Source: Candidatus Woesearchaeota archaeon
GTDB taxonomy: Archaea > Nanobdellota > Nanobdellia > Woesearchaeales > JAZDFJ01
Direction: 5' to 3'
NCBI GenBank assembly: GCA_043807995.1
Contig: JAZDFJ010000058.1
Coordinates: 1-32,077 of the forward strand
Length of the DNA stretch: 32,077 nt
The translations under genes and the position numbers were made by a program. The notes under the pieces are model-generated. The model searched no databases, had not been told where the DNA came from, and saw only the letters and a program-made list of their open reading frames with translations. Positions within the stretch are counted from its first letter, which is position 1, and the number at the start of each line of letters is the position of its first letter. Shown here one piece after another: positions 1 to 32,077 of the stretch.

Positions 1-1
1 G

Positions 2-2029
2 GCATTAAAGGTCTTCGGCCTAAATCCGAAAGTTATGAGGCCTGAATGGATGGTCTTGACTATCTTCCCGATTCCGCCTGTCACAATGAGGCCTTCTATC
101 ACTCTGGATACAGGAGAGAGAAGCGAGGATGACCTTACGCACAAGCTTGGCGACATTATCAGGATTAACCAGAGGCTGTTTGAGAACATTAATGCAGGCG
201 CCCCTGAAATAATCATTGAGGACCTGTGGGATCTGCTCCAGTATCATGTTACAACATACTTCAACAATGAGGTTTCCCAGCTGCCGCCTGCAAGGCACAA
301 GAGCGGACAGCCGCTGAAGACATTAACAGCAAGAATAAAAAGCAAAGAGGGAAGGATAAGATACAATCTTGTCGGTAAAAGGACTAATTTCTCTGCAAGA
401 TGCGTCATAAGCTCTGACCCGCGCCTGAAGATCAATGAAGTAGGCATTCCTCTGGTCATTGCAAAAAAGCTTACAGTGCCTGAGATGGTCACTTCCTGGA
501 ATAAAAATTACCTTCTTGATTTTGTGAAAAAAGGAGGCGATGGCTATCCTGGGGCAAACTATATTATAAGGCCTGACGGCAAAAGAAAGAAGATAAGCGA
601 TGATACCAAAGAGCAGCTGCTTGAAGAGATACAGCCGGGCTTTATTGTCGAAAGGCACCTTATGGACGGAGACATTGCACTGTTCAACAGGCAGCCAAGC
701 CTGCACAGGATGAGCATGATGTGCCACAAAGTCAAGGTTCTTCCAGGGCTTACATTAAGGCTTAACCCGTCTGTCGCGACCCCTTACAATGCAGACTTTG
801 ACGGAGACGAGATGAACCTTCATATTCCGCAGACAGAAGAGGCAAGGGCAGAGGCAGAGATCCTCATGGAGGTCCAGACTCAGATTATAAGTCCAAGATA
901 CGGATTGAGCATAATCGCCTGCATCCAGGATTCGCTTTCAGGGAATTTCATACTCACAAGCGAAGGATTCAAGATTCCGAGAAAAGATGCAGTTGACCTT
1001 CTTGGATCGATAGGCATTACTGATTTTTCAAAAATACCGAAAAGAGAGATGGTGACAGGCAAGGAGATATTCTCTGTTTTGCTGCCTAAAGATTTTAACT
1101 TCTCGGGCAAATCAAAGATGTATTCCCAGGATCCGGAGCACCGCGACTCTGTTATCGAGATAAAGAACGGAATGCTTGTCAAGGGAGTGATGGACAGCAA
1201 AAACCTCGGAGAGGGATCAGGCCTGCTGCTTAGAAACCTGCATCACCAGTATGGCCCGAAGATGATAGTTGACTTTTTAGGAAAGATAAATGACCTTGGA
1301 ATTGCAGTGCTGACCAGGCACGGCTTTACAATGGGGCTTTCAGAGATAGATCTTGACAAGGAAACCGCCGACAAGGTGGAAAAGGAGATTGATCAGGCTT
1401 ATATTGAATCAAAAGAGCTTATTGATCTCTACAGCAAAGGAAAGCTTGAGGCATTTCCGGGAAGAACTGTCAAGGAAACCCTTGAGTTCAGGCTTCTCGA
1501 GCTGCTCGACAGGGTAAGGAATGAGTCTGGAAAGATTGTCGGGGAAAATATCAACCAGGAAAGCAACACAATGCAGATGGTCAAGTCAGGTGCAAGAGGC
1601 AACATAATTAACCTCGCCCAGATGGGAGCCTGTGTCGGACAGCAGGCATTGAGAGGCAACAGGATTGACAAGGGCTTTGCAGGAAGATCACTTTCAATGT
1701 TCAAAAGAAACGACCTGGGCATAGATGCGCACGGCTTCATAAGGCACGGCTTCAAGCACGGGCTGACGCCTGCCCAGCTGTTTTTCATGGCCATGACAGG
1801 AAGGGATTCACTTATGGATACTGCCCTGAGAACTCCTAAATCAGGCTATCTTTACAGAAGGCTTGCGAATGCGCTGCAGGATCTCAAGGTTGAGTATGAT
1901 TACACTGTCAGGGACGCTGCCAAAAAGATTGTGCAGTTCCAGTACGGAGAGGACTCTATCGATGTATCGAAGAGCGAGGGCGGCGTCATTGATATCAAAA
2001 AGATTATTGATAATGTTATGAAAGAATAA
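2..2029 (+). CDS. rpoA1: DNA-directed RNA polymerase subunit A' (5' end cut by window edge)
   Basis: The frame is open from the window edge. It carries RPEWMVLT..PIPP and the catalytic NADFDGDEMNLH motif. rpoA2 follows, as in the archaeal rpo operon. Confidence 0.95.
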   Translation, partial: ALKVFGLNPKVMRPEWMVLTIFPIPPVTMRPSITLDTGERSEDDLTHKLGDIIRINQRLFENINAGAPEIIIEDLWDLLQYHVTTYFNNEVSQLPPARHKSGQPLKTLTARIKSKEGRIRYNLVGKRTNFSARCVISSDPRLKINEVGIPLVIAKKLTVPEMVTSWNKNYLLDFVKKGGDGYPGANYIIRPDGKRKKISDDTKEQLLEEIQPGFIVERHLMDGDIALFNRQPSLHRMSMMCHKVKVLPGLTLRLNPSVATPYNADFDGDEMNLHIPQTEEARAEAEILMEVQTQIISPRYGLSIIACIQDSLSGNFILTSEGFKIPRKDAVDLLGSIGITDFSKIPKREMVTGKEIFSVLLPKDFNFSGKSKMYSQDPEHRDSVIEIKNGMLVKGVMDSKNLGEGSGLLLRNLHHQYGPKMIVDFLGKINDLGIAVLTRHGFTMGLSEIDLDKETADKVEKEIDQAYIESKELIDLYSKGKLEAFPGRTVKETLEFRLLELLDRVRNESGKIVGENINQESNTMQMVKSGARGNIINLAQMGACVGQQALRGNRIDKGFAGRSLSMFKRNDLGIDAHGFIRHGFKHGLTPAQLFFMAMTGRDSLMDTALRTPKSGYLYRRLANALQDLKVEYDYTVRDAAKKIVQFQYGEDSIDVSKSEGGVIDIKKIIDNVMKE

Positions 2030-2049
2030 AAACTTGAGAAAATAAAAAA

Positions 2050-2170
2050 GGAAAACAAAAAAGAAAAACAAAAAAGAAAAACAAAAAAGAAAAACAAAAA
2101 AGAAAAACAAAAAAGAAAAACAAAAAAGAAAAACAAAAAAGAAAAACAAAAAAGAAAAACAAAAAAGAAA
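2050..2170. repeat. Tandem repeat with 13-bp unit GAAAAACAAAAAA: 8 perfect copies plus degenerate flanking copies
   Basis: G recurs exactly every 13 nt from 2063 to 2167. The repeat fills the rpoA1-rpoA2 spacer and generates spurious poly-Phe ORFs on the minus strand. Confidence 0.95.
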
Positions 2171-2237
2171 ATAACACGAGAAAATACTGATTCAAACGGA
2201 TTAAATGGCGCAAGCAAGGATTAAGGAGCATAAGCAA

Positions 2238-3383
2238 ATGGACTTCACAGACGAATTATTCAAGGAATACAAGGAAAAGCTTCCAAGCAGCATAATCGAG
2301 GGGTTAAAAGAGAACCTTCCTCAAAAAGTCACAAAGACAAAGCTAAAACAGATATTTGAGGAAGTGCTTGCAGAGTACAAGAGATCTCTTGCTGATCCTG
2401 GAGAATGCGTCGGGCTTGTGGCTGCCGAATCTATCGGAGAGCCGGGCACACAGATGACACTGAGAACAGTCCACTTTGCAGGCGTATCAGAGATGAATGT
2501 CACAACAGGCATTCCAAGGCTTATCGAAATTCTTGACGGAAGAAAAAATATCTCGACAAAGACAATGGAGATTTTCCTCAAGCAGCCGTATTCTGAAGGC
2601 AAGGATATAAAAAAGATTGCCGAGATGATAAAAGAGACAAGATTCGAGGAGTTTATCAACGAGATTTCGATAAGCAATATCGAGGGGAAGATGGAGATAA
2701 AAATCAACAAGGAAAAGCTTGCCTCTCTGAACCTGGACACGGCCGCGCTGATGAAGCAAATGACAAAGGCAGTCAAAGGATTTAATTCAAAGTCGCACGA
2801 AAACATAATCACTATTGAAACAGGCGGAAAAGAAGAGAGCCTCAACAGCCTTTACAGGCTCAAGGAGTCGATAAAAAAGGCCTACATCTGCGGCATCAAG
2901 GGGATAACCCAGGTCCTGCCTGTAAAGAGGAAAAAAGAGTTCATTATCGTGACAGCAGGCTCAAACATGAAAGCCATTATGAAGCTCGACTTCGTCGATA
3001 AAAGAAGGACAGTGACCAATGACATCTACGAGATGCAGGATGTTTTCGGCATTGAGGCTGCAAGAAATACAATAATCAGAGAGGTGCAGAGAGTCATGGA
3101 CAAGCAGGGCTTGGATGTTGATGTCAGGCATATCATGCTTGTTGCAGATGCAATGACCATGTCGGGAAGCATGATGGGCATTACAAGATACGGCATTGTA
3201 AAGGAAAAGCCAAGCGTTCTTGCAAGGGCTTCGTTTGAAACCCCGCTAAAGCACTTCACCAATTCTGCGCTTACAGGCGAGATTGACCCGCTGAACAGCG
3301 TGATAGAAAACATCATGCTCAACCAGCCAGTTCCTGTCGGCACAGGCCTTCCGGGATTAGTCACGAAGATGAAAAAAGGCTGA
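2238..3383 (+). CDS. rpoA2: DNA-directed RNA polymerase subunit A''
   Basis: Contains [30 protein letters not shown] and a conserved C-terminal region. AAGGAG lies 9 nt upstream of ATG 2238. The longer ORF from ATG 2205 lacks a Shine-Dalgarno (SD) site, so the start is uncertain by 11 codons. Confidence 0.93.
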
Positions 3384-3594
3384 GCCGAGCCTGGATTTTC
3401 TGGTGTTGGAAAGATTCTCGCATAAGATGTGCTTTTATGTGAAGTTTCCCTGATAATTTCTCATCCCAAAAAATGCAGCGAATTTCTGTTATCAATGCTA
3501 TTGTGCTGACCCAATGCAGAACAGCACAAAAAGCTGGACAAATACACAAACAGCACTATCATGCTATTCCTAGCGAAATTTAATGCTAACCTTT

Positions 3595-3622
3595 ATTCAA
3601 ACCCGCCCACAAAAAACATTAA
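3595..3622 (+). repeat. Copy 1 of a perfect 28-nt direct repeat ATTCAAACCCGCCCACAAAAAACATTAA, followed by TTCTGTAAATG
   Basis: Identical 28-mer recurs 155 nt downstream at 3750-3777. Confidence 0.9.
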
Positions 3623-3749
3623 TTCTGTAAATGTAAGACGCACCTTTACCAATGCAATCGTAGTATTCCTCTGGAATACCACAAAGAGCGGATATTCTTC
3701 CAGTTGTGGAATCAAGCAAACAAAGTGAGCGCATGTTGCAGTTGGAAAG

Positions 3750-3788
3750 ATTCAAACCCGCCCACAAAAAACATTAACTTTTTAAATG
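3750..3788 (+). promoter_or_regulatory. Copy 2 of the 28-nt repeat plus a TATA-like TTTTAAAT; probable rpl30e promoter
   Basis: The TATA-like box at 3780-3787 lies about 40 nt upstream of ATG 3823. GGTGA SD at 3814-3818. Confidence 0.5.
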
Positions 3789-3822
3789 AACATATTCTTC
3801 TTTCTGTTATTCCGGTGAAAAT

Positions 3823-4083
3823 ATGGGATTCGAAGAGATAAAAGCATTGCTGAAGGACAAGAGGCTTGTTTATGGAACAGACAGGGTTGTCAAGCTGCTG
3901 AGAAACGGAAAGGTTGACAAGCTGTTTATGGCGAGCAATGTGGCCCCAGATGTAAAGGATTCTCTTGAGCATTATGCTAAGCTTTCAGATACAAAGACAG
4001 AAATGCTTGGATTCCCAAATGACGAGCTCGGGACTATGTGCAAAAAGCCTTTCTCAGTCTCGGTGATAGGCATACAGAAATAA
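3823..4083 (+). CDS. rpl30e: 50S ribosomal protein L30e
   Basis: 86 aa with an L30e-like ELGTMCKKPFSVSVIGI segment. It occupies the canonical position between rpoA2 and nusA. Confidence 0.85.
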   Translation: MGFEEIKALLKDKRLVYGTDRVVKLLRNGKVDKLFMASNVAPDVKDSLEHYAKLSDTKTEMLGFPNDELGTMCKKPFSVSVIGIQK

Positions 4084-4103
4084 AATCTTTTAGGGTTTCT
4101 TAA

Positions 4104-4520
4104 ATGACGCGAATAAAAATTGATGCTGAGCAGATGCAGACGATTGCATTATTTGAGAAAATAACCCGCGCAAGAGTCAAGGACATGTATGAATTCAGGG
4201 AAAGGCTCCTGTTTGTCGTCGAGTACGGAGACATAAGAAAGGCGCTTGGAAAAGACAAGTTCAATGTGGAGAAAATAGAGCACCTGCTGAACAGGAAGAT
4301 AAAGATAGTGGAGTTCAACCCTGAGCTGCTGATGTTTATAAGAAATCTTGTTGCTCCGCTGAAGATAGTCAACATAGTCGAGGAGAATGGGATTGTTACA
4401 ATAACCGGGCCTGATGCCAAGACAAAGGGCCTGATGATAGGCGCAAGAGCCCAGAACTTAAGGATGTATGAAACAATAGTCAAGAAATACTACCCCATCG
4501 AAGAGATGAGGGTTATTTAA
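4104..4520 (+). CDS. nusA: Archaeal NusA-like transcription termination/antitermination factor (two KH domains)
   Basis: 138 aa, KH-like segments, canonical position between rpl30e and rps12. Confidence 0.85.
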   Translation: MTRIKIDAEQMQTIALFEKITRARVKDMYEFRERLLFVVEYGDIRKALGKDKFNVEKIEHLLNRKIKIVEFNPELLMFIRNLVAPLKIVNIVEENGIVTITGPDAKTKGLMIGARAQNLRMYETIVKKYYPIEEMRVI

Positions 4521-4597
4521 GGGGATTTCAATGCCAAAGCATTGAATATCGCCTAATGCGTCCAATAAGCGTAACTATTGGAAGAGATGAGGGTTAT
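4500..4597 (+). repeat. 17-nt perfect direct repeat GAAGAGATGAGGGTTAT (4500-4516 and 4581-4597) bracketing a hairpin-rich 64-nt insert
   Basis: Both copies encode EEMRVI followed by a stop (TAA, then TGA). The period is exactly 81 nt. The insert contains the hairpin TTCAATGC-CAAA-GCATTGAA. Confidence 0.85.
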
Positions 4598-4648
4598 CTG
4601 ATTTTCATAGCGCAAAATATTAAAAGGGAGCAATAATCACGATATAAA

Positions 4649-5086
4649 ATGGGAAAAAAACCAAAAGGATTAGGAGCTGGCAATAAGCTGAAGGAAAGAA
4701 GGCAGACAGGCAGAAGGCAGTACAAATGGTACGCCAAGAAAGTCCTCGGCCTCAAAGTGAAGTCAGACCCTCTCGAGGGAAGCTCTCAGGCAAGAGGGAT
4801 TGTACTTGAGAAAGTTGAGAGAGAGGCAAAACAGCCAAACTCTGCAATGAGAAAGTGCGCCAGAATACAGCTTGTAAAAAACGGAAAGCAGATAACAGCA
4901 TTTCTTCCCGGAGACGGGGCAAGCAAGCTTGTTGACGAGCACGATGAAGTTGTTGTCGAGTGCATAGGCGGCAAAATGGGCCGTTCCAAAGGAGACATCC
5001 CAGGAGTCAGATGGCAGGTTATTAAAGTGAATGACCAGTCCCTTTTGGCACTGCTTTCAGGCAGGCTTGAGAAGGCAAGAAAGTAA
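4649..5086 (+). CDS. rps12: 30S ribosomal protein S12
   Basis: [30 protein letters not shown] motif; 145 aa. Confidence 0.95.
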
Positions 5087-5160
5087 ATTATTTATTATTT
5101 TTCTATCTATTTATTCTGGTTCTATCTTGTTATTTGCTCTTTTTCTATCACTTTTATTTT

Positions 5161-5327
5161 AGGGTGCGTTTAAAATCTCCTATCCGGAGGGTTAGCACCG
5201 GCTCATGCCAAGATGTTTTTGCCGATATTGACATCTCCCGTAAGGAACACCCCCTCTGTCAATTCTATTTCATATAAAAAAAAGGCATTCACAATAATGG
5301 TGCTAACCTACATTTTAAACACACCCT
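5161..5327. mobile_element. MITE-like 167-bp element with terminal inverted repeats and a 9-bp flanking duplication
   Basis: Left end AGGGTGCGTTTAAAAT...GGTTAGCACC matches the reverse complement of right end GGTGCTAACC...ATTTTAAACACACCCT. TTTTATTTT sits immediately outside both ends (5152-5160 and 5328-5336). Confidence 0.6.
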
Positions 5328-5372
5328 TTTTATTTTACAAAACTTTTTAAATAATCAATCAAGGCTTATATC

Positions 5373-5687
5373 ATGGCAACTAATGGCAAAGCCAAACCAA
5401 AACTCGACAGCAAAGTCACTCTCGAAAAGCTCGAGAAATACTGGGCTCTTTCTGAGAAAGCCCTGAAAATGGCCATGGATGCAGTGGATTCCTCAAAGAA
5501 AAAAGAGGCAGAGGATTTTCTGAACATGACATCATGCTATCTCTCTGACTCAAAGCACTTTGCAAAGCAGGGCAATTATGTGACTGCATTCGGCGCAGTA
5601 AACTATGCCCATGCATGGCTTGACGCAGGCGCAAGAATCGGCCTGTTCAAGGTCAGGGACAGCAGCCTGTTCACTGTCGATGATTAA
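5373..5687 (+). CDS. Small conserved archaeal protein, DUF357-like
   Basis: 104 aa. The segment AFGAVNYAHAWLDAGARIGL resembles my recollection of the DUF357 signature. No search was run. Confidence 0.45.
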   Translation: MATNGKAKPKLDSKVTLEKLEKYWALSEKALKMAMDAVDSSKKKEAEDFLNMTSCYLSDSKHFAKQGNYVTAFGAVNYAHAWLDAGARIGLFKVRDSSLFTVDD

Positions 5688-5777
5688 CAGATCATCAGCA
5701 TAACAGCAAACTGCAGTGCCATACATCAGCATAAATCTGCATATGCGTGAAAAACTGAAAGATAAACCGGTGCAAAA

Positions 5778-6293
5778 ATGAAAGAGCTTTTTGAAAAATT
5801 GAATCATACAAATGAATTCAGCAACGGCATTCTTATAGATACATGCTTTTTCATATACTTGTTAGAGCATTCCAAGGAAAAGGAGCTCCTGAAATTTGCA
5901 GAGAACAACAATGTGGCGATAACATCCTTTAATGTTGATGAGTTTTTGTTCAAAGAACATTCTGTGGAAAATGACGTGCGGGAGCATGCAAGAAGATTCC
6001 TGAAAAAGAATTCTGCGCTTGTTGTTTTTGACATCAATGTTCACCCAGGAAACAAAGATCAGGAAAAATCATTTGTAAATTCTGTTGAGCCGGATCTTCT
6101 GAAGGAAATCCCGGACCCGAGCGATGCAGTGCTGATGGCTGCTGCGATACTGTCGCATTCCAGTGTCCTTACAAAGGACAAGCATCATCTTTTCACGACA
6201 AAGCTGGAGAATTACCTGAACAGGTACAGGCTGAAGGTGTTTAAGGAGCTGCACGACGTTACTGGCGGGGACGAGCAGGAGCAAGGAAGATAG
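5778..6293 (+). CDS. PIN-domain (VapC-like) ribonuclease
   Basis: Acidic PIN signature in the expected order: ILIDTCFF, NVDEFLF, DPSDAVLMAAAILSHSSVLTKDKH. GGTG SD upstream. No adjacent antitoxin-like ORF. Confidence 0.65.
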   Translation: MKELFEKLNHTNEFSNGILIDTCFFIYLLEHSKEKELLKFAENNNVAITSFNVDEFLFKEHSVENDVREHARRFLKKNSALVVFDINVHPGNKDQEKSFVNSVEPDLLKEIPDPSDAVLMAAAILSHSSVLTKDKHHLFTTKLENYLNRYRLKVFKELHDVTGGDEQEQGR

Positions 6294-6354
6294 AACCAGA
6301 CCGTGTTATGAATTCGGGTTTCACTTCTGCTAAATCCGCTTCTCTTATTTCTCG

Positions 6355-6495
6355 GCTCTGTCTGAAATCTTTGAAAGTCGCCTACTTCGCCACCCCGTAG
6401 GGGGCAACCCCCGGCTCGTCAGCGTCAGCCAGCGCATAAAAAAGATATAATCGCGCTGGCTCTGGTGACAGCTACGGCGACTTTCCGGACAGAGC
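6355..6495. mobile_element. Structured 141-bp inverted-repeat element of the GCTCTGYC family
   Basis: Outer stems GCTCTGTC/GACAGAGC and GAAAGTCGCC/GGCGACTTTC enclose the hairpins GGGGG-CAA-CCCCC and GCCAGCGC..GCGCTGGC. It abuts the cbf5 stop codon. A related element lies at 31629-31791. Confidence 0.6.
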
Positions 6496-6496
6496 T

Positions 6497-7762
6497 CTAT
6501 TTCTCCTTCTTCATCTGCATCTTGGGGTAGGTGCCTGGCTGCATAAATACCCTGCCTGACATGACTGCGATGCCACGCTTATTTTTAAGAATATTCGACG
6601 AGGATTCTTTTGCAGTGCCCACGCACACAAGCTCATTCTTGAGAGTCATCACAGCAACAAGGTCTTCAGGAGCTATTTCAGAATCAAGCTTTGATATCCC
6701 TGGAATGTTTAGGTTTGCGCCGTGGCAGAGGCTGTCGACTGTGCTGTCAAACACCCATATCTTTGGCAGGTGCTCCACGCCCTTTTCTATCGGCATTATC
6801 AGCTTTCTCAGGTATGAGTCGTCATTATTGTTTTTATAGTAATGGATTGCATCTGTGAGGTCCTGGAGCGTGCACAGTGTCGCCTCATTGAAAGGCCCTG
6901 CCTTTGTTCTTCTGAGCTGCACCATATGGGCGCCTCCTGTTTTCTGCCCGAGATCATGCACCCATTTTCTTATGTATGTGCCTGCCTGGCATCCGATGAC
7001 AAACAGCACTTCCCTGTCTTTTTCATTGAAGTCGAGGATTTTTGTGTAATACACGCTTCTCATTCTCCAGTCGCGCTTTACAGCGCTTTTTACAGGCGGA
7101 AGCTGTCTTATCTTTCCTGTCATCTCAGAGAACAGAGCATCGAGGTTTTCCTTGCTTATGTCGCTGTGAAGCTTCATAAGGCAGACATATTCCTTGCCTG
7201 CTGTCAGCAGCTCCTGGGCGATTCTCGTCGCTCCTTCGAGAGCAACAGGCAGCACTCCTGTCACTTTAGGGTCGAGAGTGCCTGAATGGCCGGCCTTGTT
7301 CAGATTGAGTATCTTTCTTACATATGCAGAAACCTGATGGCTTGTCGGGCCTGATGGCTTGTCAATGTTGACTATCCCGCACTGCACAAGCTTTTCTGTG
7401 CTTCTTTTCTCCGGCGAGCATCCATATTTTTCAGACGGCTCCTCTTCCTGCTTCAGAAGCACTCTCTGCACTTTTTTCTCAAATGGCAGGGCGCAGTTTT
7501 CATACTTGAAAACTTTATTGCTGAAGCCGGATAATCCTTTTTCATCTGATTTCCCGCTGTTCATTGTTTTATCTCTATCCATTGTTTTATCTCTTTTCAA
7601 TGTTTTCTCTCCGTCTATTTTATCTCTGCTTATTTCTTCTCTATCTATTTTATCTCTATCTATTTTATCTCTATCCATCTCTTCTCTGTTACCTTTCTTA
7701 AATTTACTTTTTTCTCTAATGCTTTCTTCTTCAGCATCGTTAATTTTAATTTGGTTGACCAT
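6497..7762 (-). CDS. cbf5: H/ACA RNP pseudouridine synthase Cbf5 (TruB family plus PUA) with a repetitive charged N-terminal extension
   Basis: DKPSGPTSHQV and GHSGTLDPKVTGVLPV motifs, and a C-terminal PUA-like region. The first ~65 aa are KIDRDKIDRE-type repeats. Alternative starts are at Met61 and Met67. Confidence 0.9.
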   Translation of the reverse strand: MVNQIKINDAEEESIREKSKFKKGNREEMDRDKIDRDKIDREEISRDKIDGEKTLKRDKTMDRDKTMNSGKSDEKGLSGFSNKVFKYENCALPFEKKVQRVLLKQEEEPSEKYGCSPEKRSTEKLVQCGIVNIDKPSGPTSHQVSAYVRKILNLNKAGHSGTLDPKVTGVLPVALEGATRIAQELLTAGKEYVCLMKLHSDISKENLDALFSEMTGKIRQLPPVKSAVKRDWRMRSVYYTKILDFNEKDREVLFVIGCQAGTYIRKWVHDLGQKTGGAHMVQLRRTKAGPFNEATLCTLQDLTDAIHYYKNNNDDSYLRKLIMPIEKGVEHLPKIWVFDSTVDSLCHGANLNIPGISKLDSEIAPEDLVAVMTLKNELVCVGTAKESSSNILKNKRGIAVMSGRVFMQPGTYPKMQMKKEK

Positions 7763-8774
7763 GTTTTTAACCCTGTAAACCGCATTTTTTTTGGATGTGT
7801 TTTAGTCCTGATTTCAATAAATGTTACATCGATATCAGCACAAATTCATTATTTATTTTAAAACTATTGGTTTTGCCTGGAAAAATACGCTGTTGCGAGG
7901 GAAAAACAGCAAGCCTTTTATAGAATCCTTATCATTACCCTGCTGTTACTAAATCATCGAAACCGGCTGATAACTCGGAATAATGCGTTTTCAGGCTTTG
8001 TCTCTTTCAAGTATCAAACAGGAATTTCTGTGATGCATACTATATTTCGAATCAAAATAATATATATAAACCCGTTGCTATTAAGAAATGATTAATTAGT
8101 GTTTTCAATTATGAGAGATACAATAAATAACTCAATACATAATTATCAGCTGTAAAAATCATAGTCGAGCTTTATCGAAAATATCATGCTTTGGAAACGG
8201 TGGGGTGGTTGAAATCGGGTAACCAGATTATTGCGCTCAATTTGTTTGAGTGCGGTGATCGCTATGCTTAATATTCAACACTGGTGCCGAAGCTCCTAAC
8301 CTCCAGCTTCCTCACCGTTTTCATTCCAATCATAAGCTCATGCAACAAACAGCATGACATCATCAGCTAACATATATCAAAAGCACATCAGACACACATC
8401 ACATTCACTCAATATATAATAGTGGGGGTACACAGAGGTACACTTGGTACATGCAAACAAGCAAAGGCAAACGGCCGAAAAGTGCAAAATGCCTGTTTTG
8501 GCCTTAACAATGCCTGTGCAGTGCCCAGTGTTTCATTGTTTGACACCAAAAAACAAAAATCACATCATTTCACAGTCACTTAGCCTATATTACAGCAAAT
8601 TTGAAACAAAAAAAGCAAACAAAAAGTTTGGCAATAGCATGATTATCGTGTAATATGGGTTTGCATCATACTTCAGGTTAAAGTGACACAAAAAAGGGGC
8701 GGGTGGGGTGTAAAAGCCTCATGCACTGTTGTCCAAGCGGCAACAGGGATTAAACAACACGGAGGTAGGAGAAA

Positions 8775-9875
8775 ATGAAGAAATTATTGGCAATATTGGT
8801 TGCCTTGGTGCTGGTTTTACCGGCAGCTTTGGCAATAAGCGTAGGCGGAGGAATAACTCCTGTTATTGAGACAGAGAACTTTGGACCATTGGTGTGGTTG
8901 TGCGACAACAGGATAGTTATGGACGACGCAGTTGAGTGGGGAAGAGTTTCACTTGATGGCGAAGAAATGTTCGAGAGAATAAACAACTACGCATTTGAAG
9001 GAGAACAAATAGCATGGCTCGTTCTTGTCATGGATAAGAATGGAGTTCCAGAGAAGCTCGATGTCTACGGAGCAATCGGAACAGATCAGGACTTAGACAT
9101 TGATGGCATTGAAGTGAACTGTGAGTACATCGGCGCATTACCGGGAGAGCAGGGAGTTCTGCCAGAATGTAATGCAAGAATCGATGAAGAAATGGTTGAA
9201 TGGAATGGAGAACTCATGGGATACTACCAATGTACTTTGACAGTTGAAACTCCATTATCTATGTACGGAGAGTACTGGGTGACAATCGCAGCAACAGACC
9301 TCGATGATTTAACAGGCACAATGGATGAGAACGAATACTGGTTCTTCAATCCAGTCATTGCATTAAGCATTGACGGCACAATCTCATTTGAGGATGTCAG
9401 GCCAGGAACAGACAGCTACTCAGACACATTGTTATTGACCAACGATGCAGAGGACGGAAGCGGAGTTATGCTTGATATGTTCATATCAGGTACAGACTTC
9501 TACGACTCTTCAAGCAGCGGCGCAATGTGCCCAACAACAAACCAGCTCTCATTGAGCACCTTCAGGTACTTTGCAACAAACGGAGCTTACAGCACCTATG
9601 ATGATCTCGAAGCAGATGATGGGAACTATGACCCAATCACATTAAGAGACTCAGACGTAGAAGGTTATGTCAACATACAGTACGGTGACCACTTTGACAG
9701 AACCATGTACGATGAGGCAGAGATCTTACAGGAGCAGTTAATAGCACCTTACTATGTTGCAAACATTTTAGCACCTGGAGCTGACATGGCCATAACATTC
9801 AAGTTAAGCCTGCCAGAACCATGCAATGGTGACTTCGATACCGGATCATTATACTTCTGGGCAGAAGCCATCTAA
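8775..9875 (+). CDS. Secreted Cys-containing surface protein, paralog 1
   Basis: Signal peptide MKKLLAILVALVLVLPAALA, with GGAGGT SD. Conserved blocks NNYAFEGE, VLVMDKNGVPEK and PEPCNGDFDTGSLYFW are shared with 10377-11531 and 12065-13771. Confidence 0.85.
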   Translation: MKKLLAILVALVLVLPAALAISVGGGITPVIETENFGPLVWLCDNRIVMDDAVEWGRVSLDGEEMFERINNYAFEGEQIAWLVLVMDKNGVPEKLDVYGAIGTDQDLDIDGIEVNCEYIGALPGEQGVLPECNARIDEEMVEWNGELMGYYQCTLTVETPLSMYGEYWVTIAATDLDDLTGTMDENEYWFFNPVIALSIDGTISFEDVRPGTDSYSDTLLLTNDAEDGSGVMLDMFISGTDFYDSSSSGAMCPTTNQLSLSTFRYFATNGAYSTYDDLEADDGNYDPITLRDSDVEGYVNIQYGDHFDRTMYDEAEILQEQLIAPYYVANILAPGADMAITFKLSLPEPCNGDFDTGSLYFWAEAI

Positions 9876-9908
9876 GCTGAGCTGTTTAAAAACATAGAGA
9901 CAAGCAAC

Positions 9909-9952
9909 GGGCGAAAGCCCAAATTTTTTATTTTTTTAATTTTTTATTTTTT
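9909..9952 (+). terminator. GGGCGAAAGCCC hairpin followed by long T-runs
   Basis: Lies immediately 3' of paralog 1. The same hairpin and T-run context is conserved after paralog 2. Confidence 0.55.
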
Positions 9953-10159
9953 GATATCGTTTTTTGATATCGTAATCAAACCGGTTGGCAGTTGATTCAG
10001 AGACAAAGAGGGAGTGCAATATTTACAAGTGACTTCTAGAGCTTTGTACAGCGCGGTTTTTCATTAATTTCCATTTATAATCAATCCGGATATTCAAACT
10101 CATCAATTAATTCAGCAATTACTCAACAATTGCTAAACAAATATGATAATCAAAATTAA

Positions 10160-10290
10160 AAATCATCATCAAATATATCATCAAACACATCACATAAACA
10201 CCAGATACCTCACATAAACATCAGGCACATCATCAAATATCATCATTAAACATTAGATACATCACATAAATACCAGAGATATCACAGAAT
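10160..10290. repeat. Degenerate ~20-nt tandem repeats (ATCACATAAAYAYCAGRNAY)
   Basis: At least 4 recognisable units upstream of paralog 2. The stretch is A/C-rich with no ORF. Confidence 0.6.
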
Positions 10291-10376
10291 TTCAAAAATA
10301 CCAACAGCATAATATTTACCCGAAGCAAAACAAGCATACAAAAAAGCGGTGAAGAAATGTATAGAGGGTGGGCGAA

Positions 10377-11531
10377 ATGAATAAGAACAGCAGATCCGGC
10401 TTTAATGCCAGACCAATAATAAACAAGCTCTTTTGCTTGATTAGTTTGTTCTGTGCAATAATAATATTAACTCCTTTTGCGCATGCAATTGACGTTGGCG
10501 CAGACATGGATTTAGATGTTGAAGTTGAAAACTTTTCTCCATTAGTGTGGATGTGCGGACACAGAGAGGTTTATGATGACAATATTGAATGGGGGAGATT
10601 TGTTGAACCGGCTCCCGACCGTGACGTGCTTCTCGAGAGAGTGAATAACTATGCATTCGAAGGAGAGGCTGTAAGGATATATGTATTGGTCATGGACAAG
10701 AACGGAGTGCCTGAAAAGATAAGAGATGTTTATGCAACACTTGGCACAACTCAGGGAGCTGGAAACGATATAGAGGTAAACTGCGTATTCAGGGATGATA
10801 TTGACGTGATAGTCGAGTCATGCAATGCAGAAATAGATGAGGAAGAGCTGGAGGAGTTCGACCCTGAGATAATGGCATACTACGAGTGCATCTTCACTGT
10901 CGAGACACCATTGTCCATGTACGGAGAATACTGGCTGACAGTTGAGGCTGAAGACATTGACGGCTTATTAGGCACAATCGATGAAAATGAATACTGGTTT
11001 TTCAATCCGGTTATTGCAATAAGCATCGACGGCACACTCTCGTTTGAGGATGTCAGGCCAGGAACAGACAGCTACTCAGACACACTGCTGATTTCCAATG
11101 ATGCAGATGACGGCAGCGGGGTTATGCTTGATATGTTTATATCAGGTACAGACTTCTACGACTCTGCAAACAGCGGCGCAATGTGCCCGACAACAAACCA
11201 GATTGCACTGAGCAGTTTCAGGTACTTTGCAACAAACGGAGCTTTCAGCACCTATGATGACATGGAGGTTGATGTCAACACTTATGACCCTGTAACAATA
11301 AGGGATTCAGATGCAGAAGGTTATGTCAACATACAATACGGTGACCACTTTGACAGGACAATGTATGACGAGGCAGAGATACTCCAGCAGGACTATATTG
11401 CACCGTACTATGTTGCAAACATACTGGCTCCTGGAGCTGACATGGCATTGACATTCAAGTTAAGCCTGCCAGAACCATGCAATGGTGACTTCGATACCGG
11501 ATCATTATACTTCTGGGGAGAGGCCATCTAA
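10377..11531 (+). CDS. Secreted Cys-containing surface protein, paralog 2
   Basis: GAGGGTG SD before ATG 10377; the ORF track starts at GTG 10368. It has a hydrophobic signal segment ending AHA. The C-terminal ~215 aa are about 85% identical to paralog 1. Confidence 0.85.
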   Translation: MNKNSRSGFNARPIINKLFCLISLFCAIIILTPFAHAIDVGADMDLDVEVENFSPLVWMCGHREVYDDNIEWGRFVEPAPDRDVLLERVNNYAFEGEAVRIYVLVMDKNGVPEKIRDVYATLGTTQGAGNDIEVNCVFRDDIDVIVESCNAEIDEEELEEFDPEIMAYYECIFTVETPLSMYGEYWLTVEAEDIDGLLGTIDENEYWFFNPVIAISIDGTLSFEDVRPGTDSYSDTLLISNDADDGSGVMLDMFISGTDFYDSANSGAMCPTTNQIALSSFRYFATNGAFSTYDDMEVDVNTYDPVTIRDSDAEGYVNIQYGDHFDRTMYDEAEILQQDYIAPYYVANILAPGADMALTFKLSLPEPCNGDFDTGSLYFWGEAI

Positions 11532-11566
11532 GCTGAGCTGTTTTGAAACATAAGAGACAAGCAACA

Positions 11567-11600
11567 GGCGAAAGCCCAAATTTTTTATTTTTTTTAATTG
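11567..11600 (+). terminator. GGCGAAAGCC hairpin plus T-runs
   Basis: Conserved copy of the paralog 1 downstream context. Confidence 0.5.
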
Positions 11601-11612
11601 TTTTAATTTTTT

Positions 11613-11703
11613 TAATTTTCATGATTTAATTTTTTTAATTTTCATGATTTAATTGTTTAATTTTCATGATTTAATTTTTTTAATTTTCATGATTTAATTT
11701 TTT
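11613..11703. repeat. Tandem repeat, ~22-nt unit TAATTTTCATGATTTAATTTTT, 4 copies
   Basis: Read directly from the sequence, in the spacer after paralog 2. Confidence 0.85.
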
Positions 11704-12064
11704 GTCAAAAAAAGAGATAAAAAAAGAGGGAGAGGCATTTTGGTAGAAAAAGAGGCAAAAAAAGAGGGATTTAAATATTCTTCAGCCAGGAGTCCCTGTA
11801 CTCGAGGCAAATACAGCATATACAGCATACGCAGTGTATGCAGTGCAGCCAGAGCAGGTTATATGCTCTTGGTTAACACCATGCTATGCCCATTTCTGAT
11901 TTTATATCCTATCCTAATTTTGCACCCTATCCTGGTTTTATACCGAATTCTATATTCATATTTTATCGATAAACCTTTCTTGCGCAATTTTCTTTATTTT
12001 ATTTCTTTCAGTAAAAATTTTATTTCTTTAAGCAAAAAAAAGAGTAAACAAGAGGTGGAATTAA

Positions 12065-13771
12065 ATGAAAAAAGAGGAAAAAATTGTTTTCAATATAGCA
12101 ATAACAGCAGTGCTTGTTATGTTTACAGCAGCCTTTATGGCCTGCCCTGCGGCAGCAATAAGCTCCAGCATTGGAGTTGATATCAATGTTGACTCGCAGA
12201 ATTTTCCCCCACTGGTGTGGTTTTACCCTGCAACAAGGATATTTTCACACAGCAACATGGACGGCGCTACAGAGGCGATAGAGAGAATAAACAGCTATGC
12301 TTTTGAAGGGGAGAATATCCAGTGGCAGGTTCTTGTGATGGACAAGAACGGCATAGAGAAAGTCGGCGATGTACGCGTTACAGCAGGCCCGACACAGGGC
12401 GAGGGAAACCCGATAGAGGCGAACTGTGCTGTGTGGACCGACTGCTGGACAGAATGGCTTGGCGAAGACATGGACAGCGATGGAGTTATAAACGTCAATG
12501 ACAACTGCCCTGATGTTGCCAACCCAAGCCAGGCAGACAGCGACGGAGATGGAGCAGGCAATGCCTGCGATGACAGGGTCGGCAACGGCGGAGACGGAGG
12601 AGCAGCCAGCCTGCATCTCAATATTAAAATACACAGGCCGACAGAGTCTGTGCCTGCAGGAAACTTCTACAGAGTAGGCGACACATTCAGGATGTGTGCT
12701 GAATTCGAGAATATAGGCACTGCAACAAGGACAATTACTCCTGAAAGCTTTGTCAACAGGGTTCTTGAATGCAACAGCGAGGACCTCAGGTCTGGAGATC
12801 CTGTTTACGGTGAAAATTATCTTGTGAATTGCCATTGGGCCCATAATGATTTGCAGGTTAATGTGCACAGGGTGCAGCATGACCCTGTAACTCTCGACCC
12901 TGGTGAGACAGAAGAGGTATGCTTTGAATGGCAGGTCGATTCAACAGGATACTTCCAGTATGACCTTGGCATTTTCGGATATCCAGGATGGTCTTGGGGA
13001 TTTATCAGGGCAAAGGATTACTGCGAGAACTTCTCATTCCCGCCTCCAAGCGAGGTAAATGCAAGGATAGGAGAGGAATACATCACAGAATTCAATCCTG
13101 AGCTAATGAGATGGTACACCTGCACATTGACTGTTGAAACCCCGTTCTCAATGTACGGAGAGTACTGGGTGACAGTCGAGGCGCACGACCTTGACGGCCT
13201 GTACGGCACAATGGACGAGAACGAGCACTGGTATTTCAACCCTGTTATTGCATTGTCAGTTGACGGCTATCTTGATTTCGGCGAGTTAATGCCTGGCACA
13301 ACAGGATACTCGAATTCTATCCTCGTCGAAAACGATGCCGACCATGGCTCAGGAGTCATGCTTGACATGTTTATATCAGGCACAGACTTCTACGACTCTG
13401 CAAGCAGCGGCGCAATGTGCCCTGACAGCAATGTCTTGGAGCTTGAGAATTTCAGATACTATGCGACAAATGGAGCTTACAGCACCACGCCGTTTGGAGT
13501 CGGCAGCATAGGAACGATTGGACCCGGAACTTACATAAGAGGAGACCAGGAGGGATATTTCAACATCCCATACCACTCAAGCTATGCAGACAGGGAGCAG
13601 ATAATCGAGGGCGACGGAGAGATTGCGCTGGACCCGGAGCATATGTACAGCCTGGGAAACGTGCTTGCGACAGGCTCAAAGATGGCACTGACATTCAAGC
13701 TAAACCTGCCAGAGCCATGCAACGGCGACTTTAACACAGGAGAGATAAGGTTCTGGGGAGAGCCGATATAA
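12065..13771 (+). CDS. Secreted surface protein, paralog 3, with a TSP type-3 Ca-binding repeat and CARDB-like insert
   Basis: Signal peptide ending AAA and GAGGTGG SD. It shares the family N- and C-terminal blocks. The ~200-aa insert contains DSDGVINVNDNCPDVANPSQADSDGDGAGNACDD, matching the DxDxDGxxDxxDNCP..N..Q.D.D.DG.G..CD pattern. Confidence 0.85.
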   Translation: MKKEEKIVFNIAITAVLVMFTAAFMACPAAAISSSIGVDINVDSQNFPPLVWFYPATRIFSHSNMDGATEAIERINSYAFEGENIQWQVLVMDKNGIEKVGDVRVTAGPTQGEGNPIEANCAVWTDCWTEWLGEDMDSDGVINVNDNCPDVANPSQADSDGDGAGNACDDRVGNGGDGGAASLHLNIKIHRPTESVPAGNFYRVGDTFRMCAEFENIGTATRTITPESFVNRVLECNSEDLRSGDPVYGENYLVNCHWAHNDLQVNVHRVQHDPVTLDPGETEEVCFEWQVDSTGYFQYDLGIFGYPGWSWGFIRAKDYCENFSFPPPSEVNARIGEEYITEFNPELMRWYTCTLTVETPFSMYGEYWVTVEAHDLDGLYGTMDENEHWYFNPVIALSVDGYLDFGELMPGTTGYSNSILVENDADHGSGVMLDMFISGTDFYDSASSGAMCPDSNVLELENFRYYATNGAYSTTPFGVGSIGTIGPGTYIRGDQEGYFNIPYHSSYADREQIIEGDGEIALDPEHMYSLGNVLATGSKMALTFKLNLPEPCNGDFNTGEIRFWGEPI

Positions 13772-13877
13772 TTTTTTTATTTTTTTTTATTTTTTTAATT
13801 GATTATTTTTTAATATTTAATTTTTTAATATTCAATTTTTCAATATTTAATTTTTTAACATCAATATAGAACAGCAA

Positions 13878-13980
13878 TAATACACAACAGGAATACATAA
13901 CAGAAATACACAACAGGAATACATAACAGAAATACACAACAGGAATACATAACAGGAATACATGACAGAAATATATAACA
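13878..13980. repeat. Tandem repeat with 13/26-nt unit AATACACAACAGG AATACATAACAGA
   Basis: About 8 units of 13 nt read directly. It creates a spurious minus-strand ORF (13803-14171). Confidence 0.85.
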
Positions 13981-14268
13981 AAACTCACGCTTACCAGGTA
14001 TGGGGAGGGATGATATGGGAGATAGCGGGATAATGACAACAGCAAGAGTTCAGAAAAAGAGGTTTCTTGTAAACTACCATATGCACAATGGCCACCTACC
14101 TCTGTCGTTTGCAGCAAAAACCCCACTAGCTTGTGAAACAGGACCTTGCAGTTTGTCTTTATCATCAGCAATAACTCTTTTTGGCAACAGGAGAGTTAAA
14201 TAGCCCCATACCTGGCATTCTTTTTTAATTTTCAAAAGAATATGAATAGAAAAAATTTCATGTTTTCT

Positions 14269-15033
14269 TTAAATTATCTCAGATACCTTTGCAAACGTAA
14301 ATCCTTTTTCTTTTAGTCCGCTGATTATCCCTGACAGGGCATCAACGCTAAGCTCTGAATTGACGTGGAGCAGGATAATCGCGCCTGGCTTTAGGTTGGC
14401 GTTCTCGAGAACATTGCGGATTATTGCATCTTTGTCCTTTTCTTTGTAATCCCTGCTGTTGATGCTCCACAGCACCAGCGACAGATTGAGTTTTTTAGAA
14501 TGGGATACAGTCACAGGAGAGAACACTCCGTAAGGAGGCCTGAAAAGTTTTATCTTTTTTCCATTGCCGGCTTCACCTCCGGCTCTTTCTCTGTCTCTGC
14601 CGCTGTTCCCTGCTATTGCCTCCAGCAATGTTTTAGTCACAGATATCTGCTGAATAGATGTGTTTTTGCCCTGCAAAAGCAGGCTTTTGTGCGTGTATGC
14701 ATGCACTCCCAGCTCATGCCCTTCTTCGCTTATTCTCCTGACAATTTGAGGCTCTTTTACAGCGTTTTCCCCAAGGATAAAAAATGTTGCGCTGACATTC
14801 TCTTTTCTAAGGATATCAAGGATCTGGCTTGTGTAAGGCTCTTTTGGGCCGTCGTCGAATGTAAGGGCAACAGCATTGCCAAGCATGCTGGACGCATCGG
14901 TTTTGCCGTGGAAATAGACATTATTGTACTTGAAATAGCTGACAGCAGCGAATGCGAGCAGGTTTGCTATGCATAGGGCTATGACAACCCATAAAACCCA
15001 TGCGCTTATGCTGTTTGCCTTCTTCATAGGCAT
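14269..15033 (-). CDS. Polysaccharide deacetylase (NodB homology domain) with an N-terminal membrane anchor
   Basis: TFDDGP, HAYTH and LLH motifs in NodB order. N-terminal TM segment WVLWVVIALCIANLLAFAAV. Confidence 0.8.
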   Translation of the reverse strand: MPMKKANSISAWVLWVVIALCIANLLAFAAVSYFKYNNVYFHGKTDASSMLGNAVALTFDDGPKEPYTSQILDILRKENVSATFFILGENAVKEPQIVRRISEEGHELGVHAYTHKSLLLQGKNTSIQQISVTKTLLEAIAGNSGRDRERAGGEAGNGKKIKLFRPPYGVFSPVTVSHSKKLNLSLVLWSINSRDYKEKDKDAIIRNVLENANLKPGAIILLHVNSELSVDALSGIISGLKEKGFTFAKVSEII

Positions 15034-15188
15034 AGGTATTACAGATGATTATTTATGCTTTGCTTTTTGCCAAGGCTATTGTGGCTTTGGCCATAAAATC
15101 GATTGTATACTCCAATATGGTTATCAGAGAAGCAAAATACTTTTATTCGCGATAGAAATCCGATTATCAAAGCAATGGAGGGGTAATC

Positions 15189-15647
15189 ATGAGCGCAGAA
15201 TTAGCTGACTTTGATGCTGATATTTTGATGGAAAATCAGCAGCCTTTGCAATCGTTTGGTTTTGAGAATACTTGGCCGTGTGGCATAGTGTTATTTAGAG
15301 CATCTGGACAAGACCAGCATTCGAGAATACCTCTTTGCAGAAAGTCAGTTCACAGAGTTGGAACCTTTGCTAGAACAAGACCTGTTTCATCATCACTTTC
15401 ACTAAGCGTAGAGAATGCTCCTCAATATGGATTTGACGCAAAGGCAGGAATTCCCAAAGGCAGTGGAACTATTGGATTATCTGAGCCTGTGAACCTTTAC
15501 ATGCCAACTACAGATTTAACTGCTACTGCTCCAGAAAGTTGGCCAAGAGTCTATTTCAGGGAATTTTCCCTTACTCCTATTGTTTCCCCGGGCCAAACCA
15601 GACCTATGTTGTTCATTCGCTTCTTCCGCGCTCAAGCGCAAGAATAA
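15189..15647 (+). CDS. Hypothetical protein (152 aa)
   Basis: The only long ORF in this interval. GGAGGGG SD lies 7 nt upstream. Its stop overlaps the next start (TAATG). Confidence 0.6.
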   Translation: MSAELADFDADILMENQQPLQSFGFENTWPCGIVLFRASGQDQHSRIPLCRKSVHRVGTFARTRPVSSSLSLSVENAPQYGFDAKAGIPKGSGTIGLSEPVNLYMPTTDLTATAPESWPRVYFREFSLTPIVSPGQTRPMLFIRFFRAQAQE

Positions 15648-16087
15648 TGAGAGCTGCAATGCGCTTGGGCTCAAGAATCAGGAAATCAGTTGAAGATCCT
15701 GAATTTGAAACAATCAGAGGAGAACATAATAAAATAGTTGACTTCAGAGTAGCAGCTTATTCAAACGATCAACAAATTCGACCCAGAAACTACTTTGAAG
15801 AACTTTCAGCGGAATTCAATCCAAAAACATCTGATCCTGATCCGTGCCCGAGATTCAGATACAGAGCTCTAATAATCAACCTTTATTCGGGAGAAACTGA
15901 AAAAGAAGCCATTAAAGAGCTGAGGGATGCAGTTAATAGGGCGATTCCGTTTGCCTGGAGGCATCAAGCTCTTATTGACACCAGAGCAGCAGGATTTGTC
16001 TACGGCCCGGCCACTGCTGATGTGCTGGCGGGTATAGACCGCAAGTCAATCGATGACCTGCTGCAAAGCGGAGCTCTTATCTTTTAG
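15647..16087 (+). CDS. Hypothetical protein (146 aa), translationally coupled to 15189-15647
   Basis: ATG at 15647 shares a base with the upstream TAA. The ORF-track start at 15539 is probably too far upstream. Confidence 0.6.
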   Translation: MRAAMRLGSRIRKSVEDPEFETIRGEHNKIVDFRVAAYSNDQQIRPRNYFEELSAEFNPKTSDPDPCPRFRYRALIINLYSGETEKEAIKELRDAVNRAIPFAWRHQALIDTRAAGFVYGPATADVLAGIDRKSIDDLLQSGALIF

Positions 16088-16254
16088 TCTTATTTTTTTA
16101 TATTGTATTTTTTATGTTATATCTTTTATATTGTATCTTTTTTATTACATCTTTTATATTATCCTTTGCATCCCTTATATTCTTTACAATACTTCCACAA
16201 ATTTTATATAAGTGCATTTCAATCAATAAACAGATTAAACATGCTGGTGAAACC

Positions 16255-16863
16255 ATGGATGAAAACAATGTTAGAGAGCCTTCAAAGGATTCAATGAACG
16301 GAACTGCCGACGAGTATTTTGAGCTTGTGCTTAGAGCAAGACCTGATTTCAGAGAGCTGAACAATGCAATAGAGCAGGCTGCACAGATAATAGCGAGCTG
16401 TTTCAAGAACGGCGGCAAGGTCCTTATATGCGGAAACGGCGGAAGCGCTGCTGACGCACAGCATATTGCAGGAGAGCTTGTTGTCAGGTATTTCAGGGAG
16501 AGAAAAGCCTATCCTGCAATAACATTGTCAGCTGACAGCTCTGTGATGACTGCATGCAGCAACGACTATGGCTATGAACATGTGTTCAAAAGGCAGGTCG
16601 AGGCATTGGGGAAAAAAGGCGATGTCCTAATAGGAATAAGCACTAGCGGGAGCTCCCCGAATGTTGTTCACGCTGTCGAGTATGCAAAGCAGAACAGCAT
16701 CTATACTATTGGATTGCTTGGAAAAAAAGGCTGCAAACTTGCAGGCATGGTTGACACTGCAATATGCATAGAATCAGGGATTACGCCCATAATCCAGATA
16801 TGGCACAGCATTGCTTATCATTCTCTGTGCCACAGAATCGAGATATTGATGGAACAGAGCTGA
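16255..16863 (+). CDS. gmhA: Phosphoheptose isomerase (SIS domain)
   Basis: VLICGNGGSAADAQHIAGELV and GISTSGSSPNV motifs. The start was moved to ATG 16255 because the upstream 47 codons are translated AT-rich repeat. Confidence 0.85.
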   Translation: MDENNVREPSKDSMNGTADEYFELVLRARPDFRELNNAIEQAAQIIASCFKNGGKVLICGNGGSAADAQHIAGELVVRYFRERKAYPAITLSADSSVMTACSNDYGYEHVFKRQVEALGKKGDVLIGISTSGSSPNVVHAVEYAKQNSIYTIGLLGKKGCKLAGMVDTAICIESGITPIIQIWHSIAYHSLCHRIEILMEQS

Positions 16864-16905
16864 ACTACTGCTCTGGTCAGGTGCAAAAGACCTGTCAAAG
16901 CCTGC

Positions 16906-17247
16906 TCATACATTTTTTTCCGGCTGAACCTGCTCTTTAGGCAGCACAGGCGCGAGATATGCGGAAATATAAGCATAAAATCTATCCCCAGCAGGTCCTG
17001 TTCTTTCTGTAAAAACCATAACATCATAGGGACATGAGCCATCCTGAAATCTGCCTGAAAAAACAGTCAGTCCAAATGGATTCCCGCCTCTGGTAAAACC
17101 TGCCTGCAAAAATCTTTCCGCTGGTAAAGCTGTGCTAGGCGCTTGAGTTAAGATAAGTCTTGCAATATCTTCTGGAAATAATTCATGCACTAAATCTATT
17201 TGTTCCTCATCAGAAAGCCTTGAATTGGTTGTTGTCAAAAATGGCAT
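16906..17247 (-). CDS. Hypothetical protein (113 aa), last gene of the orphan operon
   Basis: CAGGAGAA SD. Codon usage matches the operon. There is only a weak, unasserted resemblance to SUKH/SMI1-type immunity proteins (ELFPEDIARLIL). Confidence 0.6.
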   Translation of the reverse strand: MPFLTTTNSRLSDEEQIDLVHELFPEDIARLILTQAPSTALPAERFLQAGFTRGGNPFGLTVFSGRFQDGSCPYDVMVFTERTGPAGDRFYAYISAYLAPVLPKEQVQPEKNV

Positions 17248-17341
17248 TTTTCATTCTCCTGTTTTATCCTGTTTTTATGAGCTTATTTTGCTGAATCAGC
17301 ATGAAAATCAAAAATCGATTTTCTATAAAAATTTTACGATT

Positions 17342-17614
17342 TTAGTCTGCGCTTCTGTCGCTTGAGTACCCGTCTCTGTCATGCCATCCGTCATCTCCAT
17401 GATAAGCTCCATGGCCTTTTTGTTCGCTGCCTTTGAGATGAATAATCTCGCCATCACCGAACGGATGGGCTGTTGAAGCGCCAAATTCAGAAAGAATAGA
17501 GGCTAACATTCTGAGCTCACCGCCTACTAAACTCCCTAAGCGCCTAATGCGCGACAAAAAAGAGCCTGATTGAGGCTGAACTGTTTGCGCTTGTTCATAT
17601 TTATCAGATACCAT
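17342..17614 (-). CDS. Hypothetical protein (90 aa; 96 aa if started at 17632) with a His/Asp/Gly-rich C-terminus
   Basis: GGAGGA SD lies 8 nt before ATG 17614. That ATG overlaps the end of the upstream gene (AATGGTATCTGA). Confidence 0.55.
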   Translation of the reverse strand: MVSDKYEQAQTVQPQSGSFLSRIRRLGSLVGGELRMLASILSEFGASTAHPFGDGEIIHLKGSEQKGHGAYHGDDGWHDRDGYSSDRSAD

Positions 17615-18197
17615 TAAAATCATCCTCCGCATTCTGATGCTGCCACAAATCGAGGCACCTTTGCGCTGTATTCAAAGCACCTGCTAAATCATACAAAACC
17701 ATTACTGCATCATACGCGAGTTTTGCCACTGATTCTGCACGCGAATCTGTAAGCCTATTTACTCCAATGCAAAGATGTTCTGCAAGTCTTTGAGGAGAAT
17801 AAACATTTCCAAATACACTCTGGCTGCGCACACGTGATATTATTTTAGAATCAGCTGTTAATGGTCCCCCTGCAGAACGTCTTTGCGGCAAAAACAAGGT
17901 GACCTCTCTGCCATCCTGACCAATGTATTGGATATTTAATTCTCTCCTTGCAGGATTTTCTTCTATCCGAACACTAGCGCATGATTCAGCCACACCTGGT
18001 TCAGTGGCAGCATAAAATATGCCTGCAATAAAATCATTAATCTCTATAGTCAATTCCTGCCGCAATCCAGCTGTGTCAGTGCCTGGCTCTAGCCTTCTTG
18101 CCCTGTCAGCCAAATCACGCAGGCCAGGCTTTTCGGCTCTGGCTGCATCTGCACTCGAAGTATCAAATCCTGATTCGATTGTTATATCATCTGTCAT
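17604..18197 (-). CDS. Hypothetical protein (197 aa), paralog of 18753-19544
   Basis: GGGGTGAT SD. Starts MTDD (an alternative ATG lies 2 codons upstream at 18203). The LADRARRLE motif sits at the same offset as MADKARRLL in the 263-aa protein. Confidence 0.65.
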   Translation of the reverse strand: MTDDITIESGFDTSSADAARAEKPGLRDLADRARRLEPGTDTAGLRQELTIEINDFIAGIFYAATEPGVAESCASVRIEENPARRELNIQYIGQDGREVTLFLPQRRSAGGPLTADSKIISRVRSQSVFGNVYSPQRLAEHLCIGVNRLTDSRAESVAKLAYDAVMVLYDLAGALNTAQRCLDLWQHQNAEDDFNGI

Positions 18198-18220
18198 TTT
18201 CATATCACCCCGTCTAAACT

Positions 18221-18727
18221 CTATCTTGGAACCAGATTTATGCCATAAGTATTAAGCAATTCCTGCAATGCATTAGGCGAACACATTTGTCTTTTTGCGT
18301 CTCCAATGGCTGTCATTAATACAGCAACATATTCGCTGATTCGCCTTTCTTTTCCTGAACAGGAACTGGGCAATCCATCTGAAGAAACAAAATGAACAAT
18401 ACCTGGAGAAGTTCCCATCTTTAATACCTGAAAGCCGGCGCGTGCCATCGAGCCTGCAGCCAAAACTGCGATATTCGCGGCGCTAACAAACGATTCAGTA
18501 GTTTGAGGATATGCGATTCCAGGATTTTCCAAATCTCGGTTCACATACAGCGCTGATCTGACTATTCTTCCTTTGGCGTTTGGAATGTCAACAACGCAAT
18601 CCAAAAGGCCATCTCTCTTGCCTATCCTTCTTAAATGTGCAGTATGGATTAAGCCGTATTGAACTGCAAGCGAACCAGCCAATTGCACCAATCTTAGATC
18701 TTTTTCTTCTCCTAGTGAATATGCCAT
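18221..18727 (-). CDS. Hypothetical protein (168 aa)
   Basis: TAGGAGGAC SD. No TM segment and no recognisable motif. Confidence 0.65.
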   Translation of the reverse strand: MAYSLGEEKDLRLVQLAGSLAVQYGLIHTAHLRRIGKRDGLLDCVVDIPNAKGRIVRSALYVNRDLENPGIAYPQTTESFVSAANIAVLAAGSMARAGFQVLKMGTSPGIVHFVSSDGLPSSCSGKERRISEYVAVLMTAIGDAKRQMCSPNALQELLNTYGINLVPR

Positions 18728-18752
18728 TTTTGTCCTCCTAAAAAAATATTAT

Positions 18753-19544
18753 CTATCTTATGCGAAATCTTTCTTTGCTTAACGCAAGCCTGGTATCTGC
18801 AATCTCTTCAATTGCTGATTTAGGTTTTTCCCCAACCCCAAGCGCTTTTCTCAGTGCTTCAAGCTGGTGCTCAAAAGCAGTATGACCTGCAGAGCCTCTT
18901 GACTTTAATTCCCCAGTTTTTGCAGTGACTTCTGCTGCTGTCTGCACAAGAGCTGCTCCAAGAGCTTCTCTCATGGCAAGCAGGCCTTCGTAAGCAGTTA
19001 CAGGGCCGTATGTTTTGCCTGGTTCTGCTTCAGGAGCAGGTTGTTCAACTCCGGGAGCAATAGATCGTAAAAGATGCATTACAAAGTTATCTTGCGTACA
19101 TGCAGAATAATTATCAAAGCTGCTTTGTTCACCGAGCGTTCTGCTAATCTCACCTTCTCTTATATCTATTAGCGAACCTCTGGGCTGGTATGAAAAAGAA
19201 ACATATCTGCCAGGTGTGACTCTAGATGCACAAACATTTGTGATTTCAGTCCCGTTTCCATATTTATAGACAGCCAATTGAACACCACCAAATCTGCGCA
19301 GAGTCTCTTGTTTCGGATCTGCCCTGTCTGCATAAGCTGCAAGAGCAGTTGCTGCGGTCTTTATGTCGGTGAGCAACAAATCAACTTGCTCGTGGACTTC
19401 TTCCTGTGATTCTGCTGCAGAACCCAATAATCTTCTTGCTTTGTCTGCCATTGATTCTGATTCTAACTCAACACCTTCTGGAAACATTCCGTCTATTTCA
19501 TTGCTTGCAATTCGCAATTCTGTTTGATAAGCATCATCTGTCAT
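18753..19544 (-). CDS. Hypothetical protein (263 aa), paralog of 17604-18197
   Basis: AAGGAGGAA SD. Starts MTDD. Acidic N-terminus, a beta-rich middle and a helical C-terminus. Confidence 0.7.
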   Translation of the reverse strand: MTDDAYQTELRIASNEIDGMFPEGVELESESMADKARRLLGSAAESQEEVHEQVDLLLTDIKTAATALAAYADRADPKQETLRRFGGVQLAVYKYGNGTEITNVCASRVTPGRYVSFSYQPRGSLIDIREGEISRTLGEQSSFDNYSACTQDNFVMHLLRSIAPGVEQPAPEAEPGKTYGPVTAYEGLLAMREALGAALVQTAAEVTAKTGELKSRGSAGHTAFEHQLEALRKALGVGEKPKSAIEEIADTRLALSKERFRIR

Positions 19545-19611
19545 TTTTCTATTCCTCCTTTATAATCATATATAATCAATATTTGAAAATAATAAAATAA
19601 AAAAAATTATT

Positions 19612-22600
19612 TTATGCTGCCAATGGCTGCTGTACAGTCCTTCCTGCATAAGCTGCGACCCTTTGCTCCAATCCTTGCTTAAACCTTATGCTGTCGTCGC
19701 CAAGCACTCCTCTTATCACTTTGAGCCTCTTGTACACTGTTGATTCGCTGCAGCTCATACCATTCTCAGTAAGCTTTTTTGCCGCTTCCTTTGCAGTCAT
19801 TCCCTGCTTTACAACTCCATTGCTGTCAAAGACTGCATTGTAAGTTGCTTCAAGGTCTACCGCATACTTTGAATTTATTCTCTTGCCGTGACTTGACTGG
19901 TAAGCATTGTATGCATTGCTGATACCGCCTGTTTGCGCAAGCGCCTGATAGTATGCATTGTCTCTGTATCCTGTTGCTGCTGGCTTTGATGCAATTCCTT
20001 TTAACTTGTCTGCTGCCTCGATAACCATGTTTGTTGTTGCTGTTACTTCCAATGAACTGACTTGCTCTTCACTGTTGTCGTCATCTACAATTGCATCAAT
20101 GCTCGGCGCAGTATTGTATGCAACACTTGGCCTGACAATTGCTAATTTTAACTTGTAAGCAGGTGCTCCTCGTGAGTATGCAGCTGGCTCTGTTGTTTTA
20201 GGTGCTGGGGTTTCTGCCGGTGCAGGCGGGTTTCCTGCTCCTGCGCTTTCAGCTACTGATACTGGAGTGTCTGCTAATGCAGGTGCTTCTGCTGGTGGAA
20301 TTTGACTCTCTGTTTCATCTCTGTCTCTGCCGCCATTTCCTGGACCATTGTTGTCTGGGGTTGGTATTTCAGGTCCTTCTGCTCCTGTCCTGCGGAATCG
20401 TCTTTTCAATGCTCTGATGCCTTTGTAAGCTCCCACGGATACACCCGCAAGTACTCCTGCCGCTCCAACACAAAACGGAGAGCCCAGATATTTATTAAAA
20501 TCCTTATTTTCAGTATCATCAAGAAAATCAACTGTTCTGCCGTCAGATAGTGTTGTAACTCCATCGCCAGTCCAATAATCTTTCCAAACTGCGCAAACAT
20601 CCTTCACATAATCCGCAACCCCGTTGGCTGCATCAGCAACTCCATGACCTGCCTTGGCAAAGATGTTGCCGTCTCCTGAGCTTGTTGTGTCGCGAACAGC
20701 ACTTGTTACTGTATCAACAACTGCTTTTGCTGCTGCACTACTGTCTGCAGGTGTATTTGCAACAACTGCTTCAAGCGATGGCTTGTGGTTGGAGAGTCCA
20801 TCTTTTATTGCATTGAAAAACCCTTCAATGTCAAAGTCTTTCATGTTCTGTATTGGGTGCTGCACTGCTGAAGCAATGTATTTCAAGATATGCTCTGGAA
20901 TCTTTGAAGCTTCCTGGTTGAATTTATGGAGAGACTCTGATCCGTTCCATTTCATAAAGTTTATCAAGTTCTCTGCGTAATTGATGTAACCACTAACAAT
21001 CTCTTTCGCAGAGTCTAAACTGGTTTTATTAGCATTCATTGCTTCAATCTGAGCCCGGAGATTACTTTGAATATCCTGGAGCCCATAAATCCTGTCTTCG
21101 AATGGCTTTCTCATGACACTCAAATCAACAGAGCCCTGGTCTAATCTGAATAGGTGCGGATTTCCATTGACATTCGCAAGGTGTCCATTCTGTCCTTTGA
21201 CATACTCAAGCCCCTGCTTTGCAGCTTCTTCTAAAGTTATTTTGCTATTATCCTGAAGAACTGCGTTTACAAGATCTTTTATATTGTGAATGCCCGAACC
21301 AAACTGCTCATAGCTGAAGCCACTGCCCTGCAGTTTTCTCAACTCAGAAACAGCCTGCTGGACTTCGCGCCATGCAGAGCTTCCTCTTTCAAGAGTTCCT
21401 GTCAATTTTGATGTTGCATCAGTTAAGCTCTGGATTTCCCTGCTGTTAGCATGTAAATCTCCAGAAACAGCAGTTAAAGCTTTTTGTGCTGCATCAATCT
21501 GCTGTTCAAGCTGTGAATACGCTTTATTCATCTGGCCTAATGCTGCCTGGCTTTGCTGTGTTGCTTCTGCTATCTGCTTATTGCCATGTTCACCTAATAG
21601 ATAATAGGCAGCGATTCCTGCTGCAACAAGCCCTGCTGATACTCCGATGCAGGTTTTGTGTCTATCAATAAAGCCTCCTTTCTGATACCATTTCCTTGAT
21701 TGGTCTGGTGTGTTCCCAGCTCCTTCTGTTGTTTCACTGCCGCCGGTTGTGCCATTTGCACCATCCGTGCCTTTTGGCGGTATAGGAGTTTCGCCTGCTG
21801 GTGCAGATGAATCTGTTGGTGTTGCAGCAACATATCCTTCTGTTGTTGCTTCTTCTAATGATTTTACATCTGCTTTTGCAGCTCTTCTTTGAGCTCTAAA
21901 TTGTGAAAATCTCCTGAAAGGATTTCTTCCTGTGTATGCCTGGTTTGCACTTTCGCCAACTCCTTGCACTTCTCCGGAAGCTGTTTCGCTAGAAGCAACC
22001 AAGCCTTGCTCTTGTTCAAATTGTTCTATGGCGCTTTCCAAAGCTTTGTGAACTTGACTGGCTCTTTTTCTTTCACGCCCACCCGTATAACCTGGCTCTT
22101 CAGAGAGAACTTCTCGTGCCATTCTTGCAATTTCTTGTGGTGAAATTCGTGAAATTCGTCCACCAACTCTCTTAAAATCATATAGAAAATCATCAGGCAG
22201 ATATTTTGGCTCTATCCTATCTTCACCTGTTACAAGGCCTTCCACCCAACCTCTAACAATTCTTCCAAAAGATTGCACTCTGTCATCTGTGGTTTCTGCT
22301 GAACCTGCTTCTTCCGCCACTGGCGGAGATGAAATCTGAGGTTCACCGGCTCCATCACGATAAGATGGAGATACTGCTTCTCCGCCTGTTGTTGGTACAC
22401 CTATACTAGGCGAATCTAAAACTCTGACTTCCAAATCAGGCTGTCTGTCTGCTGGCCTTTCTGCTTCTGTTTTCGGTGCTTCAATTCTTGTGCGTCTCAG
22501 TACATCTGCAACTTCATCATGGCCTTTTCGTGCATCTGTCGGATTAGGAATTCCAGCTCTTCTCAGTGCTTCTGCAGCACCATTATGATAATTACGTCCA

Positions 22601-22716
22601 ATATCGTCTTTTGTTACCTCACCAGTTATTGGAGCTCTAAGCATATCGTCTCCCATTTCGCTCACCTCTCGTATTAATTTTTCAGCCTGTCTTTCTCTAT
22701 CATCAGAACCTGTCAT
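19612..22716 (-). CDS. Large two-pass membrane protein (1034 aa; 1036 if started at 22722) with a helical exo-domain and C-terminal HTH-like segment
   Basis: AAGGAGG SD. TM helices at about aa 358-376 and 749-768 (numbered from 22722), each with K/R clusters on the outer flanks. That implies an N-in/C-in topology and a ~370-aa external coiled-coil-rich domain. P/A/T/G-rich linkers are present. The C-terminal MTAKEAAKKLTENGMSCSESTVYKRLKVI resembles a sigma70-region-4/LuxR-type HTH. Confidence 0.8.
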   Translation of the reverse strand: MTGSDDRERQAEKLIREVSEMGDDMLRAPITGEVTKDDIGRNYHNGAAEALRRAGIPNPTDARKGHDEVADVLRRTRIEAPKTEAERPADRQPDLEVRVLDSPSIGVPTTGGEAVSPSYRDGAGEPQISSPPVAEEAGSAETTDDRVQSFGRIVRGWVEGLVTGEDRIEPKYLPDDFLYDFKRVGGRISRISPQEIARMAREVLSEEPGYTGGRERKRASQVHKALESAIEQFEQEQGLVASSETASGEVQGVGESANQAYTGRNPFRRFSQFRAQRRAAKADVKSLEEATTEGYVAATPTDSSAPAGETPIPPKGTDGANGTTGGSETTEGAGNTPDQSRKWYQKGGFIDRHKTCIGVSAGLVAAGIAAYYLLGEHGNKQIAEATQQSQAALGQMNKAYSQLEQQIDAAQKALTAVSGDLHANSREIQSLTDATSKLTGTLERGSSAWREVQQAVSELRKLQGSGFSYEQFGSGIHNIKDLVNAVLQDNSKITLEEAAKQGLEYVKGQNGHLANVNGNPHLFRLDQGSVDLSVMRKPFEDRIYGLQDIQSNLRAQIEAMNANKTSLDSAKEIVSGYINYAENLINFMKWNGSESLHKFNQEASKIPEHILKYIASAVQHPIQNMKDFDIEGFFNAIKDGLSNHKPSLEAVVANTPADSSAAAKAVVDTVTSAVRDTTSSGDGNIFAKAGHGVADAANGVADYVKDVCAVWKDYWTGDGVTTLSDGRTVDFLDDTENKDFNKYLGSPFCVGAAGVLAGVSVGAYKGIRALKRRFRRTGAEGPEIPTPDNNGPGNGGRDRDETESQIPPAEAPALADTPVSVAESAGAGNPPAPAETPAPKTTEPAAYSRGAPAYKLKLAIVRPSVAYNTAPSIDAIVDDDNSEEQVSSLEVTATTNMVIEAADKLKGIASKPAATGYRDNAYYQALAQTGGISNAYNAYQSSHGKRINSKYAVDLEATYNAVFDSNGVVKQGMTAKEAAKKLTENGMSCSESTVYKRLKVIRGVLGDDSIRFKQGLEQRVAAYAGRTVQQPLAA

Positions 22717-22907
22717 TTTCATATCCTCCTTTGCATCCTTTTTTTGGTCTATAATAATAATTGTATGTTATTACTCAATAATAGGTATGTTTAAGTATTT
22801 AAATCTTTCGTTTTTGTCACCACTACGGGATAACAAATCGACTTCAGAGAGAAACATTTATAAACTATTACAAATTAACAATAACATTATTGCAAAAAAA
22901 CAATAAA

Positions 22908-23495
22908 ATGAAAAACTACTTGAAAATAATCAATTTCCTGCTCGACAACAGGAAAGAATCCTTCAGCATAAACCAGATAGCTAAAAGCCTAAGCATGAAT
23001 TACAGGACAGCATTCGAGGAAATCAAAAAACTCGAAACAGAGCAAACCATAAAGATAAAAAAGATAGCAAACTCAAACCAATGCACATTAAACAGCACTC
23101 TCAGCCCAAAGATTTTCGAGGCAGAACATCTCAGGACCGAGAATCTTCTGAAAAACAAAAACATCAAAGTGCTGAGCAGGCATCTTGATAATCTAAACCG
23201 GATGTTTTTCATCTCTCTTATATTCGGCTCTCATGCAAAACAGCAAATAAACAATAATTCAGATATCGACCTGTGCATAATCACAGATGACAATGAATTT
23301 AAAGCACAGGCAGAGCAAACCGCAAGAATTCTGCCTTTAAGCATTCATTTTTTCGGATTCACATCCAAAGAATTTATGAGCATGCTTGAAACAGCAAAGC
23401 CCAATGTAGGAAAAGAGATTGCAAACAGCAACATAATCTTAAGCGGGATAGAGGAATTTTACAAGCTGATTCAATGCTCGACAAGAAACGGATAA
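22908..23495 (+). CDS. wHTH plus minimal nucleotidyltransferase (MNT-type) protein
   Basis: The N-terminal FSINQIAKSLSMNYRTAFEEIKKLE is winged-helix-like. The NTase signature GSHAKQQINNNSDIDLCIITDD is present. ATG 22908 is preferred over TTG 22890. Confidence 0.7.
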   Translation: MKNYLKIINFLLDNRKESFSINQIAKSLSMNYRTAFEEIKKLETEQTIKIKKIANSNQCTLNSTLSPKIFEAEHLRTENLLKNKNIKVLSRHLDNLNRMFFISLIFGSHAKQQINNNSDIDLCIITDDNEFKAQAEQTARILPLSIHFFGFTSKEFMSMLETAKPNVGKEIANSNIILSGIEEFYKLIQCSTRNG

Positions 23496-23618
23496 TAGAA
23501 ACGGCCAACATTCACATATCGAAAGTTTTAAATATCAGCACGTTAATATGTATAATATTAAGATACTTGAGGAGATATGTGTTTCCTGCATCTAGGAAAC
23601 ACAAAAGCCCTCGAAAAA

Positions 23619-23711
23619 ATGAAAGCTATTATTTTTAATGATAAAGACAATTCTGACAGAAGTTTGAATAGATTAAATAAGAACAGAGACATTTCTAGCC
23701 TCAGATTCTGG
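23619..23711 (+). pseudogene. Putative N-terminal fragment of the NYN/LabA-like gene (MKAIIFNDKDN...)
   Basis: IIFNDKDN aligns with the first-strand NYN signature (hhFhDxxN). The frame runs into the 166-bp element and stops at 23751. Deleting 23712-23877 joins it in frame to 23878. Confidence 0.4.
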
Positions 23712-23877
23712 AAAATAACAAAAATTTGCTGCTCAGCGCCATCCCCGGCCTAAAGGCACGGGGTTTTCACGCGCCTCGCTAAAATGCAAATTTTTGGAAT
23801 AGCAAATTTCGACCTGAAGGTCGGGGTATTCATCATCCCCAAGCAATTTCTTCCAGAGGGCGAAATTTCCTATAAAG
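23712..23877 (+). mobile_element. 166-bp structured repeat element, copy A
   Basis: About 90% identical to 30415-30577 in the same orientation. Multiple internal stems are present, and two of them carry compensatory differences between the copies. Confidence 0.8.
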
Positions 23878-24606
23878 TTGCTTCATAAATACATATTTGA
23901 AAAAGTTGAAAGCCTGATTAAAGAGCAATGTCATTGTTTAGAACTGAGCAAAACATTAATTTACACAGGCGAATATAATGTCAAAGCGCTTACAAATGTT
24001 AAAAAAAGCTGCGGTTCGAAAATTAAAGAGATGAATGAGCTTATCACTAAAGAAAATCTGCTATTAGAAAAAGTTAATTCTATTAAAGGATATGACGAAC
24101 TAAAAAAAGATGTTTTAGAACACGTAAATTCAATAAGAAGCGTATTTGAATCAATAAGACAGTCTAACATAGAAGCTATAGCAAAGCAGAACAAAAATGC
24201 ACAAGCACAATCAAATTTCTTTGAATATGTCAAGAATAAACTAAGATTTTCTGAAGTAAGAACAACCCCATTAGTAACACGCGGCGGAAGAATTCAGCAA
24301 AAAGGGGTAGATGCTAAATTCTCAACTGACTTAATATTATTAGCGCAGGCAAATGCATATGATGTGGGCATATTGCTAACAGGAGATGCAGATTTAAAAG
24401 AATCGATTAGATTAGTAAGAGAAAGATATGGCAAAATCATTATATCTGTAGCATACTATGAAGCAGATGAAAGCAAGAGAATTTGGAATACAATCAGCGA
24501 GGATCTAATAAAGGAATGTGACTATTTTATTAATCTTGCAGATTTCTCAGAAAATGAAATAGAGAAAATATCAGTCAAAAAAACGCATTTCCCGAAACAT
24601 TTATAA
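23878..24606 (+). CDS. NYN/LabA-like ribonuclease domain protein, body (possibly a disrupted gene)
   Basis: QQKGVDAKFSTDLILLAQANAYDVGILLTGDADLKESIRLV matches the NYN core (GVD...D...GD.D). The ORF has only a TTG start with no SD. The first in-frame ATG is codon 52. Confidence 0.6.
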   Translation: MLHKYIFEKVESLIKEQCHCLELSKTLIYTGEYNVKALTNVKKSCGSKIKEMNELITKENLLLEKVNSIKGYDELKKDVLEHVNSIRSVFESIRQSNIEAIAKQNKNAQAQSNFFEYVKNKLRFSEVRTTPLVTRGGRIQQKGVDAKFSTDLILLAQANAYDVGILLTGDADLKESIRLVRERYGKIIISVAYYEADESKRIWNTISEDLIKECDYFINLADFSENEIEKISVKKTHFPKHL

Positions 24607-24657
24607 AAAAGCATCATCTAAAGGGCTGTATCACGCATATTAAAGAGAGGTGATTGC

Positions 24658-25050
24658 ATGGGTTTGAATGAGCCGCACAACTGGGTTTCATTGTTTGTAG
24701 GATTGATTGTCACAGCATTCGGCCTTATACCGCTTTTATCCAAGCTAAAGCTCATACCATCCTTGCTGGGCTTTCTTGATAACATTGTAGGCGTCATAGG
24801 AGTGTATCTTATAGTGGCATTCGGGCTCTATATCCTTCTGGACTCGTTTTTGGAAGACAACGACAATGCAATAAAATACATTTCAATAGTTGTGGCAATA
24901 GCTGTTGTGGCAGTAGGGCTTATAACAATGCTCAACTCCCTCAAGATAATAGCATTCAAGATACCGATTGTCACGCCGATAGTATTCAATATCATCTTTG
25001 TTGTGGAAGGACTATTCCTGATAATAGCAGCCTTTGCAATGGAGAGATAA
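24658..25050 (+). CDS. Small integral membrane protein (about 4 TM helices)
   Basis: 130 aa, four hydrophobic helices, GAGGTGA SD. Confidence 0.65.
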   Translation: MGLNEPHNWVSLFVGLIVTAFGLIPLLSKLKLIPSLLGFLDNIVGVIGVYLIVAFGLYILLDSFLEDNDNAIKYISIVVAIAVVAVGLITMLNSLKIIAFKIPIVTPIVFNIIFVVEGLFLIIAAFAMER

Positions 25051-25052
25051 AT

Positions 25053-25544
25053 ATGGCTGAAAGAAGGCTTCATAGAGAAAGAAGTTTCTGGGATAACTTA
25101 AAACCCTGGCGCGATATAGACAAAGCAAGGGAAATCCGCAGGGAATTTGACGAACTCATATTCCACACTTCTGATGCAAAGACTCGTTTGATTTTATTGG
25201 ACAGACTAGTAGATTCTGGTTTAACAGAGGGATTAACAGTCGGGGTTTGGAGAAGCCTTCTAAGAGGAATTGCTTTTACAACTGTTGTTGGACCGCCAAT
25301 ATTACTCAGTTTAGATAAATATCTGACAGCTCAAAATGGCGGCTACCCTGTTGTGGGAAATGCAGGGAATGCCATCATGGTCTCTGCGGTCTTTGGTTAT
25401 CTTCTGGGCATTGCAGATGCAGGCGTATCCAGCGCAAGAACATATCACACGCTGAGACCAGTATTCCGCGCTTATGATAAATTACACCGAGAGCTTTATC
25501 CTGAACGTTACCAGAAGCATAAACCACAAGAATGTGCATTGTAG
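25053..25544 (+). CDS. Hypothetical protein (163 aa) with a central hydrophobic region
   Basis: It starts 2 nt after the upstream stop. Codon choice is GAA/TTA/CAA-rich, like the 15-22.7 kb block. Confidence 0.55.
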   Translation: MAERRLHRERSFWDNLKPWRDIDKAREIRREFDELIFHTSDAKTRLILLDRLVDSGLTEGLTVGVWRSLLRGIAFTTVVGPPILLSLDKYLTAQNGGYPVVGNAGNAIMVSAVFGYLLGIADAGVSSARTYHTLRPVFRAYDKLHRELYPERYQKHKPQECAL

Positions 25545-25595
25545 ATTCTTAAAAAAGTTTTTCTATATTCTTTTTTATCCTGTTCCTATCCCCGA

Positions 25596-25660
25596 GCCAG
25601 AACTATGTTCTGGCATAAACAAAACTGCAGAGCAGTTTTGCCAAACCAGCCATAGGCTGG
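25596..25660. terminator. Three consecutive perfect hairpins between convergent genes
   Basis: GCCAGAAC-TAT-GTTCTGGC, CAAAACTGC-AGA-GCAGTTTTG and CCAGCC-ATA-GGCTGG lie back to back. Confidence 0.45.
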
Positions 25661-25735
25661 CTGTTAATAGGATAACCAAATAGAACAAACAGAATATCAT
25701 AGAATAGAACAATCAGGATATCACGACAGAATTAT

Positions 25736-26635
25736 TCAATCCAGCTTTGTCGTCACAAAAGGCCTGTCAAGCAACAGGATCGTGTGCTCGTGCTGGCTCA
25801 CCAATCCATTGGCTTTCTCAGGCAGGGGCGGAAACCCTATAAGAATGCCCATTCTCTCAAGCTCTCTTATGCCAAACCTTGCCTTGGCCTCGCCTAATTC
25901 TCGGGTAACCCATCTGAGAGCAAATGGCAGGCCATTGTATTTCTTCACAGCATCAAGAACATCCTTTGCATACTGTCCTCTGACAGGCTTCATGGATTTC
26001 AGAGCGTAAATCGTCGGAGGCGAGGCTTCAAAAATCATGCCGTGGCCGTCTGTTGCAAAAGGCTCGACAGCAAAAGCCATGCCCTCCTGTAGGGCAAGAT
26101 GATTTCCGTTGTTGAAATTAGGGATTGTCGGAGGAGTGTGTATCTCAAACTGGTCAAGGCCGTGGCCTGAAAGATTTTTTACAGGAGAAAATCCTTTTGC
26201 CTGGATAGCGTCCAGAATAGCCTGGCCTATCTCGCACACAGGAACTCCTGCCTTTATGATTTTAAGGGCGGCATTAAGGCCGTCTAGAGAGGCCTGCACC
26301 AGCTCTTTGTTGTCGCCGAGATCAACAGTAAGGGCATTGTCGCCTATAAAGCCGTCAACATGCACGCCAACATCAAGCTTGACAACATCTCCCTCTTTGC
26401 AGACCAGAGGGTCATTGTGCAGAGAGCAGTAATGGGCTGCAATATTATTGATAGAAATCTGGGCGGGAAACGCAGGCTCTCCGCCAAGAGCGCGTGCTTT
26501 CTTGTCCACCTCATCGCAGATGTCAACAACCCTTGCGCCAGCCTTGATAAGTGTTCTGCCGTGCTCAAGGGCCTCAGCAGCAATCCTGCCTGCCTTTTTG
26601 TATTTCTCAATAGTTTCCTTGTCGAGCATGAGCAT
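25736..26635 (-). CDS. map: Methionine aminopeptidase, type 2 (archaeal)
   Basis: 299 aa with pita-bread fold metal-ligand context (DVVKLDVGVHVDGFIGD, SGHG, FAVEPF, QHEHT). Confidence 0.9.
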   Translation of the reverse strand: MLMLDKETIEKYKKAGRIAAEALEHGRTLIKAGARVVDICDEVDKKARALGGEPAFPAQISINNIAAHYCSLHNDPLVCKEGDVVKLDVGVHVDGFIGDNALTVDLGDNKELVQASLDGLNAALKIIKAGVPVCEIGQAILDAIQAKGFSPVKNLSGHGLDQFEIHTPPTIPNFNNGNHLALQEGMAFAVEPFATDGHGMIFEASPPTIYALKSMKPVRGQYAKDVLDAVKKYNGLPFALRWVTRELGEAKARFGIRELERMGILIGFPPLPEKANGLVSQHEHTILLLDRPFVTTKLD

Positions 26636-26717
26636 AAGGAATTATGGAAGTATTTAATTGTTGCGGAATTGGTTCTAAGAAAAAAATTTATAAACCCTTC
26701 TTCTGAATAAAGACTGC

Positions 26718-27317
26718 ATGGTTAATCAGGAGCTTGTTGAATATCTTAAAACACAGCTAAGCCAGGGTTATACTGCAGAGCAGATGAGAGGCTTTCTGAC
26801 ACAGCAGGGCTACAGCCAGGCTGATGTTGACGATGCACTAATGTTCACCATGCAGGAGGGCGCACAGCCTCAGCCTTCTCAATTCCAGCAGCCTCAGGGC
26901 TTTCAGAGCAATACTCCTGCGCAGCAGAATGCAGCAGCCAATGCATCTGGCCTGAAAAAAAGGCCTGGCTCTGTTTCCTTTGTCTCAATAATGTTTTTCA
27001 TTGCCGGCTTTCTCAACCTGCTATTCGGCGTGATAATGATTGTCGCAGGCTCTTCTGCGCACTGGTTTATCCAGTCATTGATACCGGCGGCAGCAGTGCT
27101 TGTGATAAGCCTTTTCACTGTTATAGCTATTGCAATGATATTCTCAGGAGCAATCAACGTAATCGCAGGCTGGGGATTGTGGAATTTAAAGAACTGGGCG
27201 AGAATTCTTGCGATAGTGCTTTCTGCACTGGCTATTTTTTCAGTGATAACGCTTCCGCTTGGGATAATATTTATTATTCTATTGACTAAAAAAAGCGCAA
27301 GAGAATGCTTTGCCTGA
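26718..27317 (+). CDS. Membrane protein with an N-terminal helical module, Q/P-rich linker and about 4 TM helices
   Basis: VEYLKTQLSQGYTAEQMRGFLTQQGYSQADVDDAL is followed by a QPQ-rich linker and then hydrophobic helices. Confidence 0.65.
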   Translation: MVNQELVEYLKTQLSQGYTAEQMRGFLTQQGYSQADVDDALMFTMQEGAQPQPSQFQQPQGFQSNTPAQQNAAANASGLKKRPGSVSFVSIMFFIAGFLNLLFGVIMIVAGSSAHWFIQSLIPAAAVLVISLFTVIAIAMIFSGAINVIAGWGLWNLKNWARILAIVLSALAIFSVITLPLGIIFIILLTKKSARECFA

Positions 27318-27338
27318 TATTCCAAGAAGCAATGCCGA

Positions 27339-27698
27339 TTATCCTTCTAATCCTGACCTGGCAATGCCAATAATCCTTCTTGCTCCGCCTGGTTTTTCTT
27401 CAAAAACAACCTTTACAGGCCTGTCAAAAAGAACATCAGCATGGTCAGCGCGTGCATCAGCAGATTGGTTTACGCCAAAAGCTCTGAGGAAATCATCTAT
27501 ATGTTCCTGCCCATACAGAACAAACATTCCTTTAAGCTCATCACCTTTTGCAAGGCTAAGCCCTAACCTTTGGTTTTCAGAACTGCCTGAAATACAAACC
27601 ATCGCAATAACATGTCCATCTGCAACCAGAGCGCCATATTGCGCTATACAATTCCATTCAGTAAGGAATTCTGCCTCTAAAGAACGATATAATCTCAT
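27339..27698 (-). CDS. Hypothetical protein (119 aa)
   Basis: Last ORF of the signal-peptidase operon. It starts 15 nt after the upstream stop. No motif recognised. Confidence 0.55.
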   Translation of the reverse strand: MRLYRSLEAEFLTEWNCIAQYGALVADGHVIAMVCISGSSENQRLGLSLAKGDELKGMFVLYGQEHIDDFLRAFGVNQSADARADHADVLFDRPVKVVFEEKPGGARRIIGIARSGLEG

Positions 27699-27713
27699 AG
27701 TCTCACTCTAATC

Positions 27714-28166
27714 TTAACCTTTTATCTCATCAAGCAATCTTTTTGTAGGAGTCAGAGCTATTGTGCCGTCTGAAAGGCAGCCAACTCTGTACATTCCATT
27801 GTTCAGCGAGCAGAACTCGCCATCTGCAATATCGCCAACATTCGCTGAAGCAGGCGTGCTCCCGACTATTCTTATATAAGGAACTCCCCCGATAACAGAA
27901 TAGGCGCAGAGCTTTCCGCAGATATTGTAGGTCCTGCCTTCATTGAGAATGTGAATCTTTTTGCTCCAGATATCTGAAACCAGCTCCTGAAGCTGTTGAA
28001 CCCTTGTTGAATCTGCATTAGGAGGCAGAAAATGGCTTGTGTCTTCAAGAATGCGCCGCTCCCTTTGTTGGCCATTGTAGCAAAGTACTCCGAAAACTGC
28101 CAGTGCAAACAATGATCTGCAAACTGCCCTTCTTCTCTGCTTGTACTTTCTATGTGGGTCTATCAT
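27714..28166 (-). CDS. Hypothetical secreted or membrane-anchored protein (150 aa)
   Basis: AAGGAG SD before ATG 28166; the ORF-track start at 28205 is probably too long. N-terminal basic stretch followed by the hydrophobic segment SLFALAVFGVL. Confidence 0.6.
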   Translation of the reverse strand: MIDPHRKYKQRRRAVCRSLFALAVFGVLCYNGQQRERRILEDTSHFLPPNADSTRVQQLQELVSDIWSKKIHILNEGRTYNICGKLCAYSVIGGVPYIRIVGSTPASANVGDIADGEFCSLNNGMYRVGCLSDGTIALTPTKRLLDEIKG

Positions 28167-28191
28167 CTTGTTCTCCTTCTTTTTCAGGCAT

Positions 28192-28299
28192 TTATGCAAG
28201 CGCACTTATGACTGTGATGCCTATCAGCAATACTGATAAGAGCACAAACAGCAAATCTGAATGCATTCTTGCAATATAATTTTTTAAATTTGATACCAT
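28192..28299 (-). CDS. Candidate 35-aa single-TM micro-protein
   Basis: MVSNLKNYIARMHSDLLFVLLSVLLIGITVISALA. AAAGGTGA SD lies 5 nt upstream. It sits between the signal peptidase and the 150-aa gene and falls below the ORF-track length cutoff. Confidence 0.35.
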   Translation of the reverse strand: MVSNLKNYIARMHSDLLFVLLSVLLIGITVISALA

Positions 28300-28336
28300 G
28301 ATTTCACCTTTGCATTTGTTTATATTATTTTCCAAT

Positions 28337-28837
28337 TCAGTAAATTATAGCCACGAGCACTTTTTCTATCTGCTCAAACCTTATCTTTCCAGGGTCGCTC
28401 AGCGCCACATTGTCGCCTTTTGCAATCACATATTCGCCTTGGGAGTCTTTTCCCTTGTGCACAACCCTGTGTATTGTTATTCCGTCTGCATACGCTGACC
28501 TGTAAGAGATAATGTCCCCAACATTTACATCGTCCATGCTCTCAGGCCTTATCTGGATGGCTGTTGCCTCTGTGTCAAGCACAGGATCCATTGAGTTTGT
28601 GTCTGCAAACATTGCTTGTTCAGGATTTTCAATGCTTATAACAACGCCCTTGTCATAGACAAGCACGTCTTTCTCTGCTATCCTGTCGCCAGGGCTTGGA
28701 AGCTCTGGAGCGATAAGCTCTCCTGAAGGGCTCTCTGCCAGTGCAGCCGCTCTTCCTGCCTCTGTTGAGGCAAGCAGGATGTGCACCAAAAACCCGAGTG
28801 CAAATACAAGCAGCAATGCAATGATTTTTCCCAGCAT
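28337..28837 (-). CDS. Signal peptidase I, archaeal/eukaryotic S26B type
   Basis: N-terminal TM anchor. SMDPVL (catalytic Ser box), GDIISYR, ITIHRVV and AKGDN boxes occur in the expected order. Confidence 0.8.
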   Translation of the reverse strand: MLGKIIALLLVFALGFLVHILLASTEAGRAAALAESPSGELIAPELPSPGDRIAEKDVLVYDKGVVISIENPEQAMFADTNSMDPVLDTEATAIQIRPESMDDVNVGDIISYRSAYADGITIHRVVHKGKDSQGEYVIAKGDNVALSDPGKIRFEQIEKVLVAIIY

Positions 28838-29041
28838 GAATGCAAAGAAGCAGAATCAGTATATAAATGTTACTATCATTTAGTAACTAATTGAGAGCAT
28901 TGCGCCTAAAACAGGAATATCCTGAGCCATCACAGCCGGCAATATTTTCAGTGTTCAATCGGATTTTCACTTTTTATTAAAGAACGAGTCGGGGGCTAAA
29001 AGTGGAAGGGGCTTTGGCTTAACACATCTCTAAAAACCGCA

Positions 29042-29674
29042 TCACTTCCTTCCTTCAATATTCTTAGTCATTCTTTGTATTTCCAACCCAGATTCTCTCA
29101 CAATTTCATCTTCAGATCTTAGGTCATATATTCTCGTACTTGTTCCACCAATTCCTTTTGCTAGTACATAAACAGAGATGGCTAATTCTGGCGATATTAT
29201 CCCAACTATTGTACCGGGCATTAAATAGTCTTTTCTTGCTGCGCAAAATAATGCAAAACCCATTTGGCCATATCCCCACCCCTTAAAAGTTTTTACAGTT
29301 GCTTGATGTTTAACTCCTGAGAAAGCAACATCATCAAGATAACACAATCTTTGATCTTTCGCACCCCAGAATTCTGGATATTTTTGTCTAAAGTGAGATT
29401 CTACTTCTGCTCTTGTTAAAATTCTCAGATGCCTACAAATATCATCATCTAATTTATCATAAGCGTAAAGATATTCATTATCTTCTCTGGCTATCTCAAA
29501 AAATCTTGGGGGATGGCGTCGACCATATAAATTTTCCCATGCAGCATGAAACCAAGAATAGGATATAGCTTGGCTTCTACCACTTACAACAATTCCCTCA
29601 TACTCTTTTTCATGGATATTCCTGACTACATCTAATACAGCTTTCCTAAGGATACTGTCAGATTCGCTAGCCAT
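29042..29674 (-). CDS. Phosphoribosyltransferase-like (type I PRT fold) protein with a divergent PRPP loop
   Basis: YEGIVVSGRSQAIS and LCYLDDVAFSGVKH match the PRT architecture (hhhhDD-x-x-x-[ST]G). ATG 29674 lies about 27 nt downstream of the TATA box, implying a leaderless mRNA. Confidence 0.5.
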   Translation of the reverse strand: MASESDSILRKAVLDVVRNIHEKEYEGIVVSGRSQAISYSWFHAAWENLYGRRHPPRFFEIAREDNEYLYAYDKLDDDICRHLRILTRAEVESHFRQKYPEFWGAKDQRLCYLDDVAFSGVKHQATVKTFKGWGYGQMGFALFCAARKDYLMPGTIVGIISPELAISVYVLAKGIGGTSTRIYDLRSEDEIVRESGLEIQRMTKNIEGRK

Positions 29675-29696
29675 AGTGATTAATAACAATCAAGAC

Positions 29697-29705
29697 TATT
29701 TAAAC
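29697..29705 (-). promoter_or_regulatory. TATA box (TTTAAATA on the minus strand) for the PRT-like gene
   Basis: Its spacing to ATG 29674 fits archaeal leaderless transcription. Confidence 0.45.
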
Positions 29706-29935
29706 TTTTCTATTTTGTTACCACTATCAAGATACGATAACAACTAAAAATTAACGCCAAAGCCCCTAACTACTAAAACTGAAAAAAACATAAAAAACTT
29801 GAAAATTAGCCCCCGACTCTAAACTAAACACTCCTTGCGGAGAACTAATCGAAAAAGTGAAAATCCGACTTCCTCGCTACGCCCGAACCCCACTGCGCTC
29901 TCGCTCCATGAGAATTATTTTTAATGATTTCAAGT

Positions 29936-30379
29936 TTAAAAGGTATGCCATGGACCTGAAACAATTTTTTTTGCTTCTTCGTTGTTTGTTCCTAGTTTCT
30001 CTAGATTCCATGGCACTAAAAATGGAGGGACAAACTCACGCCACCGATCTTCAAATAAGCTTTCCAATTGAAATGGAACTAACGTTCTTTGTCCAACTAA
30101 GCTAGGTATAAATAAAATCGCTTTTGCAAAAGTCTGTTCAAGTCCAATTTTCATTGCATAAGCCAAACACATTTTTTCCTTTTCAGAATCTTCACACTTT
30201 CTTTCCCCCAGATGTCCTCTTTGTAAATCTTCAATTATCTGGTATAGTTCGGTGTCAAGCATGCGATAACATAAAACATGATTGTCTCTGCAAAACTCCT
30301 CAGCCAGCCCTGCTATGTGAATTGACGATTTTATTACCTGTTCTTCTAGAGAACAATCGCTGCTTTCTCGGAATGGCAA
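29936..30379 (-). CDS. Hypothetical protein (147 aa), possibly all-alpha
   Basis: Clean ORF upstream of the PRT-like cassette. A weak MazG-like EE..E/E..ED pattern (IAGLAEEF, ELYQIIEDL) is noted but not asserted. Confidence 0.5.
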   Translation of the reverse strand: MPFRESSDCSLEEQVIKSSIHIAGLAEEFCRDNHVLCYRMLDTELYQIIEDLQRGHLGERKCEDSEKEKMCLAYAMKIGLEQTFAKAILFIPSLVGQRTLVPFQLESLFEDRWREFVPPFLVPWNLEKLGTNNEEAKKIVSGPWHTF

Positions 30380-30414
30380 ATGAATCAGTAAAACTCCCTG
30401 ATTCTTATCTTGTA

Positions 30415-30577
30415 AAATAACAAAAATTCGCTGCTCGGCGCTATCCCTGGCCTAAAGGCGCAGGGTATTTACGCGCCTCGCTTAAAGGCGAATTTTTGGA
30501 ATAGCAAATTTCGACCTGAAGGTCGGGGTATTCATCATCCCCCGGCAATTTCTCCAGAAGTCGAAATTTCCTATAAG
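30415..30577 (+). mobile_element. Structured repeat element, copy B (partner of 23712-23877)
   Basis: Intergenic, ending 12 nt before the amrS ATG. The differences from copy A include paired compensatory changes. Confidence 0.8.
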
Positions 30578-30589
30578 ATCCAAGGAAGC

Positions 30590-31597
30590 ATGAAACAAGC
30601 GTCTCTCTATTCCAAACATGAAAATCTTATCCTGTGCCATCTCTGCCCGCACAGCTGCAAAATTCCAGAGGGAAAGACAGGCATATGCGGAGTGAGGATA
30701 AACAAGGGTGGAAAGCTCTATTCTCTTGTCTATGGAAAGCCTGTTGCAGTGCACATCGACCCTGTCGAGAAAAAGCCGTTGTTCCATTTTCTTCCAGGAG
30801 AAAAGGCATTAAGCATAGGCACTTTAGGGTGCAACCTGAAATGCCTGCACTGCCAGAACTGGGACATCTCGCAGAAAAGAGACCTGAAAGAAATAGAATC
30901 GATAAAAGAGGTTTCTCCTAAAGAGATTGTTGAGCTTGCAGTAAAAAACAAATGCAGGATAATAGCCTACACCTACAATGAGCCGACAATATTCTTTGAA
31001 TACATGAAAGACATTGCAGTGCTTGCAAAAAATAAAGGGATAAAAAACATAATAGTGAGCAATGGCTTCACAGGCAAAGAAGCACTGCAGGAGATGGTCG
31101 GTTTCATCGACGCTGCTAATATCGATCTCAAGGGATTCGGCGACGATTTCTATAAAAAAACCTGCTCTGCAAGGCTCGAGCCTGTGCTGGAAACACTGAA
31201 GTTCCTGAAAAAAAACAATGTCTGGCTTGAGATAACAAATCTCATAATCCCCACACTAAATGACGAGCCAAAGGAAATTAAAGAGATGTGCATCTGGATA
31301 AAGGAAAACCTCGGAGCAGACGTGCCATTGCACTTCTCTGCATTCCATCCTGACTACAAGCTTGCAGAGCTCTCATCAACTCCTGTTGAAACACTGAACA
31401 AAGCCTTTGACATTGCAAAAAAGGCAGGATTAAACTATGTTTACCTCGGCAATGTCTTTGCAGGAGAAAAGGAAAACACATTCTGCCATAGCTGCGGACA
31501 GCTTTTGATTGAGAGAGCAGGATTTAGAGTTGTAAAGAACATTCTGAAAAACAGCAGATGTCCTGGCTGCAATTCAAGGATTGCAGGGATATTCTGA
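30590..31597 (+). CDS. amrS: AmmeMemoRadiSam system radical SAM enzyme
   Basis: N-terminal CHLCPHSC..GICGVR cluster, DPVEKKPLFHFLPG, and the radical SAM motif CNLKCLHCQNW. Confidence 0.85.
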   Translation: MKQASLYSKHENLILCHLCPHSCKIPEGKTGICGVRINKGGKLYSLVYGKPVAVHIDPVEKKPLFHFLPGEKALSIGTLGCNLKCLHCQNWDISQKRDLKEIESIKEVSPKEIVELAVKNKCRIIAYTYNEPTIFFEYMKDIAVLAKNKGIKNIIVSNGFTGKEALQEMVGFIDAANIDLKGFGDDFYKKTCSARLEPVLETLKFLKKNNVWLEITNLIIPTLNDEPKEIKEMCIWIKENLGADVPLHFSAFHPDYKLAELSSTPVETLNKAFDIAKKAGLNYVYLGNVFAGEKENTFCHSCGQLLIERAGFRVVKNILKNSRCPGCNSRIAGIF

Positions 31598-31628
31598 AAA
31601 ACAGCAGAAAAGCATTCTCAGGAATCGT

Positions 31629-31791
31629 CTCTGCCCGTAATCTCGCATTCGCTCGCCTGCCTAGCCAACCTCACTTTCAGAATTCGTACAACAAAGTGCT
31701 GCGTCCCCGAATGGGGCGACCCCGCGCAACGCACTTTATTCAGAAAAAAATAAAGCTCGGAACAGGGCCGGGCAGGAAATTTCGGGCAGAG
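31629..31791. mobile_element. Structured 163-bp inverted-repeat element of the GCTCTGYC family
   Basis: Ends CTCTGCCCGTAATC ... CGGGCAGAG parallel the 6355 element (CTCTGTCTGAAATC ... GGACAGAGC), with paired T-to-C and A-to-G changes. The central CCCCGAATGGGGCGACCCCG is like CCCCGTAGGGGGCAACCCCCG. Confidence 0.55.
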
Positions 31792-31838
31792 CCTGTCAAA
31801 TCAAAAACATTAAATATCAAATAACATTACCTTCTGAT

Positions 31839-32077
31839 ATGATCTGGGTGAGGAAATACAAGCCAAAAAACAGCTCCGAGATACAGGGCCAGTTTATTGC
31901 CCTTGAGCAGTTAAAGAGGCATATCCAGAGCTATAGAAGAGGCTCTAAGCCGATAATAGTCCATGGTCCGCCGGGAGTGGGCAAAACAGCTGCAATCCAT
32001 GCAATCGCAGATGAGCTGGACCTAGAGCTTCTTGAGCTGAATGCCTCTGACCAGAGAAACAAAGACCATATAGAGAC
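31839..32077 (+). CDS. rfcL: Replication factor C large subunit (3' end cut by window edge)
   Basis: WVRKYKPK, Walker A HGPPGVGKT, and LELNASDQRNK. Confidence 0.85.
   Translation, partial: MIWVRKYKPKNSSEIQGQFIALEQLKRHIQSYRRGSKPIIVHGPPGVGKTAAIHAIADELDLELLELNASDQRNKDHIE

Follow-up and report, generated by a model that had tools for sequence, protein, structure and literature searches.

A six-gene orphan cluster including a large, putative two-pass membrane protein on a Candidatus Woesearchaeota contig

The 32,077-nucleotide stretch analysed here (the window) is part of contig JAZDFJ010000058.1, chromosomal DNA of a Candidatus Woesearchaeota MAG that carries the archaeal chromosomal markers RpoA'/A'', L30e, NusA, S12 and Cbf5. 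It includes six minus-strand genes, g1 to g6, between nucleotides 16906 and 22722. That these genes are a real orphan cluster with the anatomy described below is well supported. Our tentative reading, to which we assign a probability of about 0.35, is a lineage-restricted accessory cluster acting as an envelope sensor or anchor with a tethered DNA-binding arm; the mechanism proposed for it is held with low confidence.

Organization and coding capacity

An earlier sequence-only reading had described six same-strand genes, and the ORF listing located all of them with the same sizes and gaps (Table 1). The spacings are, in order, 67, 25 and 17 nt, followed by an 11-nt overlap between the g4 stop and the g5 start and by 94 nt before g6. 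The overlap, ATGGTATCTGA, is the single stop/start junction that had been reported and is set up for translational coupling. The six Shine-Dalgarno strings are likewise all found, each 5-8 nt ahead of its start. The ORF listing includes no opposite-strand ORF longer than 108 aa in the cluster region, and the NCBI protein annotation also covers g1, g2, g3, g4 and g6.

Table 1. Features of the cluster. Residue numbers of g1 refer to the 1034-aa annotated form unless the 1036-aa ORF is named.
Feature	Coordinates	Strand	Size or residues	Basis or remarks
TATA-box-like element	22796..22803	(-)	TTTAAATA	~80 nt upstream of the g1 start
g1	19612-22722 (ORF); 19612..22716 (annotated)	(-)	1036 aa (ORF); 1034 aa (annotated)	start at second ATG, 22716 (NCBI); upstream ATG at 22722
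g1 N-terminal cytoplasmic arm	21652..22716	(-)	aa 1-355	regional composition; low-confidence AF2 secondary structure
g1 TM1	21595..21651	(-)	aa 356-374, CIGVSAGLVAAGIAAYYLL	Kyte-Doolittle 19-residue maximum 1.88
g1 ectodomain	20488..21594	(-)	aa 375-743	charge by region; AF2 secondary structure
g1 TM2	20431..20487	(-)	aa 744-762, LGSPFCVGAAGVLAGVSVG	Kyte-Doolittle 1.57, borderline
g1 C-terminal basic domain	19615..20040	(-)	aa 893-1034, net +7	composition by region
g1 HTH-like motif	19708..19809	(-)	~aa 970-1003, GMTAKEAAKKLTENGMSCSESTVYKRLKVIRGV	convergent sub-threshold Pfam matches
g1-g2 spacer	19545..19611	(-)	67 nt, 12% GC	T8 run, then TTATATAT, then Shine-Dalgarno AAGGAGGAA
g2	18753-19544	(-)	263 aa	ORF; matches self entry P0003
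g3	18221-18727	(-)	168 aa	ORF; V1659_02545
g4	17604-18203 (ORF); 17604..18197 (annotated)	(-)	199 aa (ORF); 197 aa (annotated)	self entry P0004
g5	17342-17632 (ORF); 17342..17614	(-)	96 aa (ORF); 90 aa	start at ATG 17614
g6	16906-17247	(-)	113 aa	ORF; self entry P0005

All six are genuine protein-coding genes. In each of them the annotated frame ranks first of the six frames, with the same outcome when scored by a leave-one-out codon model trained on the remaining five genes or by a separate host-gene model, and a 1034-codon ORF in DNA of 44% GC cannot have arisen by chance. The leave-one-out log-likelihood is positive in 6/6 genes, which points to a common codon-usage style, and this style is distinct from that of the core genes of the contig (GC3 of 0.27-0.40 as opposed to ~0.5). 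The GC3 of the cluster is at or below the level of the intergenic GC, 0.36, which could mean weak or absent selection on expression. The proteins are rich in Ala, Arg and Gly, contrary to the AT-rich third codon positions, and this composition implies selection on the proteins.

The TATA-box-like TTTAAATA sits in a 167-nt divergent spacer common to g1 and a gene for an HTH-nucleotidyltransferase; by the archaeal TATA consensus it is a putative promoter. A T8 run immediately follows the g1 stop and the TATA-like TTATATAT lies ~30 nt before g2, elements that may serve as an internal terminator plus promoter, and the 94-nt AT-rich spacer before g6 contains TTTTTATAG and T-runs. The cluster may be split into two or three transcription units at these points, and because of the same elements the single operon transcript proposed earlier is doubtful. 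Nor are bacterial-style translation signals a hallmark of the cluster, as had been suggested, since the host-typical contig genes o8775, o10368, o12065 and o24658 also bear GGAGG or GAGGTG sites.

The large membrane protein and its small neighbours

The g1 product, NCBI hypothetical protein V1659_02555, has hydropathy peaks at aa 358 and 746 of the 1036-aa ORF (Kyte-Doolittle, 19-residue). The segment before TM1, RKWYQKGGFIDRHKT, has a net charge of +4 and that after TM2, AYKGIRALKRRFRR, one of +6, while the loop between the two membrane segments is acidic (net -13). Taken together, hydropathy, positively charged flanks and acidic loop mark g1 as a predicted N-in/C-in two-pass membrane protein, which agrees with the topology claimed before and with the view that the cluster is organised around this protein. 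TM2 is Gly-rich with GxxxG-like spacing. The N-terminal arm consists of two helical stretches with Pro/Glu/Ser- and Thr/Gly-rich low-complexity linkers between and after them, and had no match in Pfam even at an E value of 10. The ectodomain includes heptad-like Ala/Gln/Ser-rich stretches, is all-helical according to a low-confidence AF2 prediction, and produced only coiled-coil noise against Pfam, NCBIfam and PADLOC. An Ala/Pro/Glu-rich linker of 112 aa leads from TM2 to the C-terminal domain; low-complexity sequence in linkers 1 to 3 accounts for approximately one quarter of g1. The C-terminal basic domain is the best-predicted region of the AF2 model, yet its pLDDT is only 51-66. As for the HTH-like tail noticed before, five Pfam families of the HTH type converge on it (HTH_20, E 0.031; FUR, 0.05; HTH_30, 0.1; HTH_32, 0.16; HTH_Tnp_Tc3_2, 0.2), which is consistent with such a motif, but none of the five reaches its gathering score.

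No signal peptide or membrane segment was found in g2-g6. The g2 protein is acidic and soluble with helix-rich ends, and g3 and the acidic g4, also soluble, are each predicted to consist of a helix, three strands and helices in that order (secondary structure throughout from low-confidence AF2 models). The g5 protein combines an amphipathic helix with a His/Asp/Gly-rich tail; g6 is acidic and soluble. The internal paralog pair described by the sequence-only reading found no statistical support: in all-vs-all comparison over full length no pair among g2-g6 exceeds shuffled controls (z <= 0.34), and the likeness is limited to the N-terminal 45 residues of g2 and g4 (MTDD...AD[KR]ARRL), which are weakly similar with a z of 2.0-2.4, a score attained by 34-46 of 1000 shuffles.

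Searches for related sequences and structures

No match of g1-g6 in Pfam, PHROGs, NCBIfam or PADLOC rose above noise, and a PDB sequence search with the cluster proteins gave no match (for g2, none even at E 10), in agreement with the earlier inability to place them in families. The absence of ATPase, nuclease, integrase, capsid and transporter signatures was also borne out by the four profile collections, and the six proteins include no enzymatic or nucleotide-binding domain. In a word-indexed search of 5.8 billion clusters g1 and g3 retrieved only themselves. Exhaustive phmmer against 1.84 billion representatives (~15 billion proteins), for which aa 1-265 and 860-1036 of g1 (ORF numbering), g2, g3, g4 and g6 were the queries and g5 was left out, returned only five self proteins. 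Phage and plasmid collections (tblastn and blastn) and scans of IMG/VR and JGI metagenomes yielded no match to the cluster. The AlphaFold2 models had mean pLDDT values of 40.7 and 35.3, too low to be usable, and Foldseek with these low-confidence models found no match (best E 1.1). A control gene of the same contig that also has no Pfam match, o10368, has >1,147 DPANN homologs with 56-65% identity; being so widely shared, it shows that the orphan status is specific to the six-gene cluster.

As a consequence of this lack of homologs, conservation, covariation and synteny cannot back a function or the joint membership of the six genes. The genes had been put forward as the best candidate for an uncharacterised system, a rank that was to be lowered if homologs and synteny were lacking; no collection searched contained either, and the cluster is a lineage-specific orphan of unclear significance. 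DPANN hypothetical families such as module 98 (Castelle et al. 2021, PMC8204110) are common to Pace- and Woesearchaeota. The cluster resembles them in consisting of uncharacterised Woesearchaeota proteins, and a symbiosis-related role is possible; however, o10368 behaves as such a family does, whereas the cluster proteins queried (g1-g4 and g6) retrieved only themselves.

Proposed role, neighbourhood and alternatives

If the cluster is an envelope sensor or anchor, g1 would be a membrane scaffold whose 369-residue acidic, all-helical loop faces the cell surface and whose two cytoplasmic arms are suspended on long flexible low-complexity linkers. The basic domain and HTH-like motif at the end of the C-terminal arm could bind nucleic acid. 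The g2-g6 products would be putative cytoplasmic partners docking on the arms of g1, with g2-g5 probably co-translated as a unit, and g1-g6 jointly would couple a cell-surface event to a tethered DNA-binding function in a strain-specific manner. Confidence is low that g1-g6 form such an accessory scaffold or sensor in the membrane, specific to the lineage and bearing a tethered DNA-binding arm. We presume a likeness of g1 to the EsaA/YueB/PIP-type proteins of Gram-positive type VII secretion in its ~1000 aa, its long helical ectodomain and its small soluble helical neighbours; however, g1 has two TM segments as opposed to 1+5, its host is an archaeon, and the window lacks an EssC/FtsK-type ATPase, a WXG100 protein and EssB.

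It is unlikely that the six genes were carried in by, or are left over from, an integrated virus or other mobile element, in which g1 would belong to a virion or tail module as a tape-measure-like protein or would be a plasmid-derived HTH membrane protein. Archaeal viruses typically carry orphan genes, the codon usage is atypical with respect to the core genes, toxin-antitoxin and defence-like genes lie nearby, and g1 shares with phage tape-measure proteins a helical length of ~1000 aa and Gly-rich hydrophobic (TM) segments. Its aa 554-717 match the tape-measure family phrog_1272, but weakly and partially (E 1.4e-5, 24 bits; 143 of 1606 profile positions, where the sequence is coiled-coil-like), and an N-in/C-in protein with cytoplasmic arms is ill-suited to be a tape measure. 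There is no tail gene nearby, the window includes no integrase, capsid, portal, terminase, packaging ATPase or replication gene, neither a tRNA nor flanking direct repeats were found, and the phage, plasmid and IMG/VR collections were without matches. Moreover, the tetranucleotide signature of the cluster (r 0.88) lies between the extremes of the contig's other 5.8-kb windows (0.83-0.95), and atypical-codon genes are interspersed with typical ones along the contig and do not form a single island.

The region, presumably variable, is rich in toxin-antitoxin or defence-like neighbours. The HTH-nucleotidyltransferase encoded divergently at 22890-23495 is a full-length match to PDC-M05A (E 3e-14) and also matches MntA, the next gene beyond it codes for an NYN RNase-fold protein matching HEC-09 (E 1.6e-7), and a bacterial-type GmhA is among the neighbours as well. 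DPANN, where most of the classical defence systems are missing, show an enrichment of PDC systems (PMC12988326). These matches, and the own codon style of the cluster and its absence from all other sampled genomes, which suggest an accessory element, would fit a new type of antiviral or conflict system that is part of a small defence island, with g1 as effector or sensor and the small proteins as regulators. We consider this improbable: PADLOC matches 0/6 proteins, none of which has an enzymatic or nucleotide-binding domain, the association involves two neighbours in one genome, and PDC-M05 and HEC-09 are candidates that themselves await validation. The likeness to PDC-M05 and HepT-MntA modules lies in the neighbouring gene, which has no HEPN partner; the cluster, whose six proteins match neither component, is linked to it by adjacency only.

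There is also a small chance that the proteins are highly diverged members of known families visible by structure alone, for example a two-TM sensor of the chemoreceptor or histidine kinase type fused to an HTH, or a polymorphic toxin accompanied by its immunity genes. Many orphan proteins prove to have known folds, numerous sensors likewise have a helical ectodomain between two TM segments, and small acidic proteins are encoded after the basic C-terminal domain. With membrane-tethered one-component regulators, chemoreceptors and sensor kinases g1 shares the positive flanks of the hairpin, a large helical extracytoplasmic loop and the HTH-like motif at the cytoplasmic output end. However, it shows no sequence relationship to them and no sensor, HAMP, kinase, MCP-signal or HTH domain at threshold, its 355-aa N-terminal cytoplasmic arm and linkers of ~60-110 aa are unusual, and Pfam, NCBIfam and PADLOC gave no profile match to a sensor, signalling, toxin or immunity family.

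Least probable is that the six ORFs are young, poorly expressed or vanishing, in non-functional or decaying DNA with no coherent joint function: the cluster was found once in all public data, its low GC3 is that expected without codon selection, and the low-complexity share of g1 and the very low AlphaFold2 confidence would fit, but none of the six ORFs, the 1034-codon one included, is disrupted, every gene has a Shine-Dalgarno site at good spacing, the g4/g5 junction is fit for translational coupling, all six coding signals are frame-specific, and the amino acid composition implies selection.

The cluster, its expression signals and its surroundings

Six ORFs, g1 to g6, follow one another in the same orientation on the minus strand within nucleotides 16906-22722; they are listed in the table together with the parts of the large g1 protein and other features of the contig. 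Residues of g1 are numbered according to its 1034-aa form; some of the analyses took the 1036-aa ORF, whose numbering is shifted by 2. From g1 to g4 the spacers measure 67, 25 and 17 nt, g4 and g5 overlap by 11 nt (ATGGTATCTGA), and 94 nt separate g5 from g6.

Features of the gene cluster, of the g1 protein and of the remaining contig (nucleotides, unless aa is given)
Feature	Position	Strand	Characteristics
g1	19612-22722	-	ORF of 1036 aa; NCBI annotation 1034 aa, from second ATG at 22716
g2	18753-19544	-	263 aa
g3	18221-18727	-	168 aa
g4	17604-18203	-	ORF of 199 aa; annotated 197 aa
g5	17342-17632	-	ORF of 96 aa; 90 aa from ATG at 17614
g6	16906-17247	-	113 aa
g1, N-terminal arm	aa 1-355		two helical stretches with Pro/Glu/Ser- and Thr/Gly-rich linkers
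g1, flank ahead of TM1	aa 341-355		net charge +4
g1, hydrophobic segment 1 (TM1)	aa 356-374		Kyte-Doolittle 1.88
g1, inter-TM loop	aa 375-743		369 residues, net charge -13
g1, hydrophobic segment 2 (TM2)	aa 744-762		Kyte-Doolittle 1.57, Gly-rich, borderline
g1, flank past TM2	aa 763-780		net charge +6
g1, post-TM2 linker	aa 781-892		112 aa, Ala/Pro/Glu-rich
g1, C-terminal domain	aa 893-1034		142 aa, net charge +7
gmhA	16255-16863	+	sedoheptulose-7-phosphate isomerase
HTH-nucleotidyltransferase gene	22890-23495	+	divergent from g1
NYN-domain gene	23878-24606	+
o8775	8775-9875	+	paralog of o10368
o10368	10368-11531	+	no Pfam domain
~170-nt repeat, first copy	23709-23877	+	ends at NYN gene start
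~170-nt repeat, second copy	30411-30580	+	just ahead of AmmeMemoRadiSam radical-SAM gene
Cbf5 N-terminal extension	7500-7762	-	~85 aa
Tandem arrays	2039-2171, 13879-13980, 16078-16162, 11602-11703		short-period, intergenic
Stretches with no gene assigned	7763-8774, 29690-30589		1012 and 900 nt
Short ORFs in these stretches	8444-8653, 8750-8986, 29857-30420

All the Shine-Dalgarno strings reported by the sequence-only reading were found, 5-8 nt ahead of the start codons. Genes with the codon style usual on this contig (o8775, o10368, o12065 and o24658, named by coordinate) likewise carry GGAGG or GAGGTG sites, and other contig genes look leaderless, with a TATA box ahead. Shine-Dalgarno sites are part of this archaeon's own repertoire, and the 'bacterial-style signals' noted earlier are therefore uninformative on the origin of the cluster. 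A TTTAAATA element is located about 80 nt upstream of g1, inside the spacer between g1 and the divergent gene. The g1-g2 spacer (12% GC) includes a T8 run directly after the g1 stop codon and TTATATAT about 30 nt ahead of the g2 ATG, the g5-g6 spacer includes TTTTTATAG plus T-runs, and TATA-like motifs are present in both. Archaeal promoters and oligo-T termination are the basis for reading such spacers as boundaries of transcription units; on this basis the T8 run and the TATA-like motifs suggest that the cluster may consist of the units g1, g2-g5 and g6 instead of the single operon first proposed.

The window is an entire contig (32,077 nt) from a Candidatus Woesearchaeota MAG. This contig is chromosomal; it bears rpoA'/rpoA'', L30e, NusA, S12, Cbf5, MetAP and a radical-SAM gene, and tRNA and Rfam searches gave no match. 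The convergent neighbour of g6 is a bacterial-type gmhA. Since its nearest relatives among GTDB species representatives are all bacterial, at ≤54% identity, a transfer from a bacterium to DPANN is suggested for this gene. The longer GmhA ORF start at 16114, within an AT-rich repeat, is probably spurious. On the other side, the HTH-nucleotidyltransferase shows a full-length match to PDC-M05A (E 3e-14) and also matches MntA, and no HEPN partner for it is present. PDC-M05, a nucleotidyltransferase plus HEPN, is a toxin-antitoxin-like candidate defence system that is overrepresented in Archaea and has yet to be validated (PMC12988326). The next gene encodes a NYN-domain protein matching the defence candidate HEC-09 (E 1.6e-7). 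The cluster is thus located in an accessory region whose genes are reminiscent of conflict systems; this is nothing more than adjacency in one genome.

Anatomy of the proteins and a possible function

By the positive-inside rule, the positively charged flanks of TM1 and TM2 predict that g1 is an N-in/C-in hairpin with an extracellular loop and a cytoplasmic HTH-like end. Five HTH-type profiles (HTH_20, FUR, HTH_30, HTH_Tnp_Tc3_2 and HTH_32) coincide at aa ~970-1003 (GMTAKEAAKKLTENGMSCSESTVYKRLKVIRGV) with E values of 0.03-0.2; their scores of 12-15 bits stay below the cut-offs (23-34), and an HTH in the C-terminal domain is plausible. Membrane-bound HTH transcription regulators are anchored so that the HTH faces the cytoplasm, an arrangement that g1 is predicted to share. 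The g2-g6 proteins have no hydrophobic segment and no signal peptide; g2, g4, g5 and g6 are acidic, g3 being the exception.

The sequence-only reading had also described an internal paralog pair, which did not hold: over the full length no pair among g2-g6 scored above shuffled controls (z ≤ 0.34), and paralogy was rejected. The genes g1, g2 and g4 have a common 20-nt 5' end, their proteins begin with MT(GS)DD, and g2 and g4 both include AD[KR]ARRL near residue 30. Similarity between g2 and g4 within the first 45 residues is marginal (z 2.0-2.4, a score reached by 34-46 of 1000 shuffles). The N-terminus of g1 shows no similarity to those of g2 and g4 despite the MT..DD start and the 20-nt 5' likeness.

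With low confidence, g1 may be considered a membrane scaffold or sensor whose helical ectodomain would be exposed at the cell surface and whose flexible cytoplasmic arms, one of them with the basic HTH-like end, would engage nucleic acid and the soluble g2-g6 proteins. In its full form, to which we assign a probability of roughly 0.12, this reading describes an unprecedented apparatus that spans the membrane in a Woesearchaeota lineage. A single polypeptide would couple its surface helical domain, mechanically or allosterically, to a tethered DNA-binding domain and to dedicated cytoplasmic partners. Such an apparatus would have relatives in no sequenced organism and could be a host-contact sensor of a presumed symbiont or a new type of membrane-based antiviral system.

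A rival explanation is that the six proteins are diverged members of known folds. Single-sequence AlphaFold2 gave mean pLDDT values of 40.7 for g1 and 35.3 for a concatenate of g2-g6; the models are unusable and secondary structure alone is quotable. In these low-confidence models g1 is all-helical, and g3 and g4 follow the order helix, three strands, helices. Foldseek found no match of the g1 model in the PDB (best E 1.1).

Orphan status, origin and rival explanations

Searches of Pfam, PHROGs, NCBIfam and PADLOC with the six proteins and three g1 fragments returned coiled-coil noise, which falls on the helical middle of g1, sub-threshold HTH matches and one weak tape-measure match. A word-indexed search of 5.8 billion clusters with g1 and g3 gave self matches only. 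The query of an exhaustive phmmer run against 1.84 billion representatives of ~15 billion proteins joined g1 ORF residues 1-265 and 860-1036 to g2, g3, g4 and g6 (1185 aa in all); at E ≤ 0.001 the run returned these five proteins themselves and nothing else. No match was obtained in PDB sequence searches, in tblastn and distant blastn searches of phage and plasmid collections, when IMG/VR and JGI metagenomes were scanned with patterns, or in an exact look-up of g2 in the contig index.

Because even S12 and RpoA'' of this contig are singletons at 90% identity, we infer that close relatives of this organism are missing from the sequenced genomes, which would make an 'empty site' comparison impossible. 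Poor sampling explains the orphan status of the cluster partly, but not wholly. The control gene o10368 has >1,147 homologs at 56-65% identity, spanning Pace-, Woese-, Nano- and Aenigmarchaeota, and therefore the six cluster proteins are orphans despite good coverage of DPANN in the database. This spread agrees with the finding that DPANN hypothetical-protein families are usually common within phyla (PMC8204110). Synteny searches through GmhA led to bacterial loci alone (≤54% identity), and contigs of the closest o10368 relatives show different neighbourhoods, of surface proteins. The sequence-only reading had stated that a lack of both homologs and conserved synteny would point to a lineage-specific orphan of unclear significance, and this is the situation found; its observations stood except for the paralog pair, and its interpretation is partly supported. 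Formally, the cluster is unlike anything known, by default, through absence of evidence.

In the six genes GC3 is 0.27-0.40 while GC1 and GC2 are both high, and the proteins contain 8-13% Ala (6% in g5) and 2-5.5% Lys, compared with a GC3 of ~0.5 and 7-12% Lys in the core genes. The codon fractions of cluster and core are, respectively, 0.77 and 0.40 for GAA (Glu), 0.45 and 0.13 for CAA (Gln), 0.85 and 0.48 for TTT (Phe), 0.26 and 0.07 for CGN (Arg), and 0.51 and 0.19 for TTA+TTG (Leu). Leave-one-out log-likelihood places all six genes in an atypical codon class, to which o15189, o15647, the NYN gene, o25053 and o29042 also belong, interleaved with host-typical genes. The tetranucleotide correlation of the cluster with the rest of the contig is 0.88 (0.83-0.95 for other 5.8-kb windows), and intergenic GC is 0.36. 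The codon pattern is compatible with an old acquisition or with weak selection on the codons of accessory genes. A recent foreign origin is not supported: codon usage is distinct, but tetranucleotide composition is no outlier and the atypical genes are scattered. For these same two reasons horizontal transfer of the cluster is not demonstrated. Over the whole window two codon classes are interleaved: GC3 is 0.24-0.40 in the AT3-rich class and ~0.5 in the core genes.

These data bear on the possibility that the cluster is cargo of a virus or mobile element. Integrated mobile elements or genomic islands have an integrase or transposase, a tRNA or att repeats, and an anomalous composition. Of these traits the cluster shares atypical codon usage alone: no integrase, tRNA or flanking repeats were found, and the tetranucleotide value lies within the contig range. 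As for a virus, the match of g1 to the tape-measure profile phrog_1272 is weak (E 1.4e-5, 24 bits) and covers profile positions 940-1082, i.e. 143 of 1606, in a helical low-complexity region; no tape-measure match to g1 was found in Pfam or NCBIfam. Phage tail modules are embedded among tail, capsid and terminase genes, whereas the 32-kb window has no tail tube, chaperone, distal tail, capsid or terminase gene, and the phage and IMG/VR searches were negative.

That the six genes form a new defence system is opposed by PADLOC-DB v2, which identified no defence component among them: g1 gave coiled-coil noise (LmuB, JetC and ZorA, E 4e-4 to 0.3) and g2-g6 gave nothing. Type VII secretion of the EsaA/YueB-like kind differs from the cluster in having an FtsK/SpoIIIE-type ATPase (EssC) and WXG100 substrates, and no window ORF matched an EssC-type ATPase or WXG100 family.

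Decay or loss of function is at odds with the intact state of the genes and with a six-frame test in which the annotated frame scored highest for 6/6 genes under both codon models, one built from the other five cluster genes and the other from the core genes of the contig. In the cluster region there is no opposite-strand ORF longer than 108 aa, and chance can be discounted as the source of the six reading frames. There is good support for a real and intact accessory cluster, restricted to its lineage and centred on a two-pass membrane protein.

If functional, the cluster would be a complete multi-protein membrane module without a relative among ~15 billion sequenced proteins, and it sits in a DPANN lineage, a group whose interactions with other cells and with viruses are scarcely understood at the molecular level. 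Orphan clusters are common in genomes of uncultivated organisms of this kind; this one is a cleanly delimited and well-controlled case of true genomic dark matter, with six intact genes including one for a 1034-aa protein. Its value is chiefly that of an example, and since it has been seen once, in an uncultivated organism, it makes no open question directly testable at present.

Other features of the contig

The two same-orientation copies of the ~170-nt repeat are 87% identical and share an identical 45-nt core. RNAalifold predicts 48 pairs (-49 kcal/mol) with two compensatory changes; the repeat has no Rfam match, and a stem-based pattern was absent from JGI metagenomes and IMG/VR. It may represent a structured 5' leader, a small RNA or a miniature mobile element. 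The tandem arrays include AAAACAAAAAAGA x10 between rpoA' and rpoA'', AATACAYAACAGR x8, a 14-nt unit x6 upstream of gmhA and a 23-nt unit x4.5. The two stretches with no gene assigned gave no Rfam or tRNA match and are unusually long for a small DPANN genome. The extension of the Cbf5 ORF consists of DRDKI-like repeats derived from 15-18-nt tandem repeats, and is either a real low-complexity tail or the result of a start called too far upstream. The tandem paralogs o8775 and o10368 are 70% identical and belong to a family without a Pfam domain, which in relatives adjoins Big_13, LTD and TSP3 surface proteins and is probably a major conserved, uncharacterised DPANN surface protein.

Follow-up and report, generated by a model that had tools for sequence, protein, structure and literature searches.

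A transposase-less hairpin element, very probably a PATE of the IS200/IS605 family, interrupts a NYN/LabA-like RNase gene in a Woesearchaeota archaeon

In a contig of a Candidatus Woesearchaeota archaeon, of which a stretch of 32,077 nt was analysed as a whole (the window), a gene for a NYN/LabA-like RNase is split by a non-coding, hairpin-rich segment, and a second copy of this segment lies further downstream. The locus raises the question whether the segment is spliced from the transcript, works as a structured RNA, or is a mobile element that has broken the gene. An earlier interpretation made from the letters alone (the sequence-only reading) favoured a mobile structured element and named removal at the RNA or DNA level as the alternative. 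Our analysis supports the favoured option and specifies it: both copies are very probably palindrome-associated transposable elements (PATEs), transposase-less derivatives of the IS200/IS605 family, for which the Y1 transposase TnpA is supplied from elsewhere in the genome. The split of the NYN gene is an ordinary insertional gene disruption by such an element and not an intron. The parts of the interrupted gene are the following.

23619-23718, plus strand: 5′ fragment of the NYN/LabA-like RNase gene, codons 1-33 (MKAIIFNDKDN...RFWKI) and base 1 of codon 34.
23719-23875, plus strand: copy A, a putative PATE; 157-bp non-coding insertion, lacking in the orthologs and with homologs at unrelated sites.
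23876-24606, plus strand: remainder of the NYN gene (3′ fragment), which begins at base 2 of codon K34, includes the Pfam NYN core and ends with the stop.

The 3′ fragment carries the match to PF01936 (E = 7e-13, residues 116-251). The short upstream ORF beginning MKAIIFNDKDN, for which a resemblance to the first strand of the NYN domain had been proposed, proved to be the genuine N-terminus: in an alignment it corresponds position by position to the N-termini of 19 orthologs, whose DNA also has AGATTCTGGAAAAT, and it encodes both D8 and N11, which are invariant across the ortholog alignment. The insertion had been given as 166 bp, with removal fusing RFW to LLH exactly in frame. The arithmetic of this proposal stands and intact orthologs do align across the junction, but the boundaries were 9 bp off. 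In 19-20 full-length orthologs KIK, KIG or KIE sits between RFW and L(F/L)H, so that RFW is not joined directly to LLH. Since ortholog DNA at the junction reads AGATTCTGGAAAATCGG, we assign TGGAAAAT to the gene, and from the arrangement RFW-KIK-LFH in the orthologs it follows that the insertion measures 157 bp and not 166. Excising 157 bp gives TGG AAA ATA AAG TTG (joined sequence ...SSLRFWKIKLLHKYIF...); for empty-site or excision DNA the expected junction is TTCTGGAAAATAAAGTTGCTTC.

The corrected gene model is one NYN gene of 276 aa split by 157 bp. Its interrupted frame enters copy A and ends at the TAA at 23751-23753. As copy A causes a frameshift and this stop lies 33 nt inside the element, inactivation of the gene is predicted. 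Full-length identity of the NYN protein to its orthologs is 40-68%, and it departs from them at three of 71 conserved columns, on par with intact orthologs; as judged from this still pristine reading frame, the insertion is probably recent. Expression of the 3′ fragment as part of a split protein was considered and rejected, as this fragment has no ATG but only a TTG and the first strand bearing the catalytic Asp is on the other fragment. Four truncated NYN homologs (P0021, P0022, P0024 and P0025) were likewise rejected as further element insertions; they comprise one mis-called start, two nonsense codons and one chimeric or rearranged contig. Independent early disruptions occur in three other orthologs of the gene.

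The second copy and its neighbour gene are located as follows.

30421-30576, plus strand: copy B, a putative PATE of 156 bp; ATAA flank at 30417-30420 and terminal ATAA at 30573-30576.
30590-31597, plus strand: amrS (AmmeMemoRadiSam radical SAM enzyme), given for context only and outside the element; TIGR04337 409.7 bits against a cutoff of 220.

The segments 23712-23877 and 30415-30577, described by the sequence-only reading as about 90% identical, are real repeats with 89-90% identity over ~165 nt; within the 157-bp element, 15 substitutions and one indel separate them. Copy B is more intact, and several degenerative changes are found in copy A, the placement of which can be shifted by 4 nt (23715-23871 to 23719-23875) with ATAA at each junction. 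As had been stated, copy B is intergenic and directly upstream of amrS; its site is A/T-rich and lies between divergently transcribed genes, and 13 nt separate its end from the amrS ATG. Both copies contain stop codons in all six frames and are too short for a transposase, and a Y1 transposase or tnpA gene is absent from the 32-kb window.

Each copy is composed of two hairpin domains, given here for copy A.

23719-23796, plus strand: domain 1, a long hairpin closed by P1 (23719-23729 with 23786-23796) with P2 within.
23743-23763, plus strand: P3 hairpin of domain 1, CCCCGGCC-TAAA-GGCaCGGGG.
23797-23875, plus strand: domain 2, with the closing stem P4 (23799-23811 with 23861-23873) around P5 and P6.
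23810-23823, plus strand: P5 hairpin of domain 2, CGACC-TGAA-GGTCG.
23823-23840, plus strand: P6 hairpin of domain 2, GGGG-loop-CCCC.

P3 (stem-TAAA-stem followed by GGGTAT) and P5 (CGACC-TGAA-GGTCG followed by GGGGTAT) are similar palindromes near both termini and on the same strand. Both window copies fold far better than shuffled sequences (z = -3.2 and -7.1). The paired substitutions proposed for two stems could be verified: one P1 pair is T-A in copy A and C-G in copy B, one P3 pair is C-G and T-A, respectively, and in a simple simulation on the two copies at least two compensated pairs arise by chance with P ~0.014. For 11 copies a covariance-model alignment was built from a structure given by hand; with MAFFT and RNAalifold most of domain 1 had gone undetected. 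Compensatory changes were found in 18 of the 26 pairs of domain 1, whose cells are paired to 94.9% compared with 35-49% for a slid partner; the alignment is fitted to the model and favours pairing, and the slid-partner control therefore gives the fairer measure. P4 of domain 2 is paired to 97%, with compensatory changes in four of ten pairs.

The earlier claim that the fold is conserved beyond the sequence was thus right, but the fold looks like one at the DNA level. Among 274 stem cells, 257 are Watson-Crick, three are G-T and four are A-C. Because almost all pairs are Watson-Crick and G-T is no commoner than A-C, the stem statistics point to a DNA hairpin, without sign of an RNA fold. We rejected the idea that the two domains are independently inserted single-hairpin units, as the junction between them has no target motif and the order of the two domains is conserved. 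A variant copy, L035b, has another second half, and in L044, L050 and L047 extra hairpin modules resembling expansion segments occur at variable positions.

Six or more DPANN metagenome-assembled genomes, and metagenomes as well, contain related copies, which lie at unrelated sites and frequently at contig ends; the NYN orthologs are free of the insert. Two copies that are 97% identical (L047 and L051) have different flanks. A genome scan gave 45 matches; the majority were chance occurrences of a GC-rich 19-mer in bacteria of high GC content and were dropped on the basis of BLAST. Three pattern scans of a viral collection gave chance matches only. An exact-protein look-up of the window genes, in which a strain with an empty site was sought, returned no records, and a synteny comparison of contig L006 with the window yielded no empty site. 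Neither a transposase-like ORF nor a conserved neighbour gene, tnpB included, was found to be common to the loci.

The insertion sites share a short motif, which in copy A is seen at these positions.

23715-23718, plus strand: ATAA of the left junction, within the target RAATAA (TTATTY on the transposase-sense strand).
23872-23875, plus strand: ATAA of the right junction; all copies of both subfamilies terminate in ...ATAA.

In subfamily 1, all nine independent insertion sites have RAATAA on the same side, a uniformity of orientation for which arithmetic from the count gives a two-sided P ~0.004 under random orientation. The right-junction ATAA may belong to the element as its terminal motif or be the target TTAT as seen on the opposite strand. 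In all copies TTAT precedes the transposase-proximal end on its 5′ side; in relatives that carry tnpA, TTAGA, TTAAC or TGTAT takes this place. All subfamily-1 copies have ATAA at both junctions, and in the window the same pattern would also fit a 4-bp target-site duplication.

Such a duplication would be expected of a classical MITE, moved by a DDE-type transposase acting on terminal inverted repeats and duplicating a target of 4 bp (ATAA) or 2 bp. Classical prokaryotic MITEs include the Correia/NEMIS elements and the Sulfolobus SM elements. Our element resembles them in being small, non-coding, multi-copy, hairpin-prone and located in or near genes, and the AAATTT-rich arms at both ends of copies A and B look superficially like inverted repeats. 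However, these arms pair inside each half and not mutually; neither terminal inverted repeats across the two ends nor a whole-element inverted repeat were found, each half closing on itself, and the termini of L036 (left end CAAAAACTCGC, right end GTCGAACTTGTCAATAA) are unrelated. The asymmetric target used in one orientation likewise speaks against a MITE, as does the link of the core hairpins to a Y1 and not a DDE transposase described below, together with the lack of a duplication in a tnpA-bearing relative. A MITE origin is therefore very improbable. According to a census, MITEs are dense in the genome of one member of the Woesearchaea (PMC11602168).

The assignment to the IS200/IS605 family is carried by the surroundings of Y1 transposase genes. 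On contig L006 an ORF with a Y1_Tnp match (PF01797, E = 1.2e-20) lies ~110 nt from an element core; this L006 match, first obtained with TnpA queries, was confirmed independently by Pfam. Three further loci, L096, L086 and L097, were fetched via TnpA protein homology only, and here the P5/P6 core is found at one flank and a P3-type hairpin at the opposite flank, the hairpins showing compensatory A-T to C-G changes. One hairpin from the loci fetched in this way is identical at 17 of 17 positions to the domain 1 hairpin of copy L050. A Y1_Tnp gene of 140 aa lies between the same core hairpins in the four related archaeal contigs. The tnpA-bearing element of L097 interrupts a GAPDH gene, and its removal gives DIELVA/VNDLAE with zero duplicated bases (the slash marks the junction). 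No autonomous element with exactly the outer arms P1, P2 and P4 of the PATE was found; the core hairpins alone are shared.

Could copy A nevertheless be an intron? Archaeal bulge-helix-bulge introns occur in protein-coding genes (e.g. cbf5), and Rickettsia palindromic elements are translated in frame; as with both of these, an ORF is interrupted here and both halves are intact. An intron-like element of the bulge-helix-bulge, self-splicing or ribozyme-bearing kind would be spliced from the NYN transcript to restore a functional RNase, with UGGAAAAUAAAGUUG as the expected mRNA junction. The perfect ortholog-like frame after removal of 157 nt and the lack of decay in the NYN ORF are in line with this, and the end of exon 1 can form a 4-bp GGAA/UUCC helix with the 3′ end of the element in a register that suits symmetric cleavage. 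However, any clean insertion restores the frame automatically on removal. By a reading of the sequence the bulge-helix-bulge is incomplete, with a GGAA(A)/(U)UUCC helix of 4-5 bp and flanking helices of at most 1 and 2 bp, and UUCC is tied up in the far stronger P4 stem. Rfam returned no matches for the whole window at gathering thresholds, and with E relaxed to 10 it gave for the element no more than snoRNA fragments at chance level; there was thus no meaningful match to families of group I/II introns, ribozymes, omega-RNA-like RNAs or C/D sRNAs, and ARAGORN gave nothing meaningful either. In the stems G-U is not enriched relative to A-C, the flanks of the other, intergenic copies are unrelated, and the length of the element is no multiple of three, with stops in all frames. 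Removal at the RNA level, the alternative of the sequence-only reading, is hence extremely unlikely.

A different role for RNA would be that of a functional structured RNA or regulatory module for which mobility is secondary, such as an omega-RNA-like TnpB guide or a portable terminator or promoter. PATEs frequently encode omega-RNAs (PMC10055086). In the present family several copies directly precede genes that run in the same direction, and at the right end a TATA-like ...TATAA is formed anew. The expansion-segment-like modules of L044, L050 and L047 would also suit an RNA module, as would the reach of the covariation into P1, P2 and P4, beyond known TnpA needs. Against it stand the stems, which lack a strand-specific wobble signature, the lack of a conserved neighbour gene, tnpB included, and of an Rfam match, and the T-runs in the arms: T-runs terminate archaeal transcription, and these would generally be expected to stop it inside the element. 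We regard a primary RNA function as very unlikely. We know of no requirement of TnpA for the outer stems P1, P2 and P4, and yet they covary strongly. An extra constraint may therefore act on them, for instance through the stability of the hairpin, termination of transcription or a role of the RNA.

The definition of PATEs goes back to Haloquadratum walsbyi (PMC3119063), and Geobacillus was added later as a host (PMC10055086); the features of the element agree with the original definition (PMC3119063). It is non-coding, falls within the size range of 130-320 bp and has no terminal inverted repeats; its near-terminal palindromes resemble each other and those beside IS200-type tnpA genes; the insertion adjoins a short conserved oligonucleotide; and the members are heterogeneous, with insertions and deletions in the core and nested small hairpin inserts. 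Unlike in known PATEs, the host is a DPANN (Woesearchaeota/Nanoarchaeota-like) archaeon and neither a haloarchaeon nor a bacterium, the hairpins are set in two far longer stem domains that covary throughout, the partner is an element of the IS200 group with tnpA only and no evident tnpB or omega-RNA, and an identical tetranucleotide is present at both junctions.

Members of the IS200/IS605 family (IS608, ISDra2, IS200) encode a Y1 HUH transposase and move by single-strand 'peel-and-paste' transposition. With these our element shares sub-terminal hairpins on one strand at both ends, orientation-specific insertion 3′ of a 4-6 nt motif and, in its relatives, a Y1_Tnp gene between the same hairpins and no target duplication (L097); copies A and B differ in having no transposase. 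The REPIN-RAYT system is also similar, since its long imperfect palindromes evolve by compensatory changes and, not being autonomous, depend on a trans-acting Y1 transposase whose own gene has hairpins on its flanks. As in that system, two of our TnpA homologs are each found at one fixed locus across many samples, which may reflect one population that was sampled repeatedly. A REPIN consists of two REPs in inverted arrangement, tagged by GTAG or CGTC, and is to our knowledge confined to bacteria, whereas the hairpins of our element are direct and not inverted, a GTAG tag is missing and the TnpA has ordinary IS200 length.

A PATE origin would imply the following course of events. The element would retain only the two hairpin-bearing ends of an archaeal IS200/IS605 insertion sequence, and TnpA (Y1, HUH) would bind its two similar sub-terminal hairpins (stem-TRAA-stem, then GGG) on single-stranded DNA. 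Insertion would take place beside TTAT of the transposase-sense strand (RAATAA on the plus strand of the window), in one orientation and without target duplication. Copy A would in this way have entered TGG AAA ATA/AAG TTG of the NYN/LabA-like RNase gene, and copy B the A/T-rich DNA ahead of amrS, which is intergenic or promoter sequence. We infer that the cognate tnpA is encoded in the host organism and that transposition follows the 'peel-and-paste' route; ...CCTATAA joined to CAAAAATT... is the expected junction of a single-strand circle.

Removal of copy A at the DNA level, the other form of the earlier alternative, is mechanistically plausible, because TnpA excision is scarless in the IS200/IS605 family (PMC10055086). 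Nothing points to a programmed excision; a scarless TnpA excision could restore the NYN gene. As a speculation, the NYN PATE could be a reversible switch of a toxin-like RNase, since the RNase ORF is undecayed, copy A has several degenerative changes, excision is scarless and three orthologs are disrupted early. Separately, tnpA-only elements and dispersed hairpins could together form an archaeal counterpart of REPIN-RAYT. Both ideas we consider unlikely.

The element is very probably an additional PATE, of a kind already known, without a match to an Rfam family. What appeared as a structured intron in an RNase gene is re-annotated as a transposon insertion, and the NYN gene model is corrected accordingly. 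The PATE family and its IS200-type relatives are hereby documented in DPANN archaea, whose mobile elements are poorly described and whose assemblies are broken by PATE-type repeats. The copies also provide a natural data set for the evolution of DNA hairpins recognised by TnpA, with near-pure Watson-Crick compensation and a conserved TRAA loop and 3′ GGG. Since excision is scarless in the IS200/IS605 family, PATE insertions are potentially reversible knock-outs, which is relevant for the gene content inferred from metagenome-assembled genomes.

The window comes from the chromosome of an archaeon of low GC content. Its genes include those for RNA polymerase A'/A'', NusA, S12, Cbf5 and AmrS, and the top-scoring matches to its proteins carry Woesearchaeota or Pacearchaeota labels. 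The two segments noticed in the sequence-only reading are genuine repeats (about 90% identical), differing across the element by 15 substitutions and one indel. The paired stem substitutions reported there are likewise real: T-A in copy A corresponds to C-G in copy B in the outer stem, and C-G to T-A in the inner hairpin. In a simple simulation of copy A versus copy B, about 0.19 compensated pairs are expected by chance, and at least two with P of about 0.014. Since five further one-sided changes disrupt pairs of copy A that copy B keeps, copy A is the more degraded one. Both copies fold far better than shuffled sequence (z = -3.2 and -7.1). No Y1 transposase gene was found within the 32-kb window.

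Other repeats are present in the same stretch. Three paralogous genes (8775-9875, 10368-11531 and 12065-13771) share internal blocks of 66-92% identity and a repeated downstream sequence, are separated by A/T-rich tandem repeats, and have a Pfam match (TSP_3) in the third only. A 13-nt unit, AAAGAAAAACAAA, is tandemly repeated about 10 times at 2021-2176, in the gap separating the genes for RNA polymerase A' and A''.

With a fusion of the NYN core ORF and the short ORF upstream of it as query, 25 homologs were obtained besides the window's own product, and 19 full-length ones (40-68% identity to the window protein) were aligned. The short ORF, as had been suspected, is the real N-terminus of the NYN protein and holds two invariant residues of the first NYN strand, D8 and N11. 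The proposed removal of exactly 166 bp is wrong, as it would delete the three residues (KIK, KIG or KIE) which separate RFW from L(F/L)H in all aligned orthologs. Because the DNA of the closest ortholog reads AGATTCTGGAAAATCGG at the junction, TGGAAAAT is part of the NYN gene, and together with the three residues this gives an insertion of 157 bp.

23719-23875: copy A, 157-bp insertion in the NYN/LabA-like RNase gene, equivalently down to 23715-23871 (4-nt ambiguity)
30421-30576: copy B, upstream of amrS

The placement is ambiguous because ATAA stands at both junctions. Taking out the 157 bp yields TGG AAA ATA AAG TTG, translated as ...RFWKIKLLH.... The interrupted gene is frameshifted into the element and meets a stop at 23751-23753, and its 3' fragment has TTG as the only start and lacks the Asp-bearing first strand; judged from the sequence, NYN protein is not expected from it. 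The window NYN differs at three of 71 columns of at least 90% conservation, all three changes being conservative, and intact orthologs are similar. By this measure the sequence is free of decay, and since the ORF is intact, either the insertion is recent or the gene is still recoverable.

NYN orthologs at other loci likewise carry disruptions close to the 5' end, each being otherwise well conserved: L065 (ca. position 2860; also L066-L068) has TAA in frame at codon 28, L071 (~115) has TAA in place of the invariant E63, and in L070 (~185-205) the RFWKI codons coincide exactly with a breakpoint or chimeric junction to part of an SDR gene. Such disruptions suggest that the gene is often lost or counter-selected, and they fit simple loss-of-function insertion. 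The leader before the gene (23520-23618) is conserved across four orthologous loci, including L062, L065 and L069, and is a candidate cis-regulatory 5' leader.

23520-23534: BRE/TATA-like box CGAAAGTTTTAAATA
23560-23574: AAGATACTTGAGGAG
23579-23602: hairpin GTGTTTCC-loop-GGAAACAC, with a compensatory change in L062 (GTGTTCCCC/GGGGAACAC)

A Pol-beta-type nucleotidyltransferase gene with weak matches to MntA antitoxin and HalB adjoins NYN in two genomes, upstream in the window (22890-23495) and downstream in L065 (3654-4160). The two genes could be a toxin-antitoxin or defence-like pair; L062 and L069 lack this adjacency.

A scan of the genome collection with a 19-mer of the most conserved block gave 45 loci, most of them chance matches in high-GC bacteria. 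True homologs of the element were found in several DPANN MAGs, and six more loci came from a metagenome scan. The flanks are unlike at every site.

L010, L038, L044: Nanoarchaeota isolate Modern_marine.mb.317
L035: a DPANN MAG
L003, L009, L014, L023, L040: one MAG with five sites, each located at a contig end or close to it
L016, L036: DPANN
L006: a Woesearchaeota MAG

Two copies from one metagenome (L047 and L051) are 97% identical in different contexts. No ORF family common to the neighbourhoods of the copies was found. Dispersal at unrelated sites, with covarying hairpins, supports the earlier suggestion of a mobile structured element inside the NYN gene. In L035 a second, more divergent member (416-531) lies 95 nt past the first and has the same termini (AAATAA followed by CAAAAATG, and TTTTCAATAA at the other end). 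It carries a P3-type hairpin with inverted loop (CCCCTGCC-TTTA-GGCAGGGG), while its second half differs and is without the P5/P6 core, so the family extends beyond what the pattern search could retrieve.

Two hairpin domains make up the element.

Domain 1: long hairpin of stacked stems P1, P2 and P3, with a conserved CC-TAAA-GG loop at the tip, then GGTAT
Domain 2: closing stem P4, enclosing CGACC-TGAA-GGTCG (P5) followed directly by GGGG-loop-CCCC (P6)

The inner hairpins of both domains are alike (stem, TRAA loop, stem, GGG), and the outer stems P1, P2 and P4 are very well conserved. The two ends of the element are not inverted repeats of each other, and those of L036 are unrelated. Small extra hairpins occur at variable positions in L044, L047/L051 and L050. 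Downstream of the M24 peptidase gene, the intergenic sequence contains three consecutive short hairpins (25597-25660; CCAGAAC-TAT-GTTCTGG, AAAACTGC-AGA-GCAGTTTT and CCAGCC-ATA-GGCTGG), which resemble the small modules nested in L044 and L050.

Covariation across copies was seen in both domains. A manually specified structure served as the basis of a covariance model, with which domain 1 of 11 distinct copies was aligned. Of the cells, 94.9% are paired; shifting the 3' partners by 1-3 columns lowers this to 35-49%, a fair control because the alignment was fitted to the model. Two-sided changes occur in 18 of 26 pairs. For domain 2 the covariation rests on P4 (97% paired, 4 of 10 pairs compensatory), the conservation of P5/P6 being forced by the search pattern. 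In a functional RNA, G-U should be much better tolerated than A-C on the RNA's own strand. Among the pairs we counted 257 Watson-Crick cells, 3 G-T and 4 A-C; as G-T is no commoner than A-C, this points to a constraint on DNA hairpins. An RNA role of the element, for instance as omega-RNA, terminator or promoter, is conceivable; it found no positive support. Removal at the RNA level, which had been considered for restoring the NYN gene, could draw on a junction helix, GGAA(A)/(U)UUCC, but this has only 4-5 bp, is without the flanking helices of a full bulge-helix-bulge, and has its 3' strand engaged in P4. With no Rfam family match and other copies being intergenic, this explanation is disfavoured.

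At nine independent insertion sites of the subfamily of the window copies, RAATAA stands immediately left of the element, which ends in ...ATAA and is followed by a purine at all nine. The asymmetric target motif is thus on the same side in 9/9 sites; on the opposite strand it reads TTAT, then T and a pyrimidine. In the window, ATAA at both junctions can be read as adjacent motif plus element end, or as a 4-bp duplication. The second subfamily (L049, L009, L014, L050) has only the ...TATAA end in common.

A link to Y1 (HUH) transposases was provided by tblastn over the fetched loci, using IS200 and IS608 TnpA sequences as queries. In L006 this gave a match some 110 nt away from the core of the element, in an ORF for a 140-aa Y1_Tnp protein (Pfam PF01797, E = 1.2e-20); its homologs comprise 148 matches, one named by NCBI 'IS200/IS605 family transposase [Candidatus Woesearchaeota archaeon]'. 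The same arrangement was found in L096, L086-L095 and L097-L101, retrieved by protein homology alone. These loci have, upstream of tnpA and in reverse complement, CG(A/C)CC-T(G/A)AA-GG(T/G)CG-GGGG-TTTA(A/G)ACCC, the P5/P6 core in which A-T is exchanged for C-G as a compensatory change; downstream there is a P3-type hairpin, CCCCGCAC-TTTA/TAAA-GTGCGGGG. The hairpin of L086 and that of domain 1 in L050 agree in 17 of 17 nt. Read along the transposase-sense strand, the upstream end is immediately preceded by TTAGA, TTAGA, TTAAC and TGTAT in the four tnpA-bearing elements, and by TTAT in all copies without a transposase; the opposite side of the tnpA-bearing elements is not conserved. In marine TARA contigs of several samples, a tnpA-bearing IS200-like element lies inside a GAPDH gene (L097, 1040-1672; also L098-L101). 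Taking out GCGAGCGTAGCGAGC...GGAGGTCACT restores ...DIELVA/VNDLAEAE..., with no duplicated bases at the junctions. Two of the Y1 transposase genes were each found in one fixed genomic context only, in different samples, P0101 (L086-L095) across 24 contigs and P0091 (L097-L101) across 5, which reflects either RAYT-like single-copy behaviour or one population sampled repeatedly.

Palindrome-associated transposable elements (PATEs), transposase-less IS200/IS605 derivatives, are defined as non-coding, without terminal inverted repeats or target duplication, and with IS605-like near-terminal palindromes (PMC3119063). The present family is non-coding, has no terminal inverted repeats and carries such palindromes, and in the tnpA-bearing relative L097 no target base is duplicated. 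The features are also consistent with the IS200/IS605 mechanism, in which Y1 TnpA binds sub-terminal hairpins of one DNA strand, inserts downstream of a short motif and excises without scar (PMC10055086). A high density of MITEs was reported for a Woesearchaea genome in a census (PMC11602168). The absence of inverted repeats, the fixed insertion orientation and the Y1 link disfavour a classical MITE here. We accordingly interpret copies A and B as PATEs, which would depend in trans on an IS200-type TnpA from another part of the genome. Reversal of the NYN interruption at the DNA level would be mechanistically possible, because scarless excision by TnpA would rebuild the exact wild-type sequence, though it is not evidently programmed. 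PATEs and IS200/IS605 elements are well known, archaea included; what is new is a family of the PATE kind in a poorly studied lineage.
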